Below, in pieces: positions 1-64,000 of a stretch of DNA of 64,000 bases (positions are counted from its first letter, which is position 1; every line of letters begins with the position of its first letter). The notes beneath the pieces were generated by a model that searched no databases, had not been told where the DNA came from, and worked only from the letters and a program-made list of their open reading frames with translations. This DNA comes from an uncultured Verrucomicrobiae bacterium. GTDB lineage: Bacteria; Verrucomicrobiota; Verrucomicrobiia; Limisphaerales; JAFGQR01. The stretch lies in contig CAWBHS010000090.1 in NCBI GenBank assembly GCA_963788655.1, positions 1 through 64,000 of the forward strand, given 5' to 3'. The position numbers and the translations under genes were made by a program.

Positions 1-201
1 TCCTCTTCGACCTGGGCGTCCACGATGAGGGCGAGCTGGACCCGCGCGGTTCCTCCGCCGCGAGATCGCCGGCGCCCACTGGGTGCCGCCGGCGTCCGCC
101 GGCGAGCACGTCGCCCGTACACGGCGCGGATGCTCAAGGTCGTCGCCGGTGCGTGGACCGGCGGCACCCTCTACCTGGAGAACAGCGAGCCGGTCGGCTG
201 A
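1..201 (+). CDS. C-terminal fragment of a probable NUDIX-family hydrolase (frameshifted, runs off the window start)
   Basis: Manual translation gives LFDLGVHDEGEL...REIAGAHWV...GGTLYLENSEPVG*, resembling C-termini of actinobacterial NUDIX proteins; the Nudix box is not in the window. Confidence 0.3.
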   Translation, partial: SSSTWASTMRASWTRAVPPPRDRRRPLGAAGVRRRARRPYTARMLKVVAGAWTGGTLYLENSEPVG

Positions 202-361
202 AGCTGCGGTGTGCCGGCAGCGGCTTCTGCGCCGTGACGGGAGGGCGCAACACGCCCAGACACCGACGCGCACGACGCGGTGAGCACGCGTCTGACCTGC
301 GGCGACATCGGCCCAGTAGTCGATCCGGCCATACGTCCACCCCCGGCCCGCCACTACGGTC

Positions 362-3300
362 GTGAACCGTGTTGCGACGACAGGACCGACGACGACCACC
401 GCTCCCGTGCGCGTCCCGGCCGGTCGGGTGCTCCTCGTGTCGTGCTTCGGCGCCTTCCTCGCCTTCCTCGACGCGACCATCGTCAACGTCGCCTTCCCGT
501 CGATCCGGGAGTCCTTCCCGACGGTGTCGATCGGCGGGCTCTCCTGGGTGCTCAACGCCTACAACATCGTCTTCGCGGCGTTCCTCATCGTCTTCGGGCG
601 GCTCACCGACCTCGTCGGCCGGCGCCGGTCGTTCGTCGGCGGGGTGGCGGTGTTCACGCTGGGCTCGGTGCTCTGCGGTGCGGCGCCGTCGGTGGAGATG
701 CTCGTCGTCTTCCGCGTCGTCCAGGCCCTCGGTGCGGCGGCCCTGGTGCCGGCGTCCCTCGCGCTCGTCATCGCCGCGTTCCCGGGCGAACGGCGCGCCC
801 ACGCCATCGGCTCTGGGGCGCCTCGGCGGCCGTCGCCGCCGGGCTCGGGCCGCCCATCGGCGGTGCCCTGACCGAGCTGGGCGGCTGGCGCTGGGCCTTC
901 CTCGTCAACCTGCCCTTCAGCGTCGCGGCCCTGTGGTCGGCCCGCAGCCAGCTGGTCGAGAGCCGGGCCCCGGGGCGCCGGACCCTGCCCGACCTGGTCG
1001 GCGCGGCGACCCTCGCGGCGTCGCTGGCACTGTCAACCTCGGCATCATCAAGGGCCCCGACTGGGGATGGACGAGCCCGCAGACGCTCCTCAGCCTGGGG
1101 GGCGCCGCCGCGATCTTCGCCGGCTCCGTCGTCAGCTCGCGACGGCACCGGTCGCCGCTCGTCGACCCCACCCTGCTGCGGCTGCCGTCCTTTGACGTCG
1201 GGTCGCTCGCCACCGTCGTCGCGGGCTTCGGCTTCTACGCCTACCTGCTCACCAACATCCTCTGGCTCCAGTACGTCTGGGGGTACGACGTGCTGCGCGC
1301 GGGCCTGGCCCTGGTGCCGGGGGCCGTGGTCGCCGCGATCGGGGCGTCCCGCCTGGGGCCGCTCGCCGAGCGGCACGGGTACCGGTGGTTCGTCGTGCCC
1401 GGTGCCCTCGTCTGGGCCTCGGCCTACCTCTGGTACCACCAGCAGGTGGGGCTGGAGCCCGCGTTCTGGGCCGAGTGGATGCCGGGGCAGGTGCTCAGCG
1501 GGATCGGGGTCGGCGCCACCCTGCCACTGCTCGGGGAGCGCGTCCCTGGCGGCCGTGCCGGGCGGCCGCTACGCCACCGCGTCGGCGATCAGCTCCAGCG
1601 CGCGCGCACTCGGCGGCGTGCTCGGCATCGCCGTCCTCGTCGTCGTCCTCGGGGGCCCGACCCGCAGACCGCCGTGGCCGCCTTCCGCGACGGCTGGGTG
1701 CTCTCGATCGTGGCCTTCCTCGTCGTCGCCGCCGCCGCGCTGCCGCTGGGCCGGATCCACGCGTCGACGGAGACCGAGGGCGACGGGGACACCCACCCAC
1801 CGCACGTGCACGCCCCCGACCCGCCCCCGGAGTGGGCGCCCGGCCTCGCGGTCGCGGCGACGTCCACCGACCTCGGCGGGGTCCCGCTCGTGGCGGCGCT
1901 GCCCGCCGAGGCGCGCCGTCGGCTCGAGGACGACTCGCGGCTGGTCGACGTGCCGGCCGGCGCGGACCTGGTGCGCGAGGGCGACCGGCCGGCTCGGCGT
2001 TCGTGGTCCGTCGCGGCCGGCTCGAGGTGTTCGTCGGCGACCGGCGCGTCCGCGAGGTCGGCCGGGCGCCGTCATCGGGGAGCTGGCGCTGCTCACCGGC
2101 GAGCCCCGGTCGGCCACCGTCCGCGCCCGCCGCGACGCCACCGTCCTCGAGCTGACCCGCGCGTCGTTCGACTCCGTGCTGGACACCGACGCCCGGGCCT
2201 CCCGGTTCGTCCTCACCCAGGTCGCCGAGCAGCTGCGCACCGCGGCGCCGCCGTCGTCCGCCCCGCCGCCGGAGCGGCCGTCGGTCGTGTCCGTGGTGGG
2301 GGTCCACCTGGTGCACCGGTCGAGGAGGTGGCTCGGGCGCTGACGGCCCGGATGGGGGTCCACCTCGACGTGGTCGACCCGGGACGGGTCGACCCGGACG
2401 GCCTGGCGCGGGCGGAGGTCGACCACGACCGGGTCGTGCTCGTCGCCGGACGCGGAACCGAGGGCAACGGCTCCGGGCCCGATGACGGCGCGTGGCGCGA
2501 GTTCTGCCTGCGGCAGGCCGACACCGTCGTGTTCGTCGCCCGGTCCAACGCCGAGGTGCCCTCGGGCCTCGCCGGCAACGGCCGCAGGCCGGAGGTCGTG
2601 CTCGTCGGGCCCGCGCCGTTGCCGGACCGTCGCGTCGCGTGGGGCACGGCGGCCGACGCGTGGCAGCTCACCCTCGTCGACGGCGACGTGGCGGTCGGGG
2701 TCCGCGCCCTCGCCGACCGCCTCGCCGGTCGTTCCCTCGGCGTCGTGCTCGCCGGCGGCGCGGCCCGTTCGTTCGCCGCGATCGGGGTGCTGCGCGAGCT
2801 GGAGGACGCCGGCCTGCGGATCGACCGGGTGGCGGGCACGAGCATGGGGGCGGTCATCGCCGCCGGGTACGCGGTGGGCAACGACGGCGACGCGTTCGAG
2901 GACCTCTGCTACTCGGAGTTCGTCCGCCGGAACCCGCTGTTCGACTGGGAGACCTCGCCGGTGAGAGCGCTGGCCAAAGGCGAGCAGGGTGATCGGCGCG
3001 CTGCGTCGCGGCCTCGGTGCCGACACCGTCTTCGAGGGCCTGCCGCGCCGGCTGCGGGTCGTCAGCGTCGACCTCACGAACCGCGAGCGACAGGTGCACG
3101 AGCGCGGTGGCCTCGTCGACGCCGTCGTGGCCTCGTGCCGCCTCCCCGTGCTCTGGCCCCCGGCGCCCAAGGACGACGGGCGCCTGCTCGTCGACGGGAG
3201 CGTCCACACAACCTCCCCGCCGACCTGCTCGTCGAGCGCGACGAGGGGCCGGTCGTGGCCGTGCAGATCGGCACGGGGGTCTCGGGCGTCCACCGGCCGG

Positions 3301-3609
3301 GGCGGCCGCGGGCGCCGAGCCTCGGCGAGACGCTGATGCGCACGATGACGCTGGGCAGCGGCGGCGCGGTGGACGTGGCCCGCCGGTGCGGCGCCTGGGT
3401 GGTGGCGCTGTCGTCGGCCGGCACCGGGCTGCTCGAGTTCCACCAGTTCGACCGGATGGTGGCAGCGGGTCGTGAGGCGGCCCGGGCCCTGCTCGAGCAG
3501 GCCGGCGGCGACCTCGGGTACCGGCTGCCACGGCGGGTGGCGACGCGGCGTCACCGGGGGTGGTGCGGTCGACGAGGCGGCGGTCGGCGACGCCCCGGCA
3601 CGCCGGTAG
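362..3609 (+). CDS. DHA2-type MFS transporter fused to a cyclic-nucleotide-binding domain and a patatin-like phospholipase (several frameshifts)
   Basis: Stitched ORFs 362..871, 280..2343, 369..4694 and 2989..3336: [11 protein letters not shown] and [11 protein letters not shown] (MFS); [21 protein letters not shown] (cNMP); [18 protein letters not shown] and LLVDG (patatin); TAG at 3607-3609. Confidence 0.85.
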
Positions 3610-3612
3610 ACT
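3607..3612 (+). promoter_or_regulatory. Putative -10 hexamer (TAGACT) of a leaderless-type ychF promoter
   Basis: TAGACT lies 9 nt before the GTG start at 3622 with no Shine-Dalgarno, as is common in Actinobacteria. Confidence 0.4.
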
Positions 3613-3621
3613 CTCGGCCCC

Positions 3622-4694
3622 GTGGCACTCACCATCGGAATCGTCGGACTGCCCAACGTCGGCAAGTCCACCATGTTCAACGCCCTGACCAGAACACCGT
3701 CCTCGCGGCGAACTACCCGTTCGCGACGATCGAGCCCAACATCGGTGTCGTCCCCTCCCGACGCGCGGCTGGAGCGGCTCGCCGAGATCTTCGGCTCGGA
3801 GAAGGTCATCCCGGCCACGGTCTCCTTCGTGGACATCGCCGGCATCGTCGCGGGCGCGTCCGAGGGGGAGGGCCTGGGCAACAAGTTCCTCGCCAACATC
3901 CGCGAGGCCGACGCCATCTGCCAGGTGGTCCGGGCCTTCGAGGACCCGGACGTCGTCCACGTCGACGGCGCGGTCTCGCCCGAGTCCGACATCGAGACCA
4001 TCGACACCGAGCTGATCCTCGCCGACCTGCAGACCCTCGAGAAGGCGATCCCCCGCCTCGAGAAGGAGGTCAAGGGCAAGAAGACCGACAAGGCCAAGCT
4101 CGCACCGCCCCGCCGGCGAGACGATGCTCGGCGGAGGGCAGCACGCTCTCGCCGCCGGCGCGGCGGCCGGGGTCGACAGGGGCTGGCGCAGCTCGGCCTG
4201 CTCACGGCCAAGCCGTTCATCTACGTCTTCAACCTCGACGAGGACGAGCTCACCGACGAGCGACCTGCACGCCCGCCTGCGCGCGCTCGTCGCCCCCGCC
4301 GACGCCGTGTTCCTCGACGCCAAGCTCGAGGCGGAGCTCATGGAGCTGGAGCCGGAGGAGGCGCTGGAGATGCTGCATGGCTCGGGCCGAGAGCCGGGCT
4401 CGACAAGCTGGCCCGCACGGGTTCCACACCCTCGGGCTGCAGACCTACCTCACCGCCGGGCCCAAGGAGTCACGGGCCTGGACCATCCGCCAGGGCGCGA
4501 CCGCCCCGCAGGCCGCGGGCGTCATCCACACCGACTTCCAGCGCGGCTTCATCAAGGCCGAGGTGGTCTCGTTCGACGACCTCGACGCCGCCGGGCTCCA
4601 TGGCCGAGGCCAAGGCGGCCGGCGGGTCCGGATCGAGGGCAAGGACTACGTCATGCGCGACGGCGACGTGGTGGAGTTCCGCTTCAACGTCTGA
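3622..4694 (+). CDS. ychF: Redox-regulated ATPase YchF (frameshifted)
   Basis: [52 protein letters not shown] and C-terminal [19 protein letters not shown]. Confidence 0.95.
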
Positions 4695-4933
4695 GTCGAC
4701 GCGTTTCCGCAGGTCAGAAGGGGTGCGACCCATCGCAGTCCGCACTGAGTCCGCAAGAAGTTCAGCGTAAGGGGTTGGAACTGCCGGTCTTGAGGCGCCA
4801 TCTCGAGGCCTCGCATCGACCAGTTGATCGGCCGATGAGGTAGCCCCCCTTGGCGGCGATGTGGGGCACATCGCTGCGCGCGGCTCCCGACGTTCCGCTG
4901 CCGTCCAGACCGGGGACCTTTAGCCTTCGCCCC

Positions 4934-5187
4934 ATGGAGGACGTTGGGGTCAGCTTCTATATCAACTGGCTGAGCGTGCCGTTCTTCTTCGTCCCGGCGT
5001 TGGCCATCGCGCTCTACGGTGCGCATGTGTCCGGCGGCTTCATGCGGCCTGGATCAGCCTGAAGCCCGTGTGGTGGTTCCTGCTGTTGTTCCTGGCGCCT
5101 CCGCTCGGCTACCTCCTGCTCGCCGTGAACCTGTTCGCCCACAGTGGCACACCGGGCGCCATCACTGGGCGAACCGCGGCCGAGTAA
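4934..5187 (+). CDS. Small hypothetical membrane protein (one frameshift)
   Basis: MEDVGVSFYINWLSVPFFFVPALAIALY... continues in another frame as LKPVWWFLLLFLAPPLGYLLLAVNLF; TAGCCT -10-like hexamer just upstream of the ATG. Confidence 0.45.
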
Positions 5188-5399
5188 GCATCCACACGCG
5201 TGTCGTAGACCCGGGTCGTCAGGCGGCGGAGTGGGGCACATCCGAAGCGGCATGGCGATGGATTCGCTCGGGCCCTCGTTTGCATGAAGCCCGATCGGCC
5301 CCGCATCCTTTGGCTTCGTCGACGGGACGGGCCTCCGGCTGTCACAGTGATCACCTCCCGGTGGCGATGGAGCCGCCGCGTCCTGGGGAGGAGCTCGAT

Positions 5400-6113
5400 G
5401 TGCGGTCTGTGGGCTGGGGGGCACTCGCCATCGCCACCGTCCTTCTGGGCGCCTGTACCACGGGGTCGGGCACGCTTGACGCTTTCGCGAGCGGGGCGCA
5501 GGTGGCGGCAGTACTCGACCCTACGACTCCCTCGATGACCTGCTCGGCAACGTCGAGTACCAGTGGAGCGCCGGCCAACCGCAACCGCTGACGGTCGCGG
5601 TTGTTATCGGCCGCTTCGAGTCGGCCGGACCCGGAGCATCCTTCACCGTCGCCGGCGCGGACGCGCCGGGAGGCAGGACCGAGGACTTTGACGCCCCCGG
5701 GGCGACGTGGAAGACGGTCGAGGCCACGTTCGTCGTAGACCAGGTGATCAGCGGCACCCTCGACCGCGCCGACCACGTCGAGGTCGGCCTCGCGTTCGGT
5801 CCCACATCGACCCGGCAGCGGTCGAGGACGACCTGCGCCGGCTGGGGCGGACCGTGCTGTTCCTCGACGAGTCACCCGTCTTCGCCTACAACCCGCAGCT
5901 GTACGGCACCGTGGCCGACGGCACCCTGCTGGCCACGGTCGCCGACGACGGCACCCTGGCGTTGCCAGCGCTGGACACAGATCAGGCAGCTCGCTGCTTC
6001 GCGCGACACCAACGCTGACCGCGCTGACCACAGCGGCATCCGGACCCCGTCGCACCGTCACCCTCGATCCGTCCGGAGCCGAAGTGATCAGCGAGACCAC
6101 CGACGCGGAGTGA
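5400..6113 (+). CDS. Hypothetical lipoprotein (frameshifted)
   Basis: GGAGGAG RBS, signal peptide with lipobox LLGA-C; GC3-rich coding continues in pieces (TVAVVIGRF..., LGRTVLFLDESPVFAY...) to TGA at 6111-6113. Confidence 0.5.
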
Positions 6114-6208
6114 CGCCCGCGACCGGAGCCCGACACGCGGCGCTATGCGGCACATCTCGACTGCGCCGGTCCCGGAGATTGCCGATGCTCGTTGACCTCA
6201 GCGAGCGC

Positions 6209-6860
6209 ATGGAAGGGGTCGTGCTCGTGGCTGCACAAGCGTGGGTTGCACTGACCTCTCGGTTCACGCCGGGCTGGCCTTGGCCGGATCATGGGGGCTT
6301 GACCGCTGTACGGCCCCGACGGGTGGTGCCACGCCTGCGGGACCCCGCTGCACGAGCAGACAGGCTCCCTGGTCCTGCAGTCCAGGAAGTTCCCCACCAG
6401 TCCGGTGTGGGTGCCGAACTGGCAGTTCAACTGCGTCGGGGTCAGCCCCGAGATCGCAGCCGAAGCCGCGCAGCGATTTGACGTTCCGATGCGAGAGGTG
6501 CTCAAGCCCAGGGGTGTGGCCACGGGAGCCATGAGCTATTCCCCGCGGTGTGCGCGACCCCCTGGTACGAGGCGGGGCGCCTCGAAGCCGCGGTGCACGA
6601 CCAGCACCAGCAGGACGACGGTGAACGGGTCGGCGCCACCTGCCCCGAGTGTCAGCAATCGCGACGGTTCCCATTTCCGAGGGGGAGGTCCCGATCAAGG
6701 GCGACTCGCTGGACCATTCCGGGGTCCTGCCGGCCTCCCCCGAGATCTTCGGTGCCGGATCCGGACCTTCCGGCACCTCGTGTTTCGACGTCCGCTCGGC
6801 GAGTTCCTAGCCGCCGCAGCGCCTCGGATGTGGAGCGTGGTGGAACTCGAACTCGCCTGA
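6209..6860 (+). CDS. Hypothetical protein with two CxxC motifs (frameshifted)
   Basis: Stitched frames: GWCHACGTPLHEQTGSLVL...WVPNWQF...GATCPECQ...FRHLVFRRPLGEFL. Confidence 0.45.
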
Positions 6861-7138
6861 CGACCAGCCTGCAAGACGGAAATCGGTGAGTCGACTGGCG
6901 GCGATGGGACGCGTCTCCGAAGGGCCCGGATCGACAGCTCCGGGCGTTCACCTATCTGCCTTCCGGTGCATGCCCATGAAGTCGGATGTCAGTCGCAGGT
7001 GGCATCAGACGGCGCCGTCGAGGGCGTTCGGTAGTTGGGCGGGCGTACGCCTGGTGCTTCGCTGGTGGCCTGCCGTTCGTGATTGCGGTGGGGGGCGGCC
7101 GCGACTATGCTGGGCGCACCAGGATGGGAGCAGTCGGC

Positions 7139-7932
7139 ATGAGCCCCAGCAAGCAGATCGGCCCGGAGTTCCAGGCGTTCGACTTCACGCACGGCCGGCG
7201 CACCTATGAGGTGTTCCGGGTGGTTCGGGGCCGGCGGTTCTCGTGCTCCACGAGATCCCCGGCCTGCATCCGGGCGTCATCGATTTCGCCCGGCGGCTGA
7301 TCGCCGAGGGGTACACCGTGTATCTGCCGTCGCTGTTCGGGCGGCCCGCAGCCCCGGCGAAGGGCCGCGAGATCGGGCGATCGGCCGTGCGGGTCTGCGT
7401 GGCGCGTGAGTTCACCAAGCTGGCGGACCGTACGAGTCCCGTGGTCGGGTGGCTGCGGGCACTCGCGGCGTCGGCCTACCGTGAGTGTGGCGGGCCGGGG
7501 GTCGGCGTGGTCGGGATGTGCTTCACCGGGGGTTTCGCGCTGGCGACGGCGCTGGAGCCGTCGGTCGTCGCGTCCGTCATGAGCCAACCGGCCATGCCCG
7601 CGCCGATCGGGAAGCATGGCCGTGCCGCCCTGGGCCTGGATGCCCAGGACCTCGCCACGATCAGGGCACGGGCGAATGACGACCTGCGGGTGCTCGGGCT
7701 GCGATTCACCAACGACAGGGGTTGCCCGCCGGAGCGGTTCGAGACCCTGCGGACCACGCTCGGAACAGCCTTCGAGGGGATCGAGATCGACTCGTCGCCG
7801 GGCAACGCGGCTGGCATCGAGCCCTCGGCGCACTCGGTACTCACGGTCTCCCTGGTCGACGAGCCAGGGCATCCGACCCGGGTCGCCCTCGACCGGGTCC
7901 TGGCGTTCCTGGCCGAGCGGCTGCGCCCTTGA
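7139..7932 (+). CDS. Dienelactone hydrolase family protein (frameshift near 7225)
   Basis: VLHEIPG, GYTVYLPSLFG, nucleophile motif GMCFTGG and AHSVLT. Confidence 0.9.
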
Positions 7933-8031
7933 ACGCCGTCGCGGCGTGAGAGCGAATCCAAGCCGGGCGGGATCCAGTGACCGATTCCATGATGGTTTAC
8001 TGCCGGGACTTCGAGTTCCGTGCCCGGGCCA

Positions 8032-8392
8032 TCAGTCATCCTCCGGCATCACCTGGGTGTCTTCAGTCTCGTAGGTGATGCGGAACACCGGGTAGTTGTC
8101 GGCGATTGCCTCGATGTCTTCGGTCGACGGCTCAGGGTCGAGACCGAAGTAGAAGCCTGCTTGGTCCGCATTGGCTTCCGCGCCGCTGCGTCGTTGGCCA
8201 GCCTGCAGGTACTCCGCGATGATCTCCGCGCGCTCGGTCGACGCAAGTCTCCTCGAGGTGGACCTGTCGGGCTCCGCGACGGCGGACCACCGCCTGGCCG
8301 CGTGCTGCTCGGACATTCCTGACCCACTGCGACTCCCCGGCGAGAGCGACGAGGTAGTCATCGCCCCGGTAGCGAGTCCGAAGAATCGGCAT
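8032..8392 (-). pseudogene. 3' portion of a deazaflavin (F420)-dependent nitroreductase-family protein, cut at the junction
   Basis: PILRTRYRGDDYLVALAGESQWVRNVRAARG...VHLEE, then ERAEIIAEYL...YPVFRI; WVRNVRA and YPVF are typical of this family; N-terminus absent. Confidence 0.75.
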
Positions 8393-10075
8393 TACTTGAT
8401 CGCGGGTGATCTCCTCGATGCGCCAAGTGCTGGCGCCGAGCATGATGTTGTCGCCGGGTTTGCTCTCGAACACCATTTCTTCGTCCAGTTCCCCGACCCG
8501 CGGCCCGCCGGCGCCGAGAAACACGCCGTAGTTGCCGCGATCGGGAATGGTCCCGGCGTTGAGCCGCGACACGATGGCGGCACCGCGGCGGGCGCTCAGC
8601 ACGTCGGCGCTGCGGTCCCAGGCCAGCAAGGGCCGCAGGTCGGCAAAGTCCGAGGACGGGTAATGTCCGGAAAGCATATCCAGCACCGAAGTGAACACGG
8701 CATCGCCCAATTGCCGGTACGGATGGGCGCGGCGCACCAGCGCGGCGATGTCGCCGACGCGGCGCGGCGTATCCACGCACAGGGCAACGATCTGCTGCGC
8801 CAGCACATCTAGGGGACTGCGGGGAATGTGCAAAGCTTCCAGTTCACCGCTTTGCATGCGTGCGGCGACCACGGCACATTCCAACAGATCGCCGCGGAAC
8901 TTCGGGTAAATCCGACCGACGCTCACCGCACCGACGTGGTGGCCAGCGCGACCGACCCGCTGCAGGCCGCGGGCCACGGAACCGGGCGATTCTACCAGGA
9001 TCACCGCGTCCACCGCGCCCATGTCGATGCCCAGTTCCAACGAACTGGTGGCGACGATGCCGCGCAGGCGACCGGCCTTCAGCCCTTCTTCGATCTCGGC
9101 GCGCTTTTCGTGGGATACGCTGCCGTGATGGGCGCGCACCAGCGGCTCTGCGGCGAGTTCATTGAGATGTTGCGCCAGGCGCTCACACAAACCGCGACTG
9201 TTGACGAAAATGATGGTCGACTGATTGGCGCGGATCGCTTCCAGGAGTTGCGGATACATCGCCGGCCAGATTCCGCGCTGCATCGGTGGCGTGCCCACTT
9301 CACGTGCATACAGTTCTCCGAGAATGGAACCGCCCCGCTTCGGTTCCGGCTGCACCCGCACCCGTTCCATGTCCGGCACCGGCACCACCACTTGCAGATC
9401 CAGTTGCGGCGGCGCGCTGGCATCGACGATCTCCACGTCCCGGACTCCGCCGAGAAATCGCGCTACTTCATCAAGGGGGCGCACCGTCGCCGACAAGCCG
9501 ATGCGCTGCGGTTCGACTTCGGTCAACTCCACCAGTCGTTCCAATGACAACGCCAGATGCGCACCGCGCTTGTTGGGCGCCAGGGCGTGCACTTCGTCGA
9601 CGATCACCGTATGCACGGTTTTGAAGTTGTCCCGTGCCTTGGAGCCCAGCAACAGGAACAACGATTCCGGCGTGGTCACCAGAATTTCGGCCGGGTCCTT
9701 CGATTGTTGGTTACGTGCTTTCTGCGGCGTGTCGCCGGTGCGCACATCCACCCGCGGCAACCGCAAGTTCAATCCCAACCGTTCGGCACTGCGCTGCACG
9801 CCCATCAGCGGTGCACGCAGATTGCGATCGACGTCGTACACCAGCGCCTTCAGCGGCGAGATGTATAACACCCGCACGCCCGGCTCCGCGTCCTGCTGCA
9901 ATTGCGCCAGCCGATCGATGGCGTGCAGAAACGCGGCCAGTGTCTTGCCGCTGCCGGTGGGCGCCACCAGCAGTGCATGGGCGCCGCTGGCGATGGTCTC
10001 CCAACCGCGGTGCTGCACGTCGGTTGGCGCGGTGAAGTTGGCGTCGAACCAGGCACGGGTGGCGGCGGTGAACAT
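8393..10075 (-). pseudogene. lhr: N-terminal ~560 aa of an Lhr-family DEAH helicase, truncated at the junction
   Basis: APTGSGKT, YISPLKAL, TTPESL, DEVH, GLSAT, HHGS, ATSSLELGIDMG, QRVGRAGH, GTIPDRG; stops abruptly after WRIEEITRDQV. Confidence 0.9.
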
Positions 10076-10098
10076 GGACGCGAACGGCGTGCGGGTGC

Positions 10099-10720
10099 TC
10101 AGGCGGTCGCCGCCCGCAGCTCCGCGCGAGCCTCGCGCAGCACAGACAACGCGGAGCGAAGGAACAGTGCGGCGAGCGCCAGGCCGACGACGATGTCGGG
10201 CCAGCCGGATTGTGTTTGCCACACGCCCGCGGCCGCCACCAGCACCGAGACGTTGGCGATGATGTCATTGCGCGAGCACAACCATACCGAGCGCATGTTG
10301 ATGTCGTCGCTGCGGTGCCGCCACAGCAGCGCGAGGCAAATGCCGTTCGCCGCCAACGCCAGCAAGCCGACGGCGCCGATGGTTTCGAAGACGGGCAGCT
10401 GCGGAAATGCGATCTTGTAAACCGCCTGGCCGAGCACAAACAGAGCCGAACGCCGCCATGATGCCGCCCTTGAACAGCGCCGCGACCGCTTTCATGCGCG
10501 CGCCCCGCGCGATCACGTACAGGCTGAAACCGTACACCAGCGCATCGCCGAGCATGTCCAGGGAATCGGCCACCAGAGACACCGAGCCGGACAGCAGACC
10601 GGCACTCAGCTCCACCACGAACATCCCGGCATTGAGCGCCAGCACCCATTTCAACGTCGCGCTCTGACGCGTGCGCAGTGAGTCGAGCTCGCAGGCTTTG
10701 TCGTTGCAGCAGTTGGACAT
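10099..10720 (-). CDS. Cation diffusion facilitator family (Co/Zn/Cd) transporter, short form (one frameshift near 10440)
   Basis: VLALNAGMFVVE, SLVADSLDMLGDALVYG, DINMRSVWLCSRNDIIAN, WPDIVVG. Confidence 0.88.
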
Positions 10721-10936
10721 TCACATATGATAAATGGCCGCGCCGGCCGATACGAATCCGCCGCCATCGGCGTGCGCCGGGAGGCGGTTTTCCGTGTCGC
10801 CAGCAGGGCCATTACCGGGACAGCGCGCCGGCTCGGCGTGCCCGTTCGCAACTCGAAACGAATTCGTAACGGAACCCGCGGCGCAGCCGACTATGCTGAT
10901 TCCAATCTTTATCCGTGCGTAGCCAAGGAGTAATCG

Positions 10937-12056
10937 ATGTCAGAACATCCGGACGTTCTCTTCACATCATTCACACTAGGGGATCTGACCCTACCGAACC
11001 GCATCGTCATGTCGCCCCTGACCCGCTCCCGTGCCCAGCAGCCGGGCGACGTCCCGACGAACATGAATGCCGAATACTACCGGCAGCGGGCCGGCGCGGG
11101 ATTGATCATCGCCGAAGCAACCCAAGTCTCCCAGCAGGGCAAGGGTTATGCATTCACGCCCGGCATCCACTCGGATGCGCAGATCGAGGGATGGCGCAAG
11201 GTCACGTCCGCCGTTCATGACGCCGGCGGTCGCATTTTTCTCCAGCTTTGGCACGTCGGGCGCATCTCCCGCCCGGAGTTGCAGCCGAACGGCGAAAAAC
11301 CGGTGGCGCCGTCCCCTATCCGACCGGAAGGCGCGCAGACATTCATCAGTGCCGAATCGGGCATGGTCGACATCCTGGAACCGCGGGCGCTGTCCGCCGA
11401 TGAAATACCCGGCGTGGTCGAGCAGTTTCGCCAAGGTGCGCAGAATGCGAAACGCGCCGGTTTCGACGGTGTCGAGATCCACGGCGCCAATGGTTATCTG
11501 TTGGATCAGTTCCTGCGCAGCAAGACCAACCGGCGCGAAGACGAATATGGTGGCTCGCTGGAAAACCGGATGCGCTTTCCGCTGATGGTGGTGGATGCCG
11601 TGGTCGACGTCTGGGGCACCGAGCGCACCGGCATCCGCGTCAGCCCGACCGGCAGCTTCAACGACATGGCCGACGAAGACCCGGTGCAAACTTACGCCGC
11701 ACTGGCCGCGCGCCTGAACGAAAAGGGCATCGCGTTCATGGAAGTGGTGGAGGATTCGTTCCAGGGCAACCACGCCTCCGGCCGTCCGGAAACCGTGATT
11801 CAGCGCGATTCACGCCAATTTCAAGCGCGCCTACGTCGGAAATGGCCGCTATACCGGAGACGTGGCCCGCGAACGAATCGAAGCGGGACAATGCGATCTG
11901 GTGTCGTTCGGCCGGCCCGTACATCGCCAATCCCGACCTGGCCGAGCGTTTGCGCTGAGGGCGAGCCGTTGAACGACTGGGACGAATCGCACCTTCTACG
12001 GCGGCGACGAGCACGGCTACACGGACTATCCTACCTTGCGCGCGGCACGCTCCTGA
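10937..12056 (+). CDS. Old yellow enzyme / NemA-like alkene reductase (C-terminal frameshifts)
   Basis: NRIVMSPLTRSRA, YYRQRAGAGLIIAEAT, QLWHVGR, GFDGVEIHGANGYL, then YIANPDL and FYGGDEHGYTDYP in shifted frames; AAGGAG RBS. Confidence 0.92.
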
Positions 12057-12542
12057 GCATCGCCGGACACGGTGCCGACGCGGGGATGATGACCGTTTAA
12101 TCGGACTCCGCATCGCGGTGCAGCCGCGCTACATCGCCCCCGCACGGCAACCCGTGACAAACCCGACGTTCGCGCCGCCGGCCGTGATCGCCGGCACCAC
12201 CTTCTCCTGCGTAGATCACCTGTATCGCGCCCACTTGTTCGGCTGACTGGACCGAGCCGCGCGCTCGGGCCCCCGTCGCACCTGCTTCTGTTGCCGCCAG
12301 CGGGTGCTCAGTGCCGGGCCGCGTGCAGGCCGCGCCGCGATGCCAATGGTCCACTGTGCGGGCACCGCGCGGCCGCGAGAAAGGTCGAGATAAGTGAAAG
12401 ACCGGGACTGGATTGCGGTATCATTGCATTGATAGACCCCCGAGGCCCCAACGCTCACGGACATACCAATGTTGATACTCATAACGGTCGCGCAGCAGCT
12501 GTGTTCCGGTTGGACGACGGACGACCGAGGCGCGACGGGCTG

Positions 12543-14297
12543 ATGACGCCGAGCCGAGCCCCTTTCCTTGCCGCATTGTTTCTGCTGTTCGCGCTGCTGC
12601 TGAGCGCCACGGCCGGTGCCGCGCCATCGCTATCGGTTACGGTTGACCACGACGACGCCATCGGCCGCGCCGCGGCTTACTTTCCGGAATCAGGCGAACC
12701 GCTGAAGCTGCCGCAAGCGGAGGCCGCCTATCAAGCCGGGTCATTTTCACCCGGTCGCCATCCGGTACTGACGTTCGGTATCGGGCCCAATCCGGTGTGG
12801 ATCCATTTCACGGTATCAAATCCCACTGCAGACGCCGTGACGCGGCGTTTGGCAATCGAAACCCCTTGGCTGGACCGGGTCGAAGTTTATTTCCGGCACG
12901 GCGGCGCCACCGTCGCGTCCTACAAGGTCGGCGATCGCGAGCCCTTCGGCACACGCCCTGTGCACAGCCGTTACTTCGACTTTGATCACGACTTTGCGCC
13001 CGGCGTGAGCGACGTGTTCCTGCGCATTGCAACCGCCGACCCGATGGTCGTACCCATGTACCTGCTCTCCCCGCAGCAGGCCCAGCAGCGGGAAACGTTC
13101 CAGAATTACAGCTTCGGCTTTCTGTACGGCTTTCTGCTCGCCCTACTCGCCTACAACGCGATGCTTTACGCTGGGCTGCGGCACCCGCGTTACATTTTCT
13201 ATTCGCTGTATCTCGGCATGTTCCTACTCATGAACCTGTCGTATACGGGACACGGGTTCGCCTGGTTTTGGCCGAACAGCCCCCAATGGGCACAGTGGTC
13301 GAACCCCATCTTCATGTATTTGTACGGTGCAAGCGGCCTCATATTCGCCACCCGGTTTCTCGACACCCGCGAGCGTTTTCGCCGCAGCCACAAGGCGGTA
13401 CTGGTCTTTCTCGGCGTTTTCGGCGTCGCCCTGGCATTGGCGATCGCGTTCGGTCAGCAACGCTTTGTGTTGCTGGCGGCTTTCAGCTTCGCATTTCTGT
13501 TCGCGACCATCATGCTCGCCCTCGGCGTAATGGCGGTACGTTCGGGGCAGACACCGGCGCGCTATTTTCTTGTGGCGGCGGTCGCGGCAATGCTCGGCGC
13601 GGTGTCCACGGCTCTGTCGACCTGGGGCTTCATTCCCTTCAACACCTGGACGTTCCGGGCGGTCGATATCGGGATGTTGCTGGATGCCACGCTGCTCGCC
13701 CTGGCGCTGACCTACCAGTTCCGCGTCGGCCAGAAACAGCGCCTGCGCGCCGAAGAACTGGCAACCCTGGACCCCCTGACCGGCATCAACAACCGCCGGG
13801 CGTTTTACGATAAGACGGCTGCGCTCTGGAACAGTACCCGCCGCCTCGACCACGATGTTTCGGTCATTCTTTTGGACATCGACCGCTTCAAGAATATCAA
13901 TGATGCCTTCGGCCACGCCTATGGGGATGAAGTGCTGACGGCGACGGCGGAGCTACTGTCCAGGTGCGTGCGGGAACAGGACGTGATCGCCCGCTGGGGC
14001 GGTGAAGAATTCATTCTGTTGCTGCCGGAAACCGACGCACGAGAAGCGGCGGCACTGGCGGAACGTCTGCGGCGCGAAATGGCCACGATCCGGATGCACC
14101 AGTCCGGCATCGATAGTCCGGTCACTGCCAGCTTCGGTGTCGCCCAACGCGAGGCGCATCATCCCAATCTGGAAGCCTTGATCTCCGCCGCCGACCACTT
14201 CCTCTACCAGTCCAAAGCCTTGGGCCGCGATCGGGTAACCTACAAGGGCTCCGACCCGGGCGCGCGTCCATATCCGATATGCGCCGATGCAAGCTGA
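12543..14297 (+). CDS. Diguanylate cyclase with 7TM-DISM extracellular and membrane domains
   Basis: Signal peptide, DISMED2-like periplasmic region (WIHFTVSN...WLDRVEVY), seven hydrophobic segments, DPLTG, DIDRFKNINDAFGH, RWGGEEF. Confidence 0.92.
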   Translation: MTPSRAPFLAALFLLFALLLSATAGAAPSLSVTVDHDDAIGRAAAYFPESGEPLKLPQAEAAYQAGSFSPGRHPVLTFGIGPNPVWIHFTVSNPTADAVTRRLAIETPWLDRVEVYFRHGGATVASYKVGDREPFGTRPVHSRYFDFDHDFAPGVSDVFLRIATADPMVVPMYLLSPQQAQQRETFQNYSFGFLYGFLLALLAYNAMLYAGLRHPRYIFYSLYLGMFLLMNLSYTGHGFAWFWPNSPQWAQWSNPIFMYLYGASGLIFATRFLDTRERFRRSHKAVLVFLGVFGVALALAIAFGQQRFVLLAAFSFAFLFATIMLALGVMAVRSGQTPARYFLVAAVAAMLGAVSTALSTWGFIPFNTWTFRAVDIGMLLDATLLALALTYQFRVGQKQRLRAEELATLDPLTGINNRRAFYDKTAALWNSTRRLDHDVSVILLDIDRFKNINDAFGHAYGDEVLTATAELLSRCVREQDVIARWGGEEFILLLPETDAREAAALAERLRREMATIRMHQSGIDSPVTASFGVAQREAHHPNLEALISAADHFLYQSKALGRDRVTYKGSDPGARPYPICADAS

Positions 14298-14461
14298 TCC
14301 ATTTGCATTGCCCGGTTCTTCGGACGCCGCAAAATTTGCGGCGTCCGACGCTCACGGCATAGTCGTTCGGCATGATCCCATTTCGACAACCGACCCTGCA
14401 GCCGATCCACGAAAATAAAGGCATTGTTCACGCCACCATGGTAGACTGTGCGAATTACGGC

Positions 14462-14562
14462 GTACTTCGGTCTACGCCGAAGTTCGTGGTTTCCCTTCCG
14501 GCTTGCCTCGATCCCATTCACTCAAGTGAATCGCGCCTAGACCGTACCCGCACCGCCGGGTA
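14462..14562 (+). promoter_or_regulatory. Structured 5' leader of rhlE (candidate cis-regulatory RNA)
   Basis: Pairings visible by eye: CGGTCTA(14468-74)/TAGACCG(14538-44), ATTCAC-TCAA-GTGAAT, ACTTCGG/CCGAAGT and TACCCG/CGGGTA. Confidence 0.45.
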
Positions 14563-14587
14563 GGCCATTCCAGGAGCATTACCCAAG

Positions 14588-15964
14588 ATGTCATTTTCCG
14601 AACTCGGCCTTTCGGCCGAATTACTTCGTGCTGTGTCCGAAGAAGGCTATACCGACCCCACCTCGGTCCAGCGCCAAGCGATCCCTGTCATTCTAGAAGG
14701 ACGCGACGTACTGGCCGGCGCCCAGACCGGCACCGGCAAAACGGCAGGGTTCACCCTGCCGCTGCTGCAACGTCTGAACGCCCGCGCGCCGGCAACACCG
14801 CGGCGCGGAGTTCGCGCACTGATCCTGACGCCGACGCGGGAACTCGCCGCCCAGGTGGAGGAAAGCGTCCAAACCTACGGCAAACATCTGCCGTTGAAGT
14901 CCGCGGTTGTTTTCGGCGGTGTGAATATCAATCCGCAAATCGCCAAGCTTCGCCGCGGCGTCGATATCCTGGTGGCCACGCCCGGCCGGCTGCTCGACCA
15001 CGTCGGCCAGAAGACGGTCGATCTGTCGCAGCTGGAAATCCTGGTGCTGGACGAAGCCGATCGCATGCTCGATATGGGTTTCATCCGCGACATTCGCAAG
15101 ATCATCGCCCTGCTGCCGGCCATCGGCCGGGGCGGCCGCCAGAACCTGCTGTTCTCGGCGACGTTCTCGCAGGAAATCCGCGATCTCGCCAACGGCCTGT
15201 TGCACGACCCGGTGCACATCGAAGTCGCGCGCCACAACACCGCTATCGAAACGGTTTCCCAGTTGGTGCACCCGGTGGACCGGGAACGCAAACGGGAACT
15301 GCTCTCCTATCTGATCGGTTCCGGAAACTGGCGCCAGGTGCTGGTGTTCACGCGCACCAAGCACGGCGCCAACCGGCTCGCCGAACAATTGAACCGCGAC
15401 GGCCTGCCCTCTGCCGCCATCCACGGCAACAAGACCCAGGGTGCGCGCACCCGCGCGTTGGCGGAGTTCAAAAACGGCGCCGTGCGAGTGCTGGTGGCGA
15501 CCGACATCGCCGCCCGCGGCCTCGACATCGACCAACTGCCCCATGTCGTCAATTTCGAACTGCCGAACGTAGCCACCGATTATGTCCACCGCATCGGGCG
15601 TACCGGCCGCGCGGGCAATTCCGGCCAGGCGATTTCCCTGGTGTGTGTCGATGAACGGGATTTCCTGCGCGACATCGAACGCCTGGTGAAAACTGCGATT
15701 CCGAAGCAGGTGATCGAGGGATTCGAACCCGACCCGAGCATCAAACCGGAACCGATATTCAAGCAACGGCAGCAGCGTTCCGGCAAGGGCAACGCGGGCC
15801 CCGGCAGGCGGCCGGCGCACAGCCATGGCAAGTCCACGCATGCGGAGAAGAAATCGCAGGCCAAACGAGGCAGCCGCAATCCGGGGAATGGGACTGGTCA
15901 GCGCAGCGGAGCGAAGCCGCAGAGTCGCTCCAACCAGGGCCGAGCGAGTCAGCGGCCCAACTGA
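14588..15964 (+). CDS. rhlE: DEAD-box RNA helicase RhlE
   Basis: [57 protein letters not shown] and a basic C-terminal tail. Confidence 0.93.
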
Positions 15965-16027
15965 TCAGGATGCGACAAGGCCGGCGGCGGAGCATTGGTC
16001 GCCGCTGGCTTTGCAGCCGCGCGTGAG

Positions 16028-16262
16028 TCAGAGCTTGGAGGCCCAGATCGCCAGCTTGTGGCGCATGGTCTGCTGCGAAACCTGGTCTTCCGGAATCGGC
16101 TGAATCACCTTGTCGTGGACCAGCAAGCCGATAGATGTATTCGATTTTGGCGCTGGTCGAATCCGTCGCTTCGAACTCCACCACACCGCGCGACTCGCCG
16201 TATTTCACGCCTTCCTCAATCGCCTTCCGCACCAGTTCCTTTTCATCTTTCAGTTTCTTCAT
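16028..16262 (-). CDS. DUF5062-like small protein (one frameshift near 16125)
   Basis: MKKLKDEKELVRKAIEEGVKYGESRG...KIEYIYRL then LVHDKVIQPIPEDQVSQQTMRHKLAIW; GAGG RBS. Confidence 0.7.
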
Positions 16263-16297
16263 GGCGACCTCTTGAATACTCCGCAACAGGTGGGCGA

Positions 16298-16447
16298 CTA
16301 TTTCGCGCGTGGCACGATCGCCACCTCGTCTCCGTGTTCGATCAGCGTATACGGCTCGGCAAGGTGCTTGGCTACAGTCACCTGCACTGCGTCGTGCGCA
16401 AATTCGTTCTGCCAGCCTTGGCCACGTTTGCGCAGCCGAGCGAGGGT
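16298..16447 (-). pseudogene. MoaD/ThiS-like (ubiquitin-fold) C-terminal remnant without a Gly-Gly end
   Basis: Manual translation LARLRKRGQGWQNEFAHDAVQVTVAKHLAEPYTLIEHGDEVAIVPRAK*; no convincing start upstream. Confidence 0.45.
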
Positions 16448-16558
16448 TGGTTCGGGCTCTGTCTTGGCATTGCGAGATAAATTCGCTTCACCTGCTGTCG
16501 CGGCGCGGTGGACGTTGCGCGGCGGCGTATGAAAACCGCCTTCGCCGGGCCGGCAGGT

Positions 16559-16753
16559 TCACCAACCGCGGTTGCACTTCTTTTCGATATTCCGTTGCGC
16601 CGCAAGCTGCAGGATGACCCGCTTGCGTTGTTCGCTGGCGGTATTCCATTCCATGATCTCGTTCATGCTACGAAAACAACCCAGGCAGATGTCGTTGTCA
16701 TCGAGACAACATCTACGGATACAAGGCGATGCCTGGGTCGAATTCGAATTCAT
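16559..16753 (-). CDS. DUF1289 domain Cys-rich protein
   Basis: SPCIRRCCLDDNDICLGCFRSMNEIMEW. Confidence 0.85.
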   Translation of the reverse strand: MNSNSTQASPCIRRCCLDDNDICLGCFRSMNEIMEWNTASEQRKRVILQLAAQRNIEKKCNRGW

Positions 16754-16866
16754 GAGTCGAGGTGATTCAATGATTACAGGTCCGCGGTCCCCGCGGACAA
16801 AACGCGGCCAGTATCGACCTTTTGACATGCAAAATAAAGTCGGGAGGCGACACGATGCACGCGCAC

Positions 16867-17238
16867 TCAATCGCCTACGCTTTTGATCATCTCCCGCAAT
16901 TCGTGAGGCCTCGGCAAACCCGCGACTTCGATTTCCGGTTCATCGCCCGCGGTGTACACGGAAATCGTGCCCACATCGAAGAGGCGGTTGAAAAAGGATT
17001 GATGTACATTGAACGTCCGAATGCTGCGCACGTTGAGCTCGGTGCGGTCTTTGCTCAATAGCCCGGTCTCGAGAATCAGGTCGCTGCCCGCGAATTCGAG
17101 TTTGATCGACCGGCATTTCAGATACCACACGATCAGAATAACGATTCCCAGAACGACCGGAATCAGCACCACCGCCAGCACGAAACCAAACGGATGATTT
17201 TTGAACATCGCGGGGTATTCGGAATACTGAGCCTCCAA
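16867..17238 (-). CDS. Bacterial PH-domain membrane protein
   Basis: N-terminal TM segments then ILETGLLSK...QSFFNRLFDVGTISVYTAG; AGGAGG RBS before TTG. Confidence 0.8.
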   Translation of the reverse strand: MEAQYSEYPAMFKNHPFGFVLAVVLIPVVLGIVILIVWYLKCRSIKLEFAGSDLILETGLLSKDRTELNVRSIRTFNVHQSFFNRLFDVGTISVYTAGDEPEIEVAGLPRPHELREMIKSVGD

Positions 17239-17389
17239 AGCCGACCTCCTGATTGCGTGACAGCGCGCGCGCCGCAGCCCGATTTATCCCACCGAGCCGG
17301 GCCTGGAGCGCAATGCCGACAAGGATAGTCGAACGCGGGCCGTCGCCCTCCGCACGCGCGGTGGAGGTATCGGCGTCGGGACCGATGGG

Positions 17390-20496
<3,107 letters not shown>

Positions 20497-20500
<4 letters not shown>

Positions 20501-21681
20501 AGGCGATCCTGCTCCCGCTGTTCCGGCAACAGCACGGCCGCGCCGTCATCGAGCAGTTGCTGACCGAGCACCACCACCCGCCCTTGCAGTTCGTCGCCGG
20601 TGAGTTGAACCCGACCGTCCTGACGAATGCCGACCTGTACTTCGCGCCAAGATACCGAGCGGCCGTTTTCGGCGAGCATGAACACGCCGTTCTTGCCTTC
20701 GCGCGTAACCAGGGCCTGTTCGGGCACGATGACCGCCTCGGCAACCCGCTGCAGAGTCACCGTGGCACGCACGAACATGCCCGGCTTGAGCCGCACGTGC
20801 GGATTGTCGACCCGCATTTCCACCTGCGCCTGACGCGCGCTCTCGCGGAACACCGGAGCGATGCGCACGACGCGGCCATGGAACGCCTCGCCAGGAAACG
20901 CATCGGTGTGCAGTTCCGCTGCCTGCCCCTGCTGCAACAGTCCGTAATCGCGCTCGGTGACGAAGAACACTGCGGTTACCGGGTTCAGTTCCACGATCCG
21001 CAGCAAAGGCGTGTTCGCAGACACGGTTTCACCTTCGTCCACCAGGCGCGCCGCCACCATGCGCTGGCCGTCGCCGCCGCGCCAGTCCGCGGTCACCGCG
21101 GTGTAGCCGAGGCGGATGCGCGCCAGTTCGACGTCGGCCTGAGCACGCTGCACCTGGGCCCGGGTCACCTGCACATGGGCTTGCTTGGCGAGCTGGTCGG
21201 CCTTGGCAACATCGCGCTGGGATTCCGAAGTCACGCCCCGGACGCGCAGCTTTTCGATCCGCTGCAACTCGCGCTCGGCGATCTGCAGCAGGCTCTCGGC
21301 TTCGGCCAGATTCGCCTGGGCTACCACCAGGTTGGCCTGGGCCTGTTTGAGCGCCTGCACGTATTCGGCGTTGTCGAGCCGAGCCACCACCTGGCCGCGC
21401 TTTACGGTATCCGCGAGATCGACGTTCAACTGCTCGATGCGACCGCTTACCTTCGGTGCCACCACCAACTCGGCGTGCGCATCGAGATTACCCGTGAACG
21501 AGCGCCGCAACTCGATGGGACCGCGCTCGATTTGCGCCACTTCGACCGGTACCGGGCGATTGCGCTCGGCCCGCGACGGCTTCGCCGCGCCGGATTCCTG
21601 CAGCCGTTCGTGAATCGTCCAGGCGAGGACGCCGCCGGCGAGCACGATTGCCAGTGTGAACAGCCATCCTTTCAGGCGCAT
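20497..21681 (-). CDS. RND periplasmic adaptor (membrane fusion protein)
   Basis: VAPKVSGRIEQLNVDLADTVKRGQVVARLD, coiled coil, LKPGMFV; 4-nt overlap with the permease. Confidence 0.92.
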
Positions 21682-21932
21682 GATCGGAACCGGTGGTTGC
21701 GGAGGACTCGAGGGTTCGGTGGTTGTGCGGTCAAGCCCGGCAAGGTATGACCGCCGCAGTACATCTACCCATTCTCTGTGGGTTTACGCTACCACCGTTT
21801 TCCGGCAATGGCCACGACCGGTGGGCGTTGTCGGCACGTCGCGCAGACGACGCGAAGCGGCATGGGCGGCGGGATTGCCGGCGCTTGCAGCAGCCCGCTG
21901 CGATCCTGGGAAACGCTGCGGTGGCACTTCGT

Positions 21933-23831
21933 TCAAGCGAGGGCTGCGGACGGGACCGTCGGAGCGCCGAGGCGGTCGTCGCGATCGCCGAACAGTTCGA
22001 GCGCAATTGCGTCGGTCGCTTCGGCAAAGGTCGCGCTGAATACGACATCGACCGAGCGTCCGGCGCCGGACTCGAGGATCTTGTCCGGCGACTGTCCCGC
22101 CCACAGGCCCAGCGCCAGTCTGGCTCGCGGATAGGCTTTGCGCAGGCGGCGCATGGTAGCGCGGGCCTGGCCGGATACCGCGTTGCCGAAATGCGAGATC
22201 AGCAGCCATTCGGGCACTTCGCCCGCTGGTGCCGGTTGGCTACTCAACTCGTCCGCGCTCAGCACCCGGGCGCCGACGCCGCGCTGCTCGAATAATTGCG
22301 CGACGATCGCCGAGGCCGCCAGATCAAGGCCGTTGCGCCCGGCCACACACAGCACCCGTACCGGACCGTCTTCCCGATCCGTGACATCCGTTTCCTGGAC
22401 TTCACCTTCGTCGGTCTCCCGGCTCAGCTCGGCACGCTCGTCGGGGTCGGCCAGATCGGAGATCACATGCAGGAAACTTTCGATGACGATGGTACGCCGT
22501 TCCAACGCCTGCGCCTTGCGTTGACGGTCCTGTGCGGACAACGTCAGGGCCGGTCGCACGATGTCATCGTAGAACGCCGCGAGGCTGTGCTGTTCGAGGT
22601 AGTTTTCGGCGATCTCGATGCCTTCATCCGGATCGCCGGCCAGCATACGCTGATAAAACCGCTCCGCCGGCGTCAGCGCGGGCGCGCTGCCCAACACCAC
22701 GTCGAGAAAATACAGCTGCGGTACGTAGCGACCGATCACCGCCAGACATACGGTCAGCGGGGTCGATAGAAACAAGCCGACCGGTCCCCACAGCACCGTC
22801 CAGAAGATTGCCGCCACAATCACCGCCAGCGCCGACATGCCGGTGCTGGCACCATACAACCGCGGTTCGATCAAGTTGTTGCTGATCAGCTCGATCACCA
22901 CGAACAAAGTCAGGGTCCACAACAGCATGCTCCAGCCCGAATCCACTGCCAGCGCCAGTGTCACCGGAAACAGCGCTGCAACGAACGGACCGACATAGGG
23001 GATGAAACGCAGCAAGGTCGCCAATGCGCCCCACAGGATCGCATTCGGAACGCCGATGAAGTACAAGCCGACGCCGATCGGTATACCGTAGGTGGCGTTG
23101 ACGAACAGCTGCATGAGCAGGTAACGGCTGACGCGCCGCGCCGCATCGTCCATTGCCTCGGTGGTGATCGACAGATTGCGGCCGAACAAGCGGATCATGC
23201 GGTCGCGCAGATCCTCCCGCTCCAGAAGCATGAAGATCACCAGTACGACCACGATACCCGCGGTACCGAGCGGCCCGAGCAACGGCGTTGCCACGGTCGT
23301 GAACACTTGCCATGGCGAAGGCTCCGGCTTTTCGACGCGCACCACGGGTGCCGGTGGTTTGCCGGATTTGGCGGCCTGCTTGGCTTCGGCACCGGCTGCC
23401 ATATCCGCGCCCAGGTCGTGGGCCATCTCCTGAATGCGTTCCACGGAACTGCCGTTTTCCGAAGCGGAACGCAGCGAAATGACTTTGGCGCGGATGTTTT
23501 GTTCGTAGGTGGGCAAGTTGCCGGCGAGATTGATGAGCTGGCTACCCACCAGCGCGCCGATCGCACCGATGATCACAAACGCGAGCGCGGTAACGGACAG
23601 CACCGCCGGCGCCCGTGGCACACCCAAGCGCCGTATTCGGGTCACGAGTGGCGCCAGGGCAAAACTCAACAAGCCCGCGAGCGCCAGAGGGATAAAGACG
23701 TCCTGGCCGAAATACAGCGCAGCGATCGCGACGATGACCACGCCCATGGTTTGCAGCACATGGCTCGCCGTCCGTACGGGCACGCTAGAGCCGGGTACCT
23801 TGGGAGTATTCCACCTTGGAAGATCCTGCAT
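21933..23831 (-). CDS. AI-2E family transporter with a long cytoplasmic C-terminal extension
   Basis: LLRFIPYVGP, NNLIEPRLYG, WGPVGLFLSTPLTVCL, then ERFYQRMLAGD and a Rossmann-like VLCVAGR region. Confidence 0.88.
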   Translation of the reverse strand: MQDLPRWNTPKVPGSSVPVRTASHVLQTMGVVIVAIAALYFGQDVFIPLALAGLLSFALAPLVTRIRRLGVPRAPAVLSVTALAFVIIGAIGALVGSQLINLAGNLPTYEQNIRAKVISLRSASENGSSVERIQEMAHDLGADMAAGAEAKQAAKSGKPPAPVVRVEKPEPSPWQVFTTVATPLLGPLGTAGIVVVLVIFMLLEREDLRDRMIRLFGRNLSITTEAMDDAARRVSRYLLMQLFVNATYGIPIGVGLYFIGVPNAILWGALATLLRFIPYVGPFVAALFPVTLALAVDSGWSMLLWTLTLFVVIELISNNLIEPRLYGASTGMSALAVIVAAIFWTVLWGPVGLFLSTPLTVCLAVIGRYVPQLYFLDVVLGSAPALTPAERFYQRMLAGDPDEGIEIAENYLEQHSLAAFYDDIVRPALTLSAQDRQRKAQALERRTIVIESFLHVISDLADPDERAELSRETDEGEVQETDVTDREDGPVRVLCVAGRNGLDLAASAIVAQLFEQRGVGARVLSADELSSQPAPAGEVPEWLLISHFGNAVSGQARATMRRLRKAYPRARLALGLWAGQSPDKILESGAGRSVDVVFSATFAEATDAIALELFGDRDDRLGAPTVPSAALA

Positions 23832-24008
23832 CGCGCCGCCCGAGCCCTTCCACCGGCCGCTCGGTTGCGGGCGGTCCCTCGTGGGCTCGGTGCCCAGTTT
23901 AGTGCGCTCGCGCCGCCGCCACAGAATTACCTATTCAAAATTTTGCCCCGGACCCGAGCCCGAGAGACGCCGGCAGGTGCCACGGCGCCTGACCCATCGC
24001 CAAACCGC

Positions 24009-24749
24009 TCACGCGGGGGCGGCGCCGATTCGAAACGTCGACCTCCAGCCGAGCAAGGTCGCCGCCGGTTCGCTGGATACCGTGCCGTCGTCCTCTGCGA
24101 GGTTGTAAATGCCCGGCGGCCCCTGAACCAGCGCTTTGCGTGCCGCGTCGGCGGCCGCATCCACATGCACCGGGCCGCCATTCGCCGGCACATCGAACCC
24201 GGTGCCGGGCCCGTATAATTTGCCGTAGCGCAGCACCAAGCCGTCGAGAGGCGCCGCCAGAATCTGCTGTTCCAGGCTGCGCACCGCGCGGACCGTGGGG
24301 CCAAGCGCCGGATCGCCGATATGCAAGGGGGCGTCCTGGCGGTAGGGCATGGGCCCCGGCGCATAGGCGAACGCGATACTCTGCGCGACCATGCGCCGCG
24401 CTCCCGCGGCAATCGCGGCGGCAACGAGATTGCGCGTCCCCAGGTCGCGGATACGCGCATTTCGAATTCGAGCCTCCGCCATCTGTGCCGGGTCGAGCGC
24501 GTCGGGCAGATCCGTCAATTGATGTACGACCGCTGTTGGCCGGGCCCGGCACACTGCCTGGCGCAGGCGCTCCAGATCATAGACGTCGACAATCGCAGGT
24601 TCGACACCGATGGCGGCGAGGCGCGCCGCGCCTTCCTCCGAGCGGGTCATGCCGGTCACCGACCAGCCGTCGGCAACCAGCAACCCGCAGAGACGGATGC
24701 CAACCACGCCACTGGCGCCGGCAACGAACACCGTGTCAGTTGAATTCAT
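24009..24749 (-). CDS. NAD(P)-dependent epimerase/dehydratase family oxidoreductase
   Basis: VFVAGASGVVG, VVHQLTDL, AQSIAFAY, LRYGKLYGPG. Confidence 0.88.
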   Translation of the reverse strand: MNSTDTVFVAGASGVVGIRLCGLLVADGWSVTGMTRSEEGAARLAAIGVEPAIVDVYDLERLRQAVCRARPTAVVHQLTDLPDALDPAQMAEARIRNARIRDLGTRNLVAAAIAAGARRMVAQSIAFAYAPGPMPYRQDAPLHIGDPALGPTVRAVRSLEQQILAAPLDGLVLRYGKLYGPGTGFDVPANGGPVHVDAAADAARKALVQGPPGIYNLAEDDGTVSSEPAATLLGWRSTFRIGAAPA

Positions 24750-24897
24750 GATCCTGGAGCCCGACGGTTGCCATTGTCGCGATCGGAAGGATTTGCGGCA
24801 CGTGCGCGGTGACGACATTTGCAGCCAGGGCGTTGGCTAACCCGCGGGATGACCCTAACTCAATCAGCCGCATCACCGATCAGCGCCTTGCCGGTGA

Positions 24898-25770
24898 TCA
24901 TTCGTCACCGGCTTCATCTGTATTCGTTTGAGGTTCGTCGTCGTTCCGAGCGCCGAACACCCGATTCAACACGGTGAAGGGGACCGCGGACGCGAGCGCC
25001 GCGAAGCTACCCTGTTCCGCGATCATGGTCGCAGCCTCGATAAAGCCGCCCCAGGCGGTACGCGCCAACGCCGAACCGACGCTGATGCGCCGCACGCCCA
25101 ATTGCGCCAGGTCGGTCAAGGTCAGGCCAATATCACCCGCCACGAGGGCGTTGACCGGTTTCGGCGCCACGGCGCGCACGATGGCGCTCAATTCCTCCCG
25201 CGTGCGGGGTCCCGGGGCGAACAACACGTCCGCACCGGCGTCTGCGTACGCCGTCAAGCGCTGCAGGACGTCATCGAGCGGTCGCGGATGACCGACCAGA
25301 TAGCTTTCGGCGCGGGCGGTCAACAGCACCTGGGCGCCCGTTGCGTCGATGGCGTGGCGCGCGGCGCGAATGCGTTCCACGGCCAGGGGCAGTTCGTATA
25401 AGCCGCCCAGTTCGCCGGTCGCATCTTCGATGGAAAGACCGGCAACGCCGGTTGCGACACAGCGCGTGACGTTGTCAGCCACGCCTTCCGGCGCATGGGC
25501 GTAGCCGGCCTGGAAATCCGCGTTCACCGGCAGGGGTGTGGCGGCGACGATTGCCGCGATATGGGCCAGCATCTCGTCCCGAGACGAACCCCACACCGTA
25601 TCCGCCTGCCCCTGGGAGAACTGGAACCCGGCACTGCTGGTCGCCAACGCCGGAAATCCCAGGTGGGCCAGATAGCGCGCCGTACCGATATCCCACGGAT
25701 TCGGAATGACGAAACAATCCGAGTCGTGCAGCCCGGCGAACGCCGCGCGACGCGCGGAGAACTCATTCAT
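24898..25770 (-). CDS. Isocitrate lyase / PEP mutase family protein
   Basis: PNPWDIG, ALATSSAG, PVNADF, GLSIED, LTARAE, AGADVLFAPG, RRISVGS. Confidence 0.9.
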   Translation of the reverse strand: MNEFSARRAAFAGLHDSDCFVIPNPWDIGTARYLAHLGFPALATSSAGFQFSQGQADTVWGSSRDEMLAHIAAIVAATPLPVNADFQAGYAHAPEGVADNVTRCVATGVAGLSIEDATGELGGLYELPLAVERIRAARHAIDATGAQVLLTARAESYLVGHPRPLDDVLQRLTAYADAGADVLFAPGPRTREELSAIVRAVAPKPVNALVAGDIGLTLTDLAQLGVRRISVGSALARTAWGGFIEAATMIAEQGSFAALASAVPFTVLNRVFGARNDDEPQTNTDEAGDE

Positions 25771-25804
25771 GCTGGTGTCCTCTTGCGACTGCCCGCCACC
25801 AGAA

Positions 25805-25837
25805 CGCGGGGCGTTACTTTGGACGCTCTGGTTAGGC
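25805..25837 (-). repeat. Left half of a degenerate attC-like site downstream of the TPR gene
   Basis: Minus strand reads GCCTAACCAGAGCGTCCAAAGTAACGCC (RYYYAAC inverse core plus L''-like segment); no matching right half. Confidence 0.4.
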
Positions 25838-25909
25838 AATTTTTCTCTTTGAAAAAAATAGCGCGGGGTACGTGATCTGGTGGCCGAATACTCCGGGACG
25901 GTAACGTGT

Positions 25910-27112
25910 TCAGTGCCGCGCTTTGCAACTCGCTTCGAGCAGATCCACCAGTTCGCGCTCGACATTGCTGCCACCAATTCCAACGCGCGCCTCTGGGGAC
26001 ATCGCCGCGAGTGTCTGCGCCGAGCGCCGATAGTTGGCCGAAACAAAATCTCTAAGCGCCGACACCAGGGCAAGTGAAATATCACGATTCGCGCCCTTGG
26101 ATGAATCCGCAATGGTTTCTTCACATCTTGCAAGTCCGTCGACGTCTCCCGCCGTCGCGAACAGCCCCGCCACATGAAGGGCGATGAAAGGATGGCCAAT
26201 CATTCCCCAGACATGCTCGATATGGTTGAGCACATCATTTCCCAAAGCGCTCGTCTCGCCGCAGCGCAAATAATCCCGCAACAAGAAACCGCCGCAATCG
26301 GCAAGCGTAAGGATAGGACCGCAGGTCGTGGTCTCGGGCGCACAAAACTCCAGGTAACGGCGCATCGCGGCTTCGCGGTCACCGATTTGCCATTCGGCCA
26401 AAGCAAGGTGCCATTGGACGTGACCATACATTTGTCCGTCACGTGCGCCGGATTCATGGGTCACGAGCCAGTCCTGCAGCAGCTTCGCCGACTCTTCTGC
26501 TGCTCCGTCATCGTGAAGCACATGGGCCAATCCATGAATGGAATAGAGTGCCTGAGGCCGGATTTCCAGAGCCCGCTCGATGAGCTCGCGTCCGCGTTTG
26601 CGTTGCCCGGCTTCACTGGCCGCGAATCCGAGCCGCGCAAGAAATGCCCAATCATTGCCCAACGCATGTTCAACGGACTCGAAGACCTCCAGAACGGACT
26701 CCAGCTTGTTGGGTCCGCCGTAGAAAAACAGATACCCCGTGAGTTGGGAGATCACTAACAGATCGCCGGGCGTCGATTCGATGTAGGCCTTTGCCTTCTC
26801 CAAGCAAGCGTCCGGTTCGTCGAGCAATCCGATCAGCACATCGACATGCTGGCGTTCCCATTCGCTTGCGTTCGGTGCCGTTCGTTCTGCCAGTTCCCTG
26901 TAGTACTTGGCGTTGGGTTCTCCGACATCCTGGGCCACGTAATAGCGCGCCGCCGCCGCTAGCGCGAAGTCGTTATCCAGTTCCAACGCCTTATCGAGGA
27001 TCTCGGCCGCGCGCGATTCTGATCCGAGTATCAAATCGACCGCTTCCTGGTATAAGCCAGCAGCTTCAGGGGAATGACTCGATAGTGCATTACCGGTTCG
27101 TGCGTCGAACAT
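25910..27112 (-). CDS. TPR protein, TTC38-like
   Basis: ALELDNDFALAAAA, SIHGLAHVLHD, HVQWHLALAE, and C-terminal IGGSNVERE. Confidence 0.75.
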   Translation of the reverse strand: MFDARTGNALSSHSPEAAGLYQEAVDLILGSESRAAEILDKALELDNDFALAAAARYYVAQDVGEPNAKYYRELAERTAPNASEWERQHVDVLIGLLDEPDACLEKAKAYIESTPGDLLVISQLTGYLFFYGGPNKLESVLEVFESVEHALGNDWAFLARLGFAASEAGQRKRGRELIERALEIRPQALYSIHGLAHVLHDDGAAEESAKLLQDWLVTHESGARDGQMYGHVQWHLALAEWQIGDREAAMRRYLEFCAPETTTCGPILTLADCGGFLLRDYLRCGETSALGNDVLNHIEHVWGMIGHPFIALHVAGLFATAGDVDGLARCEETIADSSKGANRDISLALVSALRDFVSANYRRSAQTLAAMSPEARVGIGGSNVERELVDLLEASCKARH

Positions 27113-27433
27113 GAGGCGGATCCCTGTTTTGTGCCTGTCGATTGGAATACAAATCGAGCCGGGCCGATGGTTGCCACCGGCTTGACTGAATGGTTGGCGC
27201 GCCAAACGATCCGCGCGAATCGCGCCCGTCGCCGGTGTGGCACATAGTCCGTGTGGGCTTAGGGAAATATACCGCGATTGCCCGGTATCACAAGTTCAAT
27301 CGGCGGGTCGGCAAAAGGAGCCGAGGGATCAATTGCGCCCAGCCCATTTTTACTCCCGTGGATGCTCGGGGCGGCCGCCTATATCATTCTTCTGCTGTAC
27401 GTATTTAATCTGTGCGCCCCGTTTTCCGCGATT

Positions 27434-27576
27434 CGCATCTGTCACCGACCCCATCAATTCATTTGTGGAGTCAGCCCGTCCGCGCGTGAGCTTCTTCTTC
27501 AAATAAACGTTCAACAAGAAAAGGGGTTGGTAACAAACGCGAACGAGCCCGATACGCATTTGTCACCGACCCCTTT
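27434..27576. repeat. REP-like repeat cluster: 22-bp inverted pair plus a third direct copy
   Basis: 27520-27541 AAAGGGGTTGGTAACAAACGCG versus 27555-27576 (reverse complement AAAGGGGTCGGTGACAAATGCG, 3 mismatches); third copy CGCATCTGTCACCGACCCC at 27434-27452. Confidence 0.75.
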
Positions 27577-27622
27577 GTTTTCTGCCATCAAGCTCGACCT
27601 GCCGCTTTGGCCGCCGCGCCAG

Positions 27623-28975
27623 TCAGCCCACCTGGGGCAATCTCTCCAGGGCCCGCGCAGCAGCTTCTTCGGAAAACTCCTGGTCTTCCAGCTCGCCGTT
27701 GAAATAGCGATCGTAGGCGGCCATGTCGAAGTGGCCGTGACCGGAGAGATTGAACAGGATCGTCTTGGCTTCACCGCTGTCTTTGCAAGCGAGCGCTTCG
27801 TCCACGGCGCCGCGGATGGCATGACACGACTCCGGCGCGGCAATGATGCCTTCGCTGCGCGCGAACAGAACCCCGGCCTCGAACGTCGCTACCTGCGGCA
27901 CCGCTCGCGCCTCGATCAGGCCCTCGTGATAGAGCTGACTGACCAGCGGCGAATCGCCGTGATAACGCAGTCCGCCGGCGTGGATGCTGGGTGGAACGAA
28001 GTCGTGTCCCAAAGTGTACATGCGCATCAACGGCGTCAGTCCGGCGGTGTCGCCGAAATCGTAGGCATACAACCCGCGCGTCAAGGTGGGGCAGGATGCG
28101 GGCTCCATGGCCACAAGCCGAACCGCTTTGCCCGCAGCCTTGTCGGCCAAGAACGGAAACGCAATGCCGCCGAAGTTGGACCCTCCTCCGCATGGGGCCA
28201 GCACCACATCGGGATACTCGCCCACCAGCTCGAGTTGTTTCTTCGCTTCCAGGCCGATGACCGTCTGGTGCAGCAGCACGTGGTTGAGCACCGAGCCGAG
28301 GGTGTAGTTGGTGTCCTTGCGCGAGGCGGCTTCTTCGACCGCCTCGGAAATGGCGATGCCCAGCGAACCCGGGCAGTCCGGGTCTTCGGCCAGAATCTTG
28401 CGGCCCGACTCCGTGAGGTTGGTGGGGCTGGCCAGCACTTCCGCGCCCCAGGTGTGCATCATGGAGCGCCGAAACGGCTTCTGCTCGTAACTGACCTTCA
28501 CCATATACACGCGCACATCGATGCCGAACATCTGCGCCACGAGCGCCAGCGACGAGCCCCACTGCCCGGCGCCGGTCTCGGTGGTCAGGCGCCGAATGCC
28601 GGCCTCGCGGTTGTAGTAGGCCTGTGCCAGGGCGGTATTGGGCTTGTGGGAACCAGCCGGACTGACGCCTTCGTACTTGTAATAGATCCGCGCCGGCGTA
28701 TCGAGGGCGCGCTCCAACCGATGGGCGCGAAACAGCGGCGATGGCCGCCACATACTGTAGATCTCGCGCACTTCCTCGGGGATCTCGATCCAGCGCTCGG
28801 CGCTGACTTCCTGCGCAATCAGTGCTTCGGGGAAGATGGCCGTCAGGGCATCGGGGCCGATGGGGTTGCCGTCCGGGCCCAGCGGTGGCGAAGGCGGGTT
28901 GGGCATGTCGGCCACAACGTTATACCAGTGGGTCGGAATATCTTGCTCAGATAATAGAATCTTGGTATCCGGCAT
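27623..28975 (-). CDS. trpB2: TrpB-like PLP enzyme (tryptophan synthase beta type 2)
   Basis: [60 protein letters not shown]; no adjacent trpA. Confidence 0.95.
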
Positions 28976-29345
28976 ACGCCAACTCCTTGCTCCGAAAGTC
29001 TATTGCGCTCGTGCCGGGCGACGGGCGCCCGCCAATAGCATTCAAACCCATTGATACCACAACCTCGCCCCCGGAGGCCAACGACGGCCGGCGCCGAATC
29101 AACGATCGAAAGCGGGATCGACGGGGACGTTAACGCCCTACCGGTCCGACGCCGCCGGCGCACTCAAACTACGGACCGTGGCTCAGCAGTAAGCCATTCA
29201 CCTAGGAAAAATTATTAGCGAAATTTGTACCGTAGATACGCCAACCGCCTCGACTAAGGTGAGTCAGAGCCGGCCCGGAACGATTCCCTAAGTAACAGGG
29301 AATCGGGGCACAAGGAATCGGCGACCAGACAGAAAGGACACTGTT

Positions 29346-30029
29346 ATGAACGAGCCTTGTTTGGCGTGCGAGGAGCGCATCCGCAATCAAGACCTGATCC
29401 ACCAGTTCAAGGACTTTATCGAGTCGGACTCGTTCCCCTGCGTGGGCGCCAAGTCCGCACTCCACCGTGCTCAGATCACTTTTCTGGTGGAAGACGACTT
29501 GCGCGATGGGCCATGCGCGAGCACCGTCTCGGAGATGCAAGCGTTCAGCGAACGCTATAGTCGCGAAGCACCTTTGTTCCAAAGTCTGGTGGTATTGTTT
29601 CGCGAACCCCGGGGGTCGACAGAGCAATCCTTCGAGCGGGCACTGTGGCGCTACCTGCAGGGCGTCCACGATATCGACGTGCAAAGCCACCAGTGGGATC
29701 CGAAAGTCAGTCGCGACCCGGAATCCACCCACTTCAGCTTCAGCGTTGGCGGACGTGGATACTATGTCGTAGGCTTGCATCCGGGCGCCAGCAGAACCGC
29801 GCGTCGCTTTTACCGGCCGGCCCTGGTATTCAACCTGCACGACCAGTTCGAACGCTTGCGGAGCGACGGACGCTACGATCCGATCCGCAACACAATCGTC
29901 AAGCGGGACCAAAAAATCGAAGGAAGCGAGAATCCAATGCTGAAGAAATTCGGAACCAGTTCGGAAGCACGGCAATATAGTGGCCGCGCCGTCGACGACG
30001 AATGGAAGTGTCCATTCCATGCGCGCTGA
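29346..30029 (+). CDS. YqcI/YcgG family (GntA/DcsA-like) heme-dependent guanidino N-hydroxylase
   Basis: FPCVGA, FERALWRYLQ, WDPKVSRDP...FSFSVGG, GLHPGASR..R, VFNLHDQFE, SEARQYSGR, WKCPF. Confidence 0.88.
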   Translation: MNEPCLACEERIRNQDLIHQFKDFIESDSFPCVGAKSALHRAQITFLVEDDLRDGPCASTVSEMQAFSERYSREAPLFQSLVVLFREPRGSTEQSFERALWRYLQGVHDIDVQSHQWDPKVSRDPESTHFSFSVGGRGYYVVGLHPGASRTARRFYRPALVFNLHDQFERLRSDGRYDPIRNTIVKRDQKIEGSENPMLKKFGTSSEARQYSGRAVDDEWKCPFHAR

Positions 30030-30606
30030 AATCCCGCCTCGTTCCGGCGTCGCCTTCGAGCTGCGCAAAGGCCAACGACTGCGCGTGATCGACCCCAAAG
30101 GCGAACAAGTCTCCGACCTGATGGCGTTCAATCGCGAAGATCCGCAGGAATATCTGTCGTCCGGACGCACCCTCGATTATGCATCGAAGTTGTTCCTCAG
30201 CACCGGAGACACCCTCTATTCCAACCGCAGCGTACCCATGTTCGTGATTGGCGAGGACCGGGTTAAACGCCACGACTTCCTGCTCACGCCCTGCTCCGCG
30301 GATACCTTCCGGATCATCTATGGCCACGACGACCCCCATCGCGGCTGCCACGGAAACCTGTCGGAAGCACTGGCGCCATTCGGCATTGCACCGGATCAGA
30401 TCCCGATCACGTTCAACGTATTCATGAACGTCGAAGTAAACGGTGAGTCAGGCGAAATCGCGGTAAAGCCGCCCCGCAGCAAGGCCGGCGACTACGTCGA
30501 TTTCGTTGCCCAGATGGATTTGATCGTCGGCTTGACCGCCTGCTCGGCAGAGCAGTCGAACAACTACAGCTTCAAGCCGATCGAATACGAAGTGTACCCG
30601 GAATAA
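30019..30606 (+). CDS. Urea carboxylase-associated family protein (DUF1989)
   Basis: RVIDPKGEQVSDL, HDFLLTPCS, GCHGNL, FNVFMNV, SKAGDYV, GLTACSAEQSNN; start overlaps the yqcI-like stop. Confidence 0.9.
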   Translation: MRAEIPPRSGVAFELRKGQRLRVIDPKGEQVSDLMAFNREDPQEYLSSGRTLDYASKLFLSTGDTLYSNRSVPMFVIGEDRVKRHDFLLTPCSADTFRIIYGHDDPHRGCHGNLSEALAPFGIAPDQIPITFNVFMNVEVNGESGEIAVKPPRSKAGDYVDFVAQMDLIVGLTACSAEQSNNYSFKPIEYEVYPE

Positions 30607-30742
30607 CCGCGCTCGGCCGGGCCGGTTCGCGGCACTGGCCCCAAAAATAAATCCGTCCCGACATCTGTCCCTCCCGTGATCTGTCCCACGGACGTGCACG
30701 TGCCTCCGCGGCGCAAAAACTCGAATTCACAATCTGCGAGAT

Positions 30743-30759
30743 TTGGCAATGCAAATGCC
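30743..30759 (+). promoter_or_regulatory. Putative sigma-54 (-24/-12) promoter of the cyc2-like gene
   Basis: TTGGCAATGCAAATGC matches TGGCAC-N5-TTGC spacing with two mismatches. Confidence 0.45.
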
Positions 30760-30815
30760 TACACGGCCAGCCGTTCCGCGCCCGAAGTCGTTCATTGCAA
30801 TGAAGGGGATTCGCA

Positions 30816-32152
30816 ATGCGCCCTACGCCTTTCGCTCTGCACGCCCGCTTCCCGACCTCCCTGCTCGCACTTCTTCTCTTGCTCGCGCCTCTGGCGGCAC
30901 ATGCCGTTCCTCTTTATGCGCGGCAAACGGGCTTCAACTGCGCCTCCTGCCATACAGGCGGCCGGTTCCCCGAACTCACGCAACTGGGGCGTCAGTTCAA
31001 GCTCCTGGGCTACACGATGGGCACGCGGCAGATCATTCCGCTCGCCGGAATGCTGCAGGGCGGTTGGACCCGGCTGAGGAACCATGACGGTTCGGCCGAT
31101 CCCGGGACGGACTTTCCGGACGATAAACGGTGGCAGCTGCAGCGGGCGAGTCCGTTCACGGGCGGGAAGATTCTCGACAACGCGGATGCGTTCGCGCAGT
31201 GGACGTACGACGGAGTCGAGCATCATTCGCAATTGGACAACGTCGATGTGCGCTATGCCCGTGAAACCGCCGTAGGCAGTAAGAGCCTGATCTACGGTGT
31301 TTCACTCAACAACAATCCCACCGTGCAGGACGTTTTCAATACCACGCCGGCGTGGGGGTATCCGACTGCCGGGCCCGGCGGTGCATTCCAAGGCTATGGG
31401 CCAAGCACGATGATCGATGGCACGCCGCGCAAAGGGTCGCGGGGATCGGCGCGTATGTCGATTGGAACAACTTCGTGTACGCGGAACTAAGCGGCTATCA
31501 AACCGCGGACGGTGTGTTTTCCTTGCTGCGGGCGGGAAGCGATACCACCGACAACCGCCACCCGGTGCAAGGGCTCAACCCGTACTGGCGAGTGGCGCTG
31601 CATGGCGATACCGGGCCGGGCTCGTGGGAGGTCGGCGCCTACGGCATGGAGGTGGATGCGTATTCCGACACAACCGACCCCAGCAGTCCGACGGACCGCT
31701 ACACCGATCGAGCCCTCGACGCGCAATATCAATACACGCGGGGAAAGAATGTCGTTTCGGCCGAGGCGACGTGGATCTATGAAACCATCGACTGGCATCC
31801 CGGCGCGGTATCGAGCACCGTCAGCAATGCTTCAGACACGCTGAACACGCGGCGCATCAAGGCGGGGTACTACTACAACAACAAGATCGGCGGCAGCGCG
31901 GCTTATTTTGCAACGACCGGCAGCAACGACGCGCTATTATACGCCGACAATACCAGCGCAGCGCCCGATACCAGCGGGTATATCTTCGAGTTGAGCTATC
32001 TGCCCATTGAAAAACTTCGCTTCGCGCTGCAATACACGCACTACATGAAGTTCGACGGGGCATCGTCCGACTACGACCAGTCGGGAACCTTTGCCGGGCG
32101 GGATGCGAAAGACAACGATACGCTGTTTCTGTCAGCGTGGGTGTTGTTCTGA
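30816..32152 (+). CDS. cyc2: Cyc2-like fused monoheme cytochrome c / outer-membrane porin (frameshift near 31430)
   Basis: Signal peptide ending AHA, then VPLYARQTGFNCASCH...FPELTQLGRQFKLLGY, LNNNPTVQDVFNTTPAWG, beta-strand-rich body and a terminal Phe (LSAWVLF). Confidence 0.8.
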
Positions 32153-32234
32153 AGTCTCGGGTCCATAGCCCCTGGACAACTGGGATTAAGGCGGATTGGT
32201 ATAACAATTAATCCCTGGTCCCCTGTATGGCTTT

Positions 32235-33632
32235 CTACTTGGCCCGCGTAGAGCGCGCCCCGAGTGTGCCGGACCTCGAAGCCATCTCTCGCTTGGCTGT
32301 CATGAGGACATCGGCCGTGTCGGCATGACCCAACTCCGCGAGGGTCCGCGCGAACGCCTCCAAGACGTCCTCCAACTGGGGCGTCAGCACAAGATCCCCA
32401 AGCGCCGTGACCAGGCGGCACACGGAAGCGCACACCCTCATCTGCAGGTGCTCCGGCAGCCTCGAGACGACGAGCCGGTAGGCGTGCAACACCTCCACGA
32501 ATGTCTCCTGCTGCAACGATTCCGTAGCGACGACCGCAAGGGCCTCCAGCGACTCGAGCACTCGCTTCACCAGACCATCCGGATAGACTAGCGGGAGCGT
32601 CCCGTCGCTCCCCTCCACCTCCTCGTAAGACGCGGCCCATCGGGCGAGGATGTCACGCAGGTTCCTCACGACCGCCATCGAGATGCCGGGGTTTTGGTAG
32701 GCCGACGAGGCAGACGACCATCCGATCATGTGAAGCTGTTCGACACCGAAGGCGGGGTCACGCCGCACGGAGCGCTGGTAGTCGAGGGCTATGGATGCTC
32801 GAGCGGCTTCGGCGAGTCGCTTTGCCTCGTCGGGGCGTTCTGCGCGGGCGCGCGCGAGTACCTCCCCATAGGCCGCGAAGTTCCCCACCTCTATACAGAT
32901 CTCCACCTCAACCTTACCCCGCGCCGAGCGCAGCGCCTTTCTGAGCGCACCCACGTCCACGTCCCGCACGTAGCCGTGGCGCTCGGTCCGTACGTTCACC
33001 TCGGTCCCGCCGAAATAGCGCGGCGATCGGTAGCTCGCCAACAGGAGTTCTCGCTGGTGGCGGCGGGCTTCGAGCGTCAGCGTCCGCACATCTCCGATGA
33101 CGGTCTGAGGGCGCATCTGGTTGACCGCGGTGAAGACGAGGATCAGGAGCGCGTAGAGGGCAGCGGCAGTCAGCAGTAAAGACAGTGCGGCGCCGAGCAC
33201 CGGATTGAATCCCTCATGCGCGCTGGAGTGCACTAGGAGAACGAACATCGTGGCGCCCAGGAAATAGCCCATCAGCGTTTGATTCCGCCGCCGCATGAGA
33301 AACGAGTAGACCACCTGTGGCGCAAGGAGGGAGGCGGACTGTTGCAAGGCGAGAAGCAGCATGGAAAAGGTGATCGAGGTCATGGTGATCAACCCCGTGG
33401 TCAGCATGCTGAGAAAGTCGTTCGTCGACCGTGCCTGCCGGAAGAAATGCGACTCGACCATGTGCCGAGCCGGCAGAACCCACCTCGGCCCATGACTGTC
33501 GAGCCAGATCGTGATGACCGCCACGACGACGCAGACCAGCATGACCGCGGTGGGAACCCAGAGAAACTCCAGGAACCCTTTACGGATGCGGCTCCACGCC
33601 TTTGATCCGTCTATCGGGACGACGGGAGGCAC
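32235..33632 (-). CDS. DUF2254 family membrane protein (start uncertain)
   Basis: ITMTSITFSMLLLALQQSA...APQ, RHGYVRDVD, RDPAFGVEQL. Confidence 0.75.
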   Translation of the reverse strand: MPPVVPIDGSKAWSRIRKGFLEFLWVPTAVMLVCVVVAVITIWLDSHGPRWVLPARHMVESHFFRQARSTNDFLSMLTTGLITMTSITFSMLLLALQQSASLLAPQVVYSFLMRRRNQTLMGYFLGATMFVLLVHSSAHEGFNPVLGAALSLLLTAAALYALLILVFTAVNQMRPQTVIGDVRTLTLEARRHQRELLLASYRSPRYFGGTEVNVRTERHGYVRDVDVGALRKALRSARGKVEVEICIEVGNFAAYGEVLARARAERPDEAKRLAEAARASIALDYQRSVRRDPAFGVEQLHMIGWSSASSAYQNPGISMAVVRNLRDILARWAASYEEVEGSDGTLPLVYPDGLVKRVLESLEALAVVATESLQQETFVEVLHAYRLVVSRLPEHLQMRVCASVCRLVTALGDLVLTPQLEDVLEAFARTLAELGHADTADVLMTAKREMASRSGTLGARSTRAK

Positions 33633-33676
33633 GGCGAGCCTGGTTCAGGTGTGGGAACGAAACGCAGCGAAATTAG

Positions 33677-33755
33677 CGTCGACTTCACGGACATATCCAG
33701 CCCTCGCAAGGTGATGTGACGGCGAGTATTAAAGCTGATTTGTACAAAAAATTAA
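33677..33755 (+). repeat. ~78-bp imperfect direct repeat, copy 1
   Basis: CGTCGACTTCACGGACATATCCAGCCCTCG...ATTAAAGCTGATTTGTACAAAAAATTAA, matched by 34543-34619. Confidence 0.85.
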
Positions 33756-33792
33756 CCACTTGGCCCCCGTTTAATTCTTGTATTCGCACACT

Positions 33793-34134
33793 TCAGGACT
33801 GCGGGTCGAACTGGAAGACGCGCAGTTCCTGGTCGCAGCGGCAAGCCTTCGCGATGCGCGCGGCCCACGCGATGGCGTCCTCACGCGAAGACAACTCAAG
33901 TATGGTGAAGCCGCCGTTGAGCGGGGGCGCCCAAGCATAGCCGCCCTCCGCGACCGCACCGTTGGCCGATACGAGCGCAGGCGGTATGTCTTCGTCGATG
34001 CCGCCGCCAAAGACGTAGACCCCAGCGGCTTTCGCCTCGTCAATCACGGCGTGCGCGTCGCGGCCCACCTCCTCCCACTCGCTGTCCGGCACGACCATCG
34101 CCGCGCTTGGAAAGGAGATCAGGTACTTTGCCAT
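33793..34134 (-). CDS. YciI family protein, cassette-like
   Basis: AKAAGVYVFGGG, GGFTILELSSREDAIAWAARIAKACRCDQELR; preceded by a GTTAGGC core at 34190-34184. Confidence 0.85.
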   Translation of the reverse strand: MAKYLISFPSAAMVVPDSEWEEVGRDAHAVIDEAKAAGVYVFGGGIDEDIPPALVSANGAVAEGGYAWAPPLNGGFTILELSSREDAIAWAARIAKACRCDQELRVFQFDPQS

Positions 34135-34183
34135 GGTGCATTTTCTCTCGAAGGATTGATGACGATCGTAAAGCGTGTGTGCG

Positions 34184-34215
34184 GCCTAACGCCCAGGATG
34201 TGCGACGCCGGTCAC
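34184..34215 (-). repeat. Right half of an attC site (L'-R')
   Basis: Minus strand GTGACCGGCGTCGCACATCCTGGGCGTTAGGC ends in a GTTRRRY core directly upstream of the yciI-like gene. Confidence 0.6.
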
Positions 34216-34259
34216 CGACCTATCAAGAATAACCGTGTCGGAGTCAATCTAGTTCTAAT

Positions 34260-34342
34260 ATTAGCGATTAATCCTCTCTGACTCGGTTTTTCTTCCGGTT
34301 TTTCTTCAAAATTAGCGGTTAATCCTCTCTGATCCGATTTTT
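34260..34342 (+). repeat. Two ~32-bp tandem REP-like copies
   Basis: ATTAGCGATTAATCCTCTCTGACTCGGTTTTT (34260-34291) and ATTAGCGGTTAATCCTCTCTGATCCGATTTTT (34311-34342). Confidence 0.8.
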
Positions 34343-34346
34343 TCCG

Positions 34347-34525
34347 CGCAACCCCATTTTGGTCGAAATGAAGCGCAGACTTACCGAGCGACGTAAAGCG
34401 AAGATGGGTATCGTTGGCGCAGCGATGCGGAAACTCGTGCACATCATCTACGGCGTCTTAAAATCCGGGAAGCCCTTTGATCTTAATTTTTCTTCGGCAC
34501 AGGCTTCACGGATACGACGGTATCT
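34347..34525 (+). mobile_element. IS110-family (IS621/Piv-like) remnant: transposase C-terminus and right end
   Basis: RNPILVEMKRRLTERRKAKMGIVGAAMRKLVHIIYGVLKSGKPFD; followed by GACGGTATCT running into a TGACCC repeat. Confidence 0.8.
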
Positions 34526-34542
34526 GACCCGGTTTTTCTGTC

Positions 34543-34619
34543 CGTCGGCTTCACGGACGTATCCAGCCCTCGAAAAGTCAAGAACGGCGGGGATTAAAGC
34601 TGATTTGTACAAAAATTAA
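34543..34619 (+). repeat. ~78-bp imperfect direct repeat, copy 2
   Basis: CGTCGGCTTCACGGACGTATCCAGCCCTCG...ATTAAAGCTGATTTGTACAAAAATTAA. Confidence 0.85.
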
Positions 34620-34720
34620 TCCTTCTTTATATTTTCGCCGAGCCCAGAAAAGCTGCTCTTGAAGGTTACCCCAGATGCTCGGAGGATCCACTCAGCCGTC
34701 CTTGGCTGGTTGCTTCAAAT

Positions 34721-34810
34721 ACTGGATTGCAAGACCTGACCCCGATGCCCTGCAGCGATCGCCCCCGCCAAAACCGTGGTCTGTTCCCGATTGTTCTTCG
34801 CCGATTGTTC
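34721..34810 (+). repeat. REP-like motifs interrupting the attC of the first cassette
   Basis: ATTGCAAGACCTGACCCC (to 34743), AAAACCGTGGTCTGTTCCCGATT (34770-34792) and duplicated CCGATTGTTC (34787-96, 34801-10). Confidence 0.6.
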
Positions 34811-34814
34811 GCGC

Positions 34815-34821
34815 GTTAGGC
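34815..34821 (-). repeat. attC inverse core (R'', GCCTAAC) of the first cassette
   Basis: GCCTAAC lies 8 nt after the stop codon and is the exact complement of the GTTAGGC at the cassette start. Confidence 0.7.
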
Positions 34822-34829
34822 CACCTCGA

Positions 34830-35747
34830 TCAGAACGGAATATCATCATCGCTAAACTCAGAATGAAAGCTCTTTCCGTATCCCAACTCATCCAAATCAA
34901 GATCGTCATCGATATTCAGGCCGCAAAACTCACAATGAATCAGACGAACGAATTCGCCGGCCACCACCCTCTCAGCGCTGTCGACATCGAAAACATAATC
35001 AGGCTCCGCAACCAATACCGCCCGCTGGTTGCACGCGGGACACGTCGTTTCATATCGGTGTTCCGATTCGAGCCGTTCATCAGTAACCGCCTCGCTGCGT
35101 CGCACCGCCTCCTCATCTTGTTTGGTTGCCTCCCAGTTACTTCTGTGTTCCTCCAGCTTGAGGCGAAGGATGTTCTTGCTATCTTGCTGATAATTTCTGG
35201 CGACATCGATAACGTTATTCTCACATGCTCCGAACCACTCCTTGCGAGAGTTCCTAAGTTCATCGGCAAAATCGATCGTGATGAAGTAGAAATCTCTCTT
35301 CAGTAGGACCATCGCCTTTTCGACGTCGAATAGCGCAAGGTCGTGGTGTGCAAGGACATCGCGCAGATTAGAGAGTCCGAACAGACGATTCTTATTCTTT
35401 TGGGCGGATTCGGAGACCGCCGCAGCTCTAAGTAGGGAATTACGGAAGGTAATAACGTCCGCTTGCGGTGTTTTTGCCAAGATAGTCTTGTTGTCAGCTC
35501 CGTCGACGATTCTTTGCCCGTATAACACTCGCAGTGAATGGCGGAATTCGGGCGACACAAGAACGTAGGTAGGATTTAGATCGTAGAGAATGCCCTTTAA
35601 TACTCTCTCCATGCCAATGGCGAAGTTCAGAATCGCCTGAATTGTGTCGATGCGGCTCATATCCTCTGCGATGCGGGAAGCGCATTCCTGCAAGAAGAAA
35701 CGAGCGCTATCGATGAATGGGTTGTGTTTCACTTTGGTCACATTCAC
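34830..35747 (-). CDS. Predicted HEPN-domain protein with a C-terminal Zn ribbon and SSB-like tail; gene cassette
   Basis: AILNFAIGMERVLK, RDVLAH (RxxxxH), CPAC...CEFC and terminal EFSDDDIPF; AT-richer than flanks; intact ORF. Confidence 0.7.
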   Translation of the reverse strand: MNVTKVKHNPFIDSARFFLQECASRIAEDMSRIDTIQAILNFAIGMERVLKGILYDLNPTYVLVSPEFRHSLRVLYGQRIVDGADNKTILAKTPQADVITFRNSLLRAAAVSESAQKNKNRLFGLSNLRDVLAHHDLALFDVEKAMVLLKRDFYFITIDFADELRNSRKEWFGACENNVIDVARNYQQDSKNILRLKLEEHRSNWEATKQDEEAVRRSEAVTDERLESEHRYETTCPACNQRAVLVAEPDYVFDVDSAERVVAGEFVRLIHCEFCGLNIDDDLDLDELGYGKSFHSEFSDDDIPF

Positions 35748-35800
35748 GCCTAACAATTATTGAACGTCTCAATCGCCATATAAAACCGACGCCGAAATCG
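35748..35800 (-). other. attI-like recombination site (no integrase adjacent)
   Basis: GGTTTTATATGGCGATTGAGACGTTCAATAATT-GTTAGGC immediately before the cassette ORF; AT-rich and non-palindromic, with no RYYYAAC partner within normal attC length. Confidence 0.5.
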
Positions 35801-36053
35801 AAACTTGATTGGAATCCCCAATCGGCTCAGCCATCTTCGTGACCTTGCTAATTTATTATTTGCCGGAAATATACCTCAATTTCGCCGTATAACAAATTGA
35901 AGCGTCGATTTGCGTTGTTAATGTAGTTATGAGGCTGAGCGCGCTTGGTAAAAAGCGCTTTAGAGTAGGTAGTTAACGAGAGAAGCAGTTGAAGCGCATG
36001 CGCAAGTACCGCGTCTTGATTTTAGTACAATCGGTAATGCGCCCTGGCTGGGT

Positions 36054-37598
36054 TCATGTGTCACCGCCGCGTTGCTCATACAGCATCCGCACCATATCAA
36101 TCGTGTCCGCTTCACTGGCCCGCTTATCATCCCGATAGCGTTTCACCCGCGCAAAACGCAACGCGAGGCCGCGCGGGTATTGCGGGCTTGCCTGGATATC
36201 GTTGAAGGCGATTTCCACTACCAGCTCGGGGCGAACGTGGACGACGTGTTGCTCGCGGCCGATTTCCCGGGCCAGGAGTTCGCGGGTCTGCCATTCGAGC
36301 AGTTGATCGGTGAGGCCTTTGAACGTCTTGCCGAGCATGACGAAGGTGTTGTCGCGCGGATCGCGCGCCCCGAGATGCAGATTCGACAACCAGCCTTTGC
36401 GCCGCCCGCTGCCCCACTCCGCTGCGAGCACCACCAGGTCGAGGGTGTGCACCTGCTTGATCTTGAGCCAGCCGCTGCCGCGGTTGCCGGCTTCGTAGGG
36501 TGCATCGAGTGCTTTGGCCATGATCCCTTCGTGGCCGGCGGCGAGCGCCGCGGTGTAGAAGTCGTGGGCCTGTTCCACAGAGTTCGTCACCAGGCGCGGA
36601 ATCAAGACGTCCGCGGGCAGTGCTTCTCGCAGTGCGGCGAAGCGCTCTTCGGTACCGCGATCGAGCCAGTCCTCACCGTCCCAATGCAGACAATCGAAGT
36701 ACCAGGCTTGCAACGGCAAGGCGTTGCGCAGGTCTTCGGCATCGCGCTTGCGCCCGAAGCGGCGCATGGTGATCTGGAACGGTTGCGGTCGCCCGTCTGC
36801 GCGCACGGCGATCGCTTCGCCGTCCAGGATCAGCGATTGCGCCGGCCATGATTGCGCTGCCTTTACCAATTCGGGTACGGCCCCGGTGACGTCGTGCAGA
36901 CCGCGGCTGAACACCCGCACTTCACTACCGCGCTTGTGCAGTTGCACCCGCGCGCCGTCGAGTTTGTATTCCAACGCCGCGCCGCCCAGTTGTTCGAGTG
37001 CGGTCTCGGCGTCTTGCGCGGTTTGCGCCAGCATGGGCTGCAGCGGTTGCATGAGAGTGAGTGCAAAGCGCGCCAGACCGGCGGCTCCTTCGGCCAAGGC
37101 GGCCGACGCCACCGCACCGATGTCGCCGCTGACCATCAGTGCCCGGCGCACGGCGGCCAACGGTTGGTTCACCGCCTGCGCCAGGGCTTCGACCAGCAAA
37201 CCTTCGGCCGCGCCCTGGCGCAATTCACCCAGCAGCAGCCGCGTGAGAAAGTGTTGTTCGCCGGCAGTGGCGCCGGCGTACAACCCGGCGAGGTGTTGCC
37301 GGCGACGGGCGGCGGAGCCGCTGCCGGACGTGGCCGCGAATTCGTCCAAGGTCCGATCGATGTCGTGCAGGTCGAGACTGGGGGCGCCCGCCGCTGGCAC
37401 CGCCGCCATTTCACGCAGCAGAGCCGGTCCCAGGCCGATGCGCCCCTGGGGCAGTTTGCCGGCCAGATAGTTCACGCCCAGCGCCCGTTCGTCGGCGGCA
37501 AGTCGCACCAGTAAATCAACCAGCGCGGTAATCTTGCGCGAGCGGCTGGCGGTGGCGGAAAGCAATGCGGACGTCTGTACGAGTTCGTCGAGCAGCAT
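36054..37598 (-). CDS. ATP-dependent DNA ligase (LigB-like)
   Basis: PMLAQ, EYKLDGAR, ILDGEA, GHEGIMAK, YEAGNRGSGWLKIK, ALRFARV. Confidence 0.93.
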   Translation of the reverse strand: MLLDELVQTSALLSATASRSRKITALVDLLVRLAADERALGVNYLAGKLPQGRIGLGPALLREMAAVPAAGAPSLDLHDIDRTLDEFAATSGSGSAARRRQHLAGLYAGATAGEQHFLTRLLLGELRQGAAEGLLVEALAQAVNQPLAAVRRALMVSGDIGAVASAALAEGAAGLARFALTLMQPLQPMLAQTAQDAETALEQLGGAALEYKLDGARVQLHKRGSEVRVFSRGLHDVTGAVPELVKAAQSWPAQSLILDGEAIAVRADGRPQPFQITMRRFGRKRDAEDLRNALPLQAWYFDCLHWDGEDWLDRGTEERFAALREALPADVLIPRLVTNSVEQAHDFYTAALAAGHEGIMAKALDAPYEAGNRGSGWLKIKQVHTLDLVVLAAEWGSGRRKGWLSNLHLGARDPRDNTFVMLGKTFKGLTDQLLEWQTRELLAREIGREQHVVHVRPELVVEIAFNDIQASPQYPRGLALRFARVKRYRDDKRASEADTIDMVRMLYEQRGGDT

Positions 37599-37751
37599 CG
37601 GTTCTCCGCCAGCGCCAAGGTTCCAGGGCAGTGCTTATTGCATCAGCTTGGGCCGCCCTGCGGCGGGTACAAGCGCAGACGGTCGATAACTGTCGCCGCT
37701 GGCCGTACCATGGCCCCCGGGTTCAGCGTTCACGCATATATCTCTGACGCC

Positions 37752-39512
37752 ATGCAACGATCGATCGCCCAACGCTGGCGCGCCGCCTGGGGACGCGCCT
37801 TGGACAATTTCCGGCTCCGGGTTTCGCGCCCGGACGCCCTGCCCCAACTGGCGCTGCTGGGCGTGATCAGCGGCGTGCTGGCGGGACTGACCATCATCGC
37901 CTTCCGGCTCACGGTGCAGTGGATCCGCATGGCGTGGGTGCCGGGCGCCAGTTTCGGTGTCGAACACTACGAACACATGCCCGCACTGTGGCGGCTGCTG
38001 CTGCCGTTGGGCGGCGGCGTGCTGCTGGGCCTGGGATTTCACTTCCTGGCCGATAGCGAACGCCGGGTCGGCGTTTTGCACATCATGGAACGCCTGGCCT
38101 ATCACCAGGGACACTTGCCGTGGCGCAATGCGCTGGCGCAGTTTCTGGGGGGCGTTGCGGCCATCGTCAGCGGCCAGTCCATCGGTCGAGAGGGTCCGAG
38201 CGCGCATCTGGGCGCCGCCAGCAGCAATCTGCCCGCCCAGGCGCTGCAACTGCCCAACAACAGTTTGCGGGTCATGCTTGCCTGCGGTGCCGCTGCCGGG
38301 ATCGCCGCATCGTTCAACATCCCGTTGGCGGGCACGGTGTTCGCCATGGAAGTGTTGATGATGGAATACACCGTCGCCGGCTTCGCGCCGGTGATCCTGG
38401 CATCGGTCAGTGCGACTTTTCTCACCCGCTTGGTGTTCGGCGAGAACCTGGCCTTTCAAGTGCCGCTGCTGCAACTGGGTTCGTTGCTGCAATTGCCGTA
38501 CATCGTCGTGCTCGGCATCGCGGTGGGCGCCTTGGGCGCAGGGTTTGGACGGGTAATGGCAGTGCTGGCGCGCGCCGCCATGCGCATGCCGGTCTGGCTG
38601 GGCCTGAGTCTGGCGGGCCTGGTCGTTGGCGTGTGCGGCCTGCTGCAACCGGCGGTACTGGGCATCGGTGACCAGGCCATCACCCGCGCCCTGGACGGGC
38701 ATCTGGAAATCGTATTCCTGCTCACCCTGCTGGCGCTGAAGTTCATCGCCAGCAGCGCTGCGTTGGGCTTGGGCATACCGGGCGGCGTGATCGGCCCGAG
38801 TCTGGTGCTGGGCGCCACTGTTGGCGCGCTGCTCGGCGTATTGGCGGCCGCCGCGGATCTGGCTCCGGCCAGCGCGGTGGGGATGTATGCGCTGATCGGC
38901 ATGGGCGCGATGATGGCCGGTACGTTGCAGGCGCCGCTGACAGGCTTGGTCGCCATGCTCGAACTCACCGGCCATCCCCAAGTGCTGTTGCCGGGCATGC
39001 TGGCGGTGATCACAGCGACCATCACCTACGGCATGCTGTTTCGGCGCGAGTCCATATTCCGCACCGGCATGCGCATCCGCGGCATCGACTACCGCAACGA
39101 CGCGCTCGCCCAAAGCCTGCGCCGGGTCGGCGTCGCCGGCGTCATGGAACGCGGCGTCGCTACCGTGCCGCGCCAAGTCGAGCGGGCGCGGGCCGAACAG
39201 AGCCTGGCAGACAATCAGACATGGTTGCTGGTCCGCGACCCGGACCAGCCGGACGTGTTGTTGGCCGCAGTGGACCTGGTGCGCGCATTGAAGGAGAACC
39301 CCGACGCCGCGTCCTTCGATCTGCGCGAACTGCCCGGCGCGCGCCTGCAGGCTGCGCCCATCGACATGCAGGCGAGCCTGCAGGAAGCGCGGGAGTTGAT
39401 GCAGGAATCGGGGGCCGAAGCGCTGTACGTAACGCGCCATACGGTGCCGGGCGTGATCCGCGTTTACGGCGTGCTGTTGAACGAAGACATCGAGCGCGGC
39501 TATCGCTTATGA
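37752..39512 (+). CDS. ClC chloride channel / antiporter protein with degenerate CBS region
   Basis: SIGREGP, GAAAGIAASFNIPLAG, GIPGGVIGPSL, APLTG. Confidence 0.9.
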   Translation: MQRSIAQRWRAAWGRALDNFRLRVSRPDALPQLALLGVISGVLAGLTIIAFRLTVQWIRMAWVPGASFGVEHYEHMPALWRLLLPLGGGVLLGLGFHFLADSERRVGVLHIMERLAYHQGHLPWRNALAQFLGGVAAIVSGQSIGREGPSAHLGAASSNLPAQALQLPNNSLRVMLACGAAAGIAASFNIPLAGTVFAMEVLMMEYTVAGFAPVILASVSATFLTRLVFGENLAFQVPLLQLGSLLQLPYIVVLGIAVGALGAGFGRVMAVLARAAMRMPVWLGLSLAGLVVGVCGLLQPAVLGIGDQAITRALDGHLEIVFLLTLLALKFIASSAALGLGIPGGVIGPSLVLGATVGALLGVLAAAADLAPASAVGMYALIGMGAMMAGTLQAPLTGLVAMLELTGHPQVLLPGMLAVITATITYGMLFRRESIFRTGMRIRGIDYRNDALAQSLRRVGVAGVMERGVATVPRQVERARAEQSLADNQTWLLVRDPDQPDVLLAAVDLVRALKENPDAASFDLRELPGARLQAAPIDMQASLQEARELMQESGAEALYVTRHTVPGVIRVYGVLLNEDIERGYRL

Positions 39513-39685
39513 GGCTGACGCCGGGATTGCACGCCCGGCCCAGCGCGCTTTACCGAATTGCGCATCGCCTCATGCGAGTTGCGTTTGCCGCGGATTTTAT
39601 CGTTACCATTGCACCATCCGGTGTCGTGGCTTTGCCAGGGTTATGCATGTCGCGGCCCATCGCGGAAACTTCATGCGGGAGCGCA

Positions 39686-40003
39686 ATGATGCGATCCGTC
39701 ATAATCCTGGGCATCGTAAGTATTTCGTATGCGAGCGCCTGTACGCCGGAAAACACGCTGAGCGAACAGGAGCGTCAGTTGCAGAATGCCGCGGACAGTG
39801 AAGTTGCGGCGATCCTGTTCGAGGAAGACCTTAGCCAGCGTGCTTCATACAAAGTGCGCAAGAACGGCGTCGTGGTCATCAAGTTCGCCGAGTCGGTGAC
39901 GCCGGCAACCTATACGCGCGTGGTCCAACGGCTGCGCAGCGATCCCCACATCCGCGCAGTGCGAGCCGAGCAGGCGGGACGCGAAGTCTGTCCGCTGCGC
40001 TGA
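39686..40003 (+). CDS. Small exported hypothetical protein (probable lipoprotein)
   Basis: MMRSVIILGIVSISYASAC signal/lipobox-like N-terminus; GGGAG RBS. Confidence 0.6.
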   Translation: MMRSVIILGIVSISYASACTPENTLSEQERQLQNAADSEVAAILFEEDLSQRASYKVRKNGVVVIKFAESVTPATYTRVVQRLRSDPHIRAVRAEQAGREVCPLR

Positions 40004-40027
40004 GCGTGGCAATTGGTTGCCGTAGGC

Positions 40028-40072
40028 GTAGGTCGGGCTGCACCCGACATGCCGGCCGACAGGCCGACCTAT
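40028..40072. repeat. GTAG-type REP element with partial inverted mate
   Basis: GTAG-GTCGGG-CTGCA-CCCGAC followed by CCGACCTAT, between convergent genes. Confidence 0.65.
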
Positions 40073-40143
40073 GTGGGCGTGGGAACGGTTATCAGTAAGG
40101 CATCGATATCGCGCGAACGCGTGCAAGGTGGCCATGGGCCGCC

Positions 40144-41289
40144 CTATCGGTCTTTGCCGTAACCCGCCAATTCCATATAGCCGCGGCCTTGTACCGTGTG
40201 ACCGAGATGACGGCCGTGTACGTCCACGGCACCTTCCCAATACCGCACCGATGCGTGCAGTTCCTGATCGGCGACGAGCGGCTGCAATTCGAGATCGAGT
40301 TTTACCTTGGGAACGCGGATACGCCAGCGCGCCGGGTAGTGGATGCCGTCCGAACTGCGCCATTTGCTGAGCACTTCGGTCTGCACATCGCCGTGGTCCA
40401 GATGCACGGCGTTGCCCTTGGCATCGATCAATGTGCCGTTGCTGTGTTCATCGATGGTGCCGTCCTGGCGCCGCAAGCGGTAGAACATGAGGTCGTAACC
40501 GTCGTCCAGATGCAGCGCGAACCAGTCCCAGCCGCTTTGCTGCGGGCCGAGGGCGCTGGTGCTCCACTCCCGATCCATCCACGAAAGCCCCTGCACCGCG
40601 TAGCGCGCGCCGCCGATGGTCAATTCGCCTTGGCTGCGCAAGCGGGGAATGGAGTAGTAATAGGATGCGTTGCCCGGAGCATCGCTTTTGCGGCTCAGGC
40701 CCGCGTCGCCCTGCAGGACAACGGGTTTGATAGGCGTCAGCGACAGATCGAGGCGGCTGCCGTCATCGCCCTGGGCATGCAGATTCCAGTTGCCGCCCTG
40801 GGTATCCAGTCCCCAGTCGTCGATCCACAAGTGCAACGGTCCGGCTTCGGCGCCGGCCAGTCCAACCGCGCCGCGCTCGATTTTCTCGAACCAGTGAAAC
40901 TGCTGCGCCTGCGCATCGGTGACGGTGAAATGCGCCATGTACAGTTGGTTGGTGGCCCAGTGGGAAGCGCGCTGCGGCGGTTGCGGCGCCAGTGCGAAAC
41001 GGAACAAAGTCCATTGATACCCGAAGCGACGACCATCGGCGGCTTGAAGATTGCCGGTGAAATACCACCACTCGCTGCGATAACGCGGATGCGGTCCATG
41101 GTCGGCCGGGAACTCGAACCGACGCTCGGTGTCGGCACGGGCGAACCCTTCGGACGTTGCGCCGCCCGGCGTATCGCCGAGCAACTCACCAAGGCGCAGC
41201 GCATTTGTCGCCGGTTCGGACTGCGGTTGACCGCAGGCACCGAGCAAGGCTGTCAGTGACAGCGACAATGCGGCAAGGTAGCGGTTCAT
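40144..41289 (-). CDS. Lipocalin-like / carotenoid 1,2-hydratase-like (AttH-like) lipoprotein
   Basis: Lipobox LLGA-C, FPADHGPH, EWWYFTGNL, SYYYS, WMDREWS, GWDWF, YWEG, GYMELAGY. Confidence 0.9.
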   Translation of the reverse strand: MNRYLAALSLSLTALLGACGQPQSEPATNALRLGELLGDTPGGATSEGFARADTERRFEFPADHGPHPRYRSEWWYFTGNLQAADGRRFGYQWTLFRFALAPQPPQRASHWATNQLYMAHFTVTDAQAQQFHWFEKIERGAVGLAGAEAGPLHLWIDDWGLDTQGGNWNLHAQGDDGSRLDLSLTPIKPVVLQGDAGLSRKSDAPGNASYYYSIPRLRSQGELTIGGARYAVQGLSWMDREWSTSALGPQQSGWDWFALHLDDGYDLMFYRLRRQDGTIDEHSNGTLIDAKGNAVHLDHGDVQTEVLSKWRSSDGIHYPARWRIRVPKVKLDLELQPLVADQELHASVRYWEGAVDVHGRHLGHTVQGRGYMELAGYGKDR

Positions 41290-43823
41290 TCTTCGCGCAA
41301 CGCAGCCGCCGGCGAAGTACGCGCCATGCGCCAGCCGGGCCAGACGCCGGCCAACAACGCCGCCACCAATGCCAGCGCCACACCCTGCAGCAGCAGATGG
41401 GGCGCGATCGACATGTCCATGGACCAACCGAACGCACGGCGGTTGATGACATGGGTGAGCAACGCCGCCAGCACCAACCCCGTCGGCACCGCCAATACGC
41501 CGGCCGCCAGCCCCATGCAACCGGTCTGGGCGGTCACCATGGCCAATACCTGGCCGGGCGTGAAACCGGTGGCGCGCAGCACCGCCATTTCCTTCGCCCG
41601 TTCCAATTGCAGCGCCATCAGCGCGCTTAGGATGCCGACGAATGCCACCAGCATGGCGAGGGTGCGCAGCACGTTGGTGATGACGAAGGTCCGATCGAAA
41701 ATATCCAGTGACAAGGCCCGCAGTTGGGCGTTGGAACGAATGGCGATGGCCTGCTTCGGCGCCCATTGCGCAACCCGCGCGCGCACTTGCGACAGCACAT
41801 CCTGCAACGCCGCCTTCGGCGCCAGATACAAGCCGATCCCACCGACGCCGGGATCGTTGAAATAACGCAAATACAACGGCCGCGACATCAGCACTTCGCC
41901 CTGTTCGGAACCGTAATCGTAATACACCGCCGCAATCGCAAAAGACTGCGGCCCGCGCTCGGTGGGCAGAGCGATGGTATCGCCTGCATGCAGTTTGCGC
42001 CGCCAGGCCAGCGGTTCGGACACCAGCACGGCATCGCCGCTGCGAAAGCGCTGCCAGACCCCATCGGGCTGTCCCTGCAGCAGCGGATAACGGGGCGTCA
42101 GGTGATCGCTGAGCCCCAAAGCGAACACATCCGTCAGGCCTTGGGGTGTGGTCAGGGTCACGCTCCGGCCCCGGGAGATCCCGGACACACCCGGCAGCGC
42201 CGCCAACTCGTCGATCAATTGCGGCGGCAGATCGCCGCGACTGTGTCCGGCCCGCAAGGTGGTCACCGAGACATAGATGTCCGCCTGCAGGCTCGCCTCC
42301 AGCCAGCGGGCGACGCTGTCGCGAAAACTTTCCACCATGACGCCGACGCCGACGGTGGTGGCCACCGCCAAGGTCAGCGCGGCAATGGCAACGCCGGTAC
42401 GGCTCAGGGATGCCGCGATACCCTGCAGTAGCAAACGCGCTTCGACACCAAGGCGTGTCGCCAGCGGTGTGGTCAGGCGTACCATCCAATACACGGCATA
42501 GGGCGTTGCCGCGGCAATGCCCACCAGCAACAGAAACAAGGCGCCGAATCCCGCCAGCAGGCTGCGGTCACTCCACCACAACAACGCCAGCCCGGCGCCT
42601 GCCAGCAGCACGCCGAGCAACGCCAGCCGCGGTGCCAGCCAGTGACTGCGTGCCTCCAATTGCGAGCGTTGCAACGCGGCATGGGGCGACGTATTGGCCG
42701 CTTCCAATGCCGGTGCGGTCGCCGCCAGCAGCGTCGCGCCCAGGCCCAGCAGCGCACCTTTCCACAACGGTGTCGGCGTCAGCAGATACTGGGTCACCGT
42801 GAGCACGAAATAGTGGTCGTTGATGGTGCGCGTCACCAACTGCAACAGGGCCTCGCCCAGCAGCGTGCCCGCCACCAGACCGAACAGGGTGCCGACGATT
42901 CCGAGCGCCAGCGCTTCGATCAACACCAACCGGAAGGCTTCGGCGCGGGTGACTCCCAGGGCCCGCAAGGTGCCCAGCAGCCGGCGCCGCTGCAGCACCA
43001 TGAAAGTGACGCTGTTGTAGATCAGGAACATGGCCACCACCATCGCCAGCAAGCTCATGGCGGTGAGGTTGGTGGTGAACGCGTCGGTCATTTGCTCGGT
43101 GGTGCGGCTGCGTCCGGCGGCGCTCAACAGTTGTACGTCCGCCGGCAGGTCTTTCGCCAACTGCTGTCGCTGCGCGGAGGTCAGGATCAAATCGATGCGG
43201 CTGAGCCGGCCGACCATACGCGCCAGTTCCTGCGCCGTGGCGATGTCGGCCACTACCAGACCTTCGACGGCGGCCGCGGCCCCGCTGCGGGCATGCAGCA
43301 GACCGACAATGTGCATTTGCCGTTGACGACCGGCGATCACCAGGCTGGCATGGTCGCCGACGCGCAGCCCGAGCCGCCGTGCCGTCGGCGCCGCCAACAG
43401 CACCGCACCGGCCTCGGTCAAAAGAGTCGCGGTGCGCGCACCCGCGTCGGCATCGGCGGCGCCTGCCAGCAGATCGCGAAAACGGCGTTCGGAAAACGGA
43501 TCGACGCCCAGCAGGTGCACCGGCTGCTGGTCGAGCGTGCCGTAGGCCTCCACCACCGGCGCCGCCGGCGGCGCACCGGGCCGGCGCCGCACACCTACAT
43601 ACAGTCGCTCGTCGACGCCGGCCGGTCCGCCCACGATTTGATGACTGGCGTGGCCATACAACTCGGACATGGAAAGTTCGAACGCGCGCGCGGCACTGGT
43701 ATTGGCCAGATCCACCGCCACCACCACCGCGACCCCGAGCGCCACGCCGAGCACCGCCAGCGCCACTTGCCAAGGATGCCGCCACAGGAATCGCCAACCG
43801 GCGCGCTGGGCGAGGCTCACCAT
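41286..43823 (-). CDS. FtsX-like ABC transporter permease (duplicated)
   Basis: LGVALGVAVVVAVDLAN, QRRRLLGTLRALG, ERAKEMAVLRATG, INRRAFGW. Confidence 0.9.
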   Translation of the reverse strand: MVSLAQRAGWRFLWRHPWQVALAVLGVALGVAVVVAVDLANTSAARAFELSMSELYGHASHQIVGGPAGVDERLYVGVRRRPGAPPAAPVVEAYGTLDQQPVHLLGVDPFSERRFRDLLAGAADADAGARTATLLTEAGAVLLAAPTARRLGLRVGDHASLVIAGRQRQMHIVGLLHARSGAAAAVEGLVVADIATAQELARMVGRLSRIDLILTSAQRQQLAKDLPADVQLLSAAGRSRTTEQMTDAFTTNLTAMSLLAMVVAMFLIYNSVTFMVLQRRRLLGTLRALGVTRAEAFRLVLIEALALGIVGTLFGLVAGTLLGEALLQLVTRTINDHYFVLTVTQYLLTPTPLWKGALLGLGATLLAATAPALEAANTSPHAALQRSQLEARSHWLAPRLALLGVLLAGAGLALLWWSDRSLLAGFGALFLLLVGIAAATPYAVYWMVRLTTPLATRLGVEARLLLQGIAASLSRTGVAIAALTLAVATTVGVGVMVESFRDSVARWLEASLQADIYVSVTTLRAGHSRGDLPPQLIDELAALPGVSGISRGRSVTLTTPQGLTDVFALGLSDHLTPRYPLLQGQPDGVWQRFRSGDAVLVSEPLAWRRKLHAGDTIALPTERGPQSFAIAAVYYDYGSEQGEVLMSRPLYLRYFNDPGVGGIGLYLAPKAALQDVLSQVRARVAQWAPKQAIAIRSNAQLRALSLDIFDRTFVITNVLRTLAMLVAFVGILSALMALQLERAKEMAVLRATGFTPGQVLAMVTAQTGCMGLAAGVLAVPTGLVLAALLTHVINRRAFGWSMDMSIAPHLLLQGVALALVAALLAGVWPGWRMARTSPAAALREE

Positions 43824-44539
43824 CCCTGCTGCTCTTCCATGCTGGCCGGTCGGCCATCCTGCAACACCAGCACCCGATCGGCGATGGCGGCCACTTCCCG
43901 GGAATGGGTCACCACCATCAGAGTCTGACCTCGCTCCCGCACTAGGCGTTGCAACAGCGCCAGCACCCGGCGACCGCTGTCGGCGTCCAGGTTGCCGGTA
44001 GGTTCGTCCGCCAACACCAGGGTGGGTTCGTGCACCAGCGCCCGGGCGATGGCGACCCGCTGCTGTTCGCCGCCGGACAGGCGGTCGGGAAACGTGTCCG
44101 CCCGGTCGGCCAGTTCGACTTCCGCCAGCATCCGCAACGCTTCCGCTGCCGACTCCCGACGTCGGCCGACGAGTTCCAGCGGCAGACGCACGTTCTCCGC
44201 TACGGTCAGGGTCGGGATCAGATTGAAGAACTGATAGATGAAGCCGATGTGGTGACGCCGGAACAGCGTACGCGCCCGTTCCGACAACGCACTCAGCTCG
44301 ATGCCGCCGATATGGATCGAACCCTGGTCGGGATAATCGATGCCGCTGAGAAGATTGAGCAGGGTGGATTTACCTGAGCCGCTGCGTCCCACCAAGGCAA
44401 CGATCTCGCCACGCTGCACTTGCAGGTCGACGCCGCGCAGCACACTGCGCGCCCGTTCGCCCTCGCGAAACGCACGCTGCAGATTGCGCACCTGCAGCAG
44501 TGGAGTCCCGGCTTCGGTCGACGGCGCAGCCACGGTCAA
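43817..44539 (-). CDS. ABC transporter ATP-binding protein (LolD/MacB-like)
   Basis: [33 protein letters not shown]. Confidence 0.93.
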
Positions 44540-45087
44540 TGCAGTGGCGACACGCCGAACAACAGCGGATGCACCCGCAGCAGACCGACATAGACCATGA
44601 CGCCGATGATCGCCGTGAACGCGTCCCGCGACCAGGGGACAGGCGCTGTGGATTTTTGTGCGCCGCGCAAATTAGCCGACAACATATCCAGCAAGGCGTA
44701 GACCCCGAACCCGCCGAATAACAACAGCGCAGCGCGATCGCCATTGGCAAGCAGATGCGCCAGCGCCCACAAGGTGACGCCCCACAACATCGGGTGCCGC
44801 GTGAAGCGGCGTGCGTTGCCGGGTGCATAGGCCGCCACCAATAGAATTGACGCCGGCAACATCAGCGCCAACGCCCAATGCGCGCCCCAGGGCGGCGGCG
44901 TGTACACGGGTACGAACGGTGCGCGGCCGAAGCCGATGACCATCAACACGAAGCCCAGCAACGACAGCAGCGCAAACACAGCTTGATAGCCGCGCTCTCC
45001 CAAGCTGCGAATCATCGCCGCCCGCAACGGCGGCAACCACGGCACCATGTGGGTCGCGAAAAACAGTACCAAGCCCGCAATCAGCAT
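44536..45087 (-). CDS. NnrU family membrane protein
   Basis: GLVLFFATH, TRHPMLWGVTLWALAHLLANGD, HPLLFGVSP. Confidence 0.88.
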   Translation of the reverse strand: MLIAGLVLFFATHMVPWLPPLRAAMIRSLGERGYQAVFALLSLLGFVLMVIGFGRAPFVPVYTPPPWGAHWALALMLPASILLVAAYAPGNARRFTRHPMLWGVTLWALAHLLANGDRAALLLFGGFGVYALLDMLSANLRGAQKSTAPVPWSRDAFTAIIGVMVYVGLLRVHPLLFGVSPLH

Positions 45088-45389
45088 CCTACACCGCTCC
45101 TTGCGCCGCACCATTTCGCCAACGCAACCATTTGTAGGCTTGTCGCCCGATTATTGACGTTTTGTGGATTCGGAATGTGATCGTTGAATGAATCGAAAGC
45201 GTCACCTGTATCTGTCGCATCACGCTAGACCGGGTCGACGCGCGAAGCAACTTGCCTGCCCTTGCAGACTATCATGGCTACCCTAGACTTCCGCCACCGT
45301 CGAAATTACTACGGCGGATAAGAGGACCGCCACGGCGCGCTTCGGTGCGATGCGGTCCAACATCATTTTCCACGTGAGGAGTTGGAGCT

Positions 45390-45710
45390 ATGGATAAGCG
45401 TGTAATCGTATTTTTGGCCGCCACGGTGTTCGCAGCCAGTGCCGGCGCTTCCGGTATGTCGAAGGACGCCGGATCGAGCGCCGCCATGGACAAGAGTGGC
45501 GATCAGTTCAGCAGCCTGGACACCAACGGTGACGGCAAGATCAGCAAAGAAGAAGCACAGGGCGAATTGAAGGCCAATTGGAGCAAGGCCGACGCCAACG
45601 CCGACGGCAGTATCGACGAATCCGAGTTCAGCGCATTCGAAGCTGAAAACCCGAGCGCGGCCGCACCGCCCTCCGGCGACTCGGGCGGCGACGCGTCCGG
45701 CGAAAAGTAA
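45390..45710 (+). CDS. Secreted EF-hand protein
   Basis: Signal peptide; DTNGDGKISKEE and DANADGSIDESE loops. Confidence 0.85.
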   Translation: MDKRVIVFLAATVFAASAGASGMSKDAGSSAAMDKSGDQFSSLDTNGDGKISKEEAQGELKANWSKADANADGSIDESEFSAFEAENPSAAAPPSGDSGGDASGEK

Positions 45711-45729
45711 ACACTGCAAATCCCGATGC

Positions 45730-45766
45730 GTTCGCGGGACCCGTTACGCGGGCCCCGCGAACTTTT
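45730..45766 (+). terminator. Intrinsic terminator
   Basis: GTTCGCGGG...CCCGCGAAC stem followed by TTTT. Confidence 0.65.
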
Positions 45767-45939
45767 GGTTTGACCCCTCCCCGCCGGTCGAAAATGACGT
45801 CTAACGACGACGTGAAATCGCGTTTACACCACTAGCCCGGCAACGTCAAAAGCCTAAACTGTCGCCACCGTCGCCAAGTCGGCGGAAAGAAGCTTAGGGC
45901 TCCGGCCCGTGACCATTTTTCTCCGCGGAGGAAACAGGA

Positions 45940-46260
45940 ATGAACAAGCGTTTGATGGTTTTGATCGCGGCCAGCATGTTTGCGACTGCATCGGTCGCCG
46001 CAGATAGCATGGACAGCACCAAGTACGACAAGCAGTTCAGCAAGTTGGACAAGAACCACGACGGCAAAATCAGCAAGGATGAAGCGAAAGCCAACAAGAC
46101 CCTGAAGAAGGATTGGAGCACCGCGGACGCCGACAGCGACGGCACGGTCACCAAGTCTGAGTTCAGCGCTTTCGAGGTTGCGCGCCACGCCAAGAAGTCG
46201 AGTATGTCGCACTCCAGTTCCGCACCGAGCGACAAACCTGCCAAAGCAGGCAGCGATTGA
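45940..46260 (+). CDS. Secreted EF-hand protein (paralogue of 45390..45710)
   Basis: Signal peptide; DKNHDGKISKDE and DADSDGTVTKSE; shared EFSAFE. Confidence 0.85.
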   Translation: MNKRLMVLIAASMFATASVAADSMDSTKYDKQFSKLDKNHDGKISKDEAKANKTLKKDWSTADADSDGTVTKSEFSAFEVARHAKKSSMSHSSSAPSDKPAKAGSD

Positions 46261-46289
46261 TGTCGCTCTGATCGACCGTCATTGATCGC

Positions 46290-46318
46290 AAAGCCCGGCC
46301 TCTTGGCCGGGCTTTTTT
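46290..46318 (+). terminator. Intrinsic terminator
   Basis: AAAGCCCGGCC-TCTT-GGCCGGGCTTTTTT. Confidence 0.85.
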
Positions 46319-46406
46319 CGTTGCACCGACCGCGATTCATGGCCGCCGCTCCCCCGGCCCGGTACAATAGCGATCCTGTTCCACAACGCCCAGCGGCAAC
46401 ACGCCC

Positions 46407-46970
46407 ATGAAAGCCAGTGAACTCAAAAAAGGCCACGTAGTCCAGCTTGACGGCCGCAGCATCTACATCAAAGAGGTGCAAGTCCAGACCGCCTCCTCCC
46501 GCAGTGGCAATACCTTGTACAAGGCCCGCGGTCAGGATGTCGCCACCAAGCAGAAATTCGAACGCAGTTTCAAGGGCGATGACGTGCTGCAGCCGGTGGA
46601 GTTCGAACGGCGCCCGGTGCAGTATCTGTTTCAGGACCCCGACGGCTGCACGTTCATGGATGCCGAGACTTACGAGCAATACAGTCTCAATGACGACGCC
46701 GTCGCCGAAGAACGTCCTTACCTGGTCGACGGCCTGGAAAACATTTACGCCTTGATCGCCGATGGCGTCGTGCTCGGCATCGAGCTGCCCGCCACCGTGA
46801 TTCTGGAAGTCGTCGACACTTCGCCGGCGATGAAAGGCGCCACCGCATCGGCCCGCAACAAGCCGGCCACACTCAACACCGGTTTGGTCGTGCAGGTACC
46901 CGAATACCTGGCCGCCGGCGAGCAGATCAAGGTCAACACACTCACCGGCGAGTTCATTTCCCGTGCTTGA
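46407..46970 (+). CDS. yeiP: Elongation factor P-like protein (EfpL/YeiP)
   Basis: KASELKKG, loop ASSRSGNTLYK (Arg tip, no PGKG), FMDAETYEQ, ATASARNKPA, VQVPEYL. Confidence 0.88.
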   Translation: MKASELKKGHVVQLDGRSIYIKEVQVQTASSRSGNTLYKARGQDVATKQKFERSFKGDDVLQPVEFERRPVQYLFQDPDGCTFMDAETYEQYSLNDDAVAEERPYLVDGLENIYALIADGVVLGIELPATVILEVVDTSPAMKGATASARNKPATLNTGLVVQVPEYLAAGEQIKVNTLTGEFISRA

Positions 46971-46988
46971 TGCGGGCTGCCGTCGCAC

Positions 46989-47936
46989 ATGAACGCCGGT
47001 TCCCGAGCGCAAGCCGCCGACGCGAACGCCACCGTGATCGTCGGCCGCGGCTTGGCCAAGCGTTACCACGACCAGGTTGCCGTGGACGGCATCGATCTCG
47101 ACATTCCCAAAGGCAAATGCTTCGGTTTTCTCGGTCCCAACGGTGCCGGCAAAACCACCACATTGCGCATGCTGCTGGGGCTTACGCCCATGACCAACGG
47201 CACGCTCACGGTATTCGGCCTGCCGGTGCCTGCCCGTGCGCGGGAGGTGCGCGCCCGGGTCGGCGTCGTACCCCAGGGCGACAACCTCGACCCGGATTTC
47301 TCGGTGGTCGAAAACCTGCGGGTCTATGCCAGCTATTTCGGCCTGCCACGGTCGCAGGTCGATAAACGCATCGAGGAGTTGCTGGAGTTCGCCGCCTTGC
47401 GCGACCGCCGAAACGCCAAGACCGACTCCCTGTCGGGCGGCATGAAACGGCGCCTGACCATTGCCCGCGCACTGATCAATGAACCGGAATTGGTGGTACT
47501 CGATGAACCCACGACCGGCCTCGACCCCCAGGCCCGGCACGTAATCTGGTCGCGCCTGGAAGAGTTGCGCGAGCGCGGGACGACGCTGCTGCTGACCACC
47601 CATTACATGGAGGAAGCCGAGCGCCTGTGCGACGAACTGGTGATCATGGATCACGGCCGCATACTCGATCAGGGTTCGCCGGCGCAATTGATCGACCGCC
47701 ATGTCGAAGCCGAAGTGATCGAAATCCGCTTGCACGGTAACGCGGTCCCGGACCTGCCGGGCCCGGAGTCGGGTTGCCGGGTGGAGCGCATGGGCACCAG
47801 CGTATATTGCTACACCCAGCAGTCGGCGCCATTGCTGGAGCGCCTGCGGGAATCCACCGGGCTGACCTTCACCCACCGTCCGGCGGGCCTGGAAGACGTG
47901 TTCCTGCGTCTCACCGGCCGGGAGCTGCGGGATTGA
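46989..47936 (+). CDS. nodI: NodI-like ABC-2 exporter ATP-binding protein
   Basis: GPNGAGKTT, GVVPQGDNLDPDF, LSGGMKRRLTIARAL, LEDVFLRLTGRELRD. Confidence 0.85.
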   Translation: MNAGSRAQAADANATVIVGRGLAKRYHDQVAVDGIDLDIPKGKCFGFLGPNGAGKTTTLRMLLGLTPMTNGTLTVFGLPVPARAREVRARVGVVPQGDNLDPDFSVVENLRVYASYFGLPRSQVDKRIEELLEFAALRDRRNAKTDSLSGGMKRRLTIARALINEPELVVLDEPTTGLDPQARHVIWSRLEELRERGTTLLLTTHYMEEAERLCDELVIMDHGRILDQGSPAQLIDRHVEAEVIEIRLHGNAVPDLPGPESGCRVERMGTSVYCYTQQSAPLLERLRESTGLTFTHRPAGLEDVFLRLTGRELRD

Positions 47937-48713
47937 ACCGGTGGCGGCTACCGCGGGCGCGGCGCGGCGCATTCGCCGTCTGGCATCGCAATGTGCGGGT
48001 GTGGCGCAAACTGCTGGGGCCGGCCATCGTCATGAACTTTGGCGAACCGACCCTGTATCTGCTCGGGCTCGGTTATGGGCTCGGCTTTTTCATCCGCAAC
48101 ATGGCGGAGATGCCCTATCTGACCTTTCTTGCTTCCGGCATCATCGCTTCCTCGGCTATGACCACCGCGACGTTCGAGGGCATGTACTCGGTCTTCACCC
48201 GCATGGTGCCCCAGCGCACCTATGAGGCGTTGCTCGCCACCCCAATCGAAGTGGACGATATTCTCGCCGGCGAAATGATCTGGTGCGCCACCAAAAGCCT
48301 GTTCAGCGGCTTCGCAATTTTAATCGTCGCCGCCATCCTTGGGGTGGTACAAGGCTGGCAGGCTTTGTGGGTATTGCCGGCGGTATTCCTGACCGGGCTC
48401 TGTTTCGCCGGACCGGCGATGATGATGAGCGCGGTGGCTTCGAACTACGATTTCTTCAACTACTACTTCGTCCTGGTGATCACACCCATGCTGTTGCTTT
48501 CGGGCGTGTTCTATCCCATCTCCACACTTCCGGCCGCGGTTCAAGGGGTCGTGCAGGTGTTGCCCCTGACCCACGCCGTAGCCCTGTGCCGTCCATTGCT
48601 TGCGCGGACTGCCGTTGACGCAGCCGTTGCTGCACGTCGGAGTGCTCTTGGCGTACGCGGTAATCAGCTATTACCTGGCCGTGGTCATGGTGCGGCGGCG
48701 GCTGCTGGTCTGA
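47933..48713 (+). CDS. nodJ: NodJ-like ABC-2 permease (frameshift near 48605)
   Basis: VWHRNVRVWRK, EPTLYLLGLGYGLG, YDFFNYY, LLSGVFYP, LPLTHAV. Confidence 0.85.
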
Positions 48714-48737
48714 ACCCCTACCTGGCGCTCGGTCCGG

Positions 48738-49118
48738 TCAAGGTTTGGAACCAGGCGAACCAAACAAACTGTCGAGTGCGTCCCGGGCGTTGGCCGAAAC
48801 ATTGGCCGACGTCGCGTCCCCTTCGGGAGCACGACCGAACAATGCCTCGAGTTCCCGCCGGGCACGGGCGGCCGCTTGGTCCTCCGGGCGAAAGGCATTG
48901 GCCGTCGGTTCGAAGTAACCGCAAAAGTTGGCCCGCTCCTTATGCAATACCGGCTCGGCAACCGGCTCGGTACAAGCCTGGGAGACTCCGGTATCGTAGA
49001 ACCGGCACATGCGACATACGTGCAGTTCGGCGGCACAGGCGGGACATTCGTCGCGCAGCGCCAACGATTGGAACGCCAGCGTATTACCGCATTTCCAACA
49101 CGCGAGTTGATCGACCAT
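48738..49118 (-). CDS. Cys-rich hypothetical protein
   Basis: CWKCG, CPAC, CRMCRFYD, KERANFCGYF, ARRELEALF. Confidence 0.75.
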   Translation of the reverse strand: MVDQLACWKCGNTLAFQSLALRDECPACAAELHVCRMCRFYDTGVSQACTEPVAEPVLHKERANFCGYFEPTANAFRPEDQAAARARRELEALFGRAPEGDATSANVSANARDALDSLFGSPGSKP

Positions 49119-49133
49119 AGCGCACCTTGCCGG

Positions 49134-49349
49134 TCAGCCAGTCATGCCCAAGGCGGCGGCGCCCAGGTACAGAACGCTGGCGACCACCAGTGAACCGCCC
49201 CAGGCGGCGACCCAATATTGTCGGCCACGCATGCCTGCCAACACCAGAATGACACCGATGATCAGACCCAGAAAGACCGATCCGACAATGAACGACTCGG
49301 TACTGGAACCGGCGGCCTGTTGGGCGGCCTGATCAATACGATAGCGCAT
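49134..49349 (-). CDS. Small two-TM hypothetical protein
   Basis: MRYRIDQAA...FIVGSVFLGLIIGVILVLAG.RGRQYW..WGGSLV; AAGGA RBS. Confidence 0.65.
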   Translation of the reverse strand: MRYRIDQAAQQAAGSSTESFIVGSVFLGLIIGVILVLAGMRGRQYWVAAWGGSLVVASVLYLGAAALGMTG

Positions 49350-49531
49350 ATAGATCCTTTCGTTGACTTCGACCACACCGAGCCCGTGGTAATCGGCTCG
49401 GGCCAGGTGTCGCGCCCATGATATCCATACCGCGCCCGCGGCAGAAACCAAAGGGCGGCTTAGGGTAAAATGCCGGGTTCCTGCATCCAACCTCTTTGAT
49501 CGTGGCCCGACCGGGCGCGCGTACGGTTCCC

Positions 49532-52500
49532 ATGGCCAACGACCGCATACTGGTGGAAGGTGCCCGGCAGAACAATCTGCAGCGACCTCTCCCTGAAATT
49601 ACCCCTGTACGAACTGATCGTCGTCACCGGCGTGTCCGGTTCCGGCAAGTCGTCCCTGGCGTTCGACACCATCTATGCCGAGGGCCAGCGCCGCTACGTC
49701 GAGACCTTCTCGCCCTATGCGCGCCAGTTCCTGGATCGAATGGACAAGCCCCAGGTGGATCGCATCGACGGCATCCCGCCGGCCATCGCCATCGACCAGA
49801 CCAATCCGGTGCGCACCTCGCGTTCCACGGTCGGCACCATGACCGAGCTCAACGATCATCTCAAATTGCTGTTCGCCCGCGCCGCCGCCCTGCACTGCCG
49901 CGGCTGCGGCGAGCCGGTGCGCCGGGACGATGCGCAGAGCATCTTGCAGACGCTGTTGCAACGCGCCGAACCCGGCGCGCGGGCGTTGATCGTGTTTCCG
50001 GTGCCGGTGCCCCACAACTTCAGCAGCGAAGAAGTGCGCGGGTTGCTGGAAAAGCAGGGCTATACCCGCATCCACAACGAGCACGACGGCACCCTGGAAG
50101 TGGTGCAGGACAGGCTGCGCCTCAGCGACGACAATCGCGCTCGCATCACCGAAGCGTTGGAGATCGCCCTCAAGACGGGCGGCGGCCATGTGCGCGTTAT
50201 CGAACTCGACGACCAGCGCGCCCCGAAGCACCAATGGCGTTTCTCCTCGCATTTGCACTGCGCCGAATGCGACATCGAATACCGCGAGCCGCTGCCCAAT
50301 CTGTTCTCGTTCAATTCCCCGATCGGCGCCTGCGACACCTGCCGCGGTTTCGGCCGGGTCATGGGCATCGACTACGACCTGGTGATTCCTGATCCCGGCA
50401 AGACCCTGGCCGAAGGCGCGGTGAAACCGTTCCAGACCGACAGTTACATCGAATCCCAGGGCGATCTGATGCGCTATGCGCGCAAACGCGGCATCCCCAC
50501 CGACGTGCCGTGGCGGAAGTTGAACGAAAGCCAGCGGCGCTGGGTGATCGAAGGCGAAGGCGACTGGGACGAAAAAGTCTGGTACGGCGTGCGCCGGTTC
50601 TTCGACTGGCTCGAATCCAAGAGCTACAAGATGCACATCCGCGTGCTGCTATCCAAGTACCGCTCCTACGACCGCTGCCCCGACTGCGAAGGCGCCCGGC
50701 TCAAGGACGAAGCCTTGTGGTGGCGCCTGGGCAGCCGCGACGATGCCTTGCAGGCCCTGCCCGAGACCCAGCGTTTCCAGCCGCCGCGCATGCAACTGGA
50801 TCAAGCGACCTTCAGCGCCTTGCCCGGCTTGACCGTCCACGATGTGATGCTGCTGCCGCTGGATCGCTGCAGCGCATTGTTCGATCAACTGCACTTGCCG
50901 CAACCGTTGGATCAGGCAACCGATCTGCTGCTGGGCGAGATCCGCAGCCGCCTGCGTTATCTCACCGATGTCGGTCTCGGTTACCTGACCCTGGACCGCC
51001 AGTCACGCACCCTGTCCGGCGGTGAAGTACAGCGCATCAATCTCACCACGGCGCTCGGCACCTCGCTGGTGAACACCTTGTTCGTGTTGGACGAACCATC
51101 CATCGGTCTGCACCCGCGCGACATGCACCGGGTGATCGGTGTCATGCACAAGCTGCGCGACGCCGGCAACTCCCTGCTGGTGGTGGAACACGATCCGCAG
51201 GTGATGCTGGCCGCCGACCGCATTCTCGACATCGGTCCGGGTCCCGGCGAACGGGGCGGCAGGAAAATGTTCTTCGGCACGCCGCAGAAACTGCTGGCCC
51301 ACAAGCGTTCGCTGACGGCGCGCTATCTTCGCGGCGATCTGACCGTGGCCGAAGCCGCACCGCCCAATCCGCCCGACGCCGACGGCCGTTGGCTGGAAAT
51401 CAAGGGCGCGCGGGAACACAATCTGCAGAGTGTGGATGCCGCGATTCCGTTGCAGCGCCTGGTGGCGATTACAGGTGTGTCCGGCTCGGGCAAATCCACC
51501 CTGATCCAGGATGTGCTCTACAACGCTTTGCGCAAGCGTAAAGGCAAACCGGTGGAACCGCCCGGCGCCCACGATGCCATCGTCGGTGATGACGAAATCG
51601 ACGACGTGGTGCTGGTGGACCAGTCGCCCATCGGCAAGACCGCGCGCTCCAACCCCGCCAGTTACGTCGGCGCATTCGATGGCATCCGCAAACTGTTCGC
51701 CGCCGAACCACTGGCGAAGGAACGCGGTTACACGCCGGGCACGTTCAGTTTCAACTCCGGCACCGGACGCTGCCCGACCTGCAACGGGTCCGGTTTCGAA
51801 CACGTGGAAATGCAGTTCCTGTCCGACGTCTACATCCGCTGTCCCGACTGCGACGGCAAGCGCTACCGCCCGGAAGTGCTAGAAGTGAAACTGCTGCCCG
51901 GCAAGTCCATCGCCGACGTGCTGGCCATGACGGTGTCGGAGGCCATAGACTTTTTCGCCGGTCACGCCGACGTCCTGGCGGCGCTGGAACCTTTGGCCGC
52001 AGTGGGGTTGAGCTATCTGCGCCTGGGACAACCGGTGCCGACCCTTTCCGGTGGCGAAGCCCAGCGCCTGAAGCTGGCCGGCTTTCTCGCCAAAGCCAAA
52101 GGTAATGGAAAAAAGGCGCTGTCGGGACCGCGTCTGTTCCTGTTCGACGAGCCCACCACCGGACTGCACTTCGACGATATCGCCACCTTACTGCGCGCCT
52201 TCCGCGCGCTGCTGGCCGAAGGCCATTCCCTGGTGGTGATCGAACACAACCTCGACGTCATAGCCGCCAGCGACTGGATCATCGACCTGGGGCCCGAAGG
52301 CGGCGACGGCGGCGGACGGATTCTGTGCAGCGGCACACCGGCCCAGGTCGCCGCCGATGCCGAAAGCCATACCGGCAAAGCATTGCGCGACTACGCCGCC
52401 GACAATGCGGCGCTGCGCCAGCAGGCTCTGCTGCCGGCGCCGGCCGCGCGCGAGAAAGTAAAAGCCCACGATGCCATCGAGATTCGGCACGCTCGCGAAC

Positions 52501-55103
52501 ACAACCTGCGCAACGTCGACATCCGCATCCCCCGCGACAAGTTCACGGTCATTACCGGCGTCTCCGGTTCCGGCAAAAGCACCGTGGCCTTCGACATTTT
52601 GTTCAACGAAGGTCAGCGCCGCTATCTGGAATCGTTGAATGCCTATGCGCGCCAATTCGTGCAGCCGTCGGCGCGGCCCGATGTGGATGCCGTGTACGGC
52701 ATTCCGCCCACGGTCGCCATCGAACAGCGCACCAGCCGCGGCGGCCGCAAGAGCACCGTCGCCACCATGACCGAGATCTATCACTTCCTGCGCCTGCTGT
52801 TCGTCAAGCTCGGCACCCAGTACTGTCCCGAGTGCGACGTGCCGATCGAGCCCCAGACCCTGGAAGCGATCGTCGCCCAGTTGCAGCGCAGCTACCGCGA
52901 ACGCACCGTGCAGCTGTATGCGCCGCTGGTGGTGGCGCGCAAAGGCTATTACACCGATTTGGCGAAATGGGCTGCGGCCAAGGGTTTCCAACAGCTTCGG
53001 GTGGACGGCGAACTGCTGCCCACCGAACCGTGGCCGCGGCTGGATCGTTTCGCCGAACACGATATCGATCTGCCCTTGGGCGAAGTGCGCGTGCAGAGCC
53101 GCAATGAGACGGCGCTGCGCGACGCCCTGCGCCAGGCGCTCGAATACGGCAATGGCCGAGTGCGGGTGGCGAACATGGGCAAAGGCAAACACCGGGAAAC
53201 CATCTTCTCCACCGAGCGCGCCTGCCCCGGTTGCGGCACCAGCTTCGACGAACTGGACCCGCGCATGTTTTCCTACAACTCCAAGCACGGCTGGTGTCCG
53301 TCGTGTTTCGGCACCGGCATGGAACTGCAGGATTTCGACGAACAACAGACCGGCGAGGAAATCTGGTGGAACGACTGGTACGAAGGCGGCGAGCATGTCT
53401 GTCCCGAGTGCGAAGGCCAGCGCCTGCGGCCGGAAGCGCTGGCGGTGCGCTTCCATGACCGCTCCATTGCCGAATACGCCGCCCTGCCCGTCGCTGCTGC
53501 GGAAAAACATTTCGACAAACTGCGTCTGCGCGGCCGGGACGCCGAAATCGCCCGGGACCTGCTGGCGGAATTGCAGGCGCGGCTGCGCTTTCTGAACGAA
53601 GTCGGCCTGGGCTATCTGGGCCTGGACCGCGCCGCGCCGACCCTGTCCGGCGGCGAAGCCCAGCGCATCCGGCTCGCTTCGCAACTGGGCTCGAACCTGC
53701 GCGGCGTGTGTTACATCCTCGACGAACCCACCATCGGTCTGCATCCGCGGGACAACCGGATGCTGCTCGATACCTTGCGCAAGCTGGAAGACAAAGGCAA
53801 TACGGTGGTGGTGGTGGAACACGACGAAGACACCATCCGCAGCGCCCAGCATGTGGTCGACCTCGGGCCGGGCGCCGGCGTCCAGGGCGGTCGGGTGGTC
53901 ACCGAAGGCACGGTGCGGCAGTTGATGAACGCACCGGACTCGGTCACCGGCCGCGCGCTGGCCCATCCGCTACAGCATCCCATGCTGCCGCGGCGGCCGA
54001 CCTCGTTGCGGGCGAAGACCGCTCCCGCCGCCGTGGATACACTCACGGTGGTGGCCGCCAACCTCCACAACCTGAAAAACGTCAACGCCAAGTTTCCGCT
54101 GCAGCGGCTGGTGTGCGTCAGCGGCGTCTCCGGCAGCGGCAAGAGTTCCCTGGTGCGCGACGTGCTGCGCGACAACGTGCAGCAACTGGTGGCGCGCAGG
54201 CGGCGAAAACGCGCGGCACTCCACGGTTGTCGTGAATTACTGGGCGCGGAACACATCGACCGGGTGCTGGAAGTGGACCAGACGCCCATCGGCAAAACGC
54301 CGCGTTCCTGCCCCGCCACCTACATCGGCATCTGGGACCGGGTGCGCAAGCTGTTCGCCGCGACTCCGGAAGCGCGTATTCGCGCCTACGGCCCTGGTCG
54401 GTTCTCGTTCAACACTTCCGGTGGGCGCTGTGAAGGCTGCGATGGCCAGGGCTTCAAGAAAATCGAAATGAGTTTCCTGCCGGACGTGAAGGTGCCCTGC
54501 GAAGTGTGCGGCGGTGCGCGCTTCAATGCCGAAACCATGACCGTGACCTACAAGGACAACAACGTTGCCGAAGTGCTGGCCATGGACGTGGACGAGGCGG
54601 TGACGTTCTTCCAGGCCCATCCGGCGATTCATCATCCGCTGCGCTTGTTGCAGGACGTGGGTCTTGGCTATCTGACCCTCGGCCAGCCGAGCCCGACCTT
54701 GTCGGGCGGTGAAGCACAACGCATCAAACTGGTCACCGAACTTGCCAAAGCCCGTCCGGTGGACGATGCCCGTGCCGCCGGCGACGCGAAACCGCGCAAC
54801 GGTCGGCAAACGTTGTATGTGCTGGACGAACCGACCGTGGGTCTGCACATGGCGGACGTGGAAAAGCTGATTCGGGTACTGCACCGGTTGGTGGATGCCG
54901 GGCACTCGGTGGTGGTGATCGAACACAACCTCGATGTATTGGCGGAAGCCGACTGGTTGATCGACCTGGGGCCGGAAGGCGGCGACGGTGGCGGACGTAT
55001 CGTTGCGCAGGGGCCGCCGGAGCAGGTTGCGGCAACGAAGGCGAAGTCCCATACCGCCCGCATTCTGGGAGAATTTCTCAGCGAACGCGGCTGGCGCAAT
55101 TGA
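49532..55103 (+). CDS. uvrA: Double-length excinuclease ABC subunit A (frameshift near 49581)
   Basis: Four GVSGSGKS Walker A motifs, four LSGGE signatures and multiple Zn-finger CxxC pairs; start [16 protein letters not shown]. Confidence 0.93.
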
Positions 55104-55139
55104 ACCGCGCAGAGTACAGCCGGGGACAAAATTTCACGC

Positions 55140-55172
55140 AAAAAAAAACCAGGCCGGTCTCAGACCGGCCTG
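55140..55172 (-). terminator. Intrinsic terminator between convergent genes
   Basis: CAGGCCGGTCT-C-AGACCGGCCTG inverted repeat with an adjacent A-run (U-tract on the minus strand). Confidence 0.75.
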
Positions 55173-55191
55173 CCGATCGACTCCGCTACGC

Positions 55192-55846
55192 TCAGCGCTG
55201 ACGCCGCCGGCGCGTGGCACTCGTTGCCAGACCCGCGACCGCGATTCCCAGCAAGCTCAACATACCTGGTTCCACTACCGATTGGGGCGGCGAATCGCCA
55301 CCGTCAACGCCGAAGATGGAAATGTGAGAGATCGACCCATTACTGAGCCAGAGATCGTCGAACAGCAGATTCTCGGTACCGTTCCAGCCGAGGGCGAGCA
55401 GCATCCCAAGCGTACCATCCCGGTGTGTTGCGGCCGTCCTTCGCCAGCGCCCAGAGCTCAGAATAATTCGACGGATGAATGTATGCCGCCGACGCTCCCA
55501 AATAGGTCATGAGCGCATCCTGTGGATCGGTAGTGGGCGAAAACGCCGTGTCGTAGGAATCTGCGAATGTCTTTTCGTCGAGACCGCCGGCGTTGCTCTT
55601 GTAGAGCTCAGTCAGCGAAACGTTTGCGCATCCACTCCCTTCGAGCGCGAAAATCACCGTGGGTGTCGAATTTTCGTTGCCTATACAGTCATAATTAGTC
55701 GTATCGAGCGTTACCGTAGCGCCGGCTTGCACGCTCATCAGGCTCAACGCCAGCGCTGCCATCACCCAACCACTGCTTTTGACTACCATCTCCGAACTAG
55801 TGTTCTTGATGCTCATGTTACGGATCCCCACGGCTCCGATCTGCAT
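55192..55846 (-). CDS. PEP-CTERM-type surface protein (variant VVEPG motif; frameshift near 55400; start uncertain)
   Basis: Signal peptide, TELYKSN, LAKDGR..P.WY, ISHISIFG, then VVEPGMLSLLGIAVAGL-ATSATRRRRQR. Confidence 0.8.
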
Positions 55847-55868
55847 TGGAATTCCCGTTACAGTTGCA

Positions 55869-55953
55869 GCAAGGCGCGTGCGACAGCAAGTTTATCCCGC
55901 TGCAATAGACACTTACAAAAATCGATCAGCAAATGCTGTATAGCGCGCCGACG
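55869..55953 (-). promoter_or_regulatory. Possible sigma-54 promoter plus PrsR-type enhancer box for the PEP-CTERM gene
   Basis: Minus strand TCGCAC-GCGCC-TTGC (imperfect -24); TGTATAGCGCGCCGACG at 55937-55953 resembles TGT-N11-ACA boxes. Confidence 0.3.
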
Positions 55954-56338
55954 GCTGCGCCGAGCCTCAAAACGAACCTCCTTGGTGCGACTCGTGATCG
56001 TTCCCGCTCTGGTTCGATTACAACCGTGACTTAGGTAATAGAGCGCGTATGACCAATGGAATAGACTGGCTCTCGAAACGGCGAATCATCGGCTGGAGCC
56101 GATCCGATATCGTCTACAGCGATCCGTAAAGGAATCTGACGACATGCGCGTGTGTGCCGTTGCAGGTCAACGCAAGGTACCGGCAGTTGGAAATCGCACG
56201 AATTGCGCGCAGTACCGTCGTTGAAACTGCCACACAAACCGCGCTGCCCCGCGCAGTGCTGGCATGGCGACAACGCTTCCGGTAACCTCGCTTGCCACGC
56301 TATACAACTGCACAGCTGCCCTATTCCCTATTTCTTTC

Positions 56339-57688
56339 ATGAGCATTGCCCAATATGAAGTCGTAATCATCGGTGGCGGCATTTCCGGCTGCGCTTTGTT
56401 CTTTACCTTGGCGCGCTACACCGACGTGGCCTCGGTGGCGTTGTTCGAAAAGTACGACAGCATTGCGCCGTTGAATTCCAGCGCCCGCGCCAACAGCCAG
56501 ACCTTGCACTGCGGCGATATCGAGACCAATTACACGCTCGAGAAGGCTATCAGGGTCAATCAGATTGCCGGCATGATCCTGCGCTACGGCGAACTCATGC
56601 CCGACGCCCGCGAAGCGATGCGCGTCTATCCGAAAATGGTGCTCGGCGTCGGCGAGCGCGAAGTGGATTATGTGCGCCGCCGGCACGGCGAATTCGCGGA
56701 CGCGTTTCCCTACATGGAACTTTGGGAGGCGCAGCGCATCGCCGAACTCGAGCCGGCAGTGGCATTGCTGGACGGGCGCCGGCGGCCGGAACCCATTGTG
56801 GCCAGCGGTACGACCACCGAAGTGTGCGCCGTCGACTACGGCAAGCTATCGAGTTCGTTGGTCCGCAATGCCGAAGCCGAAAACAAGAAAACCGATCTGC
56901 ACCTGGGCACCAAAGTGCAGTCCATAGTCGAACACGACGGGGAATTTGTGCTCGCCACCGACCGCGGCACCGTACAGGCGCGGTCGCTGGTCATTTCCGC
57001 CGGGCCGCACAGCCTGCTCTACGCCCATCGCATGGGTTACGGCCTGCAATATTCCATCCTGCCGATGGCCGGCAGCTTCTATTTCGTTCCCAAACGCATC
57101 AACGGCAAAGTGTATACGGTGCAGAATCCGAAGCTGCCCTTCGCGGCACTGCACGCCGATCCTGACCTCACCGTTCCGGACCGCACCCGGATCGGTCCCA
57201 CTGCGCTGCTGCTGCCGAAAATGGAACGCTACCGCCCGGGCACGTATGGTGAATTTCTCAAGGTGCTGAAGCCGGACATGGGCGTGGCACGGGTGTTCTG
57301 GGATCTGCTGAAGGATCGGGACATCCGCAATTACATCGTGCGCAATATTCTGTTCGAAGTACCGCTGGTGCGGCGCCGGTTGTTCCTCAAGGACGTGCGC
57401 AAAATCATTCCGTCACTGACGCTGAAGGAACTGGAATTTGCCAAGGGTTACGGCGGTCTGCGGCCCCAGGTCATCGACCGGGAAAATGCCCGCCTGCAGC
57501 TGGGCGAAGCGTCGATCAACCCGGGCACGGGCGTCATCTTCAATCTCACCCCGTCGCCAGGGGCCTCCACCTGCCTGGGCAATGCCTATCGCGACGCCCT
57601 GTCGGTCACGGCCCACACCGGCCGCACCCTGGACCGAGACCGCCTGGTTCGGGAACTGCTCGGCAACGAGGAAATGTTTCCGGTCTGA
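56339..57688 (+). CDS. mqo: FAD-dependent oxidoreductase, malate:quinone oxidoreductase type
   Basis: IIGGGISG, NSQTLHCGDIETNY, KVYTVQNPKLPFAALH, GYGGLRPQ, TPSPGASTCLGNA. Confidence 0.8.
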   Translation: MSIAQYEVVIIGGGISGCALFFTLARYTDVASVALFEKYDSIAPLNSSARANSQTLHCGDIETNYTLEKAIRVNQIAGMILRYGELMPDAREAMRVYPKMVLGVGEREVDYVRRRHGEFADAFPYMELWEAQRIAELEPAVALLDGRRRPEPIVASGTTTEVCAVDYGKLSSSLVRNAEAENKKTDLHLGTKVQSIVEHDGEFVLATDRGTVQARSLVISAGPHSLLYAHRMGYGLQYSILPMAGSFYFVPKRINGKVYTVQNPKLPFAALHADPDLTVPDRTRIGPTALLLPKMERYRPGTYGEFLKVLKPDMGVARVFWDLLKDRDIRNYIVRNILFEVPLVRRRLFLKDVRKIIPSLTLKELEFAKGYGGLRPQVIDRENARLQLGEASINPGTGVIFNLTPSPGASTCLGNAYRDALSVTAHTGRTLDRDRLVRELLGNEEMFPV

Positions 57689-57742
57689 CGCCCCGCCAAC
57701 CCTGTTCTAAGCTGGGACGACGTGCTCACCCACAGGAACGCC

Positions 57743-58560
57743 ATGGAATCCTCCGCTGAACTTTGGGACGACCAGGACCTTGCCGATTTGCGCTGGGCGT
57801 ATCGTTACCTCGAACATCCTTCCTTCGCGGCGAAACTGAGCAGCCTGATCGGGGTTCCTATGGATCAAGCCGTGGGGATGCTGCCGGAAAAATGGAGGAA
57901 GGTGGTGCAAAGCGCGGTGGAAACCAGCTTACAGCACATCACCGAAACCGCGATCCGTTCCCTGCCCCCGTCCTACGAAGGCGAATCGAAGGACCGCTTC
58001 CACAAGCTGCTTGCCGGCGGCAGCGGCGCCCTCGGCGGCTTCTTCGGCGCCATGGGCCTGGCAGCGGAGTTGCCGGTCACCACAGGGTTGATGTTGCGCT
58101 CCATCGCCGACGTCGCCCGCTGCCAGGGCGAGAACCTCGACAGCCTGGAGGCACGAATGGCGTGTGTGGAAGTGTTCGCCCTCGGCGGCCGCACCGCGAT
58201 GACGACGCCACCGAATCCGGTTATTACGGCTTGCGCTTGGCGTTGAGCATGCAGTTGTCGAATATACTCAAATCCGGAGGCGGATTCGGCATACCCGCAG
58301 CCAGCAATTTTCTGCGCAGCGTCGCCGCGCGCTATGGAGTGGTGGTTTCAAACAAGGCGGCGGCGCAGCTGGTGCCGGTCGCCGGCGCAGTGACCGGCGC
58401 CGCATTGAACGTTTTATTCCTGGATCACTTTCAGGACGTAGCCCGCGGCCATTTCACCATCAGGCGTCTGGAACGCAAATACGGCAGCGCGCCGGTGCAG
58501 GCCGCTTTCGAACGACTGCGCCAAGAAGAAGACAGCCGACAGAAACAGGTGATGCCCTAG
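57743..58560 (+). CDS. EcsC family protein (frameshift near 58197)
   Basis: LEHPSFAAKL, ELPVTTGLMLRSIADVA, CVEVFALGG, AAQLVPVAGA, ARGHFTIRRLERKYG. Confidence 0.85.
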
Positions 58561-58564
58561 CAGT

Positions 58565-59000
58565 TCACGCGACCTGGGACTGTTTTCGCGCTAATTCCCG
58601 GGCCTGGGATTTCATCAATTCGACGATCGCATATACGCCTACGTGGCGATTGGGCGACAGATGCTCATCGAGATTGAGACGCTCGAATACCTCGTCCACG
58701 TCCGAGTGTTTGTACTTCGCGCATGGTCTTGCCCGACGCCATCTTGATCAACAAAGCCAGCACGCCTTTGATCACAGCGGTATCACAATCGCCATGGTAG
58801 TGCAGCTTGGTGCGGTCGGCGGGATCGACGAATGCTTGCACCCACACCTGGCTCATGCAGCCCTTGACCCGGTTGTCTTCGGATTTCTCCTCATCCGGCA
58901 TGGGCTCCATCTGCTCACCCAGCTCCACCAGATACTGGTAGCGGGCATCCCAGTCACCCAGCATCTCGAAGATTTCGACGATTTCGTCCAGCTCTCGCAT
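58565..59000 (-). CDS. sufE: SufE family sulfur acceptor (frameshift near 58705)
   Basis: DWDARYQYLVELG, NRVKGCMSQVW, GDCDTAVIKG, then LDEHLSPNR. Confidence 0.9.
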
Positions 59001-59035
59001 CCGTTTATCTCCAGCAGCCCGAAGCGGCCCTTTCA

Positions 59036-59362
59036 CTACACGCTGAAAGACTCGCCGCAGCCGCAGGAATCCTTGACGTTGGGATTCCGGAATTCGAAAC
59101 CCTCGTTGAGGATATTGCTCTTGACGTAATCGAGCTCCATACCATCGAGGCGCGGCAAACTGGCGCGGTCGACCACCACTTTGACGCCGTGGTCTTCAAA
59201 CACCACATCCTGTTCACTCACCTCGTCGGCATAATCCACCAGATAGGCGAATCCGCTGCAGCCGCTTTTCTTCGTGCCCAAGCGCAGGCCGATGCCGCTG
59301 CCGCGCTTCTCCAGCATGCGCTGAATGTGCTGGGCTGCGTTTTCCGTCAACTGAATGGCCAT
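59036..59362 (-). CDS. sufA: A-type Fe-S carrier (SufA/IscA)
   Basis: [19 protein letters not shown]. Confidence 0.9.
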
Positions 59363-59377
59363 TCAAACCTCCTGCAA

Positions 59378-59749
59378 TCAAAACATATCCAGCATGAACC
59401 GCGCTTCTTCGGACATTCGGTCCTGGGTCCAGGGCGGGTCCCATACCAATTCAACGTCGGCGTCGGTCACACCTTCCACTTTGCGCACCGTTTGCGCCAC
59501 CATGCCGGGCATGGTGCCGGCCACCGGACAGGCCGGCGCGGTCAGGGTCATCTTGATTTCGACCCGGCCGGTTTCGGGATCGACATCGGTTTCATAGATC
59601 AAACCCAGGTCGTAGATATTGACCGGCAATTCCGGGTCGTAGACCGTTTTCAATGCCGCGATTACCCGTTCCTCCAGCGTACCACCTTCCGCGGCCGCAT
59701 CGGGACGATTGAGATCGGGTTGGAAATTGACCGGTTTGCTGCTGCTCAT
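59378..59749 (-). CDS. SUF system Fe-S assembly protein (DUF59, SufT-like)
   Basis: LKTVYDPELPVNIYDLGLIY, MTLTAPACP, LVWDPPW. Confidence 0.9.
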   Translation of the reverse strand: MSSSKPVNFQPDLNRPDAAAEGGTLEERVIAALKTVYDPELPVNIYDLGLIYETDVDPETGRVEIKMTLTAPACPVAGTMPGMVAQTVRKVEGVTDADVELVWDPPWTQDRMSEEARFMLDMF

Positions 59750-59760
59750 GAGCGTGCCAC

Positions 59761-61107
59761 TCAAATATCGACTGCTACATGTTCCAGTGCATCCTGCAAA
59801 CGTCGCTCGGCGCGTTCGCGGAGCCCTTCGATCTCGCAACTGTCGAAAATTTCCCGGGCAAAACCCAGGCACAGCATTTTGCGCGCCTCGCCCACCTCGA
59901 TGCCCCGCGAACGCAAATAGAATAGATGCTGCGGGTCGAGCTGTCCGACCGTGGTGCCATGACTGCACTTGACGTCGTCGGCATAAATCTCGAGTTGCGG
60001 CTTGGTGTCCACTTCCGCACTTCTGGTCAACAACAGGTTGTTGTTGGACAGTTGCGCGTCGGTCTTTTGCGCATCCTGGGAGACGAGAATCCGGCCGTCG
60101 AAAACCGCCCGCCCTTTGCCGTGCAAAATCCCGCGGAAATTTTCGCGGCTGGTGCAACCGGGTACGTGATGCATCACATTGAGGTGGAAGTCCACCAACT
60201 GCCGGTCGCCCGCAAGGTACAACCCATCCAGTTCGCAATTGGCGCCTTCGCCCTGGAAGTCGACATTGAAGTCGGTTCGCGACCAGGCGCCGCCCAAAGC
60301 GATGCTGGTCGAGCGGTAGACGCTACCGGCCTGCTGGCGCAGAAACAAACTGCTCAGGTGAAAAGCGCCGGTGCTTTCTTCCTGGAGCCGGTAGTGCGTG
60401 AGCTCGGCTCGCGGCTCCAGCAATAATTCGCTGACGCTGTTGTTGAAATACATGGACTGGCCGAAGCTGGCCTGCCGTTCGATCAGGGTTGCCCGCGCAC
60501 CCTCTTCAAGGACGATCAGATTGCGCGGCTGGGCGACGATGGCGTCCTCGAGGCCCTCACTGAGAAACAGCGCTTCGATCGGCTTGTCGAGCTGCATGTC
60601 GCGCGGAACGATCACCACCAGGCCGTCATTGATCAGGGCCGTGTTGAGATTGTTGAACACATGGCTCTCATCGCTCGCAGCCGAATGCAGCCATTGCGCG
60701 GCCTGCTCCGGTTCCGACTCGAGTAGCGCACGCAGGCTTTGCACACGAACGCCCTTCGGCAAGCCTTCCAACTGCGACAAGGACTCGACCAGTCGACCGT
60801 TTGCAAACACCAGGCGATATGCATCCAGATCTTCGATGGTGACCTCGTCGAGGTCGGATTCGATCAACGCCGTGAACGGCTCCAGACTGATGTTGAAATC
60901 GGTCTGCAACAAAGAATCGAGCCCGGTATAGCGCCAAGCCTCGGACTTCTTGGTCGGAAATCCACTACGGACCAAAGCTTCGCTGGCGCTGTTGCGCTTC
61001 TGCTCCAGCCACGCCTGATCGGTGGCCGGAAGCCCAGCATGCGCATTGCGAATCAGCGCTTGATAGCGCTCGACCGCAGCGGGCGAGTTGCCGGCCGCTG
61101 CACTCAT
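59761..61107 (-). CDS. sufD: Fe-S cluster assembly protein SufD
   Basis: EAWRYT, GRAVFDGRI, AQKTDA, KPQLEIYADDVKCSHG, FYLRSRGI. Confidence 0.95.
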   Translation of the reverse strand: MSAAAGNSPAAVERYQALIRNAHAGLPATDQAWLEQKRNSASEALVRSGFPTKKSEAWRYTGLDSLLQTDFNISLEPFTALIESDLDEVTIEDLDAYRLVFANGRLVESLSQLEGLPKGVRVQSLRALLESEPEQAAQWLHSAASDESHVFNNLNTALINDGLVVIVPRDMQLDKPIEALFLSEGLEDAIVAQPRNLIVLEEGARATLIERQASFGQSMYFNNSVSELLLEPRAELTHYRLQEESTGAFHLSSLFLRQQAGSVYRSTSIALGGAWSRTDFNVDFQGEGANCELDGLYLAGDRQLVDFHLNVMHHVPGCTSRENFRGILHGKGRAVFDGRILVSQDAQKTDAQLSNNNLLLTRSAEVDTKPQLEIYADDVKCSHGTTVGQLDPQHLFYLRSRGIEVGEARKMLCLGFAREIFDSCEIEGLRERAERRLQDALEHVAVDI

Positions 61108-61856
61108 GCCGCGTCCTCCTCGACGAGCCAGCCGTAGCCTTTCTCTTCCAGCTCGTGGGCGAGTTCCTTGCCACCGGAGCGCACGATGCGGCCGCCGGCG
61201 AGCACATGGACGTAGTCCGGCTCGATGTAATCGAGCAAGCGCTGATAGTGGGTCACCACGATCATGGAGCGTTCCGGGCTGCGCAGGGCATTGACGCCGT
61301 CGGCCACGATCCGCAGCGCATCGATATCGAGGCCGGAATCGGTTTCGTCCAGAATCGCCAGCTTCGGCTCCAACAGCGCCATCTGCAAAATCTCGTTGCG
61401 TTTCTTTTCGCCTCCCGAGAAACCGGCGTTGACGGAGCGCTTGAGCAGCTTCTCGTCCAAGTTCACGAGCTTGGCCTTGTCCCGCACCAGTTTCATGAAC
61501 GTCACCGCATCCAGCTCCGGCTGGCCGTTGGCTTTGCGAACGGCATTCAGCGAAGCCTTGAGGAAGGTCATGTTACCGACACCCGGCAGTTCCACCGGGT
61601 ATTGCATGGCCAAGAACAAGCCATGATGGGCACGCTCCTCGGTTTCCATTTCCAGCAGATTCTCGCCTTCGAACAGAACTTCTCCGTCGGTGACTTCGTA
61701 GCCCTCACGACCTGACAATACATGGGCCAGGGTGCTCTTGCCGGAGCCGTTGGGCCCCATGATGGCGTGCACTTCGCCCGACTTCACATGCAAATCCAAG
61801 CCCTTGAGGATGGGCTTTTCGTCGACGTTCACCTTCAAACCTTTTACGGACAGCAT
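61104..61856 (-). CDS. sufC: Fe-S cluster assembly ATPase SufC
   Basis: GPNGSGKST, GFSGGEKKRNE, LDETDSGLDID, THYQRLL. Confidence 0.96.
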   Translation of the reverse strand: MLSVKGLKVNVDEKPILKGLDLHVKSGEVHAIMGPNGSGKSTLAHVLSGREGYEVTDGEVLFEGENLLEMETEERAHHGLFLAMQYPVELPGVGNMTFLKASLNAVRKANGQPELDAVTFMKLVRDKAKLVNLDEKLLKRSVNAGFSGGEKKRNEILQMALLEPKLAILDETDSGLDIDALRIVADGVNALRSPERSMIVVTHYQRLLDYIEPDYVHVLAGGRIVRSGGKELAHELEEKGYGWLVEEDAA

Positions 61857-61887
61857 TCGATTCACTCCTCGATATATTGGTCGCCGA

Positions 61888-63333
61888 TCAGCCCACCGCA
61901 CCTTCGAGACTGACGGACAACAGTTTCTGCGCCTCGACCGCGAACTCCATCGGTAGTTCCTTGAACACTTCCTTGCAGAAGCCGTTGACGATCATGGACA
62001 CGGCGTCCTCTTCCGACATGCCGCGCTGGCGACAGTAGAACAGCTGGTCGTCGCCGACTTTCGACGTGGTCGCCTCATGCTCGACTTTGGCGGTCGGATT
62101 CTTCACCTCGATATAGGGGTAGGTATGCGCGGCACAACGGTCGCCGATCAACAGCGAATCGCACTGGGTATGGTTACGGGCGTTTTCCGCCCGCTGCGCG
62201 ATGCGCACCAGACCTCGATAAGCATTGGTACCCCGTTGCGCGGAAATACCTTTGGACACGATGGTCGAGCGGGTATTGCGGCCGATGTGAATCATCTTGG
62301 TGCCGGTATCGGCTTGCTGCCGACCCTTGGTCACCGCCACGGAATAGAACTCGCCCACGGAATGGTCGCCGCGCAGGATGCAGCTCGGATATTTCCAGGT
62401 GATCGCGGAACCGGTTTCCACCTGGGTCCAGGAGATGTGCGAACGTGCGCCGCGGCAGTCACCGCGCTTGGTGACGAAGTTGTAAATGCCGCCACGGCCC
62501 TCGGCGTCGCCCGGATACCAGTTCTGCACGGTGGAATACTTGATCTGCGCATCGTCCATTGCCACCAGTTCCACGACCGCGGCATGCAGCTGGTTTTCGT
62601 CGCGCATGGGCGCCGTGCAGCCTTCGAGATAGCTCACGTAGCTGCCTTCCTCGGCGACGATCAAGGTGCGCTCGAACTGACCCGTATTAGCGGCGTTGAT
62701 CCGGAAATAAGTGGACAGTTCCATCGGACAGCGCACCCCTTTGGGGATGTACACGAAGGTACCGTCGGAAAACACCGCCGCATTCAGCGCCGCAAAGAAG
62801 TTATCGGTATGCGGCACCACGGAACCCAGGTACTGCTTCACCAGGTCCGGGTGGTCGTGCACGGCTTCGGAAATGGAACAGAAGATAACGCCGGCTTCGG
62901 CGAGTTGCTTACGGAATGTGGTCGCCACGGAAACGCTATCGAACACTGCGTCGACCGCCACACCGGCGAGCGCTTTCTGTTCCTCCAACGGAATGCCGAG
63001 CTTGTTGTAGGTGTCCAGCAATTCCGGATCCACCTCGTCCAGGCTCTGCAGCTGTTTCTTTTTCTTCGGCGCCGCATAATAGGAGATGGATTGGAAATCC
63101 AACGGCGGGTGCTGGACCTTCGCCCAATCGGGTTCGGCCATGGTCAACCAGTGCTTGAACGCCTGCAGACGCAACTCAAGCATCCACTCGGGCTCGTTTT
63201 TCTTCTCCGAGATCAGGCGGACCACGTCTTCGTTGAGGCCAGGGGGCACAACCTCGGATTCGATGTTGGTTACGAATCCGTGTTCGTATCCGCCGCTGAT
63301 CAGCTTGTCGACATTATCAGGTGTCGCACTCAT
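61888..63333 (-). CDS. sufB: Fe-S cluster assembly protein SufB
   Basis: [56 protein letters not shown]. Confidence 0.97.
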
Positions 63334-63413
63334 GAAATCACTCCAACCTGTGCAGCCGGCGACTCGCCAGCCTGGAAAACCATGCAGATCGCGTTGAATC
63401 GCATGGGCGGGCT

Positions 63414-63468
63414 ATACCCGACTTCGTTGCTCAGCTATTCTATATACCTGAGCAAAACAATCAACATT
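63414..63468. promoter_or_regulatory. Two tandem IscR (type 1)-like boxes upstream of sufB
   Basis: ATACCCGACTTCGTTGCTCAGCTAT (63414-63438) and ATACCTGAGCAAAACAATCAACATT (63444-63468) resemble ATASYYGACT-N5-AGTCRRSTAT. Confidence 0.65.
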
Positions 63469-63589
63469 TATTGTGGTGAGGAGATTCACGGGGCGCGGGG
63501 TCGAATGCGCCGGAGATGGGGCCCGGTATTATAGGAAAATTGGGCTGCGTAGCCAAATCCCAGAAAAAAACTATGTGCAACCGAGAGTT

Positions 63590-64000
63590 ATGAGCAGCGA
63601 CATCGACGAATTCTATATCCTGCGTGCGGAGTCGCGCGGCCAGATGCCGCGCGGAGATGACCGCGCCGCCGGTGGCTTCGTCAACCCGGGGGGCGTCCTG
63701 GGTCCGCTGACTTCTGCGTTGCGCTTCGACACCCTGGAGCAAGCAGAGCGCTATGCAGCGGGCCACGACACCGGCAATTACCGCTGGCTGATCCAGTTGT
63801 GCAGTCGAGAAAGCCGCGAAACGGCTACGGACGACGGGCTGCACCGACTGATCGAGCGCATCATGGACATTCCGCAGCCCTATCGCCGCAGTGCATACAA
63901 TTGGCTGCGCGGCAAGGACGTACCGACCCTTCTGCGACGCCAGGGTGAAGAAGTGTACCGACGCCACCGCAAAGTCCTGGCGCAACACGATATCGACATC
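63590..64000 (+). CDS. Hypothetical protein running off the window end; last part resembles the C-terminal domain of gene II/X rolling-circle replication proteins
   Basis: Open frame MSSDIDEFYILRAE...YNWLRGKDVPTLLRRQGEEVYRRHRKVLAQHDIDI, not in the ORF track because it has no stop in the window. Confidence 0.55.
   Translation, partial: MSSDIDEFYILRAESRGQMPRGDDRAAGGFVNPGGVLGPLTSALRFDTLEQAERYAAGHDTGNYRWLIQLCSRESRETATDDGLHRLIERIMDIPQPYRRSAYNWLRGKDVPTLLRRQGEEVYRRHRKVLAQHDIDI

Follow-up and report, generated by a model that had tools for sequence, protein, structure and literature searches.

We describe a putative single-gene nuclease, P0002, encoded within the window, by which we mean the whole stretch of 64,000 nucleotides of DNA from an uncultured Verrucomicrobiae bacterium that was analysed. 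Its predicted structure and sequence join an N-terminal HEPN fold and a zinc ribbon to an acidic C-terminus ending like SSB, and its core sites identify the gene as the sole cargo of an integron cassette, an origin supported for the clade of relatives that share this ending (hereafter the IPF clade). Our preferred reading, which as a whole we judge somewhat probable, is that P0002 is a self-contained HEPN RNase effector whose SSB-like tip docks on SSB-partner proteins, and that its cassette circulates in a gammaproteobacterial-type cassette pool. The copy in the window is a stranded cassette, embedded in a short stretch of low GC content within the genome of a soil member of Verrucomicrobiota.

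The gene, its HEPN domain and its family

The minus-strand frame is open from a TTG at 35756 to the stop at 34830–34832 (308 codons). Starting at GTG 35747, the choice of the initial annotation, yields a product of 305 aa, while GTG 35741, the start in the database gene call (P0002, whose numbering is used here), yields 303 aa. One of these two is the likelier start, because the TTG overlaps the cassette boundary. The ORF is free of lesions, contains every residue that is invariant in its family, has a GC content of 0.49–0.52 against 0.64–0.70 in the flanking genes and shows a dN/dS of 0.089 against an 85%-identical relative (locus L026). It is a real gene under selection. The intact, AT-richer ORF of about 305 aa reported in the initial annotation is therefore confirmed, and all of the motifs named there (AIGMERVLKG, RDVLAH, CPAC, CEFC and the terminus EFSDDDIPF) are found in the translation. 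Upstream lie 297 nt of AT-rich DNA with two weak sigma-70-like sites on the strand of the gene. Promoter-like matches near the ORF did not exceed those in shuffled sequence (3 observed versus 1.5 ± 1.1 expected), and an Rfam search of the window gave no match. A search for RNA evidence listed no RNA data set; one soil DNA run contained 0.22 of the words sampled. The features of the gene and its product are as follows.

34830–35747, minus strand (34830–35756 with the TTG): gene for the HEPN, zinc-ribbon and SSB-like-tail protein; probable start GTG 35741 or 35747
35247–35729, minus strand: HEPN domain, residues ~5–165, with a low-confidence insert at residues 62–95
35607–35609, minus strand: codon of E45 in the motif GMERVLKG, invariant across the family
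35346–35363, minus strand: Rx4H motif RDVLAH (R127...H132)
35058–35246, minus strand: helical linker from HEPN domain to zinc ribbon, residues ~166–228, three helices
34887–35057, minus strand: four-Cys zinc ribbon, C234-P-A-C237...C270-E-F-C273, three long strands and a short helix
34833–34886, minus strand: disordered acidic tail, residues ~286–303, with EFSDDDIPF at 34833–34859 and DDDIPF at 34833–34850

HEPN RNases act as dimers with a composite active site, which is completed by a conserved polar or acidic residue upstream of an Rx4-6H motif. In P0002 the N-terminal domain is predicted to form a four-helix up-and-down fold, RDVLAH provides the motif, and E45, as placed by alignment, is the candidate for the upstream acidic residue. 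Mean column identity among the 119 aligned relatives is only 23%, and E45, R127 and H132 are invariant in all of them, as is C237 of the ribbon; the other three ribbon cysteines are kept in at least 90%. The HEPN fold suggested by the initial annotation is thus supported for the N-terminal domain, and the RxxxxH motif and the four cysteines proved to be conserved together across the family. The modelled fold and the aligned residues point to a HEPN domain with a full E...Rx4H catalytic set, and P0002 is probably an RNA-cutting, toxin-type protein.

The zinc ribbon (residues 230–286) gave a weak profile match to the N-terminal zinc ribbon of MqsA (3ga8_A, E 0.029). Across the family, Lar_restr_allev produced sub-threshold matches in 43 of 119 members (E ≤ 1) and MqsA_antitoxin matched three of the 119, with no match to a ribbon of the MqsA/Lar type reaching curated cut-offs in any of these members. 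Structural searches with the C-terminal model returned no convincing match.

The family defined here is unnamed, lies outside curated libraries and comprises 174 representative clusters at 50% identity. Searches with P0002 matched nothing in Pfam or NCBIfam and nothing significantly in PHROG, and PADLOC, which the initial annotation had put forward as a way to recognise a defence gene, gave no match either. Curated Pfam HEPN families (HEPN_RiboL-PSP PF18735, HEPN_MAE_28990, HepT-like, AbiU2 and others) did not match the query at E ≤ 10. Among family members, HEPN_RiboL-PSP was sub-threshold over the Rx4H region in 7 of 119, and the best score against PF18735 was 18.9 bits, for a cut-off of 28.4 bits. 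The PADLOC candidate PDC-S64 matched 14 of 119 members at E ≤ 0.01 (best 4.6e-6) and was colinear in 9 of 110 at E ≤ 0.001, residues ~76–246 falling on profile positions 61–213; such alignments suggest at most a distant relationship. Matches in the ESM Atlas were to unnamed clusters only. Viral contigs yielded one relative, at 33% identity, and the BFVD viral structures nothing at E ≤ 0.001.

The distribution of the gene is patchy, and no neighbouring gene is conserved across 15 genome loci. Genes of TA, restriction-modification, Dnd, HEPN, PIN, helicase, MutS or transposase type lie within three ORFs in 12 of the 15 loci (a raw count, with no background rate), and TA genes adjoin the family gene in L010, L018 and L022.

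An SSB-type tail of proteobacterial character

The C-terminus of P0002 has the form of an SSB-Ct motif, with an acidic run and [ILV]PF at the extreme end behind a disordered segment (pLDDT < 50 at residues 299–303). The protein is not itself an SSB, as judged by the absence of a PF00436 match and of an OB fold. All 17 full-length close homologues end in IPF, 14 of them in exactly DDDIPF and the others in DDGIPF, EGDIPF and DEEIPF. In a tree built after the last 12 residues of every row had been removed, these 17 form a single clade (SH-aLRT 100), pointing to one origin, and the codons for I, P and F differ only synonymously among six loci. Phenylalanine at position −7 is found in 13 of 18 tails, as in the host SSB of Methylomagnum (...DDFDDDIPF); the tail hexapeptide is that of both SSB tips (DDDIPF) of this host, which carries a relative of P0002. 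When all stop-to-stop frames ≥80 aa long across the 8.96-Mb genome were searched for the ending [DE]3[ILVMF]PF, only two of 53,768 had it: the SSB gene and this ORF. By these comparisons the SSB-type tail is conserved in its clade and under selection.

Relatives at ≤39% identity have no IPF tail. The segment after the ribbon is acidic throughout the family (median net charge −5; −4 or lower in 92 of 127). Since most of the family is without the tail, it cannot be essential to the core function of the family. The SSB C-terminal mimic proposed in the initial annotation consequently holds for the clade of P0002, where it is kept in 17/17 through synonymous changes, but does not extend to the family at large.

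The single SSB match in the genome itself (on contig C62) ends in DDDVPF, not DDDIPF, Ile and Val representing a conservative difference between the two tips. VPF is also the ending of all 120 nearest homologues of this host SSB. Where carriers are named, the homologues of the host SSB come from Verrucomicrobiota and the relatives of P0002 from Gammaproteobacteria. In sequence, the tail is of the proteobacterial SSB type (IPF) and not of the type of its own host (VPF), and it may fit this host imperfectly because the host SSB and 120/120 of its nearest homologues end in VPF.

Cassette boundaries and the stranded copy

The features that bound and adjoin the gene are listed below.

35748–35754, minus strand: GTTAGGC, a GTTRRRY-type core site at the 5′ edge of the cassette, sharing its first G with the third position of the TTG codon
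34815–34821, minus strand: GCCTAAC, a core site of the RYYYAAC type lying 8 nt past the stop, and the complement of GTTAGGC at the 5′ boundary
34620–34814, minus strand: expected rest of attC; DNA fold z 0.27, no attC-like hairpin, nothing homologous to the attC of L026 (the relative at 85% identity)
34543–34619 and 33677–33755, no strand assigned: direct repeat of ~79 nt, the only two copies in the genome
34365–34484, plus strand: remnant of an IS110-family transposase, from its C-terminus (BLASTP 40% identity over 40 aa, E 5e-4)
34184–34190, minus strand: second GTTAGGC, 49 nt upstream of a small ORF (34134 to 33793)

A GTTRRRY site on the 5′ side and a complementary RYYYAAC site just past the ORF are what delimit a cassette, and such sites lie on either side of the ORF both in the window and in L026–L029. 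In L026, L027 and L029 the 5′ core site precedes the start by 10–19 nt, and the pair GTTAGGC/GCCTAAC recurs in L026 and L029, with GTTAGGT/ACCTAAC in L027. Outside the IPF clade a core site follows the stop in just 2 of 33 loci (L037 and L042). Homology of the window to L026 and L029 stops exactly at the GCCTAAC of 34815–34821, and L029 has complete attC hairpins on both sides (fold z −5.6 and −5.7). With core sites 2–19 nt before the start and 8–9 nt after the stop, the ORF fills its cassette and leaves no space for a partner gene. The cassette adjoining the copy in L026 encodes a DEDDh exonuclease of the RNase_T family (E 9.3e-14). The Methylomagnum locus, L010, has no canonical core sites, and no integrase was found above cut-off in its MAG.

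The window copy itself has no complete attC, and neither an integrase nor attI beside it. A scan of the 197-kb contig on which it lies (C90) returned no attC sites; the method, a strict regular expression combined with folding, found just one site near the genome's own integrases. Integron integrases (TIGR02249) above cut-off are confined to C59, C49 and C69, and copies of the genome's own attC family are on C59, C39, C9, C49 and C7; C90 has neither. The cassette-borne status claimed in the initial annotation is thus supported by the core sites in the window and in L026–L029 and by the full attC sites of L029, with the qualification that the window copy is stranded.

The adjoining IS110 relic aligns to residues 317–351 of a 355-aa IS110 transposase in L013, itself assigned by Pfam, and a plasmid database search with the region of the relic gave no match. 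The ~79-nt repeat was considered as an attC and rejected, having only two genome copies and neither RYYYAAC nor GTTRRRY ends; it may be an IS end. The second GTTAGGC may represent either the distal end of the broken attC or the edge of a following cassette. It forms, with the R″ site, a 9-nt inverted repeat (GCCTAACGC/GCGTTAGGC) whose arms are 633 nt apart. Given that the inner boxes fail to pair, it is no more than a guess that GCCTAACGC...GCGTTAGGC were once a single attC, divided by the IS. When the 5.4-kb region was compared with the DNA of 20 relatives, no meaningful match emerged.

Proposed function and relation to known systems

By analogy with other single-protein HEPN effectors, P0002 by itself would be kept in an inactive state, and regulation and sensing would fall to its zinc ribbon and acidic tail. 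The SSB-like tip would enter the pocket by which SSB-partner proteins read SSB. Such docking could place the RNase where ssDNA is processed; alternatively, an SSB-binding protein of the host or of an invader could take the tail and so free the RNase. RNA cleavage would then arrest growth, as toxins or abortive-infection systems do. The RNase activity, autoinhibition, tail binding and defence role of P0002 are what we infer from its architecture. It is also conceivable, though we think it unlikely, that the tip is an integrated decoy: ribbon and tail would hold the RNase off until an SSB-hijacking protein of an invader pulled on the tail, mistaking it for host SSB. Candidates for such a trigger would include phage annealases of the RecT/Redbeta type and other phage proteins that read SSB-Ct; RecT and Redbeta are described as coupling to the host SSB-Ct (PMC13490951).

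Several of the same observations could be read in another way. P0002 might be a cis-regulated toxin, in effect a one-gene addiction module that stabilises cassette arrays, with its own MqsA/Lar-like ribbon and acidic tail neutralising the HEPN toxin; the tail would then be merely an acidic autoinhibitor or turnover handle, and its likeness to SSB would have no partner-binding role. The weak resemblance of the ribbon to what in the antitoxin MqsA is the toxin-binding domain, the family-wide acidity of the tails and the TA neighbours of three loci all accord with this idea, and chromosomal integrons are rich in TA cassettes. We nonetheless rate it as improbable, as a generic acidic inhibitor leaves unexplained the exact terminal IPF retained in every member of the clade through synonymous changes, the F at −7 held in common with donor-type SSB, and the genome-wide uniqueness of the ending to SSB and this ORF. 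Integron cassettes recombine as ssDNA, and one could also envisage an accessory factor of nucleic-acid metabolism whose tip delivers the RNase to SSB partners of the host, at forks, gaps or transferred ssDNA, there to process primers, R-loops or transcripts, or to compete with SSB and so modulate the recombination of incoming DNA. The exonuclease cassette next to the L026 copy would suit this role, as would the description of SSB-Ct as a recruitment tag for genome-maintenance enzymes (PMC5872125, PMC3159472). Against it, the neighbourhoods are variable and of TA, defence or mobile type, not replication or repair operons, the gene is patchy and cassette-borne, and the HEPN Rx4H architecture is described as typical of toxins and immune effectors (10.64898/2026.02.22.705581); we regard the proposal as decidedly improbable. 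That the HEPN domain is a ligand- or protein-binding module and not a nuclease, as in the substrate-binding domains of nucleotidyltransferases, seems to us very improbable indeed, in view of the invariance of E45, R127 and H132 and of a cassette without a nucleotidyltransferase partner.

A further reading applies to the window copy alone, whatever the gene may do in other genomes: this copy could be a silent, recently landed passenger that has lost its promoter context and whose tail is tuned to the SSB interactome of another phylum. The low GC content of the ORF relative to its flanks, the lack of an integrase or intact attC on C90, the adjoining IS110 relic, the VPF tip of the host SSB and the differing phyla of the named relatives and SSB homologues are all consistent with this. 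Nevertheless, the ORF is undamaged, the AT-rich DNA upstream with its two weak sites could hold a promoter, and the change from Ile to Val is a mild one, and we consider silence possible, if somewhat doubtful.

Single-protein HEPN nucleases are a growing class of immune effectors and toxins, and how each is silenced and triggered is an open question. On our preferred reading, that of a docking RNase effector, a nuclease-type protein has been given the docking peptide that is best known from bacterial DNA metabolism, and selection has kept the two together in a lineage of mobile cassettes, which suggests that an SSB-like tip could be a new way to aim or trigger a HEPN nuclease. The window also presents a cassette that appears to have landed across phyla, its tail retaining the SSB signature of the donor. 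If the tip did prove to be a decoy, cassettes would be equipped with a single gene that senses when the SSB interaction hub is under attack, a bacterial counterpart to the integrated decoys of plant immune receptors.

Among known systems, HepT-MntA differs in that P0002 is twice the size of HepT and has a ribbon and tail; P0002 has no Pfam HepT-like match, and no adjacent MNT nucleotidyltransferase is present, either in the one-ORF cassette or as a conserved neighbour in the 15 loci. PDC-S64, which we take to be a predicted candidate system, is of similar size (a 339-position profile), but P0002 itself does not match it, and the literature searched contains no mention of it. With the MqsA/Lar ribbons P0002 has in common a four-Cys ribbon with a long β-hairpin.

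The closest kind of system is that of the single-protein HEPN abortive-infection effectors, DARNA (PD-T7-3), HepS and ApeA, although membership by sequence was not found, and DARNA (PD-T7-3)/ApeA gave no PADLOC match at E ≤ 0.01. DARNA is described as a single-protein effector with an N-terminal HEPN domain (R117x4H122) and a tRNase activity that is activated by ssDNA bound to phage SSB (10.64898/2026.02.22.705581). Its C-terminal part is a large helical domain, whereas P0002 has a small zinc ribbon there, followed by the acidic tail, and the accessible part of the same report describes no copy of SSB-Ct for DARNA, HepS or ApeA. Phage defences are known to be encoded by integron cassettes (BRiCs; 10.1101/2024.07.02.601719), and a Vibrio mimicus cassette with a HEPN AbiU2 protein is reported to resist T4 and T7 (10.64898/2026.03.17.712381). 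Common to these and to P0002 is a cassette with one ORF between GTTRRRY and RYYYAAC sites, with HEPN cargo also in the AbiU2 case; P0002 does not match AbiU2 and is of another HEPN family, and its copy in the window has lost attC and integrase. Publications that name DDDIPF deal, by title and abstract, with SSB and its partners, phage SSBs or helicases. Titles and abstracts on the SSB C-terminal tip, DDDIPF or its mimics contained no HEPN protein, those on SSB-Ct mimics no defence protein, and we found no publication that joins the SSB C-terminal tip, HEPN and defence. The closest likeness of the tail is to SSB-Ct itself, its hexapeptide being identical to that given for E. coli (PMC5872125).

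A conserved HEPN and zinc-ribbon family

The gene occupies an open frame of 308 codons on the minus strand, bounded by TTG 35756 and a stop codon at 34830-34832, and all the motifs listed in the initial annotation (AIGMERVLKG, RDVLAH, CPAC, CEFC and the terminus EFSDDDIPF) are present in it. The public gene call, which is for an identical protein (P0002, whose residue numbering we follow), begins at GTG 35741, for a length of 303 aa. GTG 35747, the start chosen initially, is equally possible; because TTG 35756 lies partly within a recombination core site, translation probably does not begin there. The frame had also been described as AT-richer than its setting, which is borne out by a GC content of 0.49-0.52 versus 0.64-0.70 in the genes on either side (DUF2254 and an ATP-dependent DNA ligase). 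Comparison with an 85%-identical metagenomic relative yielded a dN/dS of 0.089 (dN 0.073, dS 0.82); the gene is under purifying selection.

The protein matched no Pfam, NCBIfam or PADLOC model, the last of these being a search proposed in the initial annotation. PHROG matches were insignificant (best E 0.009) and its ESM Atlas neighbours are unnamed clusters. A word-indexed search returned 25 relatives, while exhaustive phmmer comparison with 1.84 billion cluster representatives yielded 174 at E ≤ 0.001, 48 of them at E ≤ 1e-30, the majority approximately 300 aa long and aligning end to end. We aligned 119 members, comprising 12 from the word-indexed search and phmmer representatives of 255-345 aa (the first 120 of 126 candidates), with P0103 excluded as a partial match. 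Mean column identity is 23%; E45, R127, H132, P235 and C237 are invariant, and at least 90% of members retain G43, K49, N56, P57, C234, C270 and C273. The family is thus defined by its four cysteines together with the E...Rx4H set, whose joint conservation the initial annotation had proposed to check. The PADLOC candidate PDC-S64 gave weak colinear matches in 14 of the 119 members (best E 4.6e-6); its profile did not match the window protein itself.

An AlphaFold2 model built from a 25-row alignment (mean pLDDT 80.5) is helical up to residue 224, followed by a three-stranded ribbon at 229-269, with low confidence for residues 62-95 and 299-303. Foldseek comparison with the PDB placed MntA-HepT HEPN toxins on top (6m6u_H, E 0.22, probability 0.99, target TM 0.65), with the sacsin HEPN domain and Csm6 at lower ranks. 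We also used VIA-align, a method independent of Foldseek, to compare the model with 48,161 representative chains.

Top eight VIA-align chains, with VIA-align values
7ae2_A, HEPN toxin: 10.7 (rmsd 2.9, 125 aligned)
2hsb_A, HEPN domain protein: 10.4
1ylm_B: 10.2
5yep_B, SO_3166: 10.1
8xdj_A, AMPylated HEPN toxin: 9.8
1wwp_B: 9.7
4nqf_B, HEPN domain protein: 9.1
3o10_A, sacsin HEPN: 8.6

HEPN is named in the titles of five of these eight; the other three (1ylm_B, 5yep_B and 1wwp_B) we take to be HEPN or DUF86 proteins. Csm6, the AbiA HEPN domain and HepS come next, and all of these matches span model residues ~5-165. As the initial annotation had inferred, the protein combines a HEPN fold, in which the catalytic set is invariant, with a conserved zinc ribbon.

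The C-terminal half forms a four-Cys ribbon of generic type that includes a long hairpin. The family profile matched the N-terminal zinc-ribbon domain of the MqsA antitoxin weakly (3ga8_A, E 0.029, residues 230-286), and Lar_restr_allev gave sub-threshold matches in 43 of 119 members. Modelled separately, the last 133 residues reached a pLDDT of 72, and a structural search with this model found no convincing neighbour. In a mostly Bacteroidota subgroup (L012, L013, L031-L036 and L040) the C-terminus is extended, contains additional Cys pairs and closes with the conserved ...C..C(D/E)EYYGTEN, possibly a second zinc-binding module that replaces the acidic or SSB-like tip.

The acidic tail and its SSB-like tip

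Across the family the ribbon is followed by an acidic segment (median length 28 residues, median net charge -5), with a net charge of -4 or below in 92 of 127 members. In one clade this tail has turned into a faithful SSB-Ct. The initial annotation looked to a terminal IPF conserved among homologues; this stands for every one of the 17 full-length relatives with at least 51% identity in the 25-row alignment, but not for the seven at 39% or less, which have other endings (the remaining row is truncated). The tip is exactly DDDIPF in 14 of the 17 and DDGIPF, EGDIPF or DEEIPF in the others. The representatives at 50% identity enlarge this clade by no more than P0027 and one fragment of 44 aa. In a maximum-likelihood tree of 130 rows, from each of which the last 12 residues had been removed beforehand (P0013, a near-duplicate, and the truncated P0019 were left out), the 17 IPF rows fall on one side of a single branch (SH-aLRT 100), indicating that one change gave rise to the IPF tail.

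The linker ahead of the tip varies in length and sequence, with F at -7 in 13 of 18 tails. Codon use in the tip differs among the window, L010 and L026-L029 (Ile as ATT, ATC or ATA; Pro as CCG, CCT, CCC or CCA; Phe as TTC or TTT), yet the IPF peptide is unchanged. In the window's genome, with its 53,768 open frames of 80 aa or longer, the ending [DE]3[ILVMF]PF occurs in just two, SSB and this ORF.

The host SSB, however, ends DDDVPF, and VPF is the ending of all 120 SSB sequences among the matches listed (query plus nearest homologues), those with names being from Verrucomicrobiota. Named IPF clade members come from Methylomonas, Methylomagnum and one gammaproteobacterial MAG, and both SSB paralogues of the Methylomagnum MAG carrying L010 have the matching tip (...DDFDDDIPF and ...DDSYDDDIPF). 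The tail is thus a signature of the cassette's proteobacterial pool rather than of its present host. In Bacteroidota hosts of distant relatives the SSBs end ...DLPF, and their HEPN proteins carry no copy of that ending.

A single-gene cassette, stranded in the window

DNA homology between the window and L026, the metagenome contig with the 85%-identical relative, is 83% and confined to 35776-34815.

Features of the cassette and its surroundings in the window
35757-36053: AT-rich spacer without ORF, 297 nt, between the cassette and the ligase gene
35754->35748, minus strand: 5' core site GTTAGGC, touching the start and bounding homology to L026
34821->34815, minus strand: 3' core site GCCTAAC, 8 nt past the stop and bounding homology to L026
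33677-33755 and 34543-34619: ~79-nt direct repeat, 86% identical, only two copies in the genome
34365-34484: IS110-family transposase C-terminus relic, 40 aa, 331-450 nt beyond GCCTAAC
34257-34291 and 34308-34342: tandem pair of 35-nt repeats
34190->34184: second GTTAGGC, 49 nt upstream of the small YCII-like ORF
33793-34134, minus strand: 113-aa ORF, host-like GC of 0.64, weak YCII match (E 0.009)

GTTAGGC and GCCTAAC are mutually complementary, as expected of two integron-cassette ends. L026 and L029 have this pair on either side of the gene, and L027 has GTTAGGT/ACCTAAC there; L028 has the 3' site, its sequence containing no 5' flank. In L029 the gene lies between two near-identical attC hairpins (DNA fold z -5.6 and -5.7). 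With core sites so close to both ends of the ORF, the cassette codes for this single protein only: the product is selected, autonomous and cassette-borne. Among non-IPF relatives a post-stop core site was seen only in L037 and L042 of 33 loci, and in none of 14 chromosomal genome loci, mostly Bacteroidota.

The next cassette in L026 (1286-2050, plus strand) encodes a 254-aa DEDDh exonuclease (RNase_T family, E 9.3e-14), with an approximately 60-nt attC-like site, GCCTAAC...GTTATGT, upstream. At L010, the Methylomagnum locus, the arrangement is a variant one that includes long inverted repeats, and the gene adjoins a ParE-type toxin-antitoxin pair; its ~70-nt flanks (7850-8000 and 8960-9030) are mutual inverted repeats, e.g. 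CTTACGGGTTAA / TTAACCCGTAAG. No integrase above the cut-off was found in this MAG. The locus resembles an array whose attC-like sites are similar to one another but have non-canonical cores.

The initial description of a cassette is correct for the clade, but the window copy is stranded. Our home-made attC search found no attC-like fold beyond its GCCTAAC (z 0.27), and the DNA there shows no similarity to the L026 attC. The direct repeat, the tandem 35-nt pair and the IS110 relic, which is flanked by repeats present nowhere else in the genome, point to IS insertions, now decayed, in the stretch separating the HEPN cassette from the next ORF, and an IS of the attC-targeting kind may have broken this attC. 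The second GTTAGGC suggests that the 113-aa ORF may be another stranded cassette. Of the spacer, only the last ~29 nt before GTTAGGC resemble the L026 counterpart, and no complete attC folds within it. The host has integrons elsewhere in its genome: integrases above the TIGR02249 cut-off lie on contigs C59 (66134-68710), C49 (288364-289293) and C69 (40024-40947), two of the three with an in-frame stop, and a 93-nt attC family is represented on C59 (62405-62497), C39, C9, C49 and C7, with neither on the window's contig. In its present host the stranded gene may be silent.

No neighbour gene is conserved across 15 genome loci of relatives. Within three ORFs, twelve have at least one of toxin-antitoxin genes (ParE, PIN, MNT-HepT), type I restriction-modification genes, Dnd-associated genes, HEPN_Swt1 with DUF5343, PIN_12, an SF1 helicase, MutS_V and transposases, a raw count that lends only qualitative support to a conflict-system setting.

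Possible mode of action and precedents

The initial observation as a whole is confirmed, and its anatomical reading (HEPN, zinc ribbon, SSB-like tip, cassette) is supported with qualifications. HEPN Rx4H domains are described as metal-independent RNases, mostly dimeric and off until triggered (10.64898/2026.02.22.705581), and the SSB-Ct hexapeptide as a docking tag for many genome-maintenance proteins (PMC5872125), to which phage annealases likewise couple (PMC13490951). On our preferred reading the protein is an auto-inhibited RNase effector whose tail would dock onto proteins that read SSB-Ct, either localising the enzyme or releasing it upon tail capture. The putative anti-phage bait function proposed in the initial annotation is plausible.

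We found no description of the family, the ribbon-plus-tail module or the SSB-tip tag in the literature searched. The kind of system is already known: DARNA is a single-protein HEPN effector linked to SSB and ssDNA sensing (10.64898/2026.02.22.705581), HEPN defence carried on a cassette has a precedent (10.64898/2026.03.17.712381), and BRiCs are integron cassettes encoding phage defence (10.1101/2024.07.02.601719).
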